This document shows, piece after piece, positions 1 through 64,000 of a stretch of 64,000 nt of DNA. The translations under genes were made by a program, and so were the position numbers. Position 1 is the first letter of the stretch; each line of letters begins with the position of its first letter. Source of the DNA: Escherichia coli phage KS_S14; the sequence record LC788706.1, one strand, 5' to 3'. The notes under the pieces were generated by a model. The model did no database searches and was not told the DNA's origin. It saw nothing but the letters and a program-made list of their open reading frames with translations.

Positions 1-36
1 AGATACAAAATTAAGGTTAATCAAGGAACCTAATAA

Positions 37-522
37 ATGGATCACAGAACAAGTATAGCACAAGCTCTGGTTGATCGAATAGCCAAACAAATGGATGGCT
101 CTCAACCAGATGAATATTTTAATAACTTGTATGGAAACGTCTCACGTCAAACTTATAAGTTTGAGGAGATACGAGAGTTTCCTTATGTTGCAGTTCATAT
201 CGGAACTGAAACTGGGCAATATCTTCCCTCAGGTCAACAGTGGATGTTTTTAGAACTTCCTATCCTGGTGTATGATAAAGAGAAAACAGACATTCAAGAG
301 CAACTTGAAAAACTCGTAGCGGATATAAAAACCGTTATTGACACAGGTGGAAATTTAGAATATACTGTTAGTAAACCTAATGGATCGACCTTCCCATGTG
401 AGGCGACTGATATGAGCATTACATCAGTTAGTACAGATGAGGGTCTACTGGCCCCATATGGTTTAGCAGAAATAAATGTAACAGTGAGGTATCAGCCTCC
501 ACGTAGGTCACTTCGCAGATAA
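37..522 (+). CDS. tail completion / tail terminator-like protein (position of T5 p142-class gene)
   Basis: 161-aa ORF ending 27 nt upstream of the tail tube gene; assignment by synteny only, no motif recognised. Confidence 0.45.
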   Translation: MDHRTSIAQALVDRIAKQMDGSQPDEYFNNLYGNVSRQTYKFEEIREFPYVAVHIGTETGQYLPSGQQWMFLELPILVYDKEKTDIQEQLEKLVADIKTVIDTGGNLEYTVSKPNGSTFPCEATDMSITSVSTDEGLLAPYGLAEINVTVRYQPPRRSLRR

Positions 523-548
523 GTTACAGATTAGGAGAAAATAATTAA

Positions 549-1946
549 ATGTCTTTACAACTATTACGTAATACTCGAATCTTCGTGTCTACGGTTAAGA
601 CTGGTCACAACAAGACCAACACGCAAGAGATTCTAGTTCAGGATGATATTTCTTGGGGTCAGGACAGTAACTCAACAGATATTACTGTTAACGAAGCTGG
701 TCCGCGTCCTACTCGTGGTTCTAAACGATTTAACGATTCCTTAAACGCAGCTGAGTGGAGTTTTTCTACTTATATCCTGCCATATATCAATAAAGATGAT
801 CAGAAGCAAATCGTTCCTGACTATATGTTATGGCATGCACTTTCTAGTGGTAAAGCTATTAACTTAGGAGGTAATACAGGAGCACACAATAACGAAGCTA
901 ACTTCATGGTTAACTTCAAAGATAACTCCTATCATGAGTTAGCAATGTTACATATTTATATTCTGACTGATAAAGCATGGAGTTATATCGATTCCTGTCA
1001 GATTAACCAGGCAGAAGTTAACGTTGATATTGAGGATATTGGTCGTGTAACTTGGTCCGGTAATGGTAATCAGCTTATTCCTCTGGATGAGCAACCATTT
1101 GACCCAGATGAGTTAGGTATTGATGATGAAACTTATATGACTATCCAGGGTTCTTATATTAAGAACAAACTAACGATCTTGAAGATCAAGGATATGGATA
1201 CCAATAAGTCTTATGACATACCTATTACTGGTGGTACTTTCACTATTAATAACAACATCACGTACCTAACCCCGAATATTATGTCTCGTGTTAATATTCC
1301 GATCGGTTCATTTACTGGCGCATTTGAACTAACTGGTTCATTAACTGCTTATCTGAATGATAAATCTCTTGGTTCTATGGAGCTATACAAAGATCTTATC
1401 AAGACTCTGAAGGTAGTTAACCGCTTCGAAATTGCTCTAGTACTTGGTGGTGAATACGATGAAGAACGTCCTGCGGCTATTCTGGTAGCTAAACAAGCAC
1501 ACGTTAATATTCCTACTATTGAAACTGATGATGTACTTGGTACTTCAGTAGAGTTTAAAGCTATTCCATCTGATCTGGATGCTGGTGATGAAGGTTACTT
1601 AGGCTTCTCTAGTAAATATACCAAAACAACTATTAATAACTTGATTGTTAATGGTGATGGTGCTACTAATGCTGTAACCGCAATTACTGTTAAATCTGCT
1701 GGTGATGCTACTACAGTAAATAACTCGGCTACTCTTCAAATGAGTGTTGAAGTTACTCCTTCTTCCGCAAAGAATAAGGAAGTTACTTGGGCTATCACTG
1801 CCGGTGATGCAGCTACAATTGATCCAGAATCTGGCCTATTAACTGCGGACACCACTAAAACTGGTGAAGTAACTGTAGAAGCTACTGCTAAAGATGGTTC
1901 TGGAGTTAAAGGTACTAAACAGATTACTGTAACAGCAGGTGGCTAA
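549..1946 (+). CDS. major tail tube protein (T5 pb6-like) with C-terminal Ig-like (Big_2-type) domain
   Basis: 465 aa; C-terminal ~85 aa Thr/Val/Ala-rich beta-sandwich-like segment (TVKSAGDATTV...EVTVEATAKDGSGVKGTKQITV) typical of Ig-like decoration domains; RBS aggag upstream; position before chaperones and tape measure. Confidence 0.75.
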   Translation: MSLQLLRNTRIFVSTVKTGHNKTNTQEILVQDDISWGQDSNSTDITVNEAGPRPTRGSKRFNDSLNAAEWSFSTYILPYINKDDQKQIVPDYMLWHALSSGKAINLGGNTGAHNNEANFMVNFKDNSYHELAMLHIYILTDKAWSYIDSCQINQAEVNVDIEDIGRVTWSGNGNQLIPLDEQPFDPDELGIDDETYMTIQGSYIKNKLTILKIKDMDTNKSYDIPITGGTFTINNNITYLTPNIMSRVNIPIGSFTGAFELTGSLTAYLNDKSLGSMELYKDLIKTLKVVNRFEIALVLGGEYDEERPAAILVAKQAHVNIPTIETDDVLGTSVEFKAIPSDLDAGDEGYLGFSSKYTKTTINNLIVNGDGATNAVTAITVKSAGDATTVNNSATLQMSVEVTPSSAKNKEVTWAITAGDAATIDPESGLLTADTTKTGEVTVEATAKDGSGVKGTKQITVTAGG

Positions 1947-1950
1947 TTAA

Positions 1951-2850
1951 ATGTACTACTCTCTAATGAGAGAGTCAAAAGTTATAGTTGAGTATGATGG
2001 TAGGGCATTTCATTTTGATGCCCTATCAAACTATGATATACAGACTTCCTACGAGGAATTCAAGACTCTTCGTAGGACTGTTCATCGTAGAACTAACTAT
2101 GCAGACTCTATTATAAATGCTCAAACCCCTTCTTCTATCTCTCTAGCAGTAAATTTTAGTAATACTCTTACTGAAGCTAACTTCTTTGAATGGTTAGGTT
2201 TTGATAGAAAAGGTAATACTTTCTTACTCCCATTATATAGTAATAATATTGAACCTATTATGTTCAATATCTATATAGTAAACAAAGATAATAACTGTGT
2301 ATATTTTGAAAACTGTTATGTATCTACAGTAGATTTTTCTTTAGATAAGAATATACCAATTCTTAATATTGGTATTGAGTCTGGGAAATTCTCAGAAGTA
2401 TCTACCTATAGAGAAGCAGCTTCTATTATACAGGGTGAAGTAATGTCTTACAGCCCAGTAATAGCTTCTACTAATGGCAGCATCTTACCCGGTCTTATCT
2501 CTGCTTCCTTATCTTTCCAACAGCAGTGCTCCTGGAGAGAGGATAAGAGTGTTTTTGATATAAATAAAATTTATAATAATAAAAGAGCCTATGTAACTGA
2601 AATGAATGCTTCGGCAACCATTTCTCTATACTACTTAAAACGTTTTGCAGGAGATATGGTTTACAATATCGAACCGGAGACAGATGTACCTTTAAATATA
2701 AGAAATAATAATATTTCTATAGATTTTCCTTCAGCACGTATTACAAAACGCCTAGAGTTCTCAGATGTGTATAGAGTTGAGTGGGATGTTATACCTACTG
2801 CTTCTTCAGACCCAGTGAGAATAGATTTCTTTGGAGAAATTAAAAAATGA
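1951..2850 (+). CDS. hypothetical tail-region protein
   Basis: 299-aa ORF, AT-rich codon usage, start 5 nt after tail tube stop, stop overlaps next start (ATGA). Confidence 0.55.
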   Translation: MYYSLMRESKVIVEYDGRAFHFDALSNYDIQTSYEEFKTLRRTVHRRTNYADSIINAQTPSSISLAVNFSNTLTEANFFEWLGFDRKGNTFLLPLYSNNIEPIMFNIYIVNKDNNCVYFENCYVSTVDFSLDKNIPILNIGIESGKFSEVSTYREAASIIQGEVMSYSPVIASTNGSILPGLISASLSFQQQCSWREDKSVFDINKIYNNKRAYVTEMNASATISLYYLKRFAGDMVYNIEPETDVPLNIRNNNISIDFPSARITKRLEFSDVYRVEWDVIPTASSDPVRIDFFGEIKK

Positions 2851-3251
2851 TTAATTTAAAAGATATTACTCTTGATACTCGTACTATTACTCTTTCCTAC
2901 CCAGGTATGCCGAATTTTAAACTAGAACTTAACTATATGTCTCGTGCTACCTCTAAACGTGTTATTTCTTCTGCTAAACGTGATGAATGGGTTAATGGTA
3001 CGCTGATACAAGTACAGGATGATGATAAGTTTATTGAAGCCTTTGTTGATGCAGCTATTAAAGGCTGGACTGGCTTAACTGTTGGTGACGTTGAAAAACT
3101 GATGCTGATTGAAACTGATGCTGATCCTGAAACTGAAGTTCCTTTTAGCCGCGACAATGCTGTAATGCTTATGCAGAACTCTGCTGCGTTTGATTCTTGG
3201 ATCAACCAGACAGTGTTCCACTTAGACACTTTTCGTAGCCCAAAAGCGTAA
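2847..3251 (+). CDS. putative tail assembly chaperone
   Basis: 134-aa acidic ORF, first of two small ORFs immediately upstream of the tape measure gene (conserved G/GT-like arrangement). Confidence 0.5.
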   Translation: MINLKDITLDTRTITLSYPGMPNFKLELNYMSRATSKRVISSAKRDEWVNGTLIQVQDDDKFIEAFVDAAIKGWTGLTVGDVEKLMLIETDADPETEVPFSRDNAVMLMQNSAAFDSWINQTVFHLDTFRSPKA

Positions 3252-3312
3252 AGAACTCCTAGATGCTGTTGCTGATTTTGCAGATAAGTGTATTAAAAGC
3301 TCAGCATCTAAA

Positions 3313-3681
3313 ATGACTAAACAACAATATTTAATACTTTGTGAATCAATGGGTATAGAGCCTGATCCTAAGGCCATACCTGTTGAACTTGAAGACTTTC
3401 CACCTATTGTAGCTACTAGTATGAATATTTATAATAGTCTAATTGACTGTTTCATACCTGGTGACTTCCCTATCTTTATAGGTAAAGACAAAGCTGCTCT
3501 AGGTGTTTTATTTGATATTTATGGGATTACTGATCCTATAGAAAAAGAATTTGTTCTACACATTATCAATATATTTGATGCTAAAGCTGTAGATGCTGCA
3601 CGTAAACGTGCTGAGAAGCATAAACCGCAAAACGGAAGGATTCCTAACGTTAAGCCACATGCTAGATCTCGTGCACGGTAA
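3313..3681 (+). CDS. putative tail assembly chaperone extension ORF (possible frameshift fusion partner)
   Basis: 122-aa ORF in +1 frame relative to upstream ORF; its frame is open from 3226, overlapping the end of the upstream ORF; weak own RBS. Confidence 0.45.
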   Translation: MTKQQYLILCESMGIEPDPKAIPVELEDFPPIVATSMNIYNSLIDCFIPGDFPIFIGKDKAALGVLFDIYGITDPIEKEFVLHIINIFDAKAVDAARKRAEKHKPQNGRIPNVKPHARSRAR

Positions 3682-3765
3682 AAGTTTCCTCCAATGGGCG
3701 TTCCACGATGAGGCTTGGCTCTGGGTGATTTGCCCAGAGCCTTTTTTTATTGGGAAAAATAAAAC

Positions 3766-6700
3766 ATGACTGATAAGCTAATACGAGAATTACTAATAGA
3801 CGTTAAACAGAAGGGGGCAACTCGTACTGCAAAGTCTATTGAAAACGTATCTGATGCGTTGGAAAATGCTGCTGCTGCTTCCGAACTGACAAATGAGCAG
3901 TTAGGTAAAATGCCCAAAACTCTTTATTCCATTGAGAGGGCAGCAGACAGAGCAGCAAAAAGTCTTACTAAAATGCAAGCTAGTAGGGGTATGGCTGGTA
4001 TCACCAAATCTATTAATGATATTGGTGATAAACTAGATTACCTAGCTATCCAACTTATTGAAGTAACAGATAAACTAGAAATTGGATTCGATGGAGTTTC
4101 TAGATCTGTTAAAACAATGGGCAATGATGTTGCAGCTGCAACAGAGAAAGTTCAAGATAGGTTATACGATACTAATAGAGTTTTAGGCGGTACAACCAGA
4201 GGTTTTAATGATACTGCTGGTGCCGCTGGTAGAGCGTCTAGAGCCATTGGTAATACTTCTGGTTCAGCACGTGGTGCAACTCGTGATTTTGCAGCAATGG
4301 CTAAGATAGGTGGTAGTTTACCTATTATGTACGCAGCTCTTGCTTCCAACATCTTCGTTTTGCAATCAGCATTTGAACAACTTAAACTAGGTGATCAGCT
4401 AAATCGTTTAGAAAAATTTGGTGTTATAGTAGGTACTCAGACAGGTACTCCTGTTCAGACCCTTGCTAGATCACTACAAGAAGCTGCTGGATATGCTATT
4501 TCTTTTGAGGAAGCAATGAGACAGGCATCTTCAGCATCAGCTTATGGGTTTGATGCCGAACAACTTAATAAATTTGGTTTAGTAGCTCGTCGTGCGGCTG
4601 CTGTTCTTGGCGTTGATATGACTGATGCACTTAACCGTGTAATTAAGGGCGTATCTAAACAAGAAATCGAACTTCTGGATGAACTTGGTGTCACCATTCG
4701 TCTTAATGACGCATACGCTGATTATGTTAAACAGTTAAATGCTGCAAACACAGGTATAACATATAATGTTAATAGTCTTACCACTTTCCAGAAGCAACAA
4801 GCATACGCTAATGCGGTAATTGCTGAATCTACTAAGCGTTTTGGCTACCTAGATGAAGTACTACGTGCAACTCCATGGGAGCAATTTGCTGCTAATGCAG
4901 ATGCTGCACTAAGAAAAATACAACAAGCTGCTGCTAAGTATTTAGGGCCAGTAATTGATGCTATCAACACAGTATTTTATACATCTCAGGCTTCTATATC
5001 TGCTGAGGCAGCTAGGGCCCAAGAAAAAACTAATAGACAGATAGACCCTACCAACGTTGGTGCTGTTGCTTTAAGTTTAGCTGCATCTGAAGAAGGCTAT
5101 AATAAAGCTCTAGATATGTATAAGGAATCTCTTGATAAGCGTAATAAGCTAAAATCTGAGTTCGATAAACGAATGGAACAAGCAGATTTCTATACAAAAC
5201 TAGCTATACGTCAAGTTGGTGAAGGTATTCCTATTGGTCTTGCAGCAGCAGGTGCCTCGGAGGCCAATAAGCAATTTGTAGCAGAAACTGCAGCTATGGG
5301 TCTACAAGTAACTAGACTTGGTAAGGAAGTAGAGGATTCTACAGAGAACCTCAATGCTTGGAAATCAGCGTATCAAGCTGCCGGGGCTGCTGCTGCAAAG
5401 GCTAGTCCAGAGTTTCAGAAGCAAATTAATCTACAGAGAGATACTACTGATCCTGGTGCTGTATATGATTTTAACTCTACTGTATTAAAAGGACTAACTG
5501 AGCAGCAGAAAGCATACAATCAGACTAAGAAAACTGCTAGTGACTTAGCTAATGATATACAGAACGTTGCTCAGAATACAGATACTGCTGCTAAAACTAG
5601 TGCTACTTTAGCAGATGCTATAAAAAACATAGAATCTCTATCTCTAGGTACTGGTAAGAGTGCTGATGAATACGTTAAAAATCTTAACCTAGGCTATAAT
5701 ACTCTGTCTGAAATGAAAACTGCGTCTCAGGCCTTATCTGAGTACGTTAAACTAACTGGTAATGAGACTAAGAACCAGTTAGCAGTTCAACAGAAGATAG
5801 CTGACGTATACAACCAAACTAAAGATAAAGAAAAAGCACAGGAAGCTGGTAGGCGTTTAGAACTCCAACAGTTAGAAGAGCAAGAAGCTGCTTTACGCCG
5901 TGTACTTCAAACTAATCAGGGAAATAAAGCTGTTGAGAAAGAAATTGAAAAAATTCAGCTGGAGAAACTTAAACTTACTAATCAGGGTATGGAGGCTCAG
6001 AAGAAGGTTAAGGATTATACAGATAAAATCCTGGGTGTAGATCGTGAGATAGCTCTCTTAAATAACCGTACTATGACAGATACTCAGTATCGTCTAGCAC
6101 AGTTAAATCTTGAATTGACCATTGAAAAGGAAAAGTACGAATGGTATACAAAACAAGCTGATAAACAGAAAGAGGCTGAACAGTCTAGACGTGCTCAAGC
6201 CCAAATTGAACGTGAAATCTGGAAATTCCGCCAAGATCAGATTGCTTCAATGGCTGCTGGTAGAGAGGAAGAACAGCAAAGACAATTTACTGCTAAACCA
6301 CTAATGGGAAATGCGGAGCGCTTACAGGAACAGCTAAAATTATATGAAGACTTAAAGCAGAAAACATTAGGTAATGCTGCGGCACAAGCGGAGTATAATA
6401 AAAAGATAGCTGAAACTAGGGCACAACTAGCAGGTTTAAGGGCACAGAGAAATGCGGAGATGCAAGCTTCTGTTGGATCTTCTTTAGGTGCTGTGTATAC
6501 TCCTACAACTGGACTATCTGGAGAAGATAAAGATTTTGCTGATATGGGAAATAGAATGGCTTCTTATGATCAGGCAATTTCTAAACTATCTGAGTTAAAT
6601 TCCGAAGCAACTGCTGTAGCTCAAAGCATGGGTAATTTAACCAATGCTATGATTCAGTTCTCTATGGGGTCTTTAGACACTACTTCCACGATCGCAGCAG

Positions 6701-7446
6701 GTATGCAGACTGTAGCCTCTATGATTCAATATAGTACTAGTCAACAGGTTAGTGCGATTGATCAGGCTATTGCAGCAGAGCAGAAACGAGATGGTAAATC
6801 AGAAGCATCTAAAGCTAAGTTGAAGAAGTTGGAAGCTGAAAAGCTGAAGATTCAACAAGACGCAGCTAAGAAGCAGATTATCATCCAAACTGCAGTAGCT
6901 GTAATGCAGGCAGCCACCGCTGTTCCATATCCGTTCTCTATTCCACTAATGGTTGCGGCAGGTTTGGCGGGTGCCTTAGCTCTTGCTCAAGCATCTTCTG
7001 CTTCTAGTATGTCAAGTATTGCTGATTCGGGAGCTGATACAACTAGTTACTTAACCTTAGGAGAGCGTCAGAAGAATATAGATGTGTCTATGTCTGCTAA
7101 TGCAGGTGAACTATCTTATATTCGTGGAGATAAAGGCATAGGCGGTGCTAACTCTTTCGTTCCTCGCGCTGAGGGTGGTAATATGTACCCTGGGGTTAGC
7201 TATCAAATGGGTGAGCATGGTACAGAAGTAGTTACCCCTATGGTTCCTATGAAAGCTACACCTAATGATGAGCTAAAAACCTCATCTAACTCAACTTCAG
7301 GAAGACCTATCATCTTGAATATTAGTGCTATGGATGCTGCAAGTTTCAGAGAGTTTGCTTCTAGTAATAGTAGTGCTCTAAGAGACGCAGTAGAATTAGC
7401 TCTGAATGAGAACGGTGCTAGTTTGAAAACATTAGGAAATTCTTAA
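3766..7446 (+). CDS. tail tape measure protein (T5 pb2-like)
   Basis: 1226 aa, long Ala/Gln/Lys-rich coiled-coil, hydrophobic segment near C-terminus (VPYPFSIPLMVAAGLAGALALAQA); size and position as tape measure. Confidence 0.85.
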   Translation: MTDKLIRELLIDVKQKGATRTAKSIENVSDALENAAAASELTNEQLGKMPKTLYSIERAADRAAKSLTKMQASRGMAGITKSINDIGDKLDYLAIQLIEVTDKLEIGFDGVSRSVKTMGNDVAAATEKVQDRLYDTNRVLGGTTRGFNDTAGAAGRASRAIGNTSGSARGATRDFAAMAKIGGSLPIMYAALASNIFVLQSAFEQLKLGDQLNRLEKFGVIVGTQTGTPVQTLARSLQEAAGYAISFEEAMRQASSASAYGFDAEQLNKFGLVARRAAAVLGVDMTDALNRVIKGVSKQEIELLDELGVTIRLNDAYADYVKQLNAANTGITYNVNSLTTFQKQQAYANAVIAESTKRFGYLDEVLRATPWEQFAANADAALRKIQQAAAKYLGPVIDAINTVFYTSQASISAEAARAQEKTNRQIDPTNVGAVALSLAASEEGYNKALDMYKESLDKRNKLKSEFDKRMEQADFYTKLAIRQVGEGIPIGLAAAGASEANKQFVAETAAMGLQVTRLGKEVEDSTENLNAWKSAYQAAGAAAAKASPEFQKQINLQRDTTDPGAVYDFNSTVLKGLTEQQKAYNQTKKTASDLANDIQNVAQNTDTAAKTSATLADAIKNIESLSLGTGKSADEYVKNLNLGYNTLSEMKTASQALSEYVKLTGNETKNQLAVQQKIADVYNQTKDKEKAQEAGRRLELQQLEEQEAALRRVLQTNQGNKAVEKEIEKIQLEKLKLTNQGMEAQKKVKDYTDKILGVDREIALLNNRTMTDTQYRLAQLNLELTIEKEKYEWYTKQADKQKEAEQSRRAQAQIEREIWKFRQDQIASMAAGREEEQQRQFTAKPLMGNAERLQEQLKLYEDLKQKTLGNAAAQAEYNKKIAETRAQLAGLRAQRNAEMQASVGSSLGAVYTPTTGLSGEDKDFADMGNRMASYDQAISKLSELNSEATAVAQSMGNLTNAMIQFSMGSLDTTSTIAAGMQTVASMIQYSTSQQVSAIDQAIAAEQKRDGKSEASKAKLKKLEAEKLKIQQDAAKKQIIIQTAVAVMQAATAVPYPFSIPLMVAAGLAGALALAQASSASSMSSIADSGADTTSYLTLGERQKNIDVSMSANAGELSYIRGDKGIGGANSFVPRAEGGNMYPGVSYQMGEHGTEVVTPMVPMKATPNDELKTSSNSTSGRPIILNISAMDAASFREFASSNSSALRDAVELALNENGASLKTLGNS

Positions 7447-7450
7447 AACT

Positions 7451-7480
7451 GGAGGAGGACTTTGAGTCCTCCTTTTCTTT
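7451..7480 (+). terminator. rho-independent terminator after tape measure gene
   Basis: GGAGGAC-TTTGA-GTCCTCC followed by TTTTCTTT. Confidence 0.7.
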
Positions 7481-7555
7481 ATGGAAAAATAAAAATTTCT
7501 TGATAAAATTTTCTAATACTATTATAATATTGTTATTAAAGAGGAGAAATTAACT

Positions 7556-8170
7556 ATGAGATTACCAGACCCATACACGAATCCAGAACTTTCAGGCTTA
7601 GGATTCGAAAGTGTTAACCTGATTGATAATGACCCAGTAATTCGTGATGAGTTACCAAATGGTAAAGTTAACGAAGTTAAGGTATCTGCTCAATACTGGG
7701 GTATAAATATTTCTTATCCAGAATTATTTCCAGATGAATATAGTGTTCTAGATGCATTTATTCTAGAATACAAAAGGACTGGTGGTTATATAGATGTTAT
7801 ATTACCACAATACGAAGCTTTTAGAGTTAGAGGTAATACTAGCCTAGTAAATATACCTGCTGGACAGAAGGGTTCTAATATAACTATGGATACAAAAGGA
7901 CTTCTCACAGGTATTCCAAAACCAGGGGATCTATTTAAGCTATCTAACCATCCAAAAGTATATAAAATAACATCATTCAATAAATCAGGCAATACGTGGT
8001 CTATAAACTTATACCCTGATTTATTTATAACTACTACTGGGGCTGAGAAACCAGTGTTTAACGGAATACTATTTAGAACAAAACTCATGAATGGTGATGC
8101 TTTCGGATCTACATTAAATAATAACGGAACATATTCCGGCATCTCATTAAATTTACGGGAAAGTTTATGA
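7556..8170 (+). CDS. distal tail protein (T5 pb9-like Dit)
   Basis: 204-aa ORF directly after tape measure; RBS gaggag; size and synteny. Confidence 0.55.
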   Translation: MRLPDPYTNPELSGLGFESVNLIDNDPVIRDELPNGKVNEVKVSAQYWGINISYPELFPDEYSVLDAFILEYKRTGGYIDVILPQYEAFRVRGNTSLVNIPAGQKGSNITMDTKGLLTGIPKPGDLFKLSNHPKVYKITSFNKSGNTWSINLYPDLFITTTGAEKPVFNGILFRTKLMNGDAFGSTLNNNGTYSGISLNLRESL

Positions 8171-11016
8171 AGAAAATACTAGATAGTGCTAGAAACTACT
8201 TAAAAAATAATAGCAGAATAAAAACTGCTAGTCTAATTTCCCTAGAATTACCTGGCTCTACTGGTACTAGTACTGCTTTTATTTATTTAACTGATTATTT
8301 TAGAGATGTACTATATAATGGTATTTTGTACCAGGCCGGTAAGGTTAAGTCCATTAGCACACATAAACAAAATAGAGATTTATCTATTGGCAGTCTATCT
8401 TTTACTATTACGGGTACAGCGCAGGATGAAGTACTGAAATTAGTGCAGAATGGTGTGTCCTTTTTAGATAGAATAGTAACAATCCACCAAGCAATTATTA
8501 CAGAGGATGGTTCTATTTTACCTGTAGACCCAGACACAAATGGCCCTTTATTATACTTTAGAGGGAGAATTACCGGTGGGGGTATTAAGGACAACATTAG
8601 TACTTCTGGGGTTGGAACCTCCACAATTACTTGGAATTGTTCTAACCAATTCTATGACTTTGATAGGGTTAACGGTAGATTTACTGATGATGCTTCTCAT
8701 AGAGGGCTTGAGGTTGTAGCAGGGCAATTAGTTCCATCTAACGGGGCTAAAAGACTTGAGTACCAAGAAGATTATGGGTTCTTTCATGCTAATAAAAGTA
8801 TCTCTATTTTAGCAAAATATCAGGTACAGGAAGAGAGATACAAGCTAAAGTCTAAGAAAAAGCTATTTGGCCTATCTAGAAGCTATAGTCTTAAAAAGTA
8901 TTATGAGACTGTTACTAAAGAAGTAGATATAGATTTTAACCTTGCTGCTAAGTATATACCAGTAGTTTATGGTGTACAGAAAATACCAGGAATACCTATT
9001 TTTGCGGATACGGAACTACACAATCCTAATATAGTTTATGTAGTATACGCCTTTGCTGAAGGGGAGATAGACGGTTTTCTTGACTTTTCCTTCGGGGATA
9101 ACCCTATGATTTGTATGGACTCTAATGATAGCTCTGCTAGAACCTGTTTCGGTGTTAAAAAAGTAGCAGGAGACACCATGCAAAGAATAGCATCAGGAAT
9201 ATCTTCTAGTAGTCCTTCTGTGCATGGTCAGGAATATAAGTATAATGATGGTAATGGTGATATAAGGATTTGGACTTATCATGGAAAAGCTGATCAAACG
9301 GCTTCTGAAGTATTAGTAGACATAGCGAAAGAACGTGGGTTCTACCTTCAGAATATGAATGGCAATGGACCGGAGTACTGGGATGCTAGGTATAAACTAC
9401 TAGATACTGCATACGCAGTGGTGCGCTTCACTATTAATGAAAATAGGACTGAGATTCCTGAAGTTAGTGCTGAAATTCAAGGTAAAAAAGTAAAAGTCTA
9501 TCATTCTGATGGTAGAGTAACTGCTAATAGTACTAGTTTAAATGGTATTTGGCAAACACTTGACTACTTAACCTCCGATAGATACGGTGCTAATATTACC
9601 ATTGATCAGTTCCCTCTTCAGCAATTAATACAGGAAGCAGCTATTTTAGATATTATAGATGAATCCTATCAGGTATCTTGGCAGCCATATTGGAGATACG
9701 TTGGGTGGACTGATCCACTAGCAGAAAATAGACAAATAGTACAAATGAATACTATTCTGGATACATCTGAATCAGTATTTAAAAATGTGCAAGGTTTATT
9801 AGAGTCCTACGGTGGGGCTATTAACAACTTATCTGGCCAGTACAGGATTACTGTAGAAAAATACTCTAATACTCCATTAGAGATTAATTTTCTAGATACT
9901 TACGGTGATTTGGAGCTATCAGATACTACTGGTAGAAATAAATTCAACTCAGTTCAAGCATCTATCGTAGATCCAGCCCTTAGCTGGAAAACTAATTCCA
10001 TTACATTCTATAACTCCAAGTATAAGGAACAGGACAAGAACCTAGACAAAAAATTACAATTATCTTTTGCAAATATAACTAACTACTATACTGCTAGAAG
10101 TTTTGCAGACAGAGAACTTAAGAAATCTAGGTATTCTAGAACCCTCTCATTTTCTTTACCATATCAATTCATTGGTATTGAGCCTAATGATGCTATTGCA
10201 TTTACATACGACCGTTACGGATGGGATAAGAAGTACTTTTTAGTAGATGAAGTCGAAAACTCTAGGGAAGGAAAGATAAATGTTACTCTACAGGAGTATG
10301 GAAAAGATGTATTCATCAACTCTGATCAAGTAGATAATAGTGGTAATGATATACCAGATATTAGTAACAACGTTCTTCCTCCTAGAGATTTTAAGTATAC
10401 TCCTACACCCGGTGGCTTAGTTGGTTCTATAGGTAAAAATGGTGAGTTATCCTGGCTTCCGAGTCTAACCAATAATGTAGTTTATTACTCTATTGTGCAC
10501 TCAGGCCATGCCGAACCTTACATAGTACAACAGTTAGAGACCAATCCTAACGAACGTATGATCCAAGAAATAATTGGGGAACCAGCAGGTCTGGCTATAT
10601 TTGAGATAAGAGCAGTAGATATTAATGGTAGAAGAAGTTCCCCGGTGACTCTGTCTATAGAACTTAACTCTGCTAAAAACCTTAGTGTAGTATCTAATTT
10701 TAGGGTAACTAATACTGCTTCTGGAGATGTAACTGAGTTTGTTGGCCCAGATGTAAAACTAGCTTGGGATAGAATACCTGAAGAAGATATAATAGAGAGT
10801 ATATTTTATACACTTGAAATACACGATTCGCAAAATAGGATGTTAAGAAGTGTACGTATTGAAAATCAGTATACTTATGACTATTTATTAACATATAATA
10901 AGGCAGACTTTGCTCTCCAGAACAGCGGTGCTCTAGGTATAAATAGAAAATTGTATTTTCGTATTAGGGCTGAAGGGGATGATGGAGAACAGTCTGTGGA
11001 GTGGGCATCCATTTAA
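8167..11016 (+). CDS. baseplate hub protein (T5 pb3-like)
   Basis: 949-aa ORF following Dit homologue, start overlaps upstream stop; size and synteny. Confidence 0.6.
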   Translation: MKKILDSARNYLKNNSRIKTASLISLELPGSTGTSTAFIYLTDYFRDVLYNGILYQAGKVKSISTHKQNRDLSIGSLSFTITGTAQDEVLKLVQNGVSFLDRIVTIHQAIITEDGSILPVDPDTNGPLLYFRGRITGGGIKDNISTSGVGTSTITWNCSNQFYDFDRVNGRFTDDASHRGLEVVAGQLVPSNGAKRLEYQEDYGFFHANKSISILAKYQVQEERYKLKSKKKLFGLSRSYSLKKYYETVTKEVDIDFNLAAKYIPVVYGVQKIPGIPIFADTELHNPNIVYVVYAFAEGEIDGFLDFSFGDNPMICMDSNDSSARTCFGVKKVAGDTMQRIASGISSSSPSVHGQEYKYNDGNGDIRIWTYHGKADQTASEVLVDIAKERGFYLQNMNGNGPEYWDARYKLLDTAYAVVRFTINENRTEIPEVSAEIQGKKVKVYHSDGRVTANSTSLNGIWQTLDYLTSDRYGANITIDQFPLQQLIQEAAILDIIDESYQVSWQPYWRYVGWTDPLAENRQIVQMNTILDTSESVFKNVQGLLESYGGAINNLSGQYRITVEKYSNTPLEINFLDTYGDLELSDTTGRNKFNSVQASIVDPALSWKTNSITFYNSKYKEQDKNLDKKLQLSFANITNYYTARSFADRELKKSRYSRTLSFSLPYQFIGIEPNDAIAFTYDRYGWDKKYFLVDEVENSREGKINVTLQEYGKDVFINSDQVDNSGNDIPDISNNVLPPRDFKYTPTPGGLVGSIGKNGELSWLPSLTNNVVYYSIVHSGHAEPYIVQQLETNPNERMIQEIIGEPAGLAIFEIRAVDINGRRSSPVTLSIELNSAKNLSVVSNFRVTNTASGDVTEFVGPDVKLAWDRIPEEDIIESIFYTLEIHDSQNRMLRSVRIENQYTYDYLLTYNKADFALQNSGALGINRKLYFRIRAEGDDGEQSVEWASI

Positions 11017-13073
11017 TGATTTCAAATAATGCACCAGCCAAAATGGTCTTAAATAGTATAATGACTGGATATACTTTGGCTTATGTCCAGCACTCCATTT
11101 ATACTGATTATGATGTTATTGGTAGATCTTTTTGGTTAAAAATAGGAGAAAGTATAGATAGACGTGATTACACCGGTATAGATACTTTCTTCGTAATGAT
11201 TAATAATTTAACCCCCTCTACCTCCTATGAGATTCAGGGGGCTTTCTATGACTCAATTATTGACTCAGAGTTACTAGAAGCTAAGATTGGTATCAACCTC
11301 TCTAATGAAACTAACTTTAGAACAAAGGAAAAGCCAATAATTACTGCAGCAAGATCTGAATCAGAACCCGTTGACGTTGGTGTTGGTGCTCCAATAGTTG
11401 TTGTAGAGACTGCTGGTGAGGCTAGTTACTGCACTATTGAATTAAAAAGTACTGCATCAGAAGATAGTGAATGGGTTAAATATTACATAGGAGCACTGGG
11501 ACCTACTATCAAATTTGGTGGTGTTCCTGTTGGCAACTATAAGATCAGAATATCTGGTCAAGTTACTATGCCAGATGGTGTTACAGTTGACTCATCTGGC
11601 TATTATGAATATCCTAGCGTTTTCACTGTAGCTTATAATTTCGTACCACCTACTGCACCTACTAACATTGACTTTAAAGCTGCACGAATCGCAGACGGTA
11701 AGGAACGATATGATGTTAGAATAGAGTGGGACTGGGAACGTGGTGCTGGTGCTAATGTCCGTGAATTTCTGGTTACTTATATAAACTCTGAAGAATATTC
11801 TAAGACTGGCTGGGCTAAAGCTCAAAAGATAAACGTTGGTGCTGCCAGAGCCGCAACGATTATATCATTCCCATGGAAAGTTGAGCATACTTTTAAGGTA
11901 TCATCAATTGCCTGGGGACCAAATAAGCAAGATATAGCAGAATCAGCTCCTGTAACGTTTATACTTAATGAAGATACTCCTCTAGACAACAGCTTTGTCA
12001 ATGAGACTGGTATTGATGTTAACTATGCCTTTATTAAGGGCAGCATGAAAGATGGAGAAATCTGGAGACAGACATTCTTAATCGACGCAGCTACTGGTGC
12101 TATTAACATTGGTCTGCTAGATGAAGAAGGAAAAGCACCTATTTCTTTTGACCCTATAAACCGTGTTGTTAACGTTGATGGTAAAGTAATTACTAGAGAT
12201 ATTAATGCTGCGAACTTTATCATGACTAACTTATCTGGTAAGGATAATCCAGCAATTTACACTCAAGGTAAATCTTGGGGTGATAATAACTCCGGTATTT
12301 GGATGGGTATGGATAATACTTCTGCCAAAGCTAAACTAGACATTGGTAACGCCACACAATGGATACGTTATGATGGTGATGTGCTACGTATTTCTAGTGG
12401 AGTAGTTATTGGAACTCCTAATGGCGATGTAGATCTGGGTACTGGTATGCAAGGTAAGCAAACAGTATTTGTTTATAAGTTAGCAACATCTCTACCTGCT
12501 AAACCACTAGAACAAGATTATCCGCCTCCTGGTTGGTCAAAAACTCCACCTAACCGTACAGATATGACACAAAATATCTATACCACTACAGGTACGCTTG
12601 ATCCAGTTACTAATAGGTTATTAGAGGGTACTAGCTGGTCGGATGTAGTTCAGTGGAGTGGTACTGAAGGTACTATAGGGCATGATGGACAACGTGGTCC
12701 TGGGATGTATTCTGTAGGTATAGCAGGTTTAGGTGGTTGGGATGATGGACAAGCTAATTCCTTCTTTCAAAGTAACTTCGGTTCTCCACCAGTTAAATAC
12801 GATGTATTAACTGAATTTAATAGTAATGCCCCCCAATCAGCATTTACAAGGCAATGGAATGGGTCTGGTTGGGTTAACCCTGCAATGGTTCTCCATGGAA
12901 ACATGATTGTTAATGGGACGGTGACGGCAGATAAAATTGTAGCAGGAAATGCTTTCTTATCTCAGATCGGTGTTAACATCATTTATGATAGGAATGCTGC
13001 ATTATCGGGAAACCCTGAGGCATACTACAAGATGAAGATAGACCTAAATAGTGGGTATATCCATATAAGGTAA
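11016..13073 (+). CDS. central tail fibre / baseplate tube protein (T5 pb4-like)
   Basis: ~685-aa ORF; ATG at 11016 overlaps hub stop (TAATG); ORF track shows alternative GTG start at 11001. Confidence 0.55.
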   Translation: MISNNAPAKMVLNSIMTGYTLAYVQHSIYTDYDVIGRSFWLKIGESIDRRDYTGIDTFFVMINNLTPSTSYEIQGAFYDSIIDSELLEAKIGINLSNETNFRTKEKPIITAARSESEPVDVGVGAPIVVVETAGEASYCTIELKSTASEDSEWVKYYIGALGPTIKFGGVPVGNYKIRISGQVTMPDGVTVDSSGYYEYPSVFTVAYNFVPPTAPTNIDFKAARIADGKERYDVRIEWDWERGAGANVREFLVTYINSEEYSKTGWAKAQKINVGAARAATIISFPWKVEHTFKVSSIAWGPNKQDIAESAPVTFILNEDTPLDNSFVNETGIDVNYAFIKGSMKDGEIWRQTFLIDAATGAINIGLLDEEGKAPISFDPINRVVNVDGKVITRDINAANFIMTNLSGKDNPAIYTQGKSWGDNNSGIWMGMDNTSAKAKLDIGNATQWIRYDGDVLRISSGVVIGTPNGDVDLGTGMQGKQTVFVYKLATSLPAKPLEQDYPPPGWSKTPPNRTDMTQNIYTTTGTLDPVTNRLLEGTSWSDVVQWSGTEGTIGHDGQRGPGMYSVGIAGLGGWDDGQANSFFQSNFGSPPVKYDVLTEFNSNAPQSAFTRQWNGSGWVNPAMVLHGNMIVNGTVTADKIVAGNAFLSQIGVNIIYDRNAALSGNPEAYYKMKIDLNSGYIHIR

Positions 13074-13079
13074 TAAATA

Positions 13080-13502
13080 ATGAGTACTGAAAATAGAGTT
13101 ATAGACTTAGTAATAGATGAAAAAGTACCTTATGGTCTAATGATGCAATTCTTAGATGTTGATGATAGTACTTATCCACCTACAAATACCCCTGTTAACT
13201 TAACAGGGTATTCCCTAAGGGGTACTATAAAGGCGGGGCTTGATGAGAACGCGGAAACTTTGGCATCTTTTACTACTAAAATTATTGATGCTGCTCAAGG
13301 TGCTATAGCTATAAGTTTACCTGTAGAGGCGGTAGATAATATTGGTGAAAAAGCTACCAAAGAGAGAGATAAGTATAACCCTCGCCAACGTTTTGCAGGA
13401 TACTATGATATAATTATGACACGAGATGTCATAGGATCAGCTATTAGCTCTTTTCGTATAATGGAGGGTAAAGTATTTATCAGTGATGGGGTAACTAGAT
13501 AA
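13080..13502 (+). CDS. tail collar protein (T5 p132-like)
   Basis: 140-aa ORF between central-fibre and side-fibre genes; size and synteny. Confidence 0.5.
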
Positions 13503-15175
13503 TGGCAATAACTACTAAGATTATTGTACAACAAATATTAAATATTGATGATACTAAAGCTACTGCTAGTAAATTTCCTAGATACACAGTAACTCTTGGA
13601 AATTCTATTAGCTCTATTACTGCTAATGAGTTAGTATCTTCTATAGAGGCTGCTGCTAAATCTGCTGCGGCTGCAAAAGATTCTGAAATAGCTGCTAAAA
13701 CCTCAGAACTTAATGCTAAGAACTCTGAACAGAAAGCTGCTATTTCTGCTACTGAAGCAGGAAAACAAGCTACTAATGCTGCTAATAGTGCTAATACTGC
13801 TAAAACTGAAGCCGATCGTTCAAAAACTGAGGCTGATAGATCAGAAGCTGCTGCTAATTCTACCCCCGACATTCAACCTCTTCCAGATGTATGGATACCG
13901 TTTAACGATTCTCTAGATATGATCACCGGCTTTGCGCCAGGCTATAAAAAAATAACAGTCGGTGATGAGGAAATAACACTGCCCAGTGACAAGATTGTTA
14001 GCTTTACACGTGCATCAACTGCGACATATATTAATAAATCAGGTGTATTAACTGTTGCGGGGATTGATGAACCTAGATTTGAAAAGGATGGTTTGCTCAT
14101 TGAGGGGCAAAGAACTAACTATCATCTTAACTCACTTACGCCATCTAAGTGGGGAGCTACAACAAGTGTAACTATAACAGAAAGTGGTGTTGATGAGTTT
14201 GGATTTACTTATGGGCGGTTTCAAATAAAGGACGAAAAAATTGGGACAAATACGGCAATGAATATCGCTGCGATTTCAGGAGGAAGAGGTGTCGATGTTA
14301 CCGGAACTGAAAAGTATGTTACAACATCATGTCGTGTAAAAAGCGATAGTGCTAATATACAATGTCGTATAAGATTTGAAAGATATGACGGATCCGCATA
14401 TTTTTATCTAGCAGATGCATATCTTAATATAACAGATATGTCCATTAGAAAAACGGGAGTAGGGGCTGCAAGAATAACCGCCCGAGCGGAGAAAGAATCT
14501 AATGGATGGATTTATTTCGAGGTTACATATCAATCTGAAGCTATTGATAATATGGTTGGCTCTCAGATCCAAATTGCTCCACCTGTTTCACCTGGCACTT
14601 ATTCTGGTGGAGAGTACTTACAGGTAGCTACCCCTCAAGTTGAAGGCGGGGCGTGCGCTTCATCGTTTATTATTACAGAAGCGACTCCAGTAACACGGGC
14701 AAGCGATATGGTCACATTACCAATAAAAAACAACCTTTACAATTTGCCGTTTACAGTACTTGTGGAAGCTCATAAAAACTGGAGTATAACGCCAAATGCA
14801 GCGCCACGTGTTTTTGATACCAGCGGTCATCAAACCGGAGCGGCTATTATTCTTGCTTTCGGATCTGCCGAAGGCGATAATGATGGTTTCCCTTATTGCG
14901 ATATAGGTAAATCAAACAGAAGGGTTTACGAGAATGCAAAACTAAAAAAGATGATCATGGGAATGAGAGTAAAGAGTGATTACAATACTTGCTGTGTAAG
15001 TAATGCCAGAATATCAAGCGAAACAAAAACGGAATGGAGATACATACAATCAACGGCTACTATAAGGATTGGAGGACAAACAACTACGGGCGGACGTCAT
15101 CTTTTCGGGCACGTTAGAAACTTTAGAATCTGGCATAAGGAACTAACTGATAGACAAATGAAGGAGTATGTATGA
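13502..15175 (+). CDS. L-shaped side tail fibre proximal subunit (LtfA-like) with C-terminal LamG/ConA-like lectin domain
   Basis: 557 aa; N-terminal Ala/Lys/Ser-rich coiled region; C-terminus ends RHLFGHVRNFRIWHKELTDRQMKEY, resembling the terminal strand of LamG-type jelly-roll domains. Confidence 0.6.
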   Translation: MAITTKIIVQQILNIDDTKATASKFPRYTVTLGNSISSITANELVSSIEAAAKSAAAAKDSEIAAKTSELNAKNSEQKAAISATEAGKQATNAANSANTAKTEADRSKTEADRSEAAANSTPDIQPLPDVWIPFNDSLDMITGFAPGYKKITVGDEEITLPSDKIVSFTRASTATYINKSGVLTVAGIDEPRFEKDGLLIEGQRTNYHLNSLTPSKWGATTSVTITESGVDEFGFTYGRFQIKDEKIGTNTAMNIAAISGGRGVDVTGTEKYVTTSCRVKSDSANIQCRIRFERYDGSAYFYLADAYLNITDMSIRKTGVGAARITARAEKESNGWIYFEVTYQSEAIDNMVGSQIQIAPPVSPGTYSGGEYLQVATPQVEGGACASSFIITEATPVTRASDMVTLPIKNNLYNLPFTVLVEAHKNWSITPNAAPRVFDTSGHQTGAAIILAFGSAEGDNDGFPYCDIGKSNRRVYENAKLKKMIMGMRVKSDYNTCCVSNARISSETKTEWRYIQSTATIRIGGQTTTGGRHLFGHVRNFRIWHKELTDRQMKEYV

Positions 15176-15450
15176 GAGATATAATCCTAAAATTCACGGA
15201 TAAATCAGCATATAAAGATTTTCTCTTAAAAATAGAGTGGGATACTAATGAAAATTTGCAAAACCAAATAATGCTTGACGAAATTGGATATACTTATACT
15301 GAAATCTCTCCGCTAGGTGATGAGGAACCTAGATGCATCCGTAATGAAGGGTATTATATTAATGTAAGGATTCTTGATGAATCCTTTACTTACGAATCCT
15401 TCGAGCCTTTTATAGTTCAGCTAGAACAGCCTCTTAGAGTATGGGCATAA
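15172..15450 (+). CDS. hypothetical small protein in tail fibre locus
   Basis: 92-aa ORF translationally coupled (ATGA overlap) to the LtfA-like gene. Confidence 0.45.
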   Translation: MRDIILKFTDKSAYKDFLLKIEWDTNENLQNQIMLDEIGYTYTEISPLGDEEPRCIRNEGYYINVRILDESFTYESFEPFIVQLEQPLRVWA

Positions 15451-15459
15451 GGTTTTATA

Positions 15460-17228
15460 ATGGTAACTAAAACAGTAATTCCTACGGATATTACAAAACT
15501 TAAAAATGAGTCACTTAATAAAAATAATAACCTGAGTGACTTAGCAGACCGTGCAGCAGCATGGCTAAATGTGCGTCCTATTGGATCTACCCCTCTTGCT
15601 GGAGATCCTGTTAGTGACTATGATGCCGCAACTAAGCGTTGGGTGGAGAACAAACTTAATACTGGCACAGTAGGACCCACAATGAATGGTGTTATGAACT
15701 ACGGGGTGGGGGATTTTCATCTTCGAGATAGCCGTGCGTATATTCAACCTTATGAGGTAGTTTCTGATGGGCAGCTTCTTAACAGGGCTGACTGGCCTGA
15801 ACTTTGGGCGTATGCACAAATGGTTGGAGCTATAGATGATTCAGTTTGGTTAGCAGATGTAGGACAACGTGGGAAATATTCTACGGGAGATGGTACCACT
15901 ACTTTCCGCGTCCCAGATCGTAATGGTGTGCAACTAAATTCAATCAAAGGGTTATTCGCTCGTGGTGACGGTGGGGGGATGCTGGTCAAGCTGGTTCAAT
16001 ATCAGAAGCTGCAGCACCCAATATTACTGGTAGTTTTCCTGGCGCTATTGCTGGTGCATATGAAGAAGCGCTTAATAGATATTCATCTAGATTTGGTCTT
16101 ATTGGGGCGATTGGTGGTGAAAACGGCTTAGGTGCCGCTCCTGGAGGTGCATCTAAATCATTCGCCGTAGTTAATCCTGATAACCAATACGGATTTAGTT
16201 TTGATGCAAACTTAGCGGACCCTGTTTATGGGCGTTATGGAATAAAAGGTACTATTATTCCAAACAGCTTTATAGGTGTCTGGGTAATCCGTGCTTCTGG
16301 TGGGTTCGTGGCTGCAAAGACTTCGTGGAGTGTTATTAGTGGTGATGCTGTCAAACCTAATACTGGTACTACTGTTTATGGCGGGAGTGTACTATCTGAG
16401 TATAAAGTAGGTACTAGTAGTGAGGCTGTAAGTACACTACGAGCTAAAGCTACTATTGGTGGCACCTACTCTACTGAACTACTAATAGACAATAAATCTA
16501 CCGGTAAATCGAATTCCGCCCAGCTTGTAGATAATGGGGATTTTGTAACGGATCGTTTTAAAGCTAGATTAGTTACTGGCATGGCGTGGTCTCAGACTGG
16601 CTGGGTACAAGGTACTCTTTCTCAGAACGAGGTCAATATAGGTAGTACATTTAACTTTAATAGTATATTGAGCGGTTCCCAGTCTTCTTCCGCAGGGTAT
16701 AAGACATCTGCACATTTTGGATTAATTCATAATGACTTAGGCTCATTTGCAGATTCTTGTTGGCAGGTAGCGGGAGATGATGATAATAAATTTGGTGTGC
16801 GTTTAAAAATTCAGCCGAATAATAATAGTATTTATTTTTATTCTTGGTGGCCAGGTGCTTCAGCAACCTATACTTTGCAATTAAATGCTGTATCTGATTC
16901 TCGCTTAAAGCATGATATTAAGGCTATAGACGCAACTAAGTCCATCGAGGTATTAAAAGGATTAGAATTCCAATCCTTTGTATATAATAACGATGAAAAA
17001 TCTCGTGTCCGACGTGGGGTTATTGCTCAGCAAGTAGAGACTATAGAACCACTTTATGTAAAAACTAGAAAATTTTATAATGATGACGGAATAGAGCAGG
17101 AGCAAAAGGAATTAGATACAACTCCAATGCTTCTTGACACTATGCATGTTGTGCAAGATCTTATTAAACGGATTGAAGATCTAGAGAAAGAGCTTGAGCA
17201 ATTAAAGGTACAATTAGTATCACAATAA
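15460..17228 (+). CDS. side tail fibre distal subunit (LtfB-like): tail-collar domain + C-terminal S74-type intramolecular chaperone; reading frame interrupted at a G6 run
   Basis: Frame 1 (15460-15977) encodes collar-like motif (SDGQLLNRADWPELWAYA...TTFRVPDRNG); frame 0 opens after TGA at 15966-68 and continues to 17228 with Gly/Ala-rich fibre sequence and C-terminal chaperone-like block (SDSRLKHDIKAIDATKSIEVLKGLEFQSF...). Junction is GGGGGG at 15973-15978. Confidence 0.55.
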
Positions 17229-17231
17229 AAG

Positions 17232-17270
17232 AAAACCCCAGTGGACAAAATCCACTGGGGTTTATTATTT
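17232..17270. terminator. bidirectional terminator between convergent tail-fibre and dut genes
   Basis: 10-bp stem CCCCAGTGGA/TCCACTGGGG, loop CAAAA, A/T runs on both sides. Confidence 0.75.
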
Positions 17271-17284
17271 ATTTTATATGTAGA

Positions 17285-17731
17285 TTACTTACTTCCTGAA
17301 CTTCCAAATCCTCCTTCTCCACGTACAGTCTCTTCTAACTCATCAACGATTTCAAAATTATGAGTTGAGTAATGTGGCAATACCACTAGCTGACAAAGTC
17401 TCTCGAAATTCTCCAGAGTTTGCATTTCAGAACCGTAATTATAGAGGTTCATCTTAATAGTACCACGATAGTCTGAGTCGATCACCCCTGCGGTGTTTGC
17501 AATCATCAAATAGCGCTTACCTAAAGAGCTACGAGGAACCACCAAACCGAACCAACCTCGCGGAATTTCTACCGCGACACCGGTGTCAATCATTAGGGAT
17601 TTGCCTGGCGCAATAGCACGTAAATCTGCGGCAGGGTTTGTACCAAAGAATGCTCGCAGATCCATACCTGCGGCATCTTCGGAACCAATCTTAGGCATAC
17701 AATCTGGATTAGTTAATTTAATTTTAATCAT
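17285..17731 (-). CDS. dut: dUTP diphosphatase
   Basis: 148 aa; dUTPase motifs (AGMDLRA, AGVIDSDYRG, C-terminal GGFGSSG). Confidence 0.85.
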   Translation of the reverse strand: MIKIKLTNPDCMPKIGSEDAAGMDLRAFFGTNPAADLRAIAPGKSLMIDTGVAVEIPRGWFGLVVPRSSLGKRYLMIANTAGVIDSDYRGTIKMNLYNYGSEMQTLENFERLCQLVVLPHYSTHNFEIVDELEETVRGEGGFGSSGSK

Positions 17732-18603
17732 TGTTCTGCAATCTCCAAAATATCTTTTGTAAACTTATCTAATACATCTTGACCTACAGCAGCAATAGCG
17801 TCCACACAGTAGGTAGGTAAATCAACTAAAATTAGGTTTCGATAAAGCAATTCTTCCGAAGCATTTAAATTCTGTATATATTTCTGTTTTCCAGGTAGTG
17901 GAAGCTGATCAATAATATCCAGAACGTTACCAAATTCACGAATAATATTATACCCGCGTTTTGCCCCAATACCTTCAACACCACGGATATTATCCCCTAA
18001 ATCACCCATAATTGCTTTCAGAGAGATAAACTGCTCTACATCGTCAACATTATGGTGCTCATACATATCACGAAGATGATATTCACGACGTGTTGTAAAA
18101 GAGAAGCGAGAAACTTTATCAGTTAATAAAGTATCCCAGTCACCATCGGTAGAAATTAGCCAAACATGATCATATAGATGCCCAATCAGCTTAACAATAT
18201 AAGCTGCCATATCATCTGCTTCTACACCACGAATAGTGAAGGTTGGGAATGTAGTTTCACATAGTTCGAAAGCATCTTTCAAATACTCGAAAAACTGCTC
18301 ATCTAACGCTTTTTCCTCTTCCGTACGCTGAGAGTATTTCTCATCTCGATTCCCTTTATACTCTGGAAGATGCTCTAGGCGGAATGCAGACTTTCCTTTA
18401 TCCCCTAAAACTATTGTAGTTCTAGCAGAATAAGATTTTGCTAGAGACTGAATAGTGGAAACATAACTTGAGGCAAATGGTTTTTTACTATTGTTATGTT
18501 TGAAGCGGAAGCCTAAGTTAGTTCCATCAACAATCATTAGGTTACGACGGGAAGCCATTTCAGCTTCCTCTTCTTCAATAAATTTTCCCCAGGATTTACT
18601 CAT
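17728..18603 (-). CDS. flap endonuclease / 5'-3' exonuclease (T5 D15-like)
   Basis: 291 aa; N-terminal MIVDGTNLGFR nuclease motif; acidic clusters typical of FEN family. Confidence 0.85.
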   Translation of the reverse strand: MSKSWGKFIEEEEAEMASRRNLMIVDGTNLGFRFKHNNSKKPFASSYVSTIQSLAKSYSARTTIVLGDKGKSAFRLEHLPEYKGNRDEKYSQRTEEEKALDEQFFEYLKDAFELCETTFPTFTIRGVEADDMAAYIVKLIGHLYDHVWLISTDGDWDTLLTDKVSRFSFTTRREYHLRDMYEHHNVDDVEQFISLKAIMGDLGDNIRGVEGIGAKRGYNIIREFGNVLDIIDQLPLPGKQKYIQNLNASEELLYRNLILVDLPTYCVDAIAAVGQDVLDKFTKDILEIAEQ

Positions 18604-19085
18604 TATTTAATTAAGTCCTCAACAGATGCATGATGTAGCCACGGTTCAAATAAACCAATTACGATTTCCATGTCTTTCTTATTTAACACCATATGGGTAC
18701 GACTCATTAAGTTGTCAACCATCGGGTCTGCGCTATCCAAAGCTATTAACCACTGTCCTCTGTCTTTTTTGAATATTAATGCAGACTTGGAGTTCATCTG
18801 CTCACCTTCACGTGAGCATTGCTGCCACCACTTCTCTAGAGTGGATTCACCGACATTAAATAAATTACTTGATATATTATCATCTTTATACCACTTAACT
18901 TCGAAGCAGTATTTACTAATGTGTCCGCTTTGTGGTGGAAGGTAGATGTCACCTTTCAGTCCGTGGCTCTGGCCAAAAGCACCAGAGCCAGGAACACGTT
19001 CCCACTCAAGACCTGTACGCTCGCGTAGAATATCTCTTACCTGATATTCACCACGTTTACCTTTCTCTCTACTATCTACAGCCAT
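18603..19085 (-). CDS. hypothetical protein (D14 position)
   Basis: 160-aa ORF between FEN and SbcC-like genes. Confidence 0.5.
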   Translation of the reverse strand: MAVDSREKGKRGEYQVRDILRERTGLEWERVPGSGAFGQSHGLKGDIYLPPQSGHISKYCFEVKWYKDDNISSNLFNVGESTLEKWWQQCSREGEQMNSKSALIFKKDRGQWLIALDSADPMVDNLMSRTHMVLNKKDMEIVIGLFEPWLHHASVEDLIK

Positions 19086-19088
19086 GTT

Positions 19089-20927
19089 TTATTCTAAGTA
19101 GGAAAATCCTTCTGCATCTTTTTTGACAGTAATCTTATGGGCCAATGGATGCGTATGCCCATGAGAAACAATGATAGAGTTTAGACTTTCTTCCTCATTT
19201 AATAATTCAACAAGGGTGTCAAGTCCTTTCGTATCAATAAAGCTAATTACTTCATCAAGGAATAGAAGATTAATATTAACTTTACTAATAGATGTTAGTA
19301 GCATTCGAATAGCTAACAGAGTTGCTAGGTTGATTCGACTTTGCTGACCAGTAGAGCAGTTCTCCATACTGGTACGGTTTCCATCATTGAAGATTACTAC
19401 TTGTAATTTTGTTTCATCAAGTTCAAATCCAAGTGCGAACTTACCACCAGTCATAATGGAAAGGTATTTATTAATTAGTTCTTCAAATACTTTCACACTA
19501 TGCTCTAGCTTATACCCTACCAGATTTTTCAATGCGGCGATCAGAATATCGAGATCAGCAACAGCTTCTGATACTTCATCCAGTTTGGAAGTAATCTCAG
19601 ACATTTCTGCCTCAGCTTTCTCAATCTGTTCTAGTTTCGCTTTATATTTTGCATTGGCTAATTCAACATTTGCATTATGCTCTTTGGCAATTGCAACCTT
19701 AGAACGTCCATCAGCAATTTCCTGTTCTAATTGTCGTATTTGCACCTGTAGGTTTTGCACATTGAGTTCTTCAAAAGAAGCATCACTCATTGAATTTTTG
19801 AACTCGTCTCTAGCTGCTACTGCTTTATCCAAAGCATCCTTTGCTCTAATATACGTAGTGTACTCAAGTTGTTCTTTCTTCAGCTGTTCTAGCTTGGTTT
19901 CAAGAGATTGCTTCTCTTTGAACAGAGGATCATATTCTGTTCTAGCCATATCCATTGCTTTTTGAGCAGCAGTTGTATCCAGGTGAGTACCACAAGTAGG
20001 ACATTCAGTATTTGAAGCCTCTTGCTTGAACTTCTGATAACGTTTCTTGACTTCGCCCGCACGTGAGGTCACAATCGTTAGGTCACGCGTAACACTCGAG
20101 ATCTCTTCATTTTGGTCGGTGGGCGCAGGCAAATTTTTGAAAGGCTCGAAAGATTGTTCGGCAACTTGTACAGCTTTGTCCAAATTACGCAATTTAGTAA
20201 TATTAGCCTCTTGAGACTTGGCTAATGCCGCCTTAATTTTCGATTCTGTAAGTTCTTGTGCTAATGGTTCTTCATCAAATTCTGGTACTTCGACTGGTTC
20301 TTGTAAGGTTCCCAAGTTATTCTTTCCATTAAGGATTTTTGTAATTACAGCCATTTGGCCCTGCAAATTATTTAAGGTATTTGCTATTTCTTTACGGTCA
20401 GCCTTAATAGTTTCTGACATTTCTTTATACTGTTCTTGATTGAACAAGTTAACAAGAAAAGCCTTACGTGTTGCATCTGTTGCTTTGAGGAAGTCTAGAT
20501 TGGAACCAACAGATTGATAGATTAGTTTAGTGAATGTTTGGAAGTCACCACCCATAATCTCTTCAATCATCTTGTACGTTTGAGTTGCTGTGTGTCCACT
20601 GATATCTTCTCCATTCTTAATCAGTGTAACCTTAGCAGTTGATTTAACTACTTTATGCAATTCATACTCATCTTCATCTTTCGAGAAGTAAGCATGCATA
20701 TCATACTCTTTCTTCGGAGAACCCCAAGAGAATAGGGCGTCCTTCTTGATACCACGTGAGTTCTTGTTATAAAACAATTCCTCAATAACAGTAGCAATAG
20801 TGGACTTCCCTAGACCGTTTCCTCCGATTAACTGAGTAACTGGATTCTTATCGAAATGAATTACGATGTCCCTACCGTAAGACATAACGTTACTAAATTT
20901 TAGTGTCTTAATTGTAATCTTTGACAT
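19089..20927 (-). CDS. SbcC/Rad50-like ATPase (T5 D13-like)
   Basis: Walker A GGNGLGKST, long coiled-coil, signature-like STGQQ and Walker B LLFLDEV; start taken at MSKITIK (ATG 20927) rather than the longer ORF-track start at 21002. Confidence 0.75.
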   Translation of the reverse strand: MSKITIKTLKFSNVMSYGRDIVIHFDKNPVTQLIGGNGLGKSTIATVIEELFYNKNSRGIKKDALFSWGSPKKEYDMHAYFSKDEDEYELHKVVKSTAKVTLIKNGEDISGHTATQTYKMIEEIMGGDFQTFTKLIYQSVGSNLDFLKATDATRKAFLVNLFNQEQYKEMSETIKADRKEIANTLNNLQGQMAVITKILNGKNNLGTLQEPVEVPEFDEEPLAQELTESKIKAALAKSQEANITKLRNLDKAVQVAEQSFEPFKNLPAPTDQNEEISSVTRDLTIVTSRAGEVKKRYQKFKQEASNTECPTCGTHLDTTAAQKAMDMARTEYDPLFKEKQSLETKLEQLKKEQLEYTTYIRAKDALDKAVAARDEFKNSMSDASFEELNVQNLQVQIRQLEQEIADGRSKVAIAKEHNANVELANAKYKAKLEQIEKAEAEMSEITSKLDEVSEAVADLDILIAALKNLVGYKLEHSVKVFEELINKYLSIMTGGKFALGFELDETKLQVVIFNDGNRTSMENCSTGQQSRINLATLLAIRMLLTSISKVNINLLFLDEVISFIDTKGLDTLVELLNEEESLNSIIVSHGHTHPLAHKITVKKDAEGFSYLE

Positions 20928-21885
20928 ATTTCGCAGCTCTAGCCAAGATTCTATCAATGTCGCCTTGAGACAGCTTCTCGACTTCACGGAAGTAAAGTTC
21001 AAGTTCCCCTAACATATCAAGATCAACAAGATTTAACTTAGCGTCTTTAGTAACTCGATGGTTAATCTTCTTATCTAACAAATCAGAGTCTTTAATAGAC
21101 TTTAATTGAACAACGTCACCAGTAACTTCATAGACTACACGATCATAATCACTAGGTTCCATCTCTTCACCTGCTCCGATTGTTTTACGAATCAGTTGTG
21201 GTAAATCACCTAGTTCAATCCATTCTACTTTTAATGTGTCGGTATCAATGATAAAGCAACCATTTGTACCTTTTGTGCGTTCTCTATGGAACGATGTAGT
21301 TAATGGAGATCCTGGGTAGAGAAGTCTAGTAGATCCGATAGTCTGGCTATTAGTATAAGAATGTAAATCGCCAGCAATTACAGTATCATAACAGTTGTAC
21401 TTAGTTAGATCAATTTCTGGTTTTACATGTGGAGGGATTTCACCACGAACATGCGTGAAACATAGTTTTGATACAGGAGGTTTCCACTTAGATTTATGGA
21501 TTTCGTCATATGGAACAATATCAAATTCAGGGGAACGATATGGTTTGGTAATTACTTCCCACTTACCACTCGTTACTTTATTAATAACTCCTGCATAATG
21601 ATATAGGCATGAAATAGTCTTAGTTATTAATTCATGATTACCTGTAAATACCATTCCTATATGATCTAGCCTAGACATAAATTTTTCTAGAAGTTCTACT
21701 TCTTCCGACGACGGGTCGGAATGATCAAATAAATCACCACCAATAATATGCAAATCACAGTTATGATTATGGAATATATCATTTAACCGTTCTCCTAGCA
21801 TCAGGAAGCGACGCTTCTGCCATTCTTTGGGTATCTTATCTTGGCCCAGCTTAATATGATGATCAGCACTAAATAATATTCTCAT
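20908..21885 (-). CDS. SbcD/Mre11-like nuclease (T5 D12-like)
   Basis: 325 aa; calcineurin-like phosphoesterase motifs (SADHH, GGDLFDH, TGNHE). Confidence 0.8.
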   Translation of the reverse strand: MRILFSADHHIKLGQDKIPKEWQKRRFLMLGERLNDIFHNHNCDLHIIGGDLFDHSDPSSEEVELLEKFMSRLDHIGMVFTGNHELITKTISCLYHYAGVINKVTSGKWEVITKPYRSPEFDIVPYDEIHKSKWKPPVSKLCFTHVRGEIPPHVKPEIDLTKYNCYDTVIAGDLHSYTNSQTIGSTRLLYPGSPLTTSFHRERTKGTNGCFIIDTDTLKVEWIELGDLPQLIRKTIGAGEEMEPSDYDRVVYEVTGDVVQLKSIKDSDLLDKKINHRVTKDAKLNLVDLDMLGELELYFREVEKLSQGDIDRILARAAKYVKDYN

Positions 21886-21897
21886 AAGTTAAAAAGA

Positions 21898-21916
21898 AAG
21901 GGGCCGAAGCCCCTCT
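21898..21916 (-). terminator. hairpin terminator after D11-position gene
   Basis: GGGGC-CGAA-GCCCC; T-run on minus strand. Confidence 0.55.
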
Positions 21917-21921
21917 ATTTA

Positions 21922-22695
21922 TTAGTCGTCCAGATCGCTTGCAGCTTCTGTGTCAATACCTTTCTGGGAGCCTGCATTGCTATTACCAGATTTGGCATCA
22001 TCATCTTTATTCTCACGACCCTCCATGAAGGCTTGAATTGCTTCTTTCTGCTCTTCATAGGTAGGAACCGGATAGGTTTGTTCCAGAGAAGGAACTTTTT
22101 CGAACTTAATGATGTCGCCATCTTCATCACACATAGCTTCACCGATCAGATCTACATCTGCAGCATATTGCTTAGATTCTGCACTGTTAGGATCTTGCAG
22201 CTTAATCTGGAACTGCATAGCAGCAATCTGCTGTACATCATACTCAGTATCGAAACCTTTACCTTTTTTCTCGATAGAAATATCAATATCAAACGGAGTT
22301 GCCAGATTCAACTGCTTCATGATAGACTGGATGCCTTTCAGAATAGTAGCCTTGACTTCCATTACTTTCAGTTTGTTATCAGAACGGTCGATAACAAAAG
22401 CGATATAGTTTTTCTTCGGTTTCAGCGGAACACGATTACCGTCTTTATCCAGCTCTTTCTCGAAGAAGCCCATCTCATGAACCGGATCAGCTTTACCACG
22501 AACAAAGCTCTCTTTGTCACGGTTAAAACGGAGACATTCAAAAGGAGCTACGTTACCCTCTTTATTAGTCAGCCAATAGACATAACGTGGAAGAACACCA
22601 GAAACGATACGGACACGAGTGATACCGTTGTTGAACTTCAGGAATTCGATTTTATCGTTAGAACCGCCAGTAGTTTCGCCCCAAGACTTAGCCAT
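21922..22695 (-). CDS. hypothetical protein (D11 position)
   Basis: 257-aa ORF, RBS agagga; followed by hairpin terminator. Confidence 0.5.
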   Translation of the reverse strand: MAKSWGETTGGSNDKIEFLKFNNGITRVRIVSGVLPRYVYWLTNKEGNVAPFECLRFNRDKESFVRGKADPVHEMGFFEKELDKDGNRVPLKPKKNYIAFVIDRSDNKLKVMEVKATILKGIQSIMKQLNLATPFDIDISIEKKGKGFDTEYDVQQIAAMQFQIKLQDPNSAESKQYAADVDLIGEAMCDEDGDIIKFEKVPSLEQTYPVPTYEEQKEAIQAFMEGRENKDDDAKSGNSNAGSQKGIDTEAASDLDD

Positions 22696-22972
22696 ATTTT
22701 ATTTCCTCTTTAAAGATTAATTTCGATTTGTTAATTGCGATTAGTGGGTTAGTGTCGATTACTAAACGTGGTATCCATACTGGAACATATTGTATGTTCA
22801 AACTAGGATCGTTTGTAAACTTGTATTCGGCATAATTTCGTAGACTTAAAATTCCTAGATATTCTGCCAGTTGTCTATTAGACAATTTATTTGGATTATC
22901 AACTATTGTTGACTCATTCAAAATGAATGAGTAACCGACCAATAATTGGTGAACATCAGGCTCTATGAGCAT
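22688..22972 (-). CDS. hypothetical protein
   Basis: 94-aa ORF downstream of tandem promoter copies. Confidence 0.4.
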   Translation of the reverse strand: MLIEPDVHQLLVGYSFILNESTIVDNPNKLSNRQLAEYLGILSLRNYAEYKFTNDPSLNIQYVPVWIPRLVIDTNPLIAINKSKLIFKEEIKYG

Positions 22973-23039
22973 TCTTTTGAATAACTTAATAATTAGGTCG
23001 GAATTTCCTCTAGCTAGTAAGTATAGCTTTTCATAATCG

Positions 23040-23230
23040 AAGAATTTAATTTTTGTTTTCTCCTCGAATTTATGTATATATTATACTAGATTTCGAGAGA
23101 ATTTAGCAACTAAAATTTTTATTTTTCTGCTTCGGACTTTCTTATCAATCCGAAACTTTCTCTCTCAAATTTATGTATATATTATACATCATTTATGAGC
23201 TGTTGCCAAATGCAATTTTAGCTAATTGAA
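23040..23230 (-). promoter_or_regulatory. two tandem promoter copies on minus strand
   Basis: Repeated block GAATTTATGTATATATTATA at ~23066-23085 and ~23168-23187 (plus-strand view), each with -10 TATAAT on minus strand and upstream TTGCTA / TTGGCA. Confidence 0.5.
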
Positions 23231-24545
23231 CTGCTTTCTCAGGAGTCATGGTAATAGTTTTCCACCCATTGTTACGATATACTGCCATACGTCCAGAAGC
23301 CTGCCTTAGTCCAGTGCCACCTTTCATAATTAGATCTACAACAATAGGGTCGAGTTTACCATCGACAATACGTTGAACACGTCCTGCAAGCTGTTCAATG
23401 AGAGATTCATTATTAATGAGGCTTCCCATTATTAAACAAGACAGCTCATTAAGGGAAATACCTTCAGAGAAGATACTTTGAGCTGCTGCAAGTACACAAG
23501 GCCCACCTTTTGCTATATCTTCCTGAATTTTTAATCGGTCATCCAAGTGAGTTGCCCCTATAATTTCATATGTTGTAACACCACGTTGTGCAAGAGCTTC
23601 TAGTACTGTTTGGATTAACTCTGTTCTATCACTTACAATGAGTACTTTATGTCCCATATTCACATATAAATGTGCTAGGTTTATAATAGTTTCTCGATAT
23701 TCAGGATGATTATACACATCATTAGCACGTAATGCCCACGGTACGTTTTGGTTTCCAGACAACTCAACTGGTACGGAGTACCTGTGGATTGTAGGTGCAA
23801 CAGTATTATTAACCGGTGGGCTAAAGATCTTATATCCAAAGAAATCTTTGAACATAACTTGTAGACCATCTTTACGTTTTAATGTTCCAGATAGCCCAAT
23901 CTTATAGCGAGCACATGATATTTCTAGGAAGTTAGTGAAAGTTGTAGCCACACAATGGTGAACTTCATCAACTATAACAGTACCGAATACTTTAGAAAGA
24001 TTATTCGCATGTTTATTCACTGTTTGAATATTACTGACTACAATTGGTGGATCAATATTGTATTTCCCAGAACCTATAATACCTGGCTCAAATCCAAACC
24101 ATTTACGAACTTCTGCTGCCCACATCTCACGAATAGATGTGTTAGTACAAATTACCAGAGTTTTCTGGCCAAATTTATACGCAAGTGCAAGGGCTAGGAT
24201 AGTTTTGCCAAATCCAGGCTTACCATTAATAATACAGGTATCATCACACTCTTCATATATTGGGAGCTGGTCTTCTTCACGCAGCTTGAACTTAGGTTTT
24301 GGTATATCTACCGGAGCTAATGTGCGTTTATCGACTAATTCGTATTTTACTCCTTTAGCATCTAGTAAGTCCAGACGCGTAATAGGAATCCACTTAATCT
24401 CTTTGGCAACAACACCACTATTCTTATACATAATAGGGTATTTACTAGTCATTGTCTCAATGTGATAAGTGGTTTGCTTACTACAATAATCCCAAAGTTC
24501 ATCATCGGGCTTGAAATAGGCTTTATTAGATATAACAACCTTCAT
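23193..24545 (-). CDS. SF2 DNA helicase (T5 D10-like)
   Basis: 450 aa; Walker A GKPGFGKT, DEVHH box. Confidence 0.75.
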   Translation of the reverse strand: MKVVISNKAYFKPDDELWDYCSKQTTYHIETMTSKYPIMYKNSGVVAKEIKWIPITRLDLLDAKGVKYELVDKRTLAPVDIPKPKFKLREEDQLPIYEECDDTCIINGKPGFGKTILALALAYKFGQKTLVICTNTSIREMWAAEVRKWFGFEPGIIGSGKYNIDPPIVVSNIQTVNKHANNLSKVFGTVIVDEVHHCVATTFTNFLEISCARYKIGLSGTLKRKDGLQVMFKDFFGYKIFSPPVNNTVAPTIHRYSVPVELSGNQNVPWALRANDVYNHPEYRETIINLAHLYVNMGHKVLIVSDRTELIQTVLEALAQRGVTTYEIIGATHLDDRLKIQEDIAKGGPCVLAAAQSIFSEGISLNELSCLIMGSLINNESLIEQLAGRVQRIVDGKLDPIVVDLIMKGGTGLRQASGRMAVYRNNGWKTITMTPEKAVQLAKIAFGNSS

Positions 24546-25039
24546 AATTTTATTCTAAGTCTAGGAATTTCAGGCTCCTCTTGATGGACTTGATAAATAA
24601 CAGGGCTATTATTTACCAGAATATAGCTTATATAAGCTGGAACATAGGATAATACAAATGGATAAGGAACTTTAGCCACATAGCATTGGTATTTTCCATT
24701 ATAAATTCTAGCTGAATGCAAAACTTTAGAGGTGACAACATCATAGAACGTAGTTTTCTTCCAGTTAATAAGATTTCCATCAGAATCTATAAATTGGCTA
24801 CGCTTTGACCCAACTAATTGAGACAACATTGATATTCTACCTCTAATAGGGTAGAGCTTGTATGGTAATTCTTTCCGTTTCTCAAATAGAATAAGTCTAC
24901 GTTGAGAAAACGTGCCAGGCAACTTCCTGTTATCTAGCACATATTTATTATATCTTGTTGTAATTACGGAATAATCACCTTCTTGCTCAATTGATACAAA
25001 CGCCCGTAAAGCATATACGGGCAATTTGAAATTAAGCAC
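24542..25039 (-). CDS. hypothetical protein
   Basis: 165-aa ORF coupled to polymerase gene. Confidence 0.45.
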   Translation of the reverse strand: MLNFKLPVYALRAFVSIEQEGDYSVITTRYNKYVLDNRKLPGTFSQRRLILFEKRKELPYKLYPIRGRISMLSQLVGSKRSQFIDSDGNLINWKKTTFYDVVTSKVLHSARIYNGKYQCYVAKVPYPFVLSYVPAYISYILVNNSPVIYQVHQEEPEIPRLRIKL

Positions 25040-27599
25040 CGAGAATCCTTCTCACGTTATCCAAATCTTTACATATAGCAATAAACTTATCATCCTTGTA
25101 CTTGCTATGATCTGGATGCTCTTTATCCATTGCAGCTAGTTTCTTATACTCGAACTCTGCATCAAGTAATACACCCTTGACATAACGAGTATATTCATCA
25201 TCATCAATACAAGCGATTGATGGGTGCTGTTTCTTCATCTTACCACAAGAATAGTCACGAGAACCTCCTGCTTCAGAATCTGAATCAATACCAATCGGAC
25301 AGCCAGGAATACTAATACCACGGTCTTTCTGAATATTACGAATCAGGATTTCATTGTATTGGTCGATCAAGTCTTCACGAACAATAGCAACTACGGAGTC
25401 ATGAACTAGCATAACAATCTTCATCTCTTGTTCTAGGCCAAGAGAAATGATCTCATTATCTGCATCTACAGCACCTAAAAGGAGACTGTCGGAAGAAGCA
25501 GACTGAATGATTGCGTTAAATCCAGAACGGATTTCTTCACCCTGAACACCACGGTCTTCGGAATGGATATTATGCAGACGACGTTTACGACCAAAGTGAC
25601 TATAGATAAATCCATGATTCTTGATCTGGTCGTGACACTTATCAATCCAACGCTTAAGCTGCGGGAACTGACCGAAGTAAGTTTCGATATAGTCCTTCGC
25701 ATCCGCAACAGTACACTCTACAAACGGTTCACCTGTCTTAGCAGCCTGTTCCAGAAGAGCTTCGTTAACAGAATGAGCTACTTTAGCCGGGCCAGAACCA
25801 TACAGAATACCAAAGGTGATTGCTTTAGCAGCCTGACGCAGAGCTGGGAATAACTTTTTAACATCACGAGGCTCGCATTGGAGTTTAAATACCATGTGTG
25901 CGATGTTAGAGTGGAAGTCAGGGTATTTATCAGGTTCATTTCTCATGTTGATAAATACTTGTTGCATATTTCTATCCCCAGATAGAACAGCAGCATAATA
26001 AACTTCCGCAGTTGTTAAGTCCCATGCAATTACACGATACCCGGGAGGAGCTACTACACAACCCTTGATAATAGATTCATCACGAGGTAACTGTTGCAGG
26101 TTCAGTTTACCAGAAGAACTCAGACGACCAGAAGTAGTCATATGTTCATGGAAACCAGTACGAATGCAACCATCTGCATCAATACTCAGAAGAATCTTCT
26201 CAACATAAGTAGAGATCAGCTTAGTCAGCTTACGAATCTCTAGTAGAGTCTTAGCAATTGGATGCTGCGTAGCCAGTTCATTCAGAGCTTCTGCATCTGT
26301 AGAGTCTGCCCCAGTATCCGTCAATTTACCTGTTGGAGTTAAGCCAACATAATCAAACAGAAGAACACGCAGTTGCTTAACAGAGTTTGGGTTAAACGCC
26401 TCGTTCTGGTCTTTTTCTAGCTGAACGACTTCTGGATAAGTATACAGTTTCTCACGAGCCTTATTCAGATTATGGGTTAACTGGTACTGAGCTTCTTTTA
26501 AACGATCAATAGAAATAGGTACACCACGATCCTCAACACGCTGGAGAAATACACAACCAGGCATTAGGACATCATAATACAGACTGCAAAGTTTTTCATT
26601 CTTCTCAATTTTTGGTAAGAAGAAGTTGTGCAAACGTATGGTGGCATCGGTATCTTTTGCAGCGTAAGGCCACATAATATCAAACGGAATTAAATCATAG
26701 GTGAAATCTTCTTTCTTGATTTTATGTGCTTTGCAGTAATCCTCCTTGAACTTATCTAGTTCAAAGTCATAGTCGCCCATATCGGTATACTTCATTGCTA
26801 GAGATTTCAAGCCATGAGTACCACGACGCTCATCTAGAACATAATGCTGCAACATGGTATCATGGAGCCTGCGTTCTTTATGTGCTTTATCAAAAGTAAG
26901 TCCCAGATGGTACTTATAAAAGTGCATATCAAACTTCAAGTTGTGAAAAACAATAGTGTGGTTTTCACTATCCAGAATTTTCTGGAGATAATATACTGCA
27001 ACCTCTGTGAGACAATCAGAATCGATATATACACCCTGATACTCTTGGTGAGACATAGAAACACCAAGCAGATAACCATCTCGACAGTATAGTGCTGAGG
27101 TTTCGGAGTCGAATGCGACAGGTCCGATAACCATATTATACACCATCTTGATATATTCTTCCGCCTCGTCAGGGTCAGTAATAGGACGGTAATCACCAGC
27201 TTTTGCAATCTTCTCACGACCATTGATAATATCGTGGATATTCTCTACTGTTGCATCGAAAACTGGTTTCATTTCAGGCTTAAAGTGTAACTGGGCGGGG
27301 CTGATACTCGCAATCCAGTTAGCATATCCATTATACTCTACACGTTTACCAGTATAGTCACCAATGCCTTTCTTACCTGCAAAGTACAGGAAAGGCTCGG
27401 CACCTACCAGTATAACAAAATCATAATCATTCGGGTCAAATGGGTTTTCCGGAGTCCCGATAGTAATATGCTTTTTGAGCAAACGACCGGATAACTTCTC
27501 GTTACACATATGGAATACATCAACTTCCTCGCCGTATAGCTGGAAATGTTTATCATAACGAGTGTTATTTAGAGCTTTATCAACTACTGCGATTTTCAA
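25032..27599 (-). CDS. DNA polymerase, family A, with 3'-5' exonuclease domain
   Basis: 855 aa; motif B RQAAKAITFGILYGSG, motif C LVHDS; N-terminal exo region. Confidence 0.9.
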   Translation of the reverse strand: MKIAVVDKALNNTRYDKHFQLYGEEVDVFHMCNEKLSGRLLKKHITIGTPENPFDPNDYDFVILVGAEPFLYFAGKKGIGDYTGKRVEYNGYANWIASISPAQLHFKPEMKPVFDATVENIHDIINGREKIAKAGDYRPITDPDEAEEYIKMVYNMVIGPVAFDSETSALYCRDGYLLGVSMSHQEYQGVYIDSDCLTEVAVYYLQKILDSENHTIVFHNLKFDMHFYKYHLGLTFDKAHKERRLHDTMLQHYVLDERRGTHGLKSLAMKYTDMGDYDFELDKFKEDYCKAHKIKKEDFTYDLIPFDIMWPYAAKDTDATIRLHNFFLPKIEKNEKLCSLYYDVLMPGCVFLQRVEDRGVPISIDRLKEAQYQLTHNLNKAREKLYTYPEVVQLEKDQNEAFNPNSVKQLRVLLFDYVGLTPTGKLTDTGADSTDAEALNELATQHPIAKTLLEIRKLTKLISTYVEKILLSIDADGCIRTGFHEHMTTSGRLSSSGKLNLQQLPRDESIIKGCVVAPPGYRVIAWDLTTAEVYYAAVLSGDRNMQQVFINMRNEPDKYPDFHSNIAHMVFKLQCEPRDVKKLFPALRQAAKAITFGILYGSGPAKVAHSVNEALLEQAAKTGEPFVECTVADAKDYIETYFGQFPQLKRWIDKCHDQIKNHGFIYSHFGRKRRLHNIHSEDRGVQGEEIRSGFNAIIQSASSDSLLLGAVDADNEIISLGLEQEMKIVMLVHDSVVAIVREDLIDQYNEILIRNIQKDRGISIPGCPIGIDSDSEAGGSRDYSCGKMKKQHPSIACIDDDEYTRYVKGVLLDAEFEYKKLAAMDKEHPDHSKYKDDKFIAICKDLDNVRRILGA

Positions 27600-27654
27600 A
27601 TTTAATCTCCTCTTGGTAAGTAAGTATAACTTCAGTGTTTCTTCTCTAACTTAC

Positions 27655-27695
27655 CAATATATTATATCAAAATATTGGGATAATAGCAAATACTA
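27655..27695 (-). promoter_or_regulatory. T5-type promoter (minus strand) upstream of DNA polymerase gene
   Basis: Plus-strand attata 27661-66 and tagcaa 27684-89 = minus-strand TATAAT and TTGCTA, 17-bp spacer. Confidence 0.55.
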
Positions 27696-28022
27696 TTTAT
27701 AGGTGTGAAGTAATTTACGCATTTCATTGCGCTGCTTTTCTAGTACCCGAAATTCTTCATCTATACGCAGAAAAGCATCTAGCGCTTTCATAGATTGCTC
27801 AGTATTTTCTACAACAGCCCAATCATATGTTAGGTATACCTCTTGACCTGTATCTTTTACTTTAAAGTAAATATAAGATGCAGGTAATTTAGGATCACCA
27901 AATAAATGGAAATTCTTTCGTTTATTAAGGGACTCCAGTGTTGTAAACCGCTCTAGTTTAACCTCTTTGTGTGTTACACTATCATACACTGGAACATCCG
28001 CATAAATATATACATATTCCAT
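27693..28022 (-). CDS. hypothetical protein
   Basis: 109-aa ORF. Confidence 0.45.
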   Translation of the reverse strand: MEYVYIYADVPVYDSVTHKEVKLERFTTLESLNKRKNFHLFGDPKLPASYIYFKVKDTGQEVYLTYDWAVVENTEQSMKALDAFLRIDEEFRVLEKQRNEMRKLLHTYK

Positions 28023-28048
28023 AGTAGCTCCTCAGTTATTTAGGACTA

Positions 28049-28939
28049 TTATACCAAATCTTTAAGCGATTCAGCAACTAAAATTTCAATACGTTTTGCT
28101 AACATATCAATTTCATCTTTGTTTAAATCACCTGGATCTTTGCCTTCAGGTAGGAGAAAGTTAGCAACTACAGGTGTTAAACGCGTTTTTGTACGAATTA
28201 GCTTAGCCAATGCTTGTGCAGCTTTATTACCAGAAGCATCATTATCTAGTAAGATAACAACAACTTTTACACCAGCAATAATATAAGGACTGAACTTATC
28301 TGCAATGTTATCCGAAGTAAACTGATGTGTACCAAAGCAGCAAGAAGCATAGTCTATACCATTATCCTCTAGGTTCAGCATATCAAAGATACCTTCAACT
28401 AGAATAAGAACTGGAGTATTATATCGTACAGGGAAAATCGGTGGTGAAACTTGTTTTGGTTTTACTAAGTATTTAGGAGGGGCAGAACTGTTTATAGAAC
28501 GACCCAAAAATAGGATATTGCGTCCAACAGCATCTGTGATTGGGAATACAATTCTGCCTTCCCAGTCTGCTTGGTGTTGGAAAGCAAAATATTTCTTCAA
28601 GGTCTTAGAACTTATACCTCGGAAATCACCTTCGAAAAGGTAAGCAGATTCAGGAATTGCAAGATTCGTAGATCCATTCCTAATCTCTGAAATCTTTTTA
28701 CGTACCTGCGATAGTCTTGGAGACTGTCGGTACTGAGTCTCATTAAAATAATGGTAAATGCTCGGTATACCTTTACCGAAGCCACAACTCAAGCAGTGCA
28801 TAATACCTGTTTCAGGGTCAATACGCAAACTTGGGTGTTTATCGTCATGATCTGGATTGAGACAACAGATGAGGATGTCCCCACCTGTGTCTTTATATTC
28901 AATGCCTTTCAGATCAAGTAGTTCTGTTATTCTACTCAT
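28049..28939 (-). CDS. DNA primase (zinc-binding + Toprim)
   Basis: 296 aa; Cys/His cluster CLNPDHDDKHPS...HCLSCGFGKG and Toprim-like VLILVEGIFDMLNLEDNG. Confidence 0.75.
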   Translation of the reverse strand: MSRITELLDLKGIEYKDTGGDILICCLNPDHDDKHPSLRIDPETGIMHCLSCGFGKGIPSIYHYFNETQYRQSPRLSQVRKKISEIRNGSTNLAIPESAYLFEGDFRGISSKTLKKYFAFQHQADWEGRIVFPITDAVGRNILFLGRSINSSAPPKYLVKPKQVSPPIFPVRYNTPVLILVEGIFDMLNLEDNGIDYASCCFGTHQFTSDNIADKFSPYIIAGVKVVVILLDNDASGNKAAQALAKLIRTKTRLTPVVANFLLPEGKDPGDLNKDEIDMLAKRIEILVAESLKDLV

Positions 28940-30408
28940 ATATCGCTGGCCTGTTCACCTGTTGAATTTTCAGCTTTGTCTTTCTTAGCACGTTTAGATT
29001 GAGCCGGCTTATCCTTCTCAATAGGGATAACGAACTCAGCTTCCATTTGAGATATATCTTCCATTGCTAGGTTGGTAGTGTTATCCATCCGCAGGGTTTC
29101 CCAGTTCATTTTAGGCATAAACTTCACGCTATCAGAAGAACGAGTCTTAACGAAGTCAAACATAATAGCACCTTGACCATTATCAGCTTTTGCAGCATTA
29201 AGATTAGCAGCCATGTCTGCAGAATCAAGAATCCCCTTTGACATACGTGTTCTACCATCTTGATCGATCTGGTAAGGAGCTACACCAGCCACGTTATGTT
29301 TCTGGCAGATGGATTTGAAAGACGAGCTAACAACCATCTGTTCTTTCCAGTCATACATATCAATGGTTTTAGAGTCTGGAAGTCTGGTTTGGTTAATATA
29401 GTCCAGTAAAGCTACTGTAACTTTATCCCCATATCTAGCAACTAATTTATTTAATTCTACATCAACTGTTGTAATAGACAGCTCAGGGTCATAAACAATA
29501 ATCATAGGAGTATGTAGCTCATACCCTTCTATTAGCTTACTCTCCATATCGTAGAAATCACTCATCTTAGCCATTGTGTACTGTTTAACGAAGTTGTCGA
29601 AAAGCTCTTCACCACCATTAAACATTCTAGCTCTAGTTCTGGCTAATCTCAACAGAGCTGCACCTTCTAGAGTATTATTACGCATTGCTAGTGCTGATAC
29701 ACCAGCTAACATGGCTAGATTACGTCTAAATACTTCATGTTCTTTCATTTCAATTGAGAAGTATGGAGCAATATCTCCATTCAAATATTGCTGAACCTGT
29801 ATGTTTGAACAGATAATGGATTTACCAGTACCACGCCAACCACCAAGCAGTAACGTTTCTGTGCGAGCTAAACCAATTTGAGCGTCGAACTCATTACAAA
29901 TACCAAGAGCGATTAAGTTCAGTTTGGTATCTTCTTCTCTCTGGAAAATACGCATGTTATCTGCGTTGAATACTTTTCCAGTATTCGTTACTTTCTCTTC
30001 TAATTTTAAGTGAAGGGAGGCAACTCGGTTGAGAATTTCTCCCTGATCCAGCATTGTTAAATCTTGAAGCACGTCTGTTTCTAGAAGCTTCAGGAATAAA
30101 TCCTGTGTATATTCAGCCTCTAGGACTTCAAGTGCCTGTTCCATGCTAACTTCTGGAATTTGAGTGTTAGCTAAAACGACTAGAGCTTGAGAAAGGCGGG
30201 CGTTCCTATTAGCCTCAAGCATCAGTGCGTCAATGGACGGCATTGTGTTATATTTTTTATAATAATTCTGGACGGCTTGGTAAATTGAGGAGAAAGCGTC
30301 ATTAAAATGATCTTTATGCAGTTTTGAGAATGTTTCCAATGCTATTTGCTTCTGTTCGGAAGCTAGAAGCATCTTCAACACTACAGCTTGCACGTTAAAC
30401 AAGGTCAT
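28936..30408 (-). CDS. replicative DNA helicase (DnaB-like)
   Basis: Walker A GGWRGTGKS; start taken at MTLFNV with RBS aaggag (ORF track gives longer 30459 start). Confidence 0.75.
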   Translation of the reverse strand: MTLFNVQAVVLKMLLASEQKQIALETFSKLHKDHFNDAFSSIYQAVQNYYKKYNTMPSIDALMLEANRNARLSQALVVLANTQIPEVSMEQALEVLEAEYTQDLFLKLLETDVLQDLTMLDQGEILNRVASLHLKLEEKVTNTGKVFNADNMRIFQREEDTKLNLIALGICNEFDAQIGLARTETLLLGGWRGTGKSIICSNIQVQQYLNGDIAPYFSIEMKEHEVFRRNLAMLAGVSALAMRNNTLEGAALLRLARTRARMFNGGEELFDNFVKQYTMAKMSDFYDMESKLIEGYELHTPMIIVYDPELSITTVDVELNKLVARYGDKVTVALLDYINQTRLPDSKTIDMYDWKEQMVVSSSFKSICQKHNVAGVAPYQIDQDGRTRMSKGILDSADMAANLNAAKADNGQGAIMFDFVKTRSSDSVKFMPKMNWETLRMDNTTNLAMEDISQMEAEFVIPIEKDKPAQSKRAKKDKAENSTGEQASDI

Positions 30409-30490
30409 TCTCCTTTGCACGCTTTCGTGCCTTCTAAATGCAAAAAGGGGAAGGAGCATAGCCCCCTCCCCTTAGGTTTAATTTACCAGA

Positions 30491-31258
30491 TTATTCAGCA
30501 GCCGCAGCTTTTGCATCCAGTTTAGCACGCTTAGCGGCACCATCATAGTCCTTAGCAACCAGACCACGACGAGACAACATAGATTTAACACCACGCTCAG
30601 ACTTACCAGTTTTCTCAGCGATCTCAGCAACGGTCATGTTAACCAGATCCAGACCTTCTAGCAGATCTTCACGAGTTTTAGCACTTGAAGTTTCCTGTAC
30701 CGGCATAGCAGCGATACGACCTTCACGAAGCAGGCTCAGAGCTTTACCACGGATCTGCTTGATATTACGACCGAAGTGAGCAGCGATAGCTTCAATAGTA
30801 GCTCCAGCAACAACCTGATTAACAAAATCGGTTTCTTCATCAGGAGTGAAGGAACGAACAGCAGCAGCTTTTTCAGTTGGTTTAACAGAGGCGGTCATTT
30901 CCAGACTCAGGATCTTACCCTGTACCTGCTTAGCACCAAATTGACCACCAACTACAGCAGCAGCGATTTCAGCATAAGTATACTGACCAGCATGAGCGTT
31001 CAGGAAATCAACCAGTTCAGCTTCCTGCTCAGGAGTCCATGGGGATTTCTGTACTTCGTTAGCTTTCTGTACTTCAAAACCTTCTTTACGCAGTTTAGAG
31101 CCAACAGAGCGAGCAGTAACATCTTTGCCAGTTTCAGCAGCCAGTTCAGCAGCAATAGCAGCTACTTGTTCTTGAGAGATTACAGAAACACCCAGAGCGG
31201 TGGCTTTTGCTTTCAGAGACTCGGTTACACCTTCTACGTTCCAGTTCAGTTTAGACAT
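30491..31258 (-). CDS. putative DNA-binding protein (D5 position)
   Basis: 255-aa Ala/Lys-rich ORF with repeated helix-rich segments; synteny only. Confidence 0.45.
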   Translation of the reverse strand: MSKLNWNVEGVTESLKAKATALGVSVISQEQVAAIAAELAAETGKDVTARSVGSKLRKEGFEVQKANEVQKSPWTPEQEAELVDFLNAHAGQYTYAEIAAAVVGGQFGAKQVQGKILSLEMTASVKPTEKAAAVRSFTPDEETDFVNQVVAGATIEAIAAHFGRNIKQIRGKALSLLREGRIAAMPVQETSSAKTREDLLEGLDLVNMTVAEIAEKTGKSERGVKSMLSRRGLVAKDYDGAAKRAKLDAKAAAAE

Positions 31259-32024
31259 TATTATTTTTCTCCAATAGTTCTTTAATCGACAGGATTTCTA
31301 TCCCATTCGTTTCGGCTTTCTTATAAGATGAGGAAGAACGCTTCGATTCATCCTCACAGATTAGGTATTTGACGTCTTTGGTAACGGATTTCTTAACCGT
31401 GTATCCTAGACCTTCTAAATAGTTTGTTGCATCCGTTCGGTTTGCAAAGTCTTGCAAAGATCCGGTAATACATACCGCGATTCCATTTGGCTGGGCAACT
31501 AAATCATCAGTAACGACGGTTTTAGCTTTAGCACCAGTTGAGAATTTCCACGGTAATTCGATAACATCCTTGCCTTGTGGGGAATTTAGCCAGGCTTTAT
31601 AGTTTTCTCCAGCCTTGCCGTCAGCCTTCACATCGTGAAAGCCAGTGCAATTTTGGGATAATTTCTTTGCTGCAACCTCTCCAATTAGAGGGATTCCTAA
31701 AGAACCGAGAACTGAACCAAAGTCAATGTCTCCGCGAACTTTAGTATTTAATTCGCTAATTAACTTAGCGGCAACCTTGCTACCCACGGCTCTAACCAAA
31801 TCTTCTTCGGTTAGGTAAAATAGTTCTGAAATCTTCGTCAGCTCCAGCTTCTCAATAGTTTTCGGGCCAAAGCCCTTTAACTTCATTTTTGTACAGAAGT
31901 TCTCAATTAACTTACTTGATTGCGCTGGACAGTTGGACTTATTCCGACAGAATAATTGTCCGTTGACAAGATCTAGCTTAGAACCACAAGAGGGACATTG
32001 TGTTGGAATTTCGATTTTCATCAA
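31251..32024 (-). CDS. NAD-dependent DNA ligase, C-terminal part (Zn-finger, HhH, BRCT-like)
   Basis: 257 aa; CPSCGSKL...C..C zinc-finger-like start, GFGPKT HhH-like motif. Confidence 0.75.
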   Translation of the reverse strand: MMKIEIPTQCPSCGSKLDLVNGQLFCRNKSNCPAQSSKLIENFCTKMKLKGFGPKTIEKLELTKISELFYLTEEDLVRAVGSKVAAKLISELNTKVRGDIDFGSVLGSLGIPLIGEVAAKKLSQNCTGFHDVKADGKAGENYKAWLNSPQGKDVIELPWKFSTGAKAKTVVTDDLVAQPNGIAVCITGSLQDFANRTDATNYLEGLGYTVKKSVTKDVKYLICEDESKRSSSSYKKAETNGIEILSIKELLEKNNNV

Positions 32025-32044
32025 ATTTCTTCCTTATCAATTTA

Positions 32045-32090
32045 TATAAATATTATAGCAAGTATTTAAGCATTTAGCAACTACAATTTT
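32045..32090 (-). promoter_or_regulatory. T5-type promoter (minus strand) upstream of ligase C-terminal gene
   Basis: attata 32052-57, tagcaa 32075-80, 17-bp spacer. Confidence 0.55.
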
Positions 32091-32139
32091 AACTAACTTT
32101 GCTTACCCTCGCCATAACTTTCTATCCCTCAACTGAATG

Positions 32140-32185
32140 ATAATAGTATATACCTAAGCGGCGAAAATGTCAATAACCACTTTAT
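32140..32185 (-). promoter_or_regulatory. sigma70 consensus-like promoter (TTGACA type) on minus strand in ligase spacer
   Basis: Minus strand reads TTGACATTTTCGCCGCTTAGGTATATACT (TTGACA, 17 bp, TATACT). Confidence 0.4.
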
Positions 32186-32223
32186 AATTCCGATATGGTA
32201 GATGGGTAGCAAAGGGTTATGTA

Positions 32224-33195
32224 TTAATCATATACTCGCTCTACTATGCACGGGATTACACCACCAGCACGAATCACTCGAATCTGGCAACCGATCTCTA
32301 GATCAAGAGAGTTAATATAATCAACGTTATTAAGAGTCGCTTTAACAATTGTAGCATCATCAATAATTACCGGTTCGAAATAACCAACTGGAGTTACTTT
32401 ACCAGAGGCCCCTACCTGCCACTCAACTTTAGTAAGAGTAGTAATCTCACCTTCTTCATCCTCTTTAATAGCGAATGCTCCACGAGGGAATTTATTAGTC
32501 CAGCCTTCTCGGAAGAATTTGTTGTTGTCATTAATACGAACAACTTTACCATCCGTTGGAATCCACTTAAAGAAGGAACGCACATTAACAACTGTTAAGA
32601 AATCTTCATTCTCTAGCCAAAGCATATCTTTTAAATACGTTTCTGTAATACCTACAGATTCAGCAGAACACTGGATACCATATGCAACGAAGATTAAACC
32701 ACCTTCCCCTATACGTTGTACGAAATCATCGCTATCTTTGAGGTTAATAGCACCAGAGGCAAAGTTACGTTTATTTTCTACTTCTTTTGTAATTAGAACT
32801 TCACCAGTGATTTGAGTAGGTACTTTTTGGGAAATCTTTTGAGGGATGTTCAGCAATCTTACGTTGCTTGTGACATCATTCCCTAGAATACCATTACCAC
32901 GAGTTAGTGCTTGAACAAATTCGCCATTAATATATAACAGAGAAATCGCACAACCATCTAACTTATCAGTTTCTACCTGACCTAATGGGTTAAACGGAGG
33001 TTTATCTCCACGATTATAATAAACTTTCTGTAAAGAATACATACGATACAGATGTGGAATATCGCCCTTAGGCCCGATCTCTTCTTCTAACGGAAATCTT
33101 TTAATCAGACGATCATATTCTTCGTCAGAGATTAAAGACATTCCCTGGTAATATGCTTCTTGGCAACGTTTAATAAAGTCTTTTACATTAGTCAT
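32224..33195 (-). CDS. NAD-dependent DNA ligase, N-terminal part (adenylation + OB domains)
   Basis: 323 aa; N-terminal Ia-like region and KLDG adenylation motif. Confidence 0.8.
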   Translation of the reverse strand: MTNVKDFIKRCQEAYYQGMSLISDEEYDRLIKRFPLEEEIGPKGDIPHLYRMYSLQKVYYNRGDKPPFNPLGQVETDKLDGCAISLLYINGEFVQALTRGNGILGNDVTSNVRLLNIPQKISQKVPTQITGEVLITKEVENKRNFASGAINLKDSDDFVQRIGEGGLIFVAYGIQCSAESVGITETYLKDMLWLENEDFLTVVNVRSFFKWIPTDGKVVRINDNNKFFREGWTNKFPRGAFAIKEDEEGEITTLTKVEWQVGASGKVTPVGYFEPVIIDDATIVKATLNNVDYINSLDLEIGCQIRVIRAGGVIPCIVERVYD

Positions 33196-33219
33196 TTATT
33201 TGTATCTCTCATTAATTTA

Positions 33220-33262
33220 TATAAATATTATATAACAAAACTGAGTTGAAAGCAAATACATT
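33220..33262 (-). promoter_or_regulatory. T5-type promoter (minus strand) upstream of ligase N-terminal gene
   Basis: attata 33227-32, aagcaa 33250-55, 17-bp spacer. Confidence 0.55.
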
Positions 33263-33282
33263 TATAAAGAAAAAGCCAAGAA

Positions 33283-33591
33283 CTAGGCATTCTTGGCTTT
33301 GAGTTCTTCAGCTCGTTTCTGTACTTCATGTAAAACCTCAGATTCGCTAAGAATCTGTGTAAACGCATAGAAAAGCTGCGATGTTGTTTCTAGGGTGTAA
33401 GGAAAAGAGAAGCCAGATTTCGTTGGAAACCATTCATCATTAATATCAAGAAGCCAGTAACGAATACCCATGTATAGATTCCCACGAAATTCAGATACTG
33501 TTAATCTTACTTGTTCTCCCTCCTTCTCCCAGAGTATGATGGACTGGTCATCAACGTGTCCTTCATAGTTTTGATTTACCTGTTCGCTCAT
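33283..33591 (-). CDS. hypothetical protein
   Basis: 102-aa ORF. Confidence 0.4.
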   Translation of the reverse strand: MSEQVNQNYEGHVDDQSIILWEKEGEQVRLTVSEFRGNLYMGIRYWLLDINDEWFPTKSGFSFPYTLETTSQLFYAFTQILSESEVLHEVQKRAEELKAKNA

Positions 33592-33607
33592 TTACATATC
33601 CCAAATA

Positions 33608-33632
33608 CACAAAAAGCCCCATATAGGGGCTA
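33608..33632 (-). terminator. rho-independent terminator (minus strand)
   Basis: GCCCC-ATAT-AGGGGC; minus strand followed by TTTTTGTG. Confidence 0.6.
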
Positions 33633-33641
33633 ATTGGTTTC

Positions 33642-33938
33642 TTATCGGCCTACTGGAGAAGCACGATCTAACTCTGATTGGAGGCTAGTCACACGACGGA
33701 CTTTCTCGACAGGAATAAAACGGAAGCTATCATTAGTACGAGAGAAGACAAGGATCTCATCATCTTTCGCTTTACGAATACGTTCACGTTTAATACGCTC
33801 AGCCAGATATTTATCTTGGGCTGGATCAAATTCCATCGTACCCTGAAGGTACGTGGTTCCTTTCTGACGAAGTTTCTCGTAATGAAGATAAAACTCACCA
33901 AATTTTTCACATTGTGCGATAATTTCAGCTTTGGTCAT
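33642..33938 (-). CDS. hypothetical protein
   Basis: 98-aa ORF followed by hairpin terminator. Confidence 0.4.
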   Translation of the reverse strand: MTKAEIIAQCEKFGEFYLHYEKLRQKGTTYLQGTMEFDPAQDKYLAERIKRERIRKAKDDEILVFSRTNDSFRFIPVEKVRRVTSLQSELDRASPVGR

Positions 33939-33974
33939 AACTGTGTTCCTTTTGTTGGTGGATTTATCTAAAAA

Positions 33975-34385
33975 TTACTTAGTGATAGCTCGGATTGCTT
34001 CTGCCAGATGAGCAGCCGCTTTACCAGTCAGTTTGTCGATAATTGCATCATCCAGAAAATCTGGTGCTAAGCCAGCATCAGAGAATGCTGAACGAAGATC
34101 GGCATGAGCTTGGGCTTTGGAAGTACGAGAACCACCAGAAGCTTTTTCTCCAGTAGATGCGCTAGATTTAGAAGCAGAGCCAGCAGCTTTCTTGATATAC
34201 ACACCTGCTTTAGTTAGCTTCATACGAAAACCGTTCGGAGTTACACCATTTTCCTGGGCAATTTCGCTAACAATTTCCATGCTAACACCCGGACGTTCAT
34301 CCTCTGGGAATTGCTCCATACGAGCAACGTATTCGGAAGACATTTTTTCGAACAGTTCATCAGTCCACTGAGTTGGAGTAGTCAT
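33975..34385 (-). CDS. hypothetical protein
   Basis: 136-aa ORF with T5-type promoter upstream. Confidence 0.4.
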   Translation of the reverse strand: MTTPTQWTDELFEKMSSEYVARMEQFPEDERPGVSMEIVSEIAQENGVTPNGFRMKLTKAGVYIKKAAGSASKSSASTGEKASGGSRTSKAQAHADLRSAFSDAGLAPDFLDDAIIDKLTGKAAAHLAEAIRAITK

Positions 34386-34434
34386 ATTTTATATTTCCTT
34401 AATTAATAATTAAACAGAATAGTTCTTTCAAACT

Positions 34435-34480
34435 ATGAGAATATTATATCAAGAATTATAGGATTAAGCAACTGAAATTT
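34435..34480 (-). promoter_or_regulatory. T5-type promoter (minus strand)
   Basis: attata 34443-48, aagcaa 34466-71, 17-bp spacer. Confidence 0.55.
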
Positions 34481-34491
34481 TTCTGTAATTG

Positions 34492-34779
34492 CTACACATC
34501 TAGCTCAACGATCTCCCAATCATCCGCCAGAGCTTCTTCTAGGGTTAGGGAGGAGGTTTTCCATGTTGCGTCTTTTATATCGAACTTGGTATACCCATCT
34601 TCATTGGGCCACCAGGTAAACTCGACAATATCATTATTATCAACATCTACTTTTATAATGGTAGAGTAATAAGTACGAGCGTCCCAATTACCCCAGCTAT
34701 CCCGCTGGAGATATTTTACATCTCCATCTTTAAGCAAATCTGTTAGCTTACTCACGGCGTTTTCCTTTTTCTTTATCAA
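34492..34779 (-). CDS. hypothetical protein
   Basis: 95-aa ORF. Confidence 0.4.
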   Translation of the reverse strand: MIKKKENAVSKLTDLLKDGDVKYLQRDSWGNWDARTYYSTIIKVDVDNNDIVEFTWWPNEDGYTKFDIKDATWKTSSLTLEEALADDWEIVELDV

Positions 34780-35452
34780 GCTTCAGGGCGGCCTTAACAG
34801 CTTCGTTAATCAACGTAATAATTTCTTCACGAGTCCACTTGTACCCTAGAGATTTTACGTCAACCCCTAACTTTTCTAGATGCTTAACAGAGGCCAACTC
34901 GTAATTCATATAATGGACGTTCTGTTGTTTGCCTTCCGATAGAAGCCATACACGGTAACAACCAACAGGATTATCCATTGCTTTTTTGATTTCACCGATA
35001 CACTGGTATCCAGGAACCCAAACAAGCTCACCAACTGCAAATTCTTCTGCTACAGCATCATCAGGAATAATTGGAGGATTCAATGGATCTACAATATCGT
35101 TCAAACGAAGTAGAGCACCATATCGTTCCAGAACAGATTTAACCATTGCTACAGAGCGGTAATTACGATCGGCAATTTCTTCAAAAGAATCACCAGATAA
35201 ATACTGCTCAATAACGTTAGCTAACTCAATGCCTTCAATGAGTGTGCCACGTTTCTTTTTCTTCATTTCGGCAACTTGAATCTGGCGGTCTTGCCATTCT
35301 TCAATCATTCTTTCCATAGTTGGATTAGATGATACGCCGAGCATTTCACATGCTGCTTTCTTAGTACCACCGTTCTCCAGATGCTCTATAACCTTTTTAA
35401 AGACTTCATCCGGGATTTCATGGATATGTTTCTTTCTACGAGAACCAGCCAT
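34748..35452 (-). CDS. putative HTH DNA-binding protein
   Basis: 234 aa; HTH-like segment GGTKKAACEMLGVSSNPTMERMIEEW. Confidence 0.45.
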   Translation of the reverse strand: MAGSRRKKHIHEIPDEVFKKVIEHLENGGTKKAACEMLGVSSNPTMERMIEEWQDRQIQVAEMKKKKRGTLIEGIELANVIEQYLSGDSFEEIADRNYRSVAMVKSVLERYGALLRLNDIVDPLNPPIIPDDAVAEEFAVGELVWVPGYQCIGEIKKAMDNPVGCYRVWLLSEGKQQNVHYMNYELASVKHLEKLGVDVKSLGYKWTREEIITLINEAVKAALKLDKEKGKRRE

Positions 35453-35474
35453 ATTTAAACTCCTCTCTCAAATT

Positions 35475-35520
35475 TATGAATCTATTATACAGAAATTTTT
35501 TGCACTATGCAAATAAATTT
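35475..35520 (-). promoter_or_regulatory. T5-type promoter (minus strand) upstream of HTH protein gene
   Basis: attata 35482-87, atgcaa 35505-10 (= TTGCAT), 17-bp spacer. Confidence 0.55.
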
Positions 35521-35763
35521 TTACGATTCCTTGAGCAAAGAAGCAAGTTCAGCATAGACTTTATCTAATTCAAAGCCGATGCGAAGAGACACGTTTGTTT
35601 TCCGTTGTTTAAGTAACCACTCGGATATGTTAGGGATGCCAGCTAATCTATGCGGTACCACCCTACATAGCTTTTCCGAAGTGTCGTAAACAGGAACTTT
35701 ACGTTCTTTTACTGGAAACTTCCTTGTTTCCCATTTTTTATTCTTCACTGTCATTTCTAGCAC
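35521..35763 (-). CDS. hypothetical protein
   Basis: 80-aa basic ORF. Confidence 0.4.
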   Translation of the reverse strand: MLEMTVKNKKWETRKFPVKERKVPVYDTSEKLCRVVPHRLAGIPNISEWLLKQRKTNVSLRIGFELDKVYAELASLLKES

Positions 35764-38605
35764 CTAGCTCTGCCATTGCTTCATCATGCATATGTTTCTC
35801 CTCATCAGTCATAAACTTATACGGGATTGGCATACACTCGATTTTACAATAGGTTCTGTACCAGTCTACAATATTCTCCGTGTTCATATCCTTACCAATA
35901 CCCATCATACCAAGATACATTCTAGCATATTTTGGGTTAGCACTCTGACCTGTTTTAAGGAAGAAATCTTTCTTCTTACCTTTCAGAGCTTCTATAAATG
36001 GTTTGATAGTGACATTTGAACACTTCTTAATATCTTCCCAGAACATCTCGTGCATTTTATGGAAAAATGCCGCTCGATCATTCGGTTTATCCTTAATATA
36101 TTGTTCAACATGCTCAACTGTTACATCTTTAATAGACTCAAGATGATAATAGCGAACAAGAAGTAGTTTAGCTTCATACGCATCAGCATGGCGTGGAGCA
36201 CAATAATCAGGGGTTGAATATAAAATAGCTTTGATTCGCTCTTCCGTATATTCCTTCCCAGCACCTTCGATAGTTCCCCAGCTTTCACTGAAAATATCAA
36301 TAGTTGCACCCTGATCAAGCAAGTAATAACGTAAAGTACTAGTATAGTTCCTAGATTCCAGCTCTCTACGACGTGCGTATAATTGCTGTGCTAACTCCAG
36401 CCAACCTTCATCAATGTTATATTGCTCAGAACCTGCGGAGAATCCACTCGTAGATTTATCAATAAAATAATAAATGTTCTGAGCGCCACGGTCGCGCCTG
36501 ATTGCTTGAAAACGCATGTTTGGCGCTTGGTTGCTGGTTCTAGTAATAACGAATACGTTATCAAAATAGTTGAAGTCAACACCACTAGTTACGGAGGGAC
36601 TACATAATAAGCAATCAATTTGTTGATCAATTAGCTCATTAGTTGTGTAATCCAGAATACGTCGAATATCTACATCAGACGTAGAGTTTGAGTGGATTTC
36701 CTTAACTAACGCACCCGTATTACGACGCAGCGCCATACCCTTCTCATTCAGTTCATCCGGGCCACAATCAGATACCAGAATAGATTTCTCCCCCATTTCT
36801 AGAGAAGTCTGAAGTGCAACCCAAATACTGGATTCATCAGGGAACTCATAAGCATGAGCTTTTGACAGCATTTTACGGTGATGATTATAAAATGCAACCG
36901 GTTTATCAAACTCAATTAAAGAACCATATGCTTCAATTGTTTCTGCACTAATATCCCCATCAGATAATATAATAATTTTTGCAGTTGCAAGAATGTCACG
37001 TAGAACTTGAATACATTCGCGACGTTGTTTAACAACCGGGGCGAATAATAGGTCATTCATTACAGCATCACATTCATCGATAAAGATTGCATCAATTTGA
37101 CCAATAAAACTCTTGAACTTATGCAAAGAGTGAATAGTTGTGGACATACGGTCAATAGCACCACGCTTAAAATTAAGCATATCTACAGACTTATCATATT
37201 GTCCTGCACTAAATTTCTTAGCATTTGAAGATACCAGTGCTCGAGTATTGGTAATTGCTAAGAAATTACCTTTAATAACTCCTGAATCTAACCAACGCAC
37301 AACCGCCGTAGTTTTACCTGTACCTAGACTTGCTTTTACAAAAGTCATATAACCTTCTGGTGGTACAGTATTTAATTTCAAGAAGTTATCAGTTTCTAGA
37401 GAATTAGTTTCTAGCTTTTTAAGTGGAATACCTTTTAAAACATCAGGTATATCGCGTTTAGAATTATTAACAAACGCTTTCAGAGCCTGTTTACGGCCGT
37501 TATTAAAGTAATCTTGAATATTACGACTATTATCTTTAGTTGCAATATATTCTGATAAGGCTGGACGGATTTCTTTTTCTAGCCATGCAAAATCAACACC
37601 ATCCTCCAAAGCTCTATGATAGAGTTTAGGTATAATACGTAGATACACCCCATCCTCAGCTTCTTCTAGTTCGCTGATAGTTTCCTCTACTTTATCAGAG
37701 GCAGCTTTTTTACCTTTAATTTGATCGAGTAAAGAGTAAAACTCCTCCTTAAACTCACCTCTAGTTGTTTCATAGTCAACCAGATTATTGGGTAAATTTA
37801 CTTTAGAACCCTTAACAAATACCAGACGTGAAGCACCCTCCGCTTTAAACGGATCTACTATACCATCGGTAAATAACGGATCTGCAAAATAATGGAGCTG
37901 TACGGAAGAGTAATACGCTAAGTCGGCAATATCAAAGCCATACTTTTGTCTACTACTTTCGTTGATAGATGTAAATAAGAATTTGATTTGACCCTGAGTT
38001 ACTTTAACATTAGATTCTAGTATTAAGTGCATTCGGATACCTGGTTTTAGCCCAGACGAAGACGATGCATGAGCGATAAACCCTGCATCAAGAGGAAACA
38101 TATCCTCACTAATACTATTTAACATTCTAATAATATGTCGAGCCATGCCAACAAGATCAAACTTGTTACAACCACCTGTATCTACAATACCATCCACGTC
38201 CATTGCAATTATATGACTTGGGTTAGATACATTAAAGTTGCCCTTCTTACGTCGCACATTATTTTTAGGTGCAAGACATCGACCTCGTACCGCAACGATA
38301 TGAGGGTCAGACGTTAAACGTCTCATAAGAGGGAGCATTTCTACTAGGGTTTGAGGATCAACTTCATCAATTACATCAAACTTGAAGGGCATTGAAGCTG
38401 GTTTACCTTCAGGATGCTTTGAGGAAAATCTTTTAGCAAAAAGATAGTCTTCTGCTTTAACTTCTCGCCAATTGCCTGTGGCTAAATCGCGATGAAATCC
38501 TGCATGACCTTGTAGGATTGAGAACACAACGATACTCCTGTGTTGGAAATGAAATAAGTTTTCTTTAGGACTATTCAGAAAGAATAGAACAACTGTTACT
38601 GTCAA
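35738..38605 (-). CDS. large P-loop ATPase, putative origin-binding / helicase-like replication protein
   Basis: Walker A SLGTGKTT, Walker B-like FIDECD; start uncertain (ORF track start is TTG at 38605; an internal ATG near 38400 is possible). Confidence 0.6.
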   Translation of the reverse strand: MTVTVVLFFLNSPKENLFHFQHRSIVVFSILQGHAGFHRDLATGNWREVKAEDYLFAKRFSSKHPEGKPASMPFKFDVIDEVDPQTLVEMLPLMRRLTSDPHIVAVRGRCLAPKNNVRRKKGNFNVSNPSHIIAMDVDGIVDTGGCNKFDLVGMARHIIRMLNSISEDMFPLDAGFIAHASSSSGLKPGIRMHLILESNVKVTQGQIKFLFTSINESSRQKYGFDIADLAYYSSVQLHYFADPLFTDGIVDPFKAEGASRLVFVKGSKVNLPNNLVDYETTRGEFKEEFYSLLDQIKGKKAASDKVEETISELEEAEDGVYLRIIPKLYHRALEDGVDFAWLEKEIRPALSEYIATKDNSRNIQDYFNNGRKQALKAFVNNSKRDIPDVLKGIPLKKLETNSLETDNFLKLNTVPPEGYMTFVKASLGTGKTTAVVRWLDSGVIKGNFLAITNTRALVSSNAKKFSAGQYDKSVDMLNFKRGAIDRMSTTIHSLHKFKSFIGQIDAIFIDECDAVMNDLLFAPVVKQRRECIQVLRDILATAKIIILSDGDISAETIEAYGSLIEFDKPVAFYNHHRKMLSKAHAYEFPDESSIWVALQTSLEMGEKSILVSDCGPDELNEKGMALRRNTGALVKEIHSNSTSDVDIRRILDYTTNELIDQQIDCLLCSPSVTSGVDFNYFDNVFVITRTSNQAPNMRFQAIRRDRGAQNIYYFIDKSTSGFSAGSEQYNIDEGWLELAQQLYARRRELESRNYTSTLRYYLLDQGATIDIFSESWGTIEGAGKEYTEERIKAILYSTPDYCAPRHADAYEAKLLLVRYYHLESIKDVTVEHVEQYIKDKPNDRAAFFHKMHEMFWEDIKKCSNVTIKPFIEALKGKKKDFFLKTGQSANPKYARMYLGMMGIGKDMNTENIVDWYRTYCKIECMPIPYKFMTDEEKHMHDEAMAELGARNDSEE

Positions 38606-39019
38606 TTTCTCAACAAATTAATTGCAAATACTGAAGTGGGGTGGCAACTTCCACTTTCACGCTACACTGCCGCTTCACTATACCGCACAAATCCTTGAGG
38701 ATGGCCGCTAAGCCAGATTTGCTCACCTAATGCTTCATGTACTAGCTCATACTAGATGTAGTATACCTTACGTCATCACTTCTCAGAGTTTTTCACTCTT
38801 CCCGTCTCACTTCACAACCACCTCACACTAGGTTGCTTCGAGGCCTTACCAGGGTTCCTACGGGATGTAGATCGCTAAGTATTCTATTAATTATTTGTTT
38901 AAAAACTAACACGTAACAGTTAAAACAACCCTTAATGGGGCAGCCTAACTGTTCCGTATCGCGGATTGTAAACAAGAAAAATTAGCAAAATCAATTTTTA
39001 CTAATGTCTCTCAATTCAA

Positions 39020-39065
39020 TATAAATATTATATCAAGATTTTGGGCATCCTGCAAGTAAAATTTT
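39020..39065 (-). promoter_or_regulatory. T5-type promoter (minus strand) ~400 nt upstream of large ATPase gene
   Basis: attata 39027-32, ctgcaa 39050-55 (= TTGCAG), 17-bp spacer. Confidence 0.55.
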
Positions 39066-39131
39066 CCGGATGGTGCTATCATTGGTCTTGAGTACGGATA
39101 AAACCGAGCCAAAATGACTCGGTTATGTGGA

Positions 39132-39329
39132 TTAGACACTTAAAATACTTCTAATCTCTTCTATATACTTATCTACTTTTTTAGCATCTACTTTACTTAG
39201 TTTTCCTATGTCAAAATCAGGATCAGTAAACATTCTAGCTATCTCTATCTCTAGAGACTTACTAATTTTCCCTGTAGTATTCCACTTAGAAATCTTCCCT
39301 TTTATTTTCCAAAATTCCTTATTCATCAT
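39132..39329 (-). CDS. hypothetical protein
   Basis: 65-aa ORF, last gene of coupled operon. Confidence 0.35.
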   Translation of the reverse strand: MMNKEFWKIKGKISKWNTTGKISKSLEIEIARMFTDPDFDIGKLSKVDAKKVDKYIEEIRSILSV

Positions 39330-39711
39330 TTAATCCCGGAACATATACCCCAACACGATTTAATTGTTCTTTAGCTTCTTTGAGAATATCTGGAGTGTAC
39401 TCCCAAATATCATCTTCCACCTGTAAAAGATGGGGCGAACAACTATCATCAGGCACACGACATATGGCCAAACCACGTGGATGGAACAAAGAGAAGTTTA
39501 GGGCAACAATCAAGCCCATAGCAGACAACTCATTCCAATCCAGTTCCCATTCCCCGGCGTATCCAGACAGGAAAACGCCAATGCATGGATCATCTATTTG
39601 CTGCTCAGGAAAAGTGAAGGAGGCTTGTCTTACCCCCAACCAACGTTGTAGCAGCTTCTCCGCACGTTTCACCAAACTAGGGTCAATCTGACGCCAATAT
39701 ACTTGTTCCAT
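39319..39711 (-). CDS. hypothetical protein, paralogue of adjacent 142-aa ORF
   Basis: Shares PCIG, MGL..ALN..LF.P and C-terminal PGL motifs with 39721-40149 product. Confidence 0.5.
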   Translation of the reverse strand: MEQVYWRQIDPSLVKRAEKLLQRWLGVRQASFTFPEQQIDDPCIGVFLSGYAGEWELDWNELSAMGLIVALNFSLFHPRGLAICRVPDDSCSPHLLQVEDDIWEYTPDILKEAKEQLNRVGVYVPGLNDE

Positions 39712-39720
39712 TGTGCCCCC

Positions 39721-40149
39721 TTAGGCGGTTAAACCCGGAATTTGATAACCAAAACGACGAAGTTTTTGGATACCATCATTTACTTCTTCTGGTGAGTAAG
39801 ACCAACCATACCGTTCATTAACTTGAAAACCAGGAGATTCGTTGGTTTTATAGTTAACAACAATACGGTGTTTATTAGGCATAAACAGCCTATAGTTTAA
39901 CGCAAAAACCAAGCCCATTTCATCCAACTCTTTCCAGCCAACAATCTCTTCAAGACCCTCCTCTACCTGCACAATTAAACCAATACAGGGAGCTTCTTCA
40001 ATCTCGCCTTTAAAAGCAAAGGAGATTTCATTATTCTCACACCATATTTTCAGAGCATTAATAGCCTCATTGTACAGGTTGGCTGGAAGAGTACGCCAAA
40101 AATTAACCAATATCGGGTTAGCCTCTTTAGAGAATACATTATTGAACAT
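39721..40149 (-). CDS. hypothetical protein, paralogue of adjacent 130-aa ORF
   Basis: See paralogue; tandem duplication. Confidence 0.5.
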   Translation of the reverse strand: MFNNVFSKEANPILVNFWRTLPANLYNEAINALKIWCENNEISFAFKGEIEEAPCIGLIVQVEEGLEEIVGWKELDEMGLVFALNYRLFMPNKHRIVVNYKTNESPGFQVNERYGWSYSPEEVNDGIQKLRRFGYQIPGLTA

Positions 40150-40151
40150 AT

Positions 40152-40658
40152 TTACACCTTAAATTGTTGTAGGGCTTTACACATTTCAAGATCTGGGCTA
40201 AATTCTAACATATAGCTAACAGCTCTTAAATCTTGAAGATTTATTCCAGTTCTACCATTGACTATAACCGTTGGATACTGATACATCATAGCACCAGCAT
40301 CATCCAGCACACACCAATGTTTGAGCCTATGCTTTTCAACGAAGCGAAGAACAGAATTACCCCTAGATAATCCACCACCAGTAAAATCCGTTGTACCAAG
40401 AAAACGATCAATAAGATCTAATCCGGTCATAATCTGAACGTTCTCCATCTCATTCCTGACAGAGAACCATGAAGATACTCCAACAATCATTATTGGGGAA
40501 GGACGAATAAAGTCCTGAAAAGCCTTGAGAAGCGGTTTAAAAACCCAGTCACTTCCAAAGAAAATCTTTTCATCATCAGGTGCATGGTGATGGGAGATGC
40601 TCGAGTTGAGCACCCCATCAATATCTAGAAAAATAATTGGAGTATTACTTATTTCCAT
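40152..40658 (-). CDS. HAD-superfamily phosphatase-like protein
   Basis: N-terminal IIFLDIDGVLN (DxDG motif I) and later VLDDAG. Confidence 0.5.
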   Translation of the reverse strand: MEISNTPIIFLDIDGVLNSSISHHHAPDDEKIFFGSDWVFKPLLKAFQDFIRPSPIMIVGVSSWFSVRNEMENVQIMTGLDLIDRFLGTTDFTGGGLSRGNSVLRFVEKHRLKHWCVLDDAGAMMYQYPTVIVNGRTGINLQDLRAVSYMLEFSPDLEMCKALQQFKV

Positions 40659-40827
40659 TTTTGTCCCTTTCTAAGAACGTATCATACTCAACCGTATCAA
40701 CATATATGACACCATAGTCATCGGATTTATAGTCCATTTCCCATAGCTCACACCGATAGCACCAACTACCATCCGCCCATACAAATATATCATCTGGATG
40801 TGTATACACAGATTTAACTATGGACAT
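40645..40827 (-). CDS. hypothetical small protein
   Basis: 60-aa ORF overlapping both neighbours. Confidence 0.3.
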   Translation of the reverse strand: MSIVKSVYTHPDDIFVWADGSWCYRCELWEMDYKSDDYGVIYVDTVEYDTFLERDKNGNK

Positions 40828-41642
40828 ATTTGTTTTCCCGGCATATAAGGTCTACCCTCTAAATGGGCTTCCACACGAGCAATAAAACCAGGGTCACTGA
40901 AAGCATCTACCGCACCTTTACTCCAGTAAGAAATACCCCGATCTTCCAGTTGGTACATATCACTACGAGTCATGCCTTGATAGCCTGGTTCTGCCGCTAG
41001 GGCACTATCGTAGTAGTTAACCACCATAAGTTTCGCAGCAGTCAAATTAAGAATAGGAAATAATTCCCAGTAGAAGTTAATTACTTGGTTAGAGCAACCA
41101 ACTACAACGATCATATCTTGACTGGTAATACCATCAAAAATATTGTACATTTCTGCGTACGCTGGAGCATGCTCACCAAAGAAGATTACATTAGGTTTAA
41201 CCCATTTATAATCATCTGGGTCAATAGAGCTATACCCAACATCAATAACTCGTTTATTGCTACTATTGTAGCTGTCAGCTACAACAACCTCTTTTAAATA
41301 CCCATGAATATGCAAAATGTCACTATGCGGAACACCAGCACGCTCAATAAGGTCATCAACGTTAGTAGTCAAATTTACTACTTGACCCGGATATTTCTTA
41401 TACCATTCACCAATACGCAAGTGTGCAAGATTGGGTTCAACAGTTTTTAGCTCTTCACGTCGCTTGTTGTAAAACATATGGGTTTTATGATAAAAATTAC
41501 CACGAAAGGCATGAATATTACATACCTCTTCTAAGTCATACTCATCCCACAATGCTTTACCACTGGCAGTATCAGTACGGAAGGCTCGTACACCACTTTC
41601 GACACTCAAACCCGCACCGCTAATAATAATTAATCTACGCAT
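40818..41642 (-). CDS. Sir2-family (sirtuin-fold) NAD-binding protein lacking the zinc ribbon
   Basis: ISGAGLSVESGVRAFR (GAGIS.ESGI..FR motif), TTNVDDLIERAG, HIHGYL catalytic-His motif; no CxxC...CxxC pair. Confidence 0.7.
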   Translation of the reverse strand: MRRLIIISGAGLSVESGVRAFRTDTASGKALWDEYDLEEVCNIHAFRGNFYHKTHMFYNKRREELKTVEPNLAHLRIGEWYKKYPGQVVNLTTNVDDLIERAGVPHSDILHIHGYLKEVVVADSYNSSNKRVIDVGYSSIDPDDYKWVKPNVIFFGEHAPAYAEMYNIFDGITSQDMIVVVGCSNQVINFYWELFPILNLTAAKLMVVNYYDSALAAEPGYQGMTRSDMYQLEDRGISYWSKGAVDAFSDPGFIARVEAHLEGRPYMPGKQICP

Positions 41643-41856
41643 TTTTCACCTGTTCTCTGAAGTTTTGCCCAATACTGTCTAATAGCTCAGCTAATTCTTT
41701 ATTGCCTTCCTCCATTAAGGTATTAGCAATAACTTCTAGCATAGTAGCGCAGGATTCAACACCATCCTTATAGCCAGTTTCCCAGTGCTGCATTAATGCG
41801 TTTTCCAAAGCGGCGTTTAAACCCTTATCTGGTAGCATCGGCTTCGAGAATGCCAT
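41635..41856 (-). CDS. hypothetical protein
   Basis: 73-aa ORF. Confidence 0.35.
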   Translation of the reverse strand: MAFSKPMLPDKGLNAALENALMQHWETGYKDGVESCATMLEVIANTLMEEGNKELAELLDSIGQNFREQVKNA

Positions 41857-42028
41857 AAAGTTTCTCCTCTAGTTCCATAACACGATTTTCATAAGAGGCA
41901 CGCAACTTTTCAATTGCCAGCGCACGCACTGTAACCTCATTAGAATTAATAGCTAACTGGGCCAGATCTTCTGTTTCCATACGTCCGTTGTAAATTAAGC
42001 GATATTTAAGATGTTTTACGTTTTTCAT
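41825..42028 (-). CDS. hypothetical protein
   Basis: 67-aa ORF. Confidence 0.35.
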   Translation of the reverse strand: MKNVKHLKYRLIYNGRMETEDLAQLAINSNEVTVRALAIEKLRASYENRVMELEEKLYGILEADATR

Positions 42029-42037
42029 TCTTGTTCC

Positions 42038-42319
42038 TTAGTTCTGTACTGTAAATTCATTCTTATCACAGTGAGCATAATAATACCCATACATACGATA
42101 AATTTTCACAGCCTTAGTAGACCCCTTCGATTCTTCATAATCAATCCAGAGCCACTTGTCTTTACCTACATAATGTACCCGAAACTTCTTAACTTTCTTA
42201 TCATTCCATGTTGCAACAACACGACGATAATCAAATCCGCCCAACCAATCTAGAGCCTTACGTTCTTCACTAGGCCCCCCAAGATGGGAGACATCTACTT
42301 TAGGAAGCAATTCGCTCAT
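42038..42319 (-). CDS. hypothetical protein
   Basis: 93-aa ORF, first gene after T5-type promoter. Confidence 0.4.
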   Translation of the reverse strand: MSELLPKVDVSHLGGPSEERKALDWLGGFDYRRVVATWNDKKVKKFRVHYVGKDKWLWIDYEESKGSTKAVKIYRMYGYYYAHCDKNEFTVQN

Positions 42320-42339
42320 AGCTTTCTCCTCTCAAATTT

Positions 42340-42385
42340 ATAAATCTATTATATATAAATTTTTGGCTGAAAGCAAATAAAATAA
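42340..42385 (-). promoter_or_regulatory. T5-type promoter (minus strand) heading the Sir2-containing operon
   Basis: attata 42348-53, aagcaa 42371-76, 17-bp spacer. Confidence 0.6.
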
Positions 42386-42418
42386 AAGCCAGGTCGACTA
42401 GCAACCCGGCTGATTAGC

Positions 42419-44293
42419 TTATTTAGCTCGAATATCCTGATGTTTCACCCTGCCCATAACCTCGTGCTGTTTGCCGGGGTTAAATGGACGAGCACCTGGA
42501 TTTCCAAGATACCCACAAACTCGACGAGTTACTTCAAGAGTTTCGGGGTCATGATTACCACAGATAGGGCACTTAAATCCATCTTCGGATGCTACTGTTT
42601 CACCTAAGAATCCACATTTACCGCAAGAATCCACTGGAGTATTAATACCGAAGTAATGAACCTTACTAGCAGCATAATTAATAACCCATTCCAGTGCATC
42701 TGGGAATCGTTTCATATCTGGTAGTTCTACATAAGAGATACACCCACCAGAAGCAATCGGAGTAAAGTTAGATTCATAATCAAACTTCACGTTAGGAGCA
42801 ACTTTTCGTTCCACATCAAGGTGGTGAGAGTTAGTGTAGTATCCTTTGGACAGAATATCTTCATGCTCCGGGAAATATTCACGGTCTAGACGACAAAAAC
42901 GGTCACATAGGGATTCTGATGGTGTAGCATACAGGCTATAACCTAACTTAGTTTCTTCCTTCTTCTGATCGACTCTATCCCGCATGTACTGCAATACACG
43001 CTGAACAAACTTGATGCAGGTCTCGGACATTGTGTCTACATCTTTGCCAAACATGAACTGTAGCATTTCATGGCAACCAATATACCCCAGAGATACAGAA
43101 GCACGGTTATAAAAATGATCAAATACATATTCATCAGGCTCCAAGCGTAACCCAAAGGCTCCTGACATATAGAGGATGGGTGCAGCTTTAGCTTGGATGT
43201 ATTTTAAGCGATCAACTCTCCACTCCAATGCTTTTAACGCTGTATCCACACGTAGCTCAAGCAAATCAAAGAATAGATCAATATTTCCTTCAGCTTCGAT
43301 AGCAATTCTAGGCAAGTTTACAGAAACAACACCTAAGTTATTACGGCCAGCAGTTTCACCATCTTCTGCAGCAGCTAGGAATGAACGGCAGCCCATAGAA
43401 ACTTTGTAGTCTCCAGTAACTTCTACAACTTTGTCATAGCTGATATAATCTGGATACATACGTTCAGCAGTACATTTCATAGCTAACTTCTTGATGTCAT
43501 AATTAACATCTCCTGGTTTCATATTTACGCCATCACGAAGTACAAATACCAGTTTCGGGAAGATAGCTGTACGTTTATTGATACCTAAACCATCCATGCG
43601 TACTTTCAGTATTGCCCTCTGTACTAGACGTGCTTCCCAAGAAGTTCCTAGACCAAAACCAAAGGTAATAAATGGACTCTGACCATTAGAGTTGAACATG
43701 GTATTGATTTCATATTCTAAACCCTGACAAGCGTCATAGACTTCTTTTTCAGTCATCTCCGTAGCCATTACGGATGCTTTGGCTTCATCCTTAGTCCAAC
43801 GTTTTGCAAACGCATGATTTTTATCATAGGACTTACGAACATAAGGGGCTAATACTTCATCTAATCGGTCTACAGAAGTACCACCATACTGATGGGAGCT
43901 AACCTGTGTGATAATCTGAGCTGTAATAGCAGCAGCAGTAGTGATAGAGTTTGGAGTGCTAATTTCAGCATTACCAACCTTCATACCATTCTTCAACATA
44001 TCTTCCAGAGCTACCAGACAACAGTTAGTCATGCCTAATGCGGCATAATCAGCATCATGGAAATGAATATCTCCAATCATATGAGCATTTCGAATCTGAA
44101 TTGGCATTTCTTCTAGAATCAGATACTTACTCAATTCACCTGCAAGCATATCCCTTTGTGTAGGGAAACGTTCTGAGGGTTTATTGGCATTATTAAACAG
44201 CAGCTCTTCATCTGCTGATCCTTCGATAATCTCTTTGCAGTTTCTAATTAACGCCTGCATTTCTTTATACTTTAGTTCTTCATTACGATTCAT
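42419..44293 (-). CDS. nrdD: anaerobic ribonucleoside-triphosphate reductase
   Basis: 624 aa; C-terminal zinc ribbon CGKCGF...CPICGN and glycyl-radical motif RRVCGYLG; strong RBS. Confidence 0.9.
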   Translation of the reverse strand: MNRNEELKYKEMQALIRNCKEIIEGSADEELLFNNANKPSERFPTQRDMLAGELSKYLILEEMPIQIRNAHMIGDIHFHDADYAALGMTNCCLVALEDMLKNGMKVGNAEISTPNSITTAAAITAQIITQVSSHQYGGTSVDRLDEVLAPYVRKSYDKNHAFAKRWTKDEAKASVMATEMTEKEVYDACQGLEYEINTMFNSNGQSPFITFGFGLGTSWEARLVQRAILKVRMDGLGINKRTAIFPKLVFVLRDGVNMKPGDVNYDIKKLAMKCTAERMYPDYISYDKVVEVTGDYKVSMGCRSFLAAAEDGETAGRNNLGVVSVNLPRIAIEAEGNIDLFFDLLELRVDTALKALEWRVDRLKYIQAKAAPILYMSGAFGLRLEPDEYVFDHFYNRASVSLGYIGCHEMLQFMFGKDVDTMSETCIKFVQRVLQYMRDRVDQKKEETKLGYSLYATPSESLCDRFCRLDREYFPEHEDILSKGYYTNSHHLDVERKVAPNVKFDYESNFTPIASGGCISYVELPDMKRFPDALEWVINYAASKVHYFGINTPVDSCGKCGFLGETVASEDGFKCPICGNHDPETLEVTRRVCGYLGNPGARPFNPGKQHEVMGRVKHQDIRAK

Positions 44294-44314
44294 TATACTC
44301 TCCTTCTCTAACTA

Positions 44315-44360
44315 AGACTACTATTATAACTCATTCGAGGGCGGATGTCAACAATATTTT
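44315..44360 (-). promoter_or_regulatory. sigma70 consensus promoter (minus strand) upstream of nrdD
   Basis: Minus strand TTGACA (plus 44346-51), 17 bp, TATAAT (plus 44323-28). Confidence 0.6.
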
Positions 44361-44529
44361 ACTATAAAGTTCTGTAACATGATCTGAGTCAAAAAATTTT
44401 ATTTGCCAATCTCTATTAAAAATTATATAATCACGCACTCGTGCACGCGATATAAAATGATTATCTAGTATCACACATCTCACGTTAAAAGCAAGCAAAT
44501 TTTTTATTTAAATGCAATATCATAGGCTT

Positions 44530-44580
44530 ATTTAAAATTGTAGTTGCTTTTTACTGTATATATTGGTATAATATATTTGT
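44530..44580 (+). promoter_or_regulatory. sigma70-type early promoter upstream of phoH
   Basis: TTGCTT (44545-50), 16 bp, TATAAT (44567-72), AT-rich upstream. Confidence 0.55.
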
Positions 44581-44645
44581 AAGTTGATAAACAAGATCTT
44601 TTTGTTGATCCTCTGTTAGCGAAGTACACTATAGGAGTGTTATTT

Positions 44646-45398
44646 ATGGGAAAAGCACGTCAAAAAAGAGAGAACCGCAATGGTTCAAGAAAGCGTGGCA
44701 ACAAATATGAGAATAACGTAATTCAGGCTGATTTTTCTAATGATTACGCTAACCCAGTTGCTAAATCCCTAGTAGGTAAAAACCGCGAGCAAAAATCATA
44801 TATCAATATGATCAAGAACAACACAGTGACTGTGGGTATTGGTGAGCCAGGTACTGGTAAAACCTTTATCCCGTCTGTTCTTGCAGCTCAGGAACTCGTA
44901 GACATTCACTCAGATATTGAGCAAGTGATTCTCGTACGTCCTAATGAACCTCTAGGTAAGTCTCTTGGTATGCTTCCTGGTGATCTAGCAGAAAAGCTAG
45001 AGCCTTGGTTAGAGCCAATAGCTGATGGTATGAAATGGGCCATCGGTGATCATGCGTATAAAGGATATGTCGAACGTCAGAAAATTAAATTTTTGGCTAT
45101 AGAACATGCTCGTGGCAGAACTTTCAACAACTCCTATGTAATTGTCGATGAAGCTCAGAATATTTCCGTTGAGGCAATGGTTTGTCTCCTAACTCGTGTA
45201 GGACAAGACTGCCGTTTAATTATCTGCGGAGATATAGCTCAGAAGGACATTAAAGGTGACTCAGGTCTAGCACTTCTTATGGAAGTTTATGAGAAATATG
45301 AAAATGCTCCATTCTCAATGATCGAATTGATTGATAACGTTCGTTCTGCTGAGTCTAAAGCATTCTACGATATTTTTAAAGACATGGGAAAGGTGTAA
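44646..45398 (+). CDS. phoH: PhoH-like ATPase
   Basis: Walker A GEPGTGKTF, Walker B VIVDEAQN; ATG 44646 preceded by RBS taggag. Confidence 0.85.
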   Translation: MGKARQKRENRNGSRKRGNKYENNVIQADFSNDYANPVAKSLVGKNREQKSYINMIKNNTVTVGIGEPGTGKTFIPSVLAAQELVDIHSDIEQVILVRPNEPLGKSLGMLPGDLAEKLEPWLEPIADGMKWAIGDHAYKGYVERQKIKFLAIEHARGRTFNNSYVIVDEAQNISVEAMVCLLTRVGQDCRLIICGDIAQKDIKGDSGLALLMEVYEKYENAPFSMIELIDNVRSAESKAFYDIFKDMGKV

Positions 45399-45399
45399 T

Positions 45400-45621
45400 A
45401 TGGGAAACGTCGTTCATCTGAGCCGTAAAACTAAAATACATCGTACTTCACTGAGTGCTGCTAATATGATTACACGTAAGGAAGGGGAAGAAAGTCCTAA
45501 GACAACCCTAGCGTGGAAAATTGTAACCTCAAATCCAAATAAACCATTCAATTATAACGAGCTGAGCACCTCCATAGATATTCTATTAAAAGAAGTAGCT
45601 AGAGCTAAAGTAATTGAATAA
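45400..45621 (+). CDS. hypothetical protein
   Basis: 73-aa ORF from ATG 45400 (ORF-track start 45331 overlaps phoH). Confidence 0.4.
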   Translation: MGNVVHLSRKTKIHRTSLSAANMITRKEGEESPKTTLAWKIVTSNPNKPFNYNELSTSIDILLKEVARAKVIE

Positions 45622-45689
45622 GCTAAAAAGCTAGACTGGTAATACATAAGGCCTGGGTATGAAAATACTCGGGCCTTTTCTATCAGAAA

Positions 45690-45730
45690 ATTTTATTTGC
45701 CTAATGACCAATAATAAAGTAGAATATTCC
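45690..45730 (+). promoter_or_regulatory. early promoter upstream of nrdA
   Basis: TTGCCT (45697-45702), 17 bp, TAGAAT (45720-25). Confidence 0.5.
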
Positions 45731-45763
45731 TTAAATCCTGATAACTATAAAAAGGAAAGCCAA

Positions 45764-48094
45764 ATGAGCCATCGCATTGAAAAAGTAATTAAACGTGACG
45801 GTACTGTAGAAGACTTTGCTCCTGAAAAACTCAATGGTTGGGCGGAGTATGGTTGCAAAACAGTTGATGTAAGTTGGTCAGCCATTACTATGGCTGCTCA
45901 AAAAACTCTGCCTAAAGGGGTTGTAGATTCCGATACTCTGATGGATGCGTTAATTAAAGCTGCTGAAAGTCTTATCAAAGATAATCCAGCATACGACGTA
46001 CCAGCAAAGGAACTACGTCTTGCGCAGATGCGTAAACGTCTTTATGATTCCTTCGAACCACCTTCTCTACGCTTCTTCCACGACCATATGGTTAGTGTAG
46101 GTGCATGGGAAGACATGAGTGCATGGATTACCGATGAGCAGTTTGAGGCTTTGAATCAGGTTATTGACCATGATCGCGACCGTCTTTTCACTAGCGGAGG
46201 ATTGAAACAATTCTTTGATAAGTATTCCCGTCGTAATATCGCAACTGGCGAAATTTACGAAACCCCGCAATTTGCCTATATGGGCATGGCAATGGCGATG
46301 TTATCTCAACCTAATTGGACAATTCTAGATGCAATCGACCTCTACAACGCAATGTCGCTACACAAAATCAACATTCCTACGCCGCCATTGGTTGGCTTGC
46401 GCTCTAGTGACCGTGGATTTGCTAGTTGTTGCCTCGTTGATTCCACTGACACATTGGATTCAATCGACACAGCCGAACACATCGTCTTCAAAATGGTCGC
46501 AGCCAGAGCGGGAATCGGGTATCATCTTGAAAGCCGATCAATTGCTGATCCGGTGCGAAATGGGGCATTCCCGCATTCCGGAAAACTGCCATATTATCGA
46601 CACATTGACCGTTCAGTAAAGGCTAATACTCAGCAAACTCGTGGTGGTTCTGCTACTGTATCCTATCCTTACTTTGACCCTGAAATCATTCAATTGATGC
46701 AGGTTAAGCAACAACGTGCTACAGATGAGAATAAAATCGATAAGATGGATTATTCTCTGAGCTTCAACAATCTTTTGTTAAAACGTTATCTGAAAAATGA
46801 AGATATTACGCTAATGTCATACTTCTATGCTCCAGAAGTTCATGAAGCGTTTTATAGTGATGACGAGGCTAAATTTGAAGAAATCTATGTGGCAGCGGAG
46901 AAACGTGTGGCATCTCTTACAAAGATCGACCACGAAGGAAAAACAGTTCCAGCAGCTCCTAAAGTCTCTGCAAAAGAAAGCCTAGATACTTGGCTACGTA
47001 TCCGAATGGAAACAGGACGTATGTATGCTCACCACATCGGGGAATCTAATCGTCACGGTAACTTCCTTGATCCGATCCGTATGACAAACCTTTGTGTTGA
47101 AATTACTCAGCCTACACGTCCGTTCCATCATATCACGGAACTGTATAAAACAAAAGAACAACTTGATCAAATGAAGCCGGAGGATATTGGTGAAGTATCT
47201 CTGTGTAACTTAGGTGGTGTTGTACTAGGACGCATGGAATCTCTGGCTGAGTGGGAAAAGACTTGCTATATTCTTCTGAAATTCGTTGATACCATCATTG
47301 AAATTCAGGACTATCCGTTCCCAACTATGGAATATACAGCTAAGAAACGTCGTAACGTTGGTATTGGCCTTATGAACGCAGCAGGTGCAATGGCAGCAGA
47401 AGGTCTGGCTTATGAAGGCGTTGAAGCACGTAACTGGATCCATCGTGAAGCTGAAAAACTGTCTTACTTCCTGCATAAAGCCTCTGTACGTCTAGCCAAA
47501 GAGCAAGGTGCATGTGAATGGTTCGATCGTACTAAACCATCTAAAGGAATACTAGTAATCGACACGTACAAGAAAACTGTTGATGAACTGGTATCAGTAG
47601 GTCTAGAAATGGACTGGGAATCTCTGCGTGCAGATATTTTGAAATACGGTATGCGTAACTCTGTTCTGACTGCGCAGATGCCGGGAGAGAGTTCTTCCGT
47701 TCTGTTAGGGGTTACAAACTCAATTGAGCCACCTCGTAAGATTGTATCTATCAAGGGTAGTGCAGTGAATAAAGTAATTGCAATTGCTCCAGGTGCAACT
47801 GACTGGGATACTCTCATGAGCTATAAACTGGCTTATGATGTGGATCGTATTGAATGGATCAAATGGGTAGCAACTATGCAGAAATTCTTCAGCCAGTCTA
47901 TCAGTACTAATATGTACTACGACTACACCAAGTTTGAGAATGAAATCATTCCTGGCCCGGTAGTAGTTCGTGATTTCATGACTGCTGTTAAATATGGTTG
48001 GAAGACTTGGTACTACGCAAACTTCAACACTGCAAATGGTGGTGGGGCTGGAGAAGAAGCAGCTGGTTGTGCTTCTGGTGGTTGCCAGTTATAA
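45764..48094 (+). CDS. nrdA: ribonucleoside-diphosphate reductase alpha subunit
   Basis: ATP-cone N-terminus (RIEKVIKRDGTVEDF), class I RNR length; ATG 45764 with RBS aaaggaaag (upstream part of ORF-track ORF contains the promoter). Confidence 0.9.
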   Translation: MSHRIEKVIKRDGTVEDFAPEKLNGWAEYGCKTVDVSWSAITMAAQKTLPKGVVDSDTLMDALIKAAESLIKDNPAYDVPAKELRLAQMRKRLYDSFEPPSLRFFHDHMVSVGAWEDMSAWITDEQFEALNQVIDHDRDRLFTSGGLKQFFDKYSRRNIATGEIYETPQFAYMGMAMAMLSQPNWTILDAIDLYNAMSLHKINIPTPPLVGLRSSDRGFASCCLVDSTDTLDSIDTAEHIVFKMVAARAGIGYHLESRSIADPVRNGAFPHSGKLPYYRHIDRSVKANTQQTRGGSATVSYPYFDPEIIQLMQVKQQRATDENKIDKMDYSLSFNNLLLKRYLKNEDITLMSYFYAPEVHEAFYSDDEAKFEEIYVAAEKRVASLTKIDHEGKTVPAAPKVSAKESLDTWLRIRMETGRMYAHHIGESNRHGNFLDPIRMTNLCVEITQPTRPFHHITELYKTKEQLDQMKPEDIGEVSLCNLGGVVLGRMESLAEWEKTCYILLKFVDTIIEIQDYPFPTMEYTAKKRRNVGIGLMNAAGAMAAEGLAYEGVEARNWIHREAEKLSYFLHKASVRLAKEQGACEWFDRTKPSKGILVIDTYKKTVDELVSVGLEMDWESLRADILKYGMRNSVLTAQMPGESSSVLLGVTNSIEPPRKIVSIKGSAVNKVIAIAPGATDWDTLMSYKLAYDVDRIEWIKWVATMQKFFSQSISTNMYYDYTKFENEIIPGPVVVRDFMTAVKYGWKTWYYANFNTANGGGAGEEAAGCASGGCQL

Positions 48095-48101
48095 TAAAAA
48101 C

Positions 48102-48130
48102 AAGGAGATCTTCGGGTCTCCTTTTTCTTT
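48102..48130 (+). terminator. rho-independent terminator after nrdA
   Basis: AGGAGA-TCTTCGGG-TCTCCT then TTTTCTTT. Confidence 0.7.
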
Positions 48131-48134
48131 GAAA

Positions 48135-48172
48135 TTTTACTTGCTAATCGCTACCTGATTTGCTATAATATT
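48135..48172 (+). promoter_or_regulatory. T5-type early promoter upstream of nrdB
   Basis: TTGCTA (48141-46), 17 bp, TATAAT (48164-69). Confidence 0.65.
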
Positions 48173-48200
48173 CCTGAAATAGTGAGAAAGAGGAAAATCA

Positions 48201-49346
48201 ATGACTACTTTATTAAACCTGAATTGGGATCATACTAACGCTGATCTTTTCCTGGGCGATTCTCTAGGTATCGCAGATTATGTACGCGTAGCACATCCAG
48301 AATTAGAGCGTCTGGCACTTCTGCAACGCTCTCAATTTTGGACTGAAACTGAAATCAGCCTGGAAGCAGATAAGAAACAATGGCCTAACCTCCCACGTGA
48401 AATTCAGGAAATTACACTTCTGAATTTAGCATGGCAGACTCAAACTGATTCCTTTATCAGTCGAGCACCTGAAGCAGCTATTATGCCACTTGTAAGTCGT
48501 CCAGAATTGGAAGGTATGCTAAAGCAGTGGAGCTACTTCGAAGACCTGCATAGTCGTGCCTATAGCAATATTATTCGTAATGTGCTGACTGATCCAGCAG
48601 AATTTATTGATTCTGTAACTAAAAACCAAGAAGCATTTGCACGTATCGCAGATTCTGTTGAACTGTTCGATGAACTGTACCAGTTAGGTCAGTATTTCAT
48701 CGCAGTACGTGATCATCGTGGTGACAATACATATCCAGAAACTGAGTTCCCTGAAGTTAAGCGTGAAACTCAGGCTAAACTGTTAGATGCTTATTTTGCA
48801 ATCTACGGTCTGGAAGCAATGCAGTTCTACGCATCCTTTGCATGTACTTTTGCTCTAGCAGAGAACGATATTCTGCAAGGTATTGCTAAAAATCTGCAAT
48901 TAATCGCTAAAGATGAGGCTCTGCACACCCAGATGTCTAAAGCAATCATCCAGATTATGTTCCAGCAGTTTGATAAAGATCTGGTAGATGAAGCAGTGGC
49001 TAAAGCACCAGCACAGCTCCTGAAAACTCTGAAAACTGAAATTGAATGGGGTCATTTCATTTTCAAAGGTCGTAGTCTGATTGGTTTGAATGCAGAACTT
49101 CTAGAAGAATACTTGTACTTTGTGGGACGTAATGCATTTATGCACATTGGTGTAGAATGGCCTAGTCACTTACCAGTAATCACCAAAAACCCTATTCCGT
49201 GGATCATGAACTGGTTGGATACTACTTCTCTACAGCCTGCTCCACAAGAAATCCAGATTGGTGCAGCCTACCGTGTAGGTCAGGTAACTGAGACCTCTAC
49301 TGATACTCTGAAAGATCTGGGCAATGAATTTGGAGATTTCCTATGA
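48201..49346 (+). CDS. nrdB: ribonucleoside-diphosphate reductase beta subunit
   Basis: 381 aa; di-iron ligand motifs (E..H pairs), C-terminal tail. Confidence 0.9.
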   Translation: MTTLLNLNWDHTNADLFLGDSLGIADYVRVAHPELERLALLQRSQFWTETEISLEADKKQWPNLPREIQEITLLNLAWQTQTDSFISRAPEAAIMPLVSRPELEGMLKQWSYFEDLHSRAYSNIIRNVLTDPAEFIDSVTKNQEAFARIADSVELFDELYQLGQYFIAVRDHRGDNTYPETEFPEVKRETQAKLLDAYFAIYGLEAMQFYASFACTFALAENDILQGIAKNLQLIAKDEALHTQMSKAIIQIMFQQFDKDLVDEAVAKAPAQLLKTLKTEIEWGHFIFKGRSLIGLNAELLEEYLYFVGRNAFMHIGVEWPSHLPVITKNPIPWIMNWLDTTSLQPAPQEIQIGAAYRVGQVTETSTDTLKDLGNEFGDFL

Positions 49347-49876
49347 TTACAGCAATGTACGCAGTTGGGCCGAATGGAGAGTTCGGCCTCCGAGGTAAGC
49401 TTCCCTGGGGTTCTTTTAAAGAAGAACTAGATGCTTTTTATTCACAATTAGATGTACTAAATCCTGATAATATTATTATTGGGGCAGGTACTTATTTAGC
49501 TCTTCCATACGCCGTTAGGGAACGTATGATTGGAGCTTCTGACCTATTTATTCGTGCTGATCGTCCACTGCCAGATGATATTACACACGATATTTACACT
49601 CCCATATCAATGATAGGTGATACATTACCTACTTTTCTAAAAGATCAGCAAACAGTAGTTCTAGGTGGAGCTAATCTTCTTCTAGAAATGTACCAACATG
49701 GACATATTGAAAGTGCTTTTGTATCTACAATTTTTAGCGAGCAGAAGCTAGAGGCAGATACACACCTAGATAGTATGATACTGGATTATAACTATGAATC
49801 CACTCGATTAGTCTATGCAGTTGGCGCAAACAGTGATAACAGCCTGCGATTTGTACAGGAATTGGTTACTTATTAA
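49343..49876 (+). CDS. frd: dihydrofolate reductase
   Basis: 177 aa; N-terminal MITAMYAVGPNGEFGLRGKLPW. Confidence 0.8.
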   Translation: MITAMYAVGPNGEFGLRGKLPWGSFKEELDAFYSQLDVLNPDNIIIGAGTYLALPYAVRERMIGASDLFIRADRPLPDDITHDIYTPISMIGDTLPTFLKDQQTVVLGGANLLLEMYQHGHIESAFVSTIFSEQKLEADTHLDSMILDYNYESTRLVYAVGANSDNSLRFVQELVTY

Positions 49877-50715
49877 TGCAACAATACTTAAAAATTTTGA
49901 CAGATGTAATTTTACTAGGTGAACCCCGTAATGACCGTACAGGAACAGGCACAGTTTCAATTTTTGATTCCTATGCTAAGTTTGACCTACGTGAAGGGTT
50001 CCCGGCTGTAACTACTAAACGCCTGGCCTGGAAATCAGTAGTAGGAGAACTTTTATGGTTCTTGTCTGGTTCCACAAATCTTCATGATCTACGTGTATTC
50101 ACATTTGGGCGTGACGAAGGACAGTGGACCATCTGGACTCCAAATTATGAAGACCAAGCCATAAGTATGGGGTATGATAAGGGTAATCTAGGACCAGTAT
50201 ATGGTAAACAGTGGCGTAACTTTGGTGGGCGAGATCAGATTCTAGAACTTATTGAAGGACTCAAGAATAATCCTCATGGCCGCAGACATCTAGTTTCTGC
50301 GTGGAACGTAGCTGAACTTGATAAAATGGCATTACCACCTTGTCACTACGGCTTCCAGTGTTATGTAAGTAACGATGGATACCTAGATCTTAAATGGACA
50401 CAACGCTCTGTGGATTGTTTCCTCGGTTTACCTTTCAATATTGCTAGTTATGCTTTATTAACGCATATATTAGCAAAACTGACAGGATTAAAACCTCGTT
50501 ATCTTATCTTTAGTGGCGGTGATACTCATATCTATAATGACCACATGGAACAGGTAGAAGAACAGGTAAAACGCAAGCCACGCCCTCTGCCAACTCTAGT
50601 AATGCCAGAGTTTGTAGATCTTTACGATTTATTAGAAAATAATACAGCAGCTTGGTCATTCCATTTAGAGGGGTACGATCCTCATCCAGCTCTTAAAGCT
50701 AAAATGTCCTCTTAA
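49876..50715 (+). CDS. thyA: thymidylate synthase
   Basis: 279 aa; active-site PPCHYGFQCYV. Confidence 0.9.
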   Translation: MQQYLKILTDVILLGEPRNDRTGTGTVSIFDSYAKFDLREGFPAVTTKRLAWKSVVGELLWFLSGSTNLHDLRVFTFGRDEGQWTIWTPNYEDQAISMGYDKGNLGPVYGKQWRNFGGRDQILELIEGLKNNPHGRRHLVSAWNVAELDKMALPPCHYGFQCYVSNDGYLDLKWTQRSVDCFLGLPFNIASYALLTHILAKLTGLKPRYLIFSGGDTHIYNDHMEQVEEQVKRKPRPLPTLVMPEFVDLYDLLENNTAAWSFHLEGYDPHPALKAKMSS

Positions 50716-50719
50716 CTTA

Positions 50720-50745
50720 AATAGCCCTTCGGGGCTATTATATTT
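50720..50745 (+). terminator. hairpin after thyA
   Basis: ATAGCCC-TTCG-GGGCTAT, weak U-tract. Confidence 0.5.
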
Positions 50746-50790
50746 AAAATTTCATTTGCTTATTTAGTGAAATTTTAAATATAATATACT
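50745..50790 (+). promoter_or_regulatory. T5-type early promoter
   Basis: TTGCTT (50756-61), 18 bp, TATAAT (50780-85), AT-rich UP region. Confidence 0.6.
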
Positions 50791-50816
50791 AAATCAACCA
50801 ATATGGACAAACAAGA

Positions 50817-51203
50817 ATGAGCAAAGATATAGAATTAGAACACGCCCTGCATAATTATACCTCTTACTTGGAGGGTAATGAAGTAAAAGAATTAACTAAG
50901 GAACAAATCCTACTAATTCTAGATTCTCTAGTTTTAAAGTTTAAAAAACTAGAGGAATACTACTCCGTAGGTAATGGGGATGAAAGAGTAGAACTATCTC
51001 TAAGTCTTCTAGAAGATATGGGGTGGGATGAAGATGACCAAGTAGGGTACTTGGGGATTTCTGTAGAAATCTTAGAAAACACAGAACATGAAGATATTTT
51101 AGAAGTGAAAAGTAGAACAGCTATTCGTTATGGTACTTATGGAAGTGGAATAACTGGATTAAAAGCGCTTCTTAGTATGGATCTAGGATGGTTAGATGAG
51201 TAA
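50817..51203 (+). CDS. hypothetical acidic protein
   Basis: 128-aa ORF after T5-type promoter. Confidence 0.4.
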   Translation: MSKDIELEHALHNYTSYLEGNEVKELTKEQILLILDSLVLKFKKLEEYYSVGNGDERVELSLSLLEDMGWDEDDQVGYLGISVEILENTEHEDILEVKSRTAIRYGTYGSGITGLKALLSMDLGWLDE

Positions 51204-51741
51204 ACAACCGACACTAGAGAGATTAAAAGAACTTCTAAATTATGATCCTGATACCGGAATATTTACTAATAAAATAAGTAGAGGTAGGGGAGGTAAAGCC
51301 GGAGCAGTTGCTGGTTATTTAAGAAAAGATGGTTATATAACTATAAAAATAGATAAAGTAGATTATCTAGCCCATAGACTGGCATTCCTGTATATGACAG
51401 GGAGTATTCCTGACTTAGTAGATCATATAAATCGTATACGGTCAGATAATAGATGGAAAAATTTAAGAGAATCTACTAGTCAAATTAATAATAGAAACTG
51501 CACTGCCTCTAGCAAATCAGGGTACTTAGGGGTACATTGGAATAAGCAACTACAAAAGTGGCAAGTACAGATAATAAACTGTGAGGGTAAGAATATTTAT
51601 GGTGGAATATTCGAATATCTAGACTTAGAGAACGCCGTATTAAAAGCAAATACCTTGAGACACGAGTTACATGGTAAAGATGCTGTAGAAGAAATATTTT
51701 ATAATAACTATTATCCTACATTAGAGGATCTTAATAAATGA
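51196..51741 (+). CDS. HNH homing endonuclease
   Basis: 181 aa; AHRLAFLYMTG...VDHINRIRSDNRWKNLRE HNH motif. Confidence 0.7.
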   Translation: MSKQPTLERLKELLNYDPDTGIFTNKISRGRGGKAGAVAGYLRKDGYITIKIDKVDYLAHRLAFLYMTGSIPDLVDHINRIRSDNRWKNLRESTSQINNRNCTASSKSGYLGVHWNKQLQKWQVQIINCEGKNIYGGIFEYLDLENAVLKANTLRHELHGKDAVEEIFYNNYYPTLEDLNK

Positions 51742-52214
51742 GTACATTCCACATTTACACAGATGGTGCATGTAAAGGCAATCCGGGTTTAGGTGCTTGG
51801 GGTTTTATTGTCTATGATGATAACGACGATCGTTTAGGTTCTAAATCTGGATATAGTCCTAAAACTACAAATAATGAGATGGAACTCACGGCTATTGTAG
51901 AAGCTCTACGTTGGTCTGTTAAAAAAGATAATAGACCAATTGCTATCTATACTGACTCTGCTTATTGCAAAAATGGCATGGAAAGTTGGATGTTTTCTTG
52001 GCAAAGAAAAGGCTGGAAGAAAGCAGATGGTGAAGTTCCACTTAATCTAGAACTTTGGCAGGAAGCATTTAAATTAACACAGCAGTATATCAACTTTCAT
52101 AATACTAACCCTACCTTTATTAAGGTTAAAGGACATTCTGGTATTAGTGGTAATGAAGCTGTAGATGCATTGTGTAATACTGTTATTACTGAAGCTGAAA
52201 TGGCTGAGATGTGA
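51738..52214 (+). CDS. rnh: ribonuclease H
   Basis: 158 aa; TDGACKGNPG, TNNEMEL, YTDSAYC motifs. Confidence 0.85.
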   Translation: MSTFHIYTDGACKGNPGLGAWGFIVYDDNDDRLGSKSGYSPKTTNNEMELTAIVEALRWSVKKDNRPIAIYTDSAYCKNGMESWMFSWQRKGWKKADGEVPLNLELWQEAFKLTQQYINFHNTNPTFIKVKGHSGISGNEAVDALCNTVITEAEMAEM

Positions 52215-52224
52215 TAAATAAATT

Positions 52225-52270
52225 AAAAATTTTCTTGCTTAAAGCCCTCTAATTTAGTATAATATTCGTA
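52225..52270 (+). promoter_or_regulatory. T5-type early promoter
   Basis: TTGCTT (52235-40), 17 bp, TATAAT (52258-63). Confidence 0.65.
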
Positions 52271-52290
52271 TTGAAAGTGAGGAGGGCTTT

Positions 52291-52575
52291 ATGCGAATTT
52301 ATAACTCAAATTCATCAGGATTTAAACCATTGAGAAAACGTGCACAATCACCTCGTCAAATAAGAAAGGCTAATATTGGTGAGCCAGAGACACGTCTTCC
52401 ACCTCCTCCAGAACAACGTTTAGTTTATCTGGACGAAGAATTAGCTGAACGCGAAAGAAAAGCTCAAGAAGAGATTGAGCGTAAGAAAATGTGTACTGCT
52501 CCAGCCTACTCCAAAGGGGCTTATCAGTATATTTATACAGCCGAGGAGGCTAAAGATGCGGGGCGTAAAAAATGA
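52291..52575 (+). CDS. hypothetical protein
   Basis: 94-aa ORF, RBS gaggag. Confidence 0.4.
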   Translation: MRIYNSNSSGFKPLRKRAQSPRQIRKANIGEPETRLPPPPEQRLVYLDEELAERERKAQEEIERKKMCTAPAYSKGAYQYIYTAEEAKDAGRKK

Positions 52576-53021
52576 AGATTACTGAATTTAAAGGTGCTTA
52601 TAGTTTCTTATCAAACTTTTATTTATCACCAATTACTTTCGAATATCTAAATGAAATATGGCATGCTGATACTGTAGAACATGCTTTTCAGGCTATGAAA
52701 TCAGACCAAAAAGATGATGTAGCTCATGTACTACGATCTCTAAACGCAGGAGTTGCCAAACGTAGAGGACGTAAATTAACTCTACGCTCTGACTGGGATA
52801 AAGTAAAAGATGATGTAATGCTAGAACTTTTACGGTTAAAGTTCGCAATCCCTGATTTGAGAGACAAACTGTTAGCAACAAAAAATGCAACTTTGATTGA
52901 AGGAAATACCTGGGGAGATACATATTGGGGTGTTTGCCGAGGCATCGGGGATAATACTTTAGGAGTTCTTTTGATGCAGGTAAGGTCTGAAATTAAAAGA
53001 AGCTTACAGTTAATAAATTAA
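52572..53021 (+). CDS. NADAR-family (YbiA-like) protein
   Basis: 149 aa; FLSNFYLSPI, HADTVEHAFQAMK, EGNTWGDTYWGV. Confidence 0.65.
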   Translation: MKITEFKGAYSFLSNFYLSPITFEYLNEIWHADTVEHAFQAMKSDQKDDVAHVLRSLNAGVAKRRGRKLTLRSDWDKVKDDVMLELLRLKFAIPDLRDKLLATKNATLIEGNTWGDTYWGVCRGIGDNTLGVLLMQVRSEIKRSLQLIN

Positions 53022-53055
53022 AAATTCATTTGCTAAACGCTTCAAATTCTCGTAT
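53010..53055 (+). promoter_or_regulatory. T5-type early promoter
   Basis: AAAATTCATTTGCTA with TTGCTA (53019-24), 18 bp, TATAAT (53043-48). Confidence 0.65.
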
Positions 53056-53096
53056 AATATACTTCATAAATTGATAAACAAAAAGGAAAACAAATA

Positions 53097-53612
53097 ATGG
53101 CTAAGCAGAAAAACGCAAAAACTCAAGCAGCTCCGGCAGTTAAAACTTTCCCGAAGACTGAGGCTAACCGCAAAGCTCGTCTGGAACGTCACCTGCGCAA
53201 GCATCCTACTGATGCTCAAGCTGCACAGGCACTGAATCGTCCGGCTCCGATTCGTCAAAAGCCGAAGGCTAAGAATGCTACTCGTTCTGTAGCCCGCCTT
53301 GTGACCTATGTACAGGGTTATGGTCACAAATCTGTTCCAGTAACACTGAGTTTCAATGCTGGAGCTGAATTGTTCTCTCGTAATGGTATGTCTATGAAAG
53401 ACTATGAGAAGGCAGTTAACCAGAAGCGTAAACCAACAGCAGATGTATTGCGTGATACTCGTGGACAGTTTGGTTCTGTTAAGCCAAATATCTTTGGCGT
53501 AGAGTATAGTAAAGATAATGTTCGTGCTCTGTGTTACGGTGTAGGCATTAAGTTCACGGGTGATTCTGCTCGTAAATCTGCTAAACCAGCTCGCAAGCGT
53601 AAAGCGAAGTAA
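53097..53612 (+). CDS. highly basic hypothetical protein
   Basis: 171 aa, Lys/Arg/Ala-rich termini, codon usage resembling highly expressed enterobacterial genes. Confidence 0.5.
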   Translation: MAKQKNAKTQAAPAVKTFPKTEANRKARLERHLRKHPTDAQAAQALNRPAPIRQKPKAKNATRSVARLVTYVQGYGHKSVPVTLSFNAGAELFSRNGMSMKDYEKAVNQKRKPTADVLRDTRGQFGSVKPNIFGVEYSKDNVRALCYGVGIKFTGDSARKSAKPARKRKAK

Positions 53613-53620
53613 TAGATAAA

Positions 53621-53637
53621 TAGGGGCGAGAGCCCCT
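53621..53637 (+). terminator. GNRA-tetraloop hairpin after basic-protein gene
   Basis: AGGGGC-GAGA-GCCCCT, no clear U-tract. Confidence 0.4.
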
Positions 53638-53676
53638 ACAATCTACTGATTCTCTAACTAATCAAGGATATTTTTT

Positions 53677-53892
53677 ATGTTCTCTAAGAAACCACGTTCC
53701 GTTACTGAAATCGTTGCTTCCTTTACCACTATCACTGATGAGCTTCAAGCTCGTATTGAGGCTGATCAAAAAATTGCTGCGGATATTCAGAAACAGCAGG
53801 AAGAACTCGCTTTAAAGTTGGCTGAAACCAACAAGAGTGAAAAATCTGCCCAAACTATTATGGAAAATATCCTTAAACTGCTGGGCAAGTAA
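53677..53892 (+). CDS. hypothetical coiled-coil protein
   Basis: 71-aa ORF bounded by hairpins. Confidence 0.4.
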   Translation: MFSKKPRSVTEIVASFTTITDELQARIEADQKIAADIQKQQEELALKLAETNKSEKSAQTIMENILKLLGK

Positions 53893-53900
53893 TTTAAATC

Positions 53901-53925
53901 AGGGGGCGAAAGCCCCTCTTATTTG
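53901..53925 (+). terminator. GNRA-tetraloop hairpin / terminator
   Basis: GGGGGC-GAAA-GCCCCT then CTTATTT. Confidence 0.45.
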
Positions 53926-53933
53926 GAGAAACT

Positions 53934-54170
53934 ATGCGTAATTTTGTAGCAAAGAATGATTTTAACCGTGCTAGCACCCATAAGTCAGCTAGGGATTATA
54001 CACGACTTTCTAGTCATGAGGTAATGGATACCTGTTATGAAGAGCTGGAAGGTAGCTGGAATGAATGGCCCGACTTCTCTATGGAAGAGAACTGGGATGT
54101 CAGTGAGGATATGCTTCCTGGTTTTAAAGACCCCAAGAAGTGGGAGTCTATTAAAGAGACAGCTCTTTAA
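53934..54170 (+). CDS. hypothetical protein
   Basis: 78-aa ORF. Confidence 0.4.
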   Translation: MRNFVAKNDFNRASTHKSARDYTRLSSHEVMDTCYEELEGSWNEWPDFSMEENWDVSEDMLPGFKDPKKWESIKETAL

Positions 54171-54198
54171 TAGTTTTCTACACAATAAAGGATAAGTT

Positions 54199-54900
54199 AT
54201 GAAAGTAAAACCATTTGGTATGCTAGATATTGAATCTCTAGGAACTCCAGGAGATTGTGGTACTACTCATATCGCAATGCCTTCTTTCGCCTTTGTAGCT
54301 ATGCATGGGATTGATAAAGACCCTGACTTAGTATTTGTTACTTTGGATGTGCAGGATCAGCTTAATTCTGGTGCCAAAGTTACAGCATCTACTCTAGCAT
54401 TCTGGATGGATCAGGCTAAACATAGCCCGTCTGCTATCCACATTATGGAAGCTATGAATGAGCGTAATCCAAAACTGATTGCCTTCCAAAATGGTAAACA
54501 TCATTGCACTAATAAACTTGGCTCTAACCATGCTGCCTTCTCTATGGCTCAAAATATTATGGAGTTGGCTCTAGGCGAAAATGCTTTGTATTATGGCAAT
54601 GGCCCAGAGTTTGATATGACTATCTACTCTGCAAACACTTTCCATGCTGGAACCAATGAAGAAATAGTTCCGTGGAAATTCTGGAACTTGGGTAATGTTA
54701 GATCTCTTCGTAATCTCTGGATGCAAACTGGCTATAGTTATAAAGCTCTAGAAACCGAAGGTATTAGCTGGGCAATAGCTAAAATGGAGAAGATGGACAC
54801 CATTCGTTATGGGATCTATCCGGTTAAGCACGACCCAGCATTCGATGCCTTAGTTGAGAGCTATTGTGTTGCAGCTATGATCGAAAAAATGAAAATTTGA
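54199..54900 (+). CDS. DnaQ-fold 3'-5' exonuclease (T4 DexA-like)
   Basis: 233 aa; N-terminal LDIESLGT (D.E motif), KFWN, C-terminal HDPAFDAL. Confidence 0.55.
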   Translation: MKVKPFGMLDIESLGTPGDCGTTHIAMPSFAFVAMHGIDKDPDLVFVTLDVQDQLNSGAKVTASTLAFWMDQAKHSPSAIHIMEAMNERNPKLIAFQNGKHHCTNKLGSNHAAFSMAQNIMELALGENALYYGNGPEFDMTIYSANTFHAGTNEEIVPWKFWNLGNVRSLRNLWMQTGYSYKALETEGISWAIAKMEKMDTIRYGIYPVKHDPAFDALVESYCVAAMIEKMKI

Positions 54901-54935
54901 TTTGCTTCCGGCTCCAAAATTCTGTATAATATATT
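54890..54935 (+). promoter_or_regulatory. T5-type early promoter
   Basis: TTGCTT (54902-07), 17 bp, TATAAT (54925-30), conserved downstream ATATATTCATAAATTTGAGA. Confidence 0.65.
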
Positions 54936-54970
54936 CATAAATTTGAGAAAACAATAAAAGGAAAACAAAT

Positions 54971-55153
54971 ATGCCAGTATCTAAAAATGTTCGTAAAAAT
55001 GGTAAGAAAGCTACTCGTAATCTGGGTATCCGTCGTATGGCTGAACGTCAATCAGGTATCCAGAAAATCTTTGATCTGCTAAATCGTGCTAATCCTAAAA
55101 TTGATAACAGTAACGATACTGTTCTGCGCACTCTGCTGGCAATTGGTCTGTAA
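54971..55153 (+). CDS. hypothetical small basic protein
   Basis: 60-aa ORF with T5-type promoter and RBS. Confidence 0.4.
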   Translation: MPVSKNVRKNGKKATRNLGIRRMAERQSGIQKIFDLLNRANPKIDNSNDTVLRTLLAIGL

Positions 55154-55206
55154 TAGACCAAATTTAAACAAATTCAAATCTCAAACTTCATATAAGGAAG
55201 CAAATA

Positions 55207-55845
55207 ATGACTACTCGTATTTCTAAAACTCGCGCTCTGGCAACTATCAAATCTCTGGAAGCTAAAATTCGTAAAGCTACTGAACAACAGCTCCTGATTG
55301 CTGTTGGTGAAGGTAAGGATAAAAACCAGGTTGTAGTTGGCGCTGCAATCGAAGTAGATGCCCTGTCTACTCGTATTAAGACTGATTTCCAATCTCTGCT
55401 GGATATGATGTCTAAGCGTGATAGTATCAAATCTGCTCTGATTAAGAGCAATGCAGAAACAATAGTTGAGATCGGTTCTCGTAAAATGACTGTTGCGGAA
55501 GCAATTGAAGCTAAGCGTTCTATGGAACTTAAAGCCCAACTGCTGGCTAACATGCGTAAGCAGTTCCATGCCGCTACGGTTAAGTTTAATACGCAGAAAG
55601 CACAGTTTGATGCTAAATATGAGCGTTTGCAGGATAGCATGGCTACCCGCGATAAGAAAACTTCCGAAGATGAAGTTAAAATGCAGCTCAACCTGTTGGA
55701 ACTCAAGAATACTCCATTCTTGATTGATCCGCTGGAGCTGGAGAAGCTGATTAAACAGCATGACGAGGAATACCAGGACTTTGCAACAAATGTTGACTTT
55801 GTTCTGTCCGAGTCTAACGCCTCTACTTTCATTGAAGTAGAGTAA
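55207..55845 (+). CDS. hypothetical protein
   Basis: 212-aa ORF, RBS aaggaag. Confidence 0.5.
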   Translation: MTTRISKTRALATIKSLEAKIRKATEQQLLIAVGEGKDKNQVVVGAAIEVDALSTRIKTDFQSLLDMMSKRDSIKSALIKSNAETIVEIGSRKMTVAEAIEAKRSMELKAQLLANMRKQFHAATVKFNTQKAQFDAKYERLQDSMATRDKKTSEDEVKMQLNLLELKNTPFLIDPLELEKLIKQHDEEYQDFATNVDFVLSESNASTFIEVE

Positions 55846-56219
55846 TAATTTAAAAGCTAGTAAATCGGTAGACGAAAGCCCAAGCATCTTACCTCGCAGC
55901 AGCGGTTGAAATACGAGGTTAAATAAGACCGCTGACCATACTATAAAGTATAATCTATTGGAGATTATGTTTATTACATCAGACATTTAATCTGACACGT
56001 AAAAACAAAGAGTCGTTGATATTACCGACACAACTTCAAAGATCAACATTTAAGTATGAAAGCTGAAAAGTTTAAAGAACTCAAACTTCTAAACTTCTAA
56101 AGCTAAAAGATGCAAAGTATTCGTTGATGATTCAAATCCTAGATCAAAGGTACATGGCTCGTAAGATATGGCCTGTGGCGCCTCTAGGCTGTTTATCGGT
56201 TTACTAGTTTCACAATTTA

Positions 56220-56262
56220 AAAATGTATTTGCTAATTTATTAAGTTATCTGTATAATATATT
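56220..56262 (+). promoter_or_regulatory. T5-type early promoter
   Basis: TTGCTA (56229-34), 17 bp, TATAAT (56252-57). Confidence 0.65.
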
Positions 56263-56287
56263 TTTAAATTGATGAAACGAGGCTATT

Positions 56288-56605
56288 ATGACTTTTCATA
56301 TTTTGATTGATGATGTGCGTAATCTTCACGGAATGGACATTATCATTCGAACCCCAGAAGCCGCTGTAGAGTTTCTGAATAAAACTGATACTACAGGCCA
56401 TTTCGTTTATATGGATAATGACTTGGCTGTAGATGGTATGGAAGGTTATCAAATTCTTCGTTTACTCTTAGAATTTGGGCAGAGACCAAAGAAAGTGGTA
56501 CTAGTAACCTCGAACCCAGTAGCTAAGCAAAATATGCGTAATGATTTGCTTGACTTAGGGTATAAAGAAAATCCCAATCGTGTTGAGTATGATTGGCAGG
56601 AGTAA
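56288..56605 (+). CDS. hypothetical protein
   Basis: 105-aa ORF after T5-type promoter. Confidence 0.4.
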   Translation: MTFHILIDDVRNLHGMDIIIRTPEAAVEFLNKTDTTGHFVYMDNDLAVDGMEGYQILRLLLEFGQRPKKVVLVTSNPVAKQNMRNDLLDLGYKENPNRVEYDWQE

Positions 56606-56610
56606 AAAGA

Positions 56611-57060
56611 ATGAAGGCAGCTTTGCTTTTAGTAGCTGCCCTTACCTTCAGCTTTAGTAGTCAGGCATCGCACGATGCAAAAGAAATAGATTGCATTGCT
56701 AAAAATATCTATTTCGAGAGTCGTGGTGAGGGCATAAAGGGAATGACGGCGATTGCACATGTTACTAAAAACCGTGTAAACTCTGGTAAATTCCCAGATT
56801 CCTACTGTAAAGTAGTATATCAGTCTAACCAGTTCTCTTGGGTATCTAAGAGACCAAAAGTTGATAAAACCGATGAGGCTTGGCAAACTGCTAAGAATTT
56901 AGCTAGAGTGATATACTACGTTGATTTACCACAAGATCCTACACATGGAGCACTATACTTCCATAGTGGTAAAGATAAACCTTACTGGACAAAGAAATTT
57001 AAGAAAACAACTAAGATTAAGGGACATACGTTTTATAAACCTGTTGTCACTAAAACTTAA
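56611..57060 (+). CDS. SleB/CwlJ-type cell wall hydrolase with N-terminal signal peptide
   Basis: MKAALLLVAALTFSFSSQA signal-like N-terminus; IYFESRGEG...AIAHVTKNRV...DPTHGALYFH...GHTFY match Hydrolase_2 pattern. Confidence 0.6.
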   Translation: MKAALLLVAALTFSFSSQASHDAKEIDCIAKNIYFESRGEGIKGMTAIAHVTKNRVNSGKFPDSYCKVVYQSNQFSWVSKRPKVDKTDEAWQTAKNLARVIYYVDLPQDPTHGALYFHSGKDKPYWTKKFKKTTKIKGHTFYKPVVTKT

Positions 57061-57102
57061 AAATTTACTTGCTTAAATACTTAAATTTCTGTATAATACT
57101 TC
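57060..57102 (+). promoter_or_regulatory. T5-type early promoter
   Basis: TTGCTT (57069-74), 17 bp, TATAAT (57092-97). Confidence 0.65.
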
Positions 57103-57128
57103 CATAAACTAATGAGAGGAAGCGAAAT

Positions 57129-57299
57129 ATGAAATCAGTTGTAATTATTGGTGTTAACACTCGCGGTATTCGTACTACGAAAACTGTTAAAACATCTAAC
57201 GTGGCTGAAATTACTACTAACCCTAAAAAGTTTGATTTCGCCAAAGTCTCAGCAGTTATGACAGAACAATCTTTTAACCAAGCGTTAGGAATGAAATAA
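57129..57299 (+). CDS. hypothetical small protein
   Basis: 56-aa ORF below ORF-track cutoff, RBS gagagga. Confidence 0.3.
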   Translation: MKSVVIIGVNTRGIRTTKTVKTSNVAEITTNPKKFDFAKVSAVMTEQSFNQALGMK

Positions 57300-57742
57300 T
57301 GGAAGAGAATATTTTAGATGTTTTGCGTAGAGCTTTGCAGGATTCTAAGTTTAATGGTTCTGATAAAGAAGTCGCTAAAAGCTATCAGACCATAATCGGG
57401 GATCTTCAGCGTATTAATAAAGATTTCATCACTTCTGAACAATTTGTGTCTTATCTCAAAGCTCAACTAAAAAGCATTAACCAGATGAAAGCTAAACTTC
57501 ATGGTCAAGATCTTGATAGTTATAGCTTGCAGTCCGCTCAGTATGAATACATTCTAAATAAGTGGTTGCAGGAGTATCTGCCTCCTCAGTTATCTGATAC
57601 TGAGATTCGTAAATACTTTGCAGAATTAGTTAAGCTAAACCCTGGAATTACAAAAGGTATGCTAATGAAAGCGATTAAGGAAGAATTTCCTGGGCGTTAT
57701 GATGGTGGTACTGCTGCTCAGATTGCTGGCGAATTTAATTAA
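57299..57742 (+). CDS. GatB/YqeY-domain protein
   Basis: 147 aa; C-terminal KGMLMKAIKEEFPGRYDGGTAAQIAGEF typical of YqeY family. Confidence 0.55.
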   Translation: MEENILDVLRRALQDSKFNGSDKEVAKSYQTIIGDLQRINKDFITSEQFVSYLKAQLKSINQMKAKLHGQDLDSYSLQSAQYEYILNKWLQEYLPPQLSDTEIRKYFAELVKLNPGITKGMLMKAIKEEFPGRYDGGTAAQIAGEFN

Positions 57743-57785
57743 AAATTTATTTGCTAAATGCTTATAAATTCTGTATAATATATTC
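57740..57785 (+). promoter_or_regulatory. T5-type early promoter driving tRNA/structured-RNA region
   Basis: AAAAATTTATTTGCTA with TTGCTA (57751-56), 17 bp, TATAAT (57774-79). Confidence 0.65.
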
Positions 57786-58017
57786 ATAAATTAGAGAACA
57801 GCGAGCCGATTACGCTGAACTTGTCTTAATGTAAGATGCGTCAAGCACTAAGATTCGTTGAATAGAGTCGGTGGGTTAGTTGTAAAACTAGTACACAGGG
57901 GGCGGCAATCCCGGTTAGTGGCTAGAACGTGTAAAATGAGGCGTCTGAAACCTCTCCCCTAAACTCTTCTCTAATTTATAAATAGTGGGGTGTGGAAATC
58001 ACTTATGTAGTAACACT

Positions 58018-58089
58018 GCCGTCCTAGTATAATTGGTATTATCAAGCCGTAACTGGTGGAAGATGTAGGTTCGAATCCTACGGTCGGTA
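58018..58089 (+). tRNA. tRNA-like element, possibly degenerate tRNA
   Basis: Perfect T-arm GTAGG-TTCGAAT-CCTAC and acceptor pairing with one U-U mismatch, but no convincing anticodon stem and no encoded CCA. Confidence 0.3.
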
Positions 58090-58591
58090 AGAACTGGATA
58101 ACTGATGCTTTTAACGTAAAAGCTTCCGAGGTTAGTTGCGCACTGCCTAAACCACGCGGTAGTTGGTTCCAGACTAACCAACCAGTCTGCTGAATAGTTT
58201 TATTACGATTTAACTATGTCCAGGCTAAAGAAGAACTTTAGAAGGTATTCTAGGATAGTGAAGTTCTTTCTCCATATCGGAGTAGTTTTTCAAGCTATCC
58301 ACAAAGTGGGAAATGCTGACATGAGAGATGTCACTAATGGTGCACAATAGCACAGGTAATTCGCGATAACTCCTGTTGAGTAGCAGCAAAAGGCGGGAAG
58401 TCATGACCCCAAGCCTAACCGAGTCCTCAATATACCGCAGGACATAACCACTAAGTCACCCTGACTTAAACTGGAAAATAATAGACGTTACTGTATTTTG
58501 TCTTGAAATACTTAATGAGCGAGACTTATGACTCTCCCGGTATCGTCTGTATTTTTAAGAGCTTTTATAAGAGTTCTTAAAAATGCCTAAA

Positions 58592-58666
58592 CGGGGTGTA
58601 GTCTAAGGGAGAGGCAGGAGTCTTCTAAATTCCTTTATGCAGGTTCGAATCCTGTCACCTCGGCCA
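58592..58666 (+). tRNA. tRNA-Arg (anticodon TCT)
   Basis: Hand fold: acceptor CGGGGTG/CACCTCG, anticodon stem GGAGT/ATTCC, loop CTTCTAA, T-arm GCAGG-TTCGAAT-CCTGT, encoded CCA. Confidence 0.6.
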
Positions 58667-58700
58667 ATTTTATTAACTGTAACTAAAACAAAGGAAACAT

Positions 58701-59648
58701 ATGTTTAATACTAAAAATATGAAAGAACTGACTTCTGAGCAGAAAGTAATTCGTACTATTAAACGTTGGGGTATTGGTGCTGTAGTTGGTTTAGCAGGCT
58801 TGATTCTAGCTTTTAATTCATATACTATTGTTTCTGATGGTACGGTTAAAACCCAAACATTCCTGGGTAAAGTAGATCCTAATCCAGTATTGCCTGGTTT
58901 CCACCTTGTAAACCCGTTTGCATCTTTCGATACTTTTAGTACAAAAGATATTGCTGTAAAATTATATAAACTTCAGGTTCCTAGCCAGGATAAGTTTAAA
59001 TCCACTGTTGACCTGACTGTTATGTTGCAGTTTGATGGTTCTAAGGCACCGATTAACCGTATTAACGCAGGTACTCAGGATCAGGCACTAGACAAGTATG
59101 TAACTGAAAAATTACTGTCTACTATTCGTGAGTTTGGTAAGTCTGTACCTAAAGCACAAGATTTATTTGATGCTAAAATTCAGGCTCAATTGCAAACTGC
59201 AATTCAACAGGAAGTTGAAGAGTATGCACGCCCATATGGTTACACAGTTAAGCAGGTGTTCCTTCAGGATATTACTTTGCCACCGGTAATCATGGAACAG
59301 GTACAGAATACCAAAGTTCGTGAAGAACAGGTTAATGCTGCGAAAGCTGAACTGGCTCGCGTTGAACAAGAAGCTCAGCAGAAAGTCAAACAAGCAGAAG
59401 CAGACCGTGAAGCTCGCAACAACCAAGCTATTGCCAATGAACGTGATGCAGATGCTAAACTGTACGCAGCTAAGAAAGAAGCTGAAGCTAACGCCGCATT
59501 GCAACGTACCATTACTCCTGAGATGATTCGCTGGAAGCAACTGGAAGTTGAAATGATTCGTGCTCAGAAATACCAAGGTGGTGTACCGCAGACTGTGGTT
59601 GGCACTGGCTACGATGGTCAAATGATTATGGATATGCGTAATAAATAA
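58701..59648 (+). CDS. SPFH / band-7 (prohibitin-like) membrane protein
   Basis: 315 aa; N-terminal TM helix (GIGAVVGLAGLILAF), SPFH-like core, Ala/Glu/Gln-rich coiled-coil. Confidence 0.65.
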   Translation: MFNTKNMKELTSEQKVIRTIKRWGIGAVVGLAGLILAFNSYTIVSDGTVKTQTFLGKVDPNPVLPGFHLVNPFASFDTFSTKDIAVKLYKLQVPSQDKFKSTVDLTVMLQFDGSKAPINRINAGTQDQALDKYVTEKLLSTIREFGKSVPKAQDLFDAKIQAQLQTAIQQEVEEYARPYGYTVKQVFLQDITLPPVIMEQVQNTKVREEQVNAAKAELARVEQEAQQKVKQAEADREARNNQAIANERDADAKLYAAKKEAEANAALQRTITPEMIRWKQLEVEMIRAQKYQGGVPQTVVGTGYDGQMIMDMRNK

Positions 59649-59672
59649 TATCCACATGTAACACCTGAAGTA

Positions 59673-59708
59673 AGCCCTGCGTTTCCTGGAGAGCGCAGGG
59701 CTTTTCTG
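59673..59708 (+). terminator. rho-independent terminator after SPFH gene
   Basis: AGCCCTGCG...CGCAGGGCT then TTTTCTG. Confidence 0.7.
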
Positions 59709-59724
59709 TACTTAAGATAAAAGA

Positions 59725-59755
59725 AAAGCCCCTAAGTCTTTCGACTAGGGGCTTT
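59725..59755 (-). terminator. terminator for convergent minus-strand Q-rich gene
   Basis: GCCCCTA(A)GTC...GACTAGGGGC; minus strand followed by TTTTCTTTT. Confidence 0.6.
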
Positions 59756-59972
59756 ATTGTTTGGTTCTTCAGAACCATATACTCTTATTACAGCAACCAC
59801 CCATACGGGAGGCCAATCTTGACTGAAAATCTACTCTAGGGGGCAGGATAAGAGTAGGCTTAAAGGCAAACGGATTGAACGCCGGTATTTGCGTAAACAT
59901 TGCTGGAGAGCAACAACGTGCTACAGGCATTGGGCAGCACGAAACAGATTTTCTGCAACACATAATTCCTCC

Positions 59973-60389
59973 TTAGGAGTTATTACCACTATTTTGAGCT
60001 TTTGCAACCTGGCTTTGGCAGAAGCTATTAAACTTACCCATAAGTGATACAAGCTGTTTACCATCCTCTGTCTTTGCGAAGTCTTCGAAAAGGGCTAGTA
60101 CTGCCTGTCCTTCCGCAGAAACCTGCGGTTGTTGGGTTTGCTGCTGAGCTTGCTGCTGCGGCACCTGTTGCTGCATTTGTTGAGGCATTTGCGACTGCCC
60201 GCTCATTTGCTGCATCATTTGCATAGGACTCACACTTCCAGGGTTTTGCTGGAGTTGTTGCTGCATCTGTTGCGCTTCTGCTAAACGCTGTTGCAATTGT
60301 TGTAAGTAGGGGTTATCCAGACCAGGAATGGGCTGCTGGGAGCCCATACTTTGATTAAGTCCGTTATTTACAAAACCATATTTACTCAT
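59973..60389 (-). CDS. Gln-rich low-complexity protein
   Basis: 138 aa, central Q/M/P-rich tract. Confidence 0.5.
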   Translation of the reverse strand: MSKYGFVNNGLNQSMGSQQPIPGLDNPYLQQLQQRLAEAQQMQQQLQQNPGSVSPMQMMQQMSGQSQMPQQMQQQVPQQQAQQQTQQPQVSAEGQAVLALFEDFAKTEDGKQLVSLMGKFNSFCQSQVAKAQNSGNNS

Positions 60390-60410
60390 AATGGGCTCCT
60401 CCCCTTAATA

Positions 60411-61398
60411 TTAAGCCGGCAGTTTAGCCTGCAGACCAGCCAGAGTCTGAGTGATAGCACCAAGACTTACAGCGATTTGATTAATTACCTGACCGTTAGC
60501 ACCGGTACCCGCAGCGATTGCTTCACGTAGGCGACATGCATCTAACTCATCCTGAATACGCGCAGTAGTTACACCAGCGATCGCAGTCTGAAGTTCACAG
60601 CAACATTCAGCGATCTGACGTTCCAGAGAGTTCTGGTTAGCACACATCTGAGCCTGAACAGCGACAAACTGGTTATTAGTTTGTAAAGTCTGCTGGAAAG
60701 CGATCTGTGCAGAATCAAACTTATCTTGTGCACGAGCTATCTGGTTAGCTGCGAAAGATTGATCGATCTGGCGAGAAAGATCGAACTGACCCTGAATAAC
60801 GTTGCGGGTTTCCTGGCAGATCTGATTAGACAGATTAGCACCTGTACCATAGATCGTAGTTAGTACAGACTGAGTATCACGGCTCTGGTTTTGGGATGTC
60901 TGGCTAAAACCATTGTTAACTGCGCTTAAAACAGCTCCAGTACCCTGGTTAGCTTCTGTACGAGTAGTGTTAATAGCTGCTAGAATACTAGCGGTATCTT
61001 GGTTCTGAAGTACTGCATCAACTGCGGTACCTTCACCAACTACACCACGTCCACCGAATCCACCGAAACCACCGAATCCGCCTGTTAATAGAGCACCGAT
61101 TAGGATAGCTCCGAATAGACCCATACCTTCCCCACCGAAAGCACCTGCGTTTGCTGGATAACCACCCAGTAGGCCAGGGAAGCCACTAGTGAATACGTTT
61201 ACTGGTTCTTGCATTTTATGTTTTCCATATTTATGACAATGCTCATCATCGTCATCTTCTTCATCATCGTGTTCACGATGTTTTTCTTCGTAGGCTCTGA
61301 CCTTCTCCCACTTTTTCTTATCTGATTCCTCGTGACGGTGCAGTTCTGCTGCAACGCTAGCGACGGTCTCAGGACTCTTAGCTACTTCTTCTGTCATT
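60411..61398 (-). CDS. glycine-zipper membrane protein with acidic/His-rich N-terminus and Gln/Asn/Thr-rich C-terminal region
   Basis: Start taken at MTEEVAK with RBS aggagg (ORF-track start 61457); GMGLFGAILIGALLTGGFGGFGGFGG segment. Confidence 0.5.
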
Positions 61399-61469
61399 TT
61401 TTGACACCTCCTAGTATATAGAAAATGTGTGTCTCTTTGATCACTCATCCATAACATATACTTTACACT

Positions 61470-61515
61470 ACCCCAGCGAAAATGTCAAGGGGTCTTTAAA
61501 AATTGCCCCCGGATT
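61470..61515 (-). promoter_or_regulatory. sigma70-like promoter (TTGACA type, minus strand) upstream of Gly-zipper/Q-rich gene pair
   Basis: Minus strand reads CCCTTGACATTTTCGCTGGGGTAGTGTAAAGTAT (TTGACA, 17 bp, TAAAGT). Confidence 0.4.
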
Positions 61516-61594
61516 TTTAGTGGGGTCACAAATTTTGGTCCTCACCACTTATCTGCTACCCTTAAGTGCCCTATGATTTTCCTCTAAAAAGTTA

Positions 61595-61640
61595 AAAAAT
61601 TTGATTGCTTGAATGCTAAATTCTCTGTATAATATATCTA
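61595..61640 (+). promoter_or_regulatory. T5-type early promoter
   Basis: TTGCTT (61605-10), 17 bp, TATAAT (61628-33). Confidence 0.65.
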
Positions 61641-61663
61641 TAAATTTGAGAGAGGAACCAAAT

Positions 61664-62182
61664 ATGAATGTTGATGAACTAACAGAACATCTCTTATCTA
61701 GAGGGTTTGATACAGATAAATATCACTGCTGGCTAAGCCCAGAAGGATGGCTAACAGTCCCATTGTATGACTTCTCTGGGATGTTGAGAGGCTATCAGAC
61801 TTATAATCCTTCTGCTCCAAAAGGTCATGGTAAACGCCCCTTTGAAGCTAGATATTTTACTTATTCTACTACACAGTGTGTAGGGGGACTAGAAACTCTC
61901 AATGGAGACGAAAAAGTAGTATTGATTGCTGAATCTGTATTTAAGGCAGTTGCGTTACATAACGCTGGTTATCCAGCCCTGGCAATGTTGGGTTCTTCCC
62001 CTGGAAAAGCGTTGTTAAAGCAATTGAAATTACTACCTTTTAAATTGGTAGCTGTTGGGGATAATGATCCTGCTGGTGAAAAATTTGCTAGACAATTAAA
62101 TGGATTTGTTTCTCCTGTAGATGTGGATGAGATGTCTACCGAAAACTTGAAAAATTTTCTTGCTATGAAGCTAAATTTCTAA
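61664..62182 (+). CDS. Toprim-like small protein
   Basis: ATG 61664 with RBS gagagga; IAESVF (Glu) and VGDNDPAG (DxD) Toprim-like. Confidence 0.45.
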   Translation: MNVDELTEHLLSRGFDTDKYHCWLSPEGWLTVPLYDFSGMLRGYQTYNPSAPKGHGKRPFEARYFTYSTTQCVGGLETLNGDEKVVLIAESVFKAVALHNAGYPALAMLGSSPGKALLKQLKLLPFKLVAVGDNDPAGEKFARQLNGFVSPVDVDEMSTENLKNFLAMKLNF

Positions 62183-62195
62183 TATAATATATTTA
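62155..62195 (+). promoter_or_regulatory. T5-type promoter immediately upstream of tRNA-Ser
   Basis: TTGCTA (62160-65), 18 bp, TATAAT (62184-89); lies in 3' end of preceding ORF. Confidence 0.55.
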
Positions 62196-62202
62196 TAAAT
62201 TC

Positions 62203-62291
62203 GGAAGAATAGCATAACGGTATTGCAGCAGATTGCTAATCTGTCGGTTTGAAATATAGCCTTGTGGGTTCGATTCCCACTTCTTCCGCCA
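62203..62291 (+). tRNA. tRNA-Ser (anticodon GCT), long variable arm
   Basis: Acceptor GGAAGAA/TTCTTCC, 3-bp D-stem, anticodon stem GCAGA/TCTGT, loop TTGCTAA, long variable arm, T-arm GTGGG-TTCGATT-CCCAC, encoded CCA. Confidence 0.7.
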
Positions 62292-62297
62292 AATTCT

Positions 62298-62375
62298 GGT
62301 TCTCAAGCTCATATGGTATGAGCACCCGGCTCATAACCGGAAGGTACGTAGGTTCGAATCCTCGGGGAGCCACCA
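62298..62375 (+). tRNA. tRNA with CAT anticodon (Met or Ile2-type), weak T-stem
   Basis: Acceptor GGTTCTC/GGGAGCC with G-U pairs, D-stem GCTC/GAGC, anticodon loop CTCATAA, TTCGAAT T-loop but only 3 T-stem pairs; encoded CCA. Confidence 0.45.
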
Positions 62376-62395
62376 ACTTAATTAGGGGATTACAA

Positions 62396-62584
62396 GTGGA
62401 ATTATACATAGTTTATGTTGTGTTTATTCAAGATAGAGAATACCCTGATGAATATAAAAAAGGATATAGGTTAGCCAGAGCTACTTCTGAAGCCCAAGCT
62501 ATGGATAAAGTGGCAGATTATATGCTTACAGTAGAAAACGTACACTACATCGACTACCTTGAAGCCTCAAAAGTAATTGACTAA
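62396..62584 (+). CDS. hypothetical small protein
   Basis: 62-aa ORF from GTG 62396 after RBS aggggat; the longer ORF-track ORF from 62249 overlaps tRNA genes. Confidence 0.3.
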   Translation: MELYIVYVVFIQDREYPDEYKKGYRLARATSEAQAMDKVADYMLTVENVHYIDYLEASKVID

Positions 62585-62591
62585 ACTACAC

Positions 62592-62668
62592 GGGGGTGTA
62601 ATCGAATTGGCATAGGTACTGGACTTAAAATTCAGGTTTTGTGGGTTCGAATCCCACCACCCCTACCA
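62592..62668 (+). tRNA. tRNA with TAA anticodon (Leu-like) and short variable loop
   Basis: Acceptor GGGGGTG/CACCCCT, anticodon stem CTGGA/TTCAG, loop CTTAAAA, T-arm GTGGG-TTCGAAT-CCCAC, encoded CCA; short variable loop is atypical for Leu. Confidence 0.5.
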
Positions 62669-62843
62669 AATTAAGGAAATAAGATGTATAGACACCCACC
62701 TCCGCCAACACGTCGTTCTAGAGAAGTTATCCTCATGGAATTGACTAAAAACTTCAAGGCAACTCTTGAGGATAGAGATTTAGGCACGGATGAAGACATT
62801 GATTTTATTTGTAGACTATTAAAGATGAAACTGGAGAAACAAC

Positions 62844-63050
62844 ATGGCTAATCCTGAAATTACCATGCAACGATTCATGGCTAAAGGCATGATAGCTGAG
62901 GCAGGCATTGAACAAGAAGTAAAAAGTTATTACGAACAGATTAAGGGTATTGTAGACTCGGCTAAAAACACCGGAGAAAAAGAACATGGTGCGGCAATTA
63001 TGGCTATAACTCTTATTAGTCTAGACTTGGCCGAAGAATCTGGAGTTTAG
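62844..63050 (+). CDS. hypothetical protein
   Basis: 68-aa ORF, RBS ggaga. Confidence 0.4.
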   Translation: MANPEITMQRFMAKGMIAEAGIEQEVKSYYEQIKGIVDSAKNTGEKEHGAAIMAITLISLDLAEESGV

Positions 63051-63069
63051 CTCCTCCAAACAGAATTTT

Positions 63070-63115
63070 TAAAAATGTACTTGCCTTTTGCTTTAAATTT
63101 CTGATATAATAGTTG
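63070..63115 (+). promoter_or_regulatory. T5-type early promoter
   Basis: TTGCCT (63081-86), 18 bp, TATAAT (63105-10). Confidence 0.6.
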
Positions 63116-63140
63116 TATAAATTGATGAAGGAGTTAACGA

Positions 63141-63416
63141 ATGCAAAATCGTGTTATAGCAACTGGTATTGAAAGTGCAATCTGCAAATCCTGGGAAGAC
63201 TGGGAAGGTGAGATTGAGTGGCTCTATCTCTATAACGTAGAGCTTTTACCAGAAGTTAAAGCTGAATGTATTGAAGCTGGCATGGCTCCAGATGCAAAAG
63301 CTGATATTGATATTTTAATGTCTGAACTTAAAGGTCGTGTAGTTACTGTTAGTACTGAGGGTGAAGAAGTTTTTGAACTTCCGTTCTCCTTAACTGTCAC
63401 TCCTAAGTTCGACTAA
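63141..63416 (+). CDS. hypothetical acidic protein
   Basis: 91-aa ORF, RBS gaaggag, T5-type promoter upstream. Confidence 0.45.
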   Translation: MQNRVIATGIESAICKSWEDWEGEIEWLYLYNVELLPEVKAECIEAGMAPDAKADIDILMSELKGRVVTVSTEGEEVFELPFSLTVTPKFD

Positions 63417-63424
63417 CTAATACA

Positions 63425-63463
63425 GCACTGAGCAAGTTCTTCAAAATTTGACTTGCTCAGTGC
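63425..63463 (+). terminator. inverted-repeat hairpin overlapping promoter -35
   Basis: 12-bp arms GCACTGAGCAAG / CTTGCTCAGTGC. Confidence 0.45.
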
Positions 63464-63485
63464 CTTAAAACTTGGTATAATAGTT
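63440..63485 (+). promoter_or_regulatory. T5-type promoter upstream of tRNA-Tyr/Glu cluster
   Basis: TTGCTC (63453-58), 17 bp, TATAAT (63476-81); -35 lies in 3' arm of an inverted repeat. Confidence 0.55.
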
Positions 63486-63544
63486 ATCTAATTCGGAAAC
63501 ATATTTAAAAGTGTTTAAACTAGTATTTGAATACTTTTAAATAT

Positions 63545-63635
63545 GTTGGATTAGTATCGTAGAGGTAGCGAAGCAGACTGTAAATCTGCCGACTCGGAAG
63601 GGTCTCGGGTGGTTCGACTCCATCATCCAACACCA
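63545..63635 (+). tRNA. tRNA-Tyr (anticodon GTA), long variable arm
   Basis: Acceptor GTTGGAT/ATCCAAC, anticodon stem GCAGA/TCTGC, loop CTGTAAA, long variable arm, T-arm GGTGG-TTCGACT-CCATC, encoded CCA. Confidence 0.7.
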
Positions 63636-63642
63636 AATTTAA

Positions 63643-63719
63643 GTCCTGTTAGACAAACTGGTAAAGTCACTACCCTTTCAAGGTAGGGTTTGCGGGTTCG
63701 ATCCCCGCACAGGACCCCA
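63643..63719 (+). tRNA. tRNA-Glu (anticodon TTC)
   Basis: Acceptor GTCCTGT/ACAGGAC, anticodon stem CTACC/GGTAG, loop CTTTCAA, T-arm GCGGG-TTCGATC-CCCGC, encoded CCA. Confidence 0.7.
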
Positions 63720-63728
63720 ATTAATAAT

Positions 63729-63796
63729 TGGGGTACGCATAGGTTGCAAATGGGCCTCCAAAACCCATGAAAAGGTTTCGAATACCTTTACCCCTG
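63729..63796 (+). tRNA. tRNA-like element with 9-nt anticodon-like loop, no CCA
   Basis: Perfect T-arm AAGGT-TTCGAAT-ACCTT, acceptor-like GGGGTA/TACCCC, 5-bp stem ATGGG/CCCAT enclosing 9-nt loop CCTCCAAAA, minimal D-arm. Confidence 0.3.
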
Positions 63797-63805
63797 CTAA
63801 AATTT

Positions 63806-63880
63806 GCACCTTTAGCTGAGATGGATTAGCGCTTGCCTGAAGAGCTTGAGAGGTTCGTTCGATACGAACAGGGTGCACCA
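63806..63880 (+). tRNA. tRNA, anticodon ambiguous (GAA or CTG)
   Basis: Acceptor GCACCTT/AGGGTGC, D-stem GCTG/TAGC, T-arm GTTCG-TTCGATA-CGAAC, encoded CCA; anticodon stem has two alternative registers. Confidence 0.5.
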
Positions 63881-63892
63881 AATTGAAGGAGA

Positions 63893-64000
63893 TGCTGATG
63901 CATCCTGAAAACTTCTTTATTTACTGCGCGGATAAGTCGCTGAAACGTAGAATTAACAAAGTCTATCATTATCGTGTTAGTCAACAGCCTTATGTATACG
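63893..64000 (+). CDS. hypothetical protein, 5' partial at window edge
   Basis: ATG after RBS aaggag, open to window end. Confidence 0.3.

Follow-up and report, generated by a model that had tools for sequence, protein, structure and literature searches.

The transfer RNAs of bacteriophage T5 have been known since 1970, and the genes that encode them were sequenced and annotated decades ago. Reference annotations made by the T5 tRNA group are available for T5 (GenBank AY734508) and BF23 (NC_042564) and list approximately 23–24 tRNA genes. The tRNA-Tyr of SP15 and T5 protects T5-like phages against PtuAB of retron Eco7, for which its anticodon and stems are required, and its proposed mode of action is supplementation driven by a strong promoter rather than service as a decoy (Azam et al. 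2024, PMC11555353). In addition, the tRNA-Lys, tRNA-Thr and tRNA-Asn of T5 neutralise PARIS through substitutions in their anticodon stems (PMC11464382, PMC12409363). The cluster considered here is thus itself already known and carries little weight as a discovery; the idea of anti-defence tRNAs is known as well, the roles against retron Eco7 and PARIS having been published in 2024–2025.

The DNA analysed in this study is a 64,000-nt stretch of Escherichia coli phage KS_S14 (LC788706.1), hereafter called the window. The phage is T5-like (Tequintavirus) and shows 96–97% identity to JLBYU40, FFH1 and SP15. As judged from its collinearity with, and high identity to, the annotated T5 and BF23 tRNA regions, promoters and stable RNAs included, the flagged stretch is the left portion of the long-known tRNA gene region of a T5-like phage (Demerecviridae, Markadamsvirinae). 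The window and T5/BF23 share the order rnaX, tRNA-Arg, a band-7 protein gene, three minus-strand ORFs, a Toprim protein gene, tRNA-Ser3, tRNA-Ile2(CAU), small ORFs, tRNA-Tyr, tRNA-Glu, tRNA-Trp and tRNA-Phe, and they have the same promoters. tRNA-Arg and tRNA-Ser are identical to those of T5/BF23, and the CAU tRNA, tRNA-Phe and the short tRNA-Trp are 97–99% identical. Differences are the 62-aa ORF and tRNA-Leu(UAA) found where T5/BF23 carry the HNH endonuclease gene hegA, the CUA 3′ end of the window tRNA-Trp, the C73 of its tRNA-Glu and, relative to T5, the tRNA-Tyr allele, which is that of SP15 and FFH1. It is very probable that the region as a whole is a T5-like tRNA region encoding ordinary translating tRNAs, in which the odd forms are inherited family-wide and the element at 63729 is a tRNA-Trp.

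All features given with coordinates here lie on the plus strand. The Toprim (or 'primase-like') protein gene (61664–62182), which is 97% identical to SP15 E0157_075 and annotated as Toprim or primase-like in T5 and its relatives, precedes the tRNA array. The 62-aa ORF (62396–62584, GTG start) appears in the ORF list, is annotated in FFH1, SP15 and mar004NP2, and accompanies tRNA-Leu(UAA). Three further small ORFs of 55, 68 and 91 aa (62684–63416) are orthologs of T5 trn2.3, trn2.4 and trn2.5, as seen from the ORF list and the T5/BF23 annotation. These runs of tRNA genes, interspersed with very small ORFs, would be transcribed from early promoters of the sigma-70 type that are orthologous to T5 P16-17, P15a, P15b, P15c and P14a. 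The P16-17 ortholog (57740–57797) shares 98% identity with the promoter annotated in T5, was resolved as TTGCTA-17-TATAAT at 57751–57779 by a consensus scan, and is predicted to drive the transcript of rnaX and tRNA-Arg. The P15b ortholog (62140–62214; 100% identical to the T5 feature; TTGCTA-17-TATAAT at 62160–62188 by the consensus scan) is located immediately 5′ of tRNA-Ser, and P15c (63062–63136; 100% identical to T5) is located among the three small ORFs. The P14a ortholog (63431–63504; 98.6% identical to the T5 feature) lies upstream of the Tyr–Glu–Trp–Phe block, and after it a 13-bp hairpin leader can be read from the sequence at 63500–63545. The ortholog of rnaX, a stable RNA of T5 and BF23, occupies 57962–58591, is 92–94% identical to T5 rnaX and adjoins tRNA-Arg. 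Inside it, at 58018–58089, we found an eighth tRNA-like module (Rfam tRNA, 35.5 bits) whose anticodon arm could not be aligned and which was absent from the initial annotation.

The tRNAs folded by hand in the initial annotation (Arg-TCT, Ser-GCT, CAT, TAA, Tyr-GTA and Glu-TTC) form a real cluster, on which ARAGORN and Rfam agree. With default settings, ARAGORN called tRNA-Arg(UCU) at 58592–58666 (reading AGA; the T5/BF23 tRNAR), tRNA-Ser(GCU) at 62203–62291 (class II with a long variable arm and G73; the T5 tRNAS3), tRNA-Leu(UAA) at 62592–62668, tRNA-Tyr(GUA) at 63545–63635, tRNA-Glu(UUC) at 63643–63719 and tRNA-Phe(GAA), with G37, at 63806–63880; the last of these is the member that had been left as 'ambiguous'. 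The same six tRNAs and the CAU tRNA all exceed the gathering threshold of Rfam RF00005 (29 bits), with scores of 32.6–60.5 bits (Arg, 49.3; Ser, 60.5; CAU, 40.3; Leu, 57.4; Glu, 60.3; Phe, 42.4). The element at 63729 is sub-threshold in Rfam and missed by ARAGORN in its default mode. N73-CCA is encoded in the window DNA at the end of all seven tRNAs, as had been claimed, and CCA is likewise encoded in 21 of the 21 BF23 tRNAs listed by ARAGORN. Every E. coli tRNA gene has this property. Because folding-energy z-scores were weak for most of the cluster tRNAs, accepted ones included, they do not discriminate here. Low-scoring Rfam matches to plastid UTR motifs, snoRNAs, leaders and permuted tmRNA were dismissed as reverse-strand or partial tRNA echoes or as chance matches.

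Several members of the cluster deserve individual description. The window and mar004NP2 have C as the discriminator of tRNA-Glu, and every other allele listed has G. In tRNA-Phe, the anticodon stem contains two U·U mismatches (28·42 and 29·41); the T5 allele is 97% identical to that of the window, and the allele of JLBYU43 and atrejo has a fully paired anticodon stem. T5 tRNA-Phe is a substrate of E. coli PheRS according to Kholod (1997), as that work is cited in PMC9976931. The CAU tRNA (62298–62375; Rfam hit at 62298–62372), which was called by ARAGORN only at the 90% threshold, is designated tRNA-Ile2 in the T5/BF23 annotation and tRNA-Met by automatic pipelines. T5 and BF23 have separate initiator and elongator tRNA-Met genes (tRNAfM and tRNAM) alongside tRNAI2, and the three cat tRNAs of mar004NP2 consist of two annotated ones and the CAU tRNA, which was left out of its annotation. 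The acceptor stem (U4-A69 and C5-G68) is compatible with either Ile2 or Met, and the frequency of AUA in the phage ORFs of the window (13.5 per 1000 codons) would agree with an Ile2 identity. This tRNA has a 27·43 mismatch, and the 3-bp T stem attributed to it is better described as a 5-bp stem with one bulged U: this is the form present in the minimum-free-energy (MFE) cloverleaf (z −2.33), and the outer pair of the stem, C-G here, is G-C in the Epseptimavirus allele. In total, compensatory changes are found at four pairs across three alleles.

The short variable loop reported for the TAA-anticodon tRNA was confirmed. In the ARAGORN fold and in the alignment with E. coli leuZ and BF23 tRNA-Leu1, tRNA-Leu(UAA) has a variable loop of 5 nt, a D stem of 3 bp and an 11-nt D loop, GAAUUGGCAUA. 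It therefore has a class I shape, without the long variable arm that defines class II and that the tRNA-Ser and tRNA-Tyr of the cluster possess. Genes with at least 95% identity to it are present in approximately 324 phage records. E. coli leuZ has in common with it A73, A14, A15/U48, G18G19, A20a, the 3-bp D stem and the 11-nt D loop, and the phage gene differs only in lacking the 10-nt long variable arm. E. coli LeuRS requires A73 and tertiary elements of the D and T loops, and the long arm is dispensable (PMC9976931); each of the determinants taken from that source (A73, A14, the A15-U48 pair, G18G19 and A20a) occurs in the phage tRNA. LeuRS also continues to charge minimal variants of tRNA-Leu. 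Furthermore, a note in the BF23 GenBank record states that the 77-nt tRNA-Leu1 can be converted to an efficient amber suppressor. The tRNA-Leu(UAA) of the window is probably charged and used in translation. A standard review describes the long variable arm as a feature of tRNA-Leu throughout organisms and organelles, with animal mitochondria as the sole exception (PMC9976931); T5-like phages naturally carry a tRNA-Leu that lacks it. Our literature search found no readable description of an armless phage tRNA-Leu.

The element at 63729–63799 is, by annotation and alignment, an ortholog of the T5/BF23 'tRNAW', a compact tRNA-Trp(CCA) of 71 nt, and we identify it as the T5 tRNA-Trp gene with one private point change. 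Its first pair is a U1·U72 mismatch, its acceptor and D stems are joined by a single nucleotide, and its D arm is reduced to a stem of 3 bp and a loop of 5 nt. The anticodon loop CUCCAAA sits on a C31·A39 mismatch; the T arm is canonical, and the discriminator is G73. E. coli trpT shares the loop CUCCAAA, G73, U72, the pairs G2-C71 to G5-C68 and the UUCGA T loop. However, the phage body is five nucleotides shorter: trpT has a 4-bp D stem, an 8-nt D loop, A1-U72 and U31-A39, and the compact tRNA has one connector nucleotide at the usual U8/N9 site. With respect to the TrpRS identity set (PMC9976931), the anticodon C34 C35 A36, G73 and the G-C pairs 2-71, 3-70 and beyond are present, whereas the first pair A1-U72 is absent. 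The 3′ CCA end used for charging is replaced by CUA in the window copy.

The Rfam RF00005 score of the element is 23.1 bits against the threshold of 29 bits; it aligns over the whole length of the model, lacking 3 nt in the D stem and with positions 1·72 and 31·39 mismatched. ARAGORN called the window copy in its mitochondrial mode and the Epseptimavirus variant at the 90% threshold. The metazoan-mitochondrial mode, being permissive, gave spurious calls as well within the same 131 nt, and its call is therefore weak support. The initial annotation had described a tRNA-like element with a 9-nt anticodon-type loop and no CCA. The MFE structure of 63729–63796 does reproduce the cloverleaf as drawn there, with nine unpaired loop bases (−20.3 kcal/mol; z −1.19, no better than shuffled sequences), but both Infernal and ARAGORN read a standard 7-nt loop, CUCCAAA, with the anticodon CCA and a closing C·A mismatch. 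Similarly, the window indeed reads CTA at the 3′ end, but this is a private C75-to-T change at position 63798: the 17 other copies read directly all have GCCA, and none of the approximately 116 records matches the window across that base. The missing CCA is therefore not a design feature.

The 71-nt sequence is 96–99% conserved over approximately 116 records in two genera despite quite different alleles of the neighbouring tRNA-Tyr and tRNA-Glu. Its six haplotypes show three one-sided, pairing-compatible changes and no double-sided covariation; because the copies are too alike, the covariation test is uninformative. Position 1·72 is U1·U72 in five of the six haplotypes and G1·U72 in mar003J3, and BF23, in both the old and the 2023 records, has ACA in place of the CCA anticodon. 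In T5, BF23 and mar004NP2, the tRNA sets of which are near-complete, the compact element is the only tRNA-Trp candidate, and in approximately 279 related phages the corresponding slot is filled by another tRNA-Trp of full length. An exact-pattern scan of IMG/VR for the compact anticodon arm yielded only five loci, all T5/BF23-like, and added no diversity. The more remote Demerecviridae phages Proteus PM135, Providencia PR1 and Klebsiella AmPh_EK80 are all absent from the approximately 117 records that match the short allele; PR1, the only one of the three with annotated tRNAs, has a different tRNA arrangement. The gene is absent from the annotation of most of the approximately 116 carrier genomes, and the 2023 BF23 genome paper counted zero tRNA-Trp. 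As the compact tRNA-Trp has gone unannotated, the tRNA repertoires of T5-like phages have been under-counted.

The compact tRNA-Trp may be charged and used in translation. For the window copy, the RNA with its CUA end would have to be trimmed by a host exonuclease and repaired by the host CCA-adding enzyme; otherwise, this copy would be impaired. The literature searched yielded neither expression nor charging data on this tRNA. A stronger version of this reading holds that the compact tRNA-Trp, possibly together with the armless tRNA-Leu, is a fully functional minimised tRNA that uses the ordinary synthetases, EF-Tu and ribosome of E. coli, and that its shape has been kept to escape host tRNA-targeting nucleases; we put this forward only tentatively, as a possibility on the doubtful side. 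Also conceivable, though rather unlikely, is that 63729–63799 is a decaying pseudogene, a one-time tRNA-Trp, now out of use, whose D arm has been partly lost, with the CUA end and the BF23 ACA being products of drift. The truncated D arm, the mismatches at 1·72 and 31·39 in nearly all copies, the sub-threshold Rfam score and the failure of default ARAGORN agree with decay, as do the altered anticodon of BF23, the altered CCA of the window and the full-length tRNA-Trp that occupies the slot in the approximately 279 relatives. The two changes, ACA and CUA, hit essential positions among few haplotypes and could reflect relaxed constraint. However, a decaying gene fits less well with 96–99% conservation beside divergent tRNA-Tyr and tRNA-Glu alleles, with the retention of CCA in 17 of 18 copies and with stem substitutions that maintain or improve pairing in three of three cases. 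The gene also preserves the T loop, the D-loop GG, U33, A37 and almost all of the E. coli TrpRS identity set, lies 6–9 nt from its neighbours within a co-transcribed block, and is the sole tRNA-Trp candidate where the phage sets are otherwise near-complete.

A very unlikely explanation is that the odd tRNAs are decoys or sponges, non-translating molecules that bind, or are cut by, host anticodon nucleases and thereby spare the host tRNAs. Their altered anticodon stems (U·U in Phe, C·A in Trp and 27·43 in CAU) lie where AriB-type nucleases cut (positions 40/41), and the many alternative alleles per slot are compatible with an arms race. On the other hand, the one member tested, tRNA-Tyr, loses its rescue activity when the anticodon is changed, from which the authors concluded that a function in protein synthesis is needed (PMC11555353); T5 tRNA-Lys is resistant and replaces the host tRNA without nuclease absorption; and tRNA-Leu and tRNA-Trp keep synthetase identity elements that a pure decoy would not need. 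The general idea of the initial annotation, that phage tRNAs act against host nucleases directed at tRNAs, is right for this family and already in the literature, but its specific proposals for the non-canonical members are unsupported. This applies equally to frameshift suppression by the element at 63729 through quadruplet reading with an expanded loop, for which there is next to no chance: the nine anticodon-loop bases are unpaired in the thermodynamic fold, but the central seven are those of the E. coli tRNA-Trp loop, the two extra ones are the unpaired 31·39, one on each side, the Infernal and ARAGORN alignments give a 7-nt loop, no need for a programmed frameshift was identified, and the element, having no base inserted beside the anticodon, is without the architecture of natural +1 suppressors, which have 8-nt loops carrying an inserted base.

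We return to the reading of the region as a source of ordinary translating tRNAs. In the host, RNase P and enzymes of 3′ processing would mature the transcripts, and the encoded CCA with an A/U-rich trailer behind it (CCA-AAUU) would be compatible with the E. coli processing pathway. The products would top up or replace host tRNAs, and the odd members (the armless Leu, the CAU tRNA with its bulged T stem, Phe with its U·U mismatches and the shrunken Trp) would be inherited family-wide variants that retain synthetase identity elements. One role may be to supply codons that are heavily used by this AT-rich phage and poorly read by E. coli, namely UUA, AGA and probably AUA; UUA and AGA account for 22.9 and 11.1 per 1000 codons, respectively, in the phage ORFs of the window. 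A second role may be to sustain translation when defences destroy host tRNAs, for which the experimental basis is the action of an identical tRNA-Tyr against retron Eco7. Sequence alone does not separate these two roles. As several quite different alleles exist per tRNA slot, this region offers a good natural library for relating tRNA features to nucleases.

The tRNA-Tyr of SP15 and T5 is among the closest described systems. The class II tRNA-Tyr of the window is 100% identical to the anti-retron Eco7 tRNA-Tyr of SP15, and the published SP15 tRNA-Tyr probe matches exactly at 63589–63614. The promoter upstream of the SP15 gene has strong measured activity (PMC11555353); the region upstream of the window gene is orthologous to T5 P14a, and the 115 nt 5′ of tRNA-Tyr (63430–63544) differ slightly from those of SP15. 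Rescue was shown experimentally for the SP15 tRNA, whereas the window copy is likened to it by sequence.

For the compact tRNA-Trp, a possible parallel is offered by the animal mitochondrial tRNAs with reduced D arms, such as mt-tRNA-Ser(UCN). As in the compact tRNA-Trp, the acceptor and D stems of tRNAs of the mt-tRNA-Ser(UCN) type are connected by a single nucleotide, the D loop is small, the anticodon helix is extended and the variable region is short, and the metazoan-mitochondrial mode is the default-threshold ARAGORN setting that calls the window copy. Unlike them, the phage tRNA has a fully canonical T loop and D-loop GG and resides in a bacterial host with standard translation factors. 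If the compact tRNA-Trp is indeed functional, it would represent a natural tRNA of a bacterial system with a mitochondria-like reduced D arm.

Running ARAGORN with default settings over the whole window identified six tRNA genes, all on the plus strand: tRNA-Arg(tct) at 58592-58666, tRNA-Ser(gct) at 62203-62291, tRNA-Leu(taa) at 62592-62668, tRNA-Tyr(gta) at 63545-63635, tRNA-Glu(ttc) at 63643-63719 and tRNA-Phe(gaa) at 63806-63880. All six were also recovered with the Rfam tRNA model (32.6-60.5 bits; threshold, 29 bits, with a relaxed E-value for weaker matches). A CAT-anticodon tRNA at 62298-62372 (+) was detected by Rfam (40.3 bits) and, at a 90% threshold, by ARAGORN. In the DNA, seven tRNA genes close with an encoded N73-CCA, and the trailer after it is A/U-rich (AAUU in most cases). 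Therefore, the tRNA list and the encoded CCA ends proposed in the initial annotation hold, and the member regarded there as ambiguous is tRNA-Phe(GAA).

Across its full length, the 6 kb surrounding the cluster shares 95-97% identity with many T5-like phages (514 matching records), including JLBYU40, oldekolle, FFH1 and SP15 (Demerecviridae, Markadamsvirinae). The feature order is that of the hand-annotated GenBank T5 and BF23 tRNA regions, in which promoter P16-17 precedes the stable RNA 'rnaX' and tRNA-Arg. Next come a band-7 protein, the nick site, terminator ter1 and three ORFs on the minus strand, then P15a ahead of a Toprim protein, P15b ahead of tRNA-Ser3 and tRNA-Ile2(CAU), the small 'trn' ORFs with P15c, and finally P14a ahead of tRNA-Tyr, Glu, Trp and Phe. 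Aligned to the window, the promoters annotated in T5 show 96-100% identity. From this shared order and promoter identity, we infer that the stretch represents the classical tRNA gene region of T5 at its left end. The window ends at 64000, ahead of the remainder of this region, which in its complete form in the relative mar004NP2 contains about 25 tRNA genes. Every part of the region has a named T5 or BF23 counterpart and is already known. What is left over is modest: an under-annotated compact putative tRNA-Trp, a tRNA-Leu that naturally lacks the long arm, and pronounced allelic mosaicism in every tRNA slot.

Several other features of the region were observed. A tRNA-like module at 58018-58089 (+; Rfam tRNA, 35.5 bits) lies inside the rnaX ortholog (57962-58591), which is annotated in T5/BF23 as a stable RNA about 0.7-0.8 kb long that continues directly into tRNA-Arg. 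The module has good acceptor, D and T arms, an anticodon arm that is unalignable to the Rfam model and no CCA; in BF23, ARAGORN identifies it as 'tRNA-Ser(act)', and a U·U mismatch in the window corresponds to U-A in BF23. The T5 'major DNA single-chain interruption' site (around GGAGAGCGCAGGG) and bidirectional terminator ter1 have orthologs at 59670-59755, which separate the band-7 gene from the convergent ORFs on the minus strand. The Toprim ('primase-like') ORF at 61664-62182 (+), just upstream of tRNA-Ser, shows 97% identity to SP15 E0157_075. Judging from the ORF number, this locus is probably 'ORF75', which rescues phages from retrons Eco2 and Eco7 (Azam et al. 2024, PMC11555353). The leader between P14a and tRNA-Tyr is filled by a perfect 13-bp A/T-rich hairpin at 63500-63545 (+; CATATTTAAAAGT ... 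ACTTTTAAATATG), the final base of which is nucleotide 1 of tRNA-Tyr; the hairpin may serve in processing or stability.

The CAT tRNA was initially described as having a 3-bp T stem. This is true of the ARAGORN drawing, which contains only three Watson-Crick pairs, but the minimum-energy fold has a T stem of five pairs with one U bulged out. Comparison of the three alleles found among relatives revealed compensatory double changes at four pairs of the bulged-U structure, including the outermost T-stem pair (C-G to G-C), whereas none of the slid-register controls yielded any. The 27·43 mismatch is kept in all three alleles. T5 annotators label this gene tRNA-Ile2, whereas pipelines label it tRNA-Met. 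The T5-like family also encodes initiator and elongator tRNA-Met, and AUA occurs at 13.5 per 1000 codons in the window ORFs, a frequency consistent with an Ile2 identity.

The element at 63729-63799 aligns base for base with the 71-nt tRNA-Trp ('tRNAW') of T5/BF23. Its segment 63729-63796 scored 23.1 bits, below the Rfam threshold, and surfaces only with the relaxed E-value. The minimum-energy fold reproduces the cloverleaf with a 9-nt anticodon-type loop first proposed, but Infernal and ARAGORN read a standard 7-nt loop (CUCCAAA, anticodon CCA) closed by a C31·A39 mismatch. The Trp reading by ARAGORN was obtained in mitochondrial mode for the window copy and at a 90% threshold for an Epseptimavirus variant. 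The loop is identical to that of E. coli trpT, and G2-G5/C68-C71, U72 and G73 are likewise common to trpT and the element. Together, these features account for most of the identity set that PMC9976931 gives for TrpRS. The oddities of the element are U1·U72 as the first acceptor-stem position, only one connector nucleotide ahead of the D arm, a D stem of 3 bp with a loop of 5 nt (UAGGU, GG kept) and the C·A mismatch (31·39) in the anticodon stem. The lack of CCA applies to the window copy and not to the element as such: it results from a single C75-to-T change, and GCCA is present in 17 of the 17 other fetched copies. Among approximately 116 database records of this allele, none agrees with the window across the changed base (best, 83/84 identical). 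If it is a working tRNA, the window copy would also need 3' end repair.

Among variants, G3-C70 is G·U in T5, an A-U pair at the base of the anticodon helix is G·U in Epseptimaviruses, U1 is G in mar003J3, creating a G·U pair, and a nearby unpaired A is replaced by U. All three stem changes keep or improve pairing; no double-sided covariation was found in this comparison because the copies are so little diverged. In the BF23 copy the anticodon reads ACA and not CCA, both in the older tRNA-region record (L004:6472-6542) and in the 2023 complete genome (L023), which may represent inactivation or a changed reading and bears on whether the element is under selection. On balance, the sequences suggest that the short element is probably a working, compact tRNA-Trp; a pseudogene is the less likely reading. 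In about 279 related records, this slot is filled by a different tRNA-Trp of 77 nt, called by default ARAGORN despite its own U·U mismatches. The short element is the sole tRNA-Trp candidate in T5, BF23 and mar004NP2; accordingly, no tRNA-Trp was reported in the 2023 genome paper on BF23, in which ARAGORN was used.

The Tyr, Glu, Trp and Phe slots each have two to five quite different alleles. The tRNA-Tyr is identical to that of SP15 and contains an exact match to a published Northern probe at 63589-63614 (PMC11555353). The tRNA-Glu discriminator (63716) is C73 in the window and mar004NP2 and G73 in all other alleles seen (T5, BF23, FFH1, SP15-type). In the tRNA-Phe, positions 28·42 and 29·41 are U·U mismatches, as they are in the T5 allele, a PheRS substrate (Kholod 1997, cited in PMC9976931), whereas this stem is fully paired in the JLBYU43/atrejo allele. 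Among T5-like phages, the slot that follows the CAU tRNA (62376-62668 in the window; L003:4827-5510 and L012:768-850 in other phages) has three alternative contents: the HNH homing endonuclease gene hegA, a 62-aa ORF with the armless tRNA-Leu(UAA), or an 86-nt long-arm tRNA-Leu(UAA). These alternatives and the allele diversity of the Tyr, Glu, Trp and Phe slots suggest cassette exchange within the tRNA region.

An anti-defence role of phage tRNAs, as initially proposed, is borne out for SP15 and T5 tRNAs by published work and is already in print. The SP15/T5 tRNA-Tyr, expressed from its strong promoter, rescued T5-like phages from retron Eco7, whose PtuAB effector depletes host tRNA-Tyr, and rescue required an intact anticodon and intact stems (PMC11555353). 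Anticodon-stem substitutions in T5 tRNA-Lys, tRNA-Thr and tRNA-Asn resist the PARIS nuclease AriB (PMC11464382, PMC12409363). The phage has a G+C content of 39%, UUA is its commonest Leu codon (27%) and AGA accounts for 25% of its Arg codons. E. coli seldom uses either of these codons, on which the phage draws heavily; the cluster therefore also serves codon supply. On the grounds of these experiments and the codon usage, we take the cluster to consist of translating tRNAs that would supplement host tRNAs or take their place; the defence and codon-supply benefits are both real, and inseparable by sequence alone. A decoy role conflicts with the anticodon dependence shown for tRNA-Tyr (PMC11555353). 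The proposed expanded-loop frameshift suppressor fails at its defining feature, the 63729 element having the standard loop CUCCAAA.

The short variable loop noted for the TAA tRNA was correct: ARAGORN gives a 77-nt tRNA with a 5-nt variable loop. The gene is present at at least 95% identity in about 324 records, where it is annotated routinely; some Epseptimaviruses have the 86-nt long-arm form at the same place, and T5 and BF23 have hegA instead. Compared with E. coli leuZ, the sole loss in the alignment is the 10-nt arm; A73, A14, A15/U48, G18G19, A20a, the 3-bp D stem and the 11-nt D loop are common to both. E. coli LeuRS relies on A73 and D-loop/T-loop tertiary elements, and tRNA-Leu variants without the long arm remain active (PMC9976931). 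The same short-variable-loop architecture is found in T5/BF23 tRNA-Leu1(UAG), which, according to a GenBank note on the BF23 record, gives an efficient amber suppressor.
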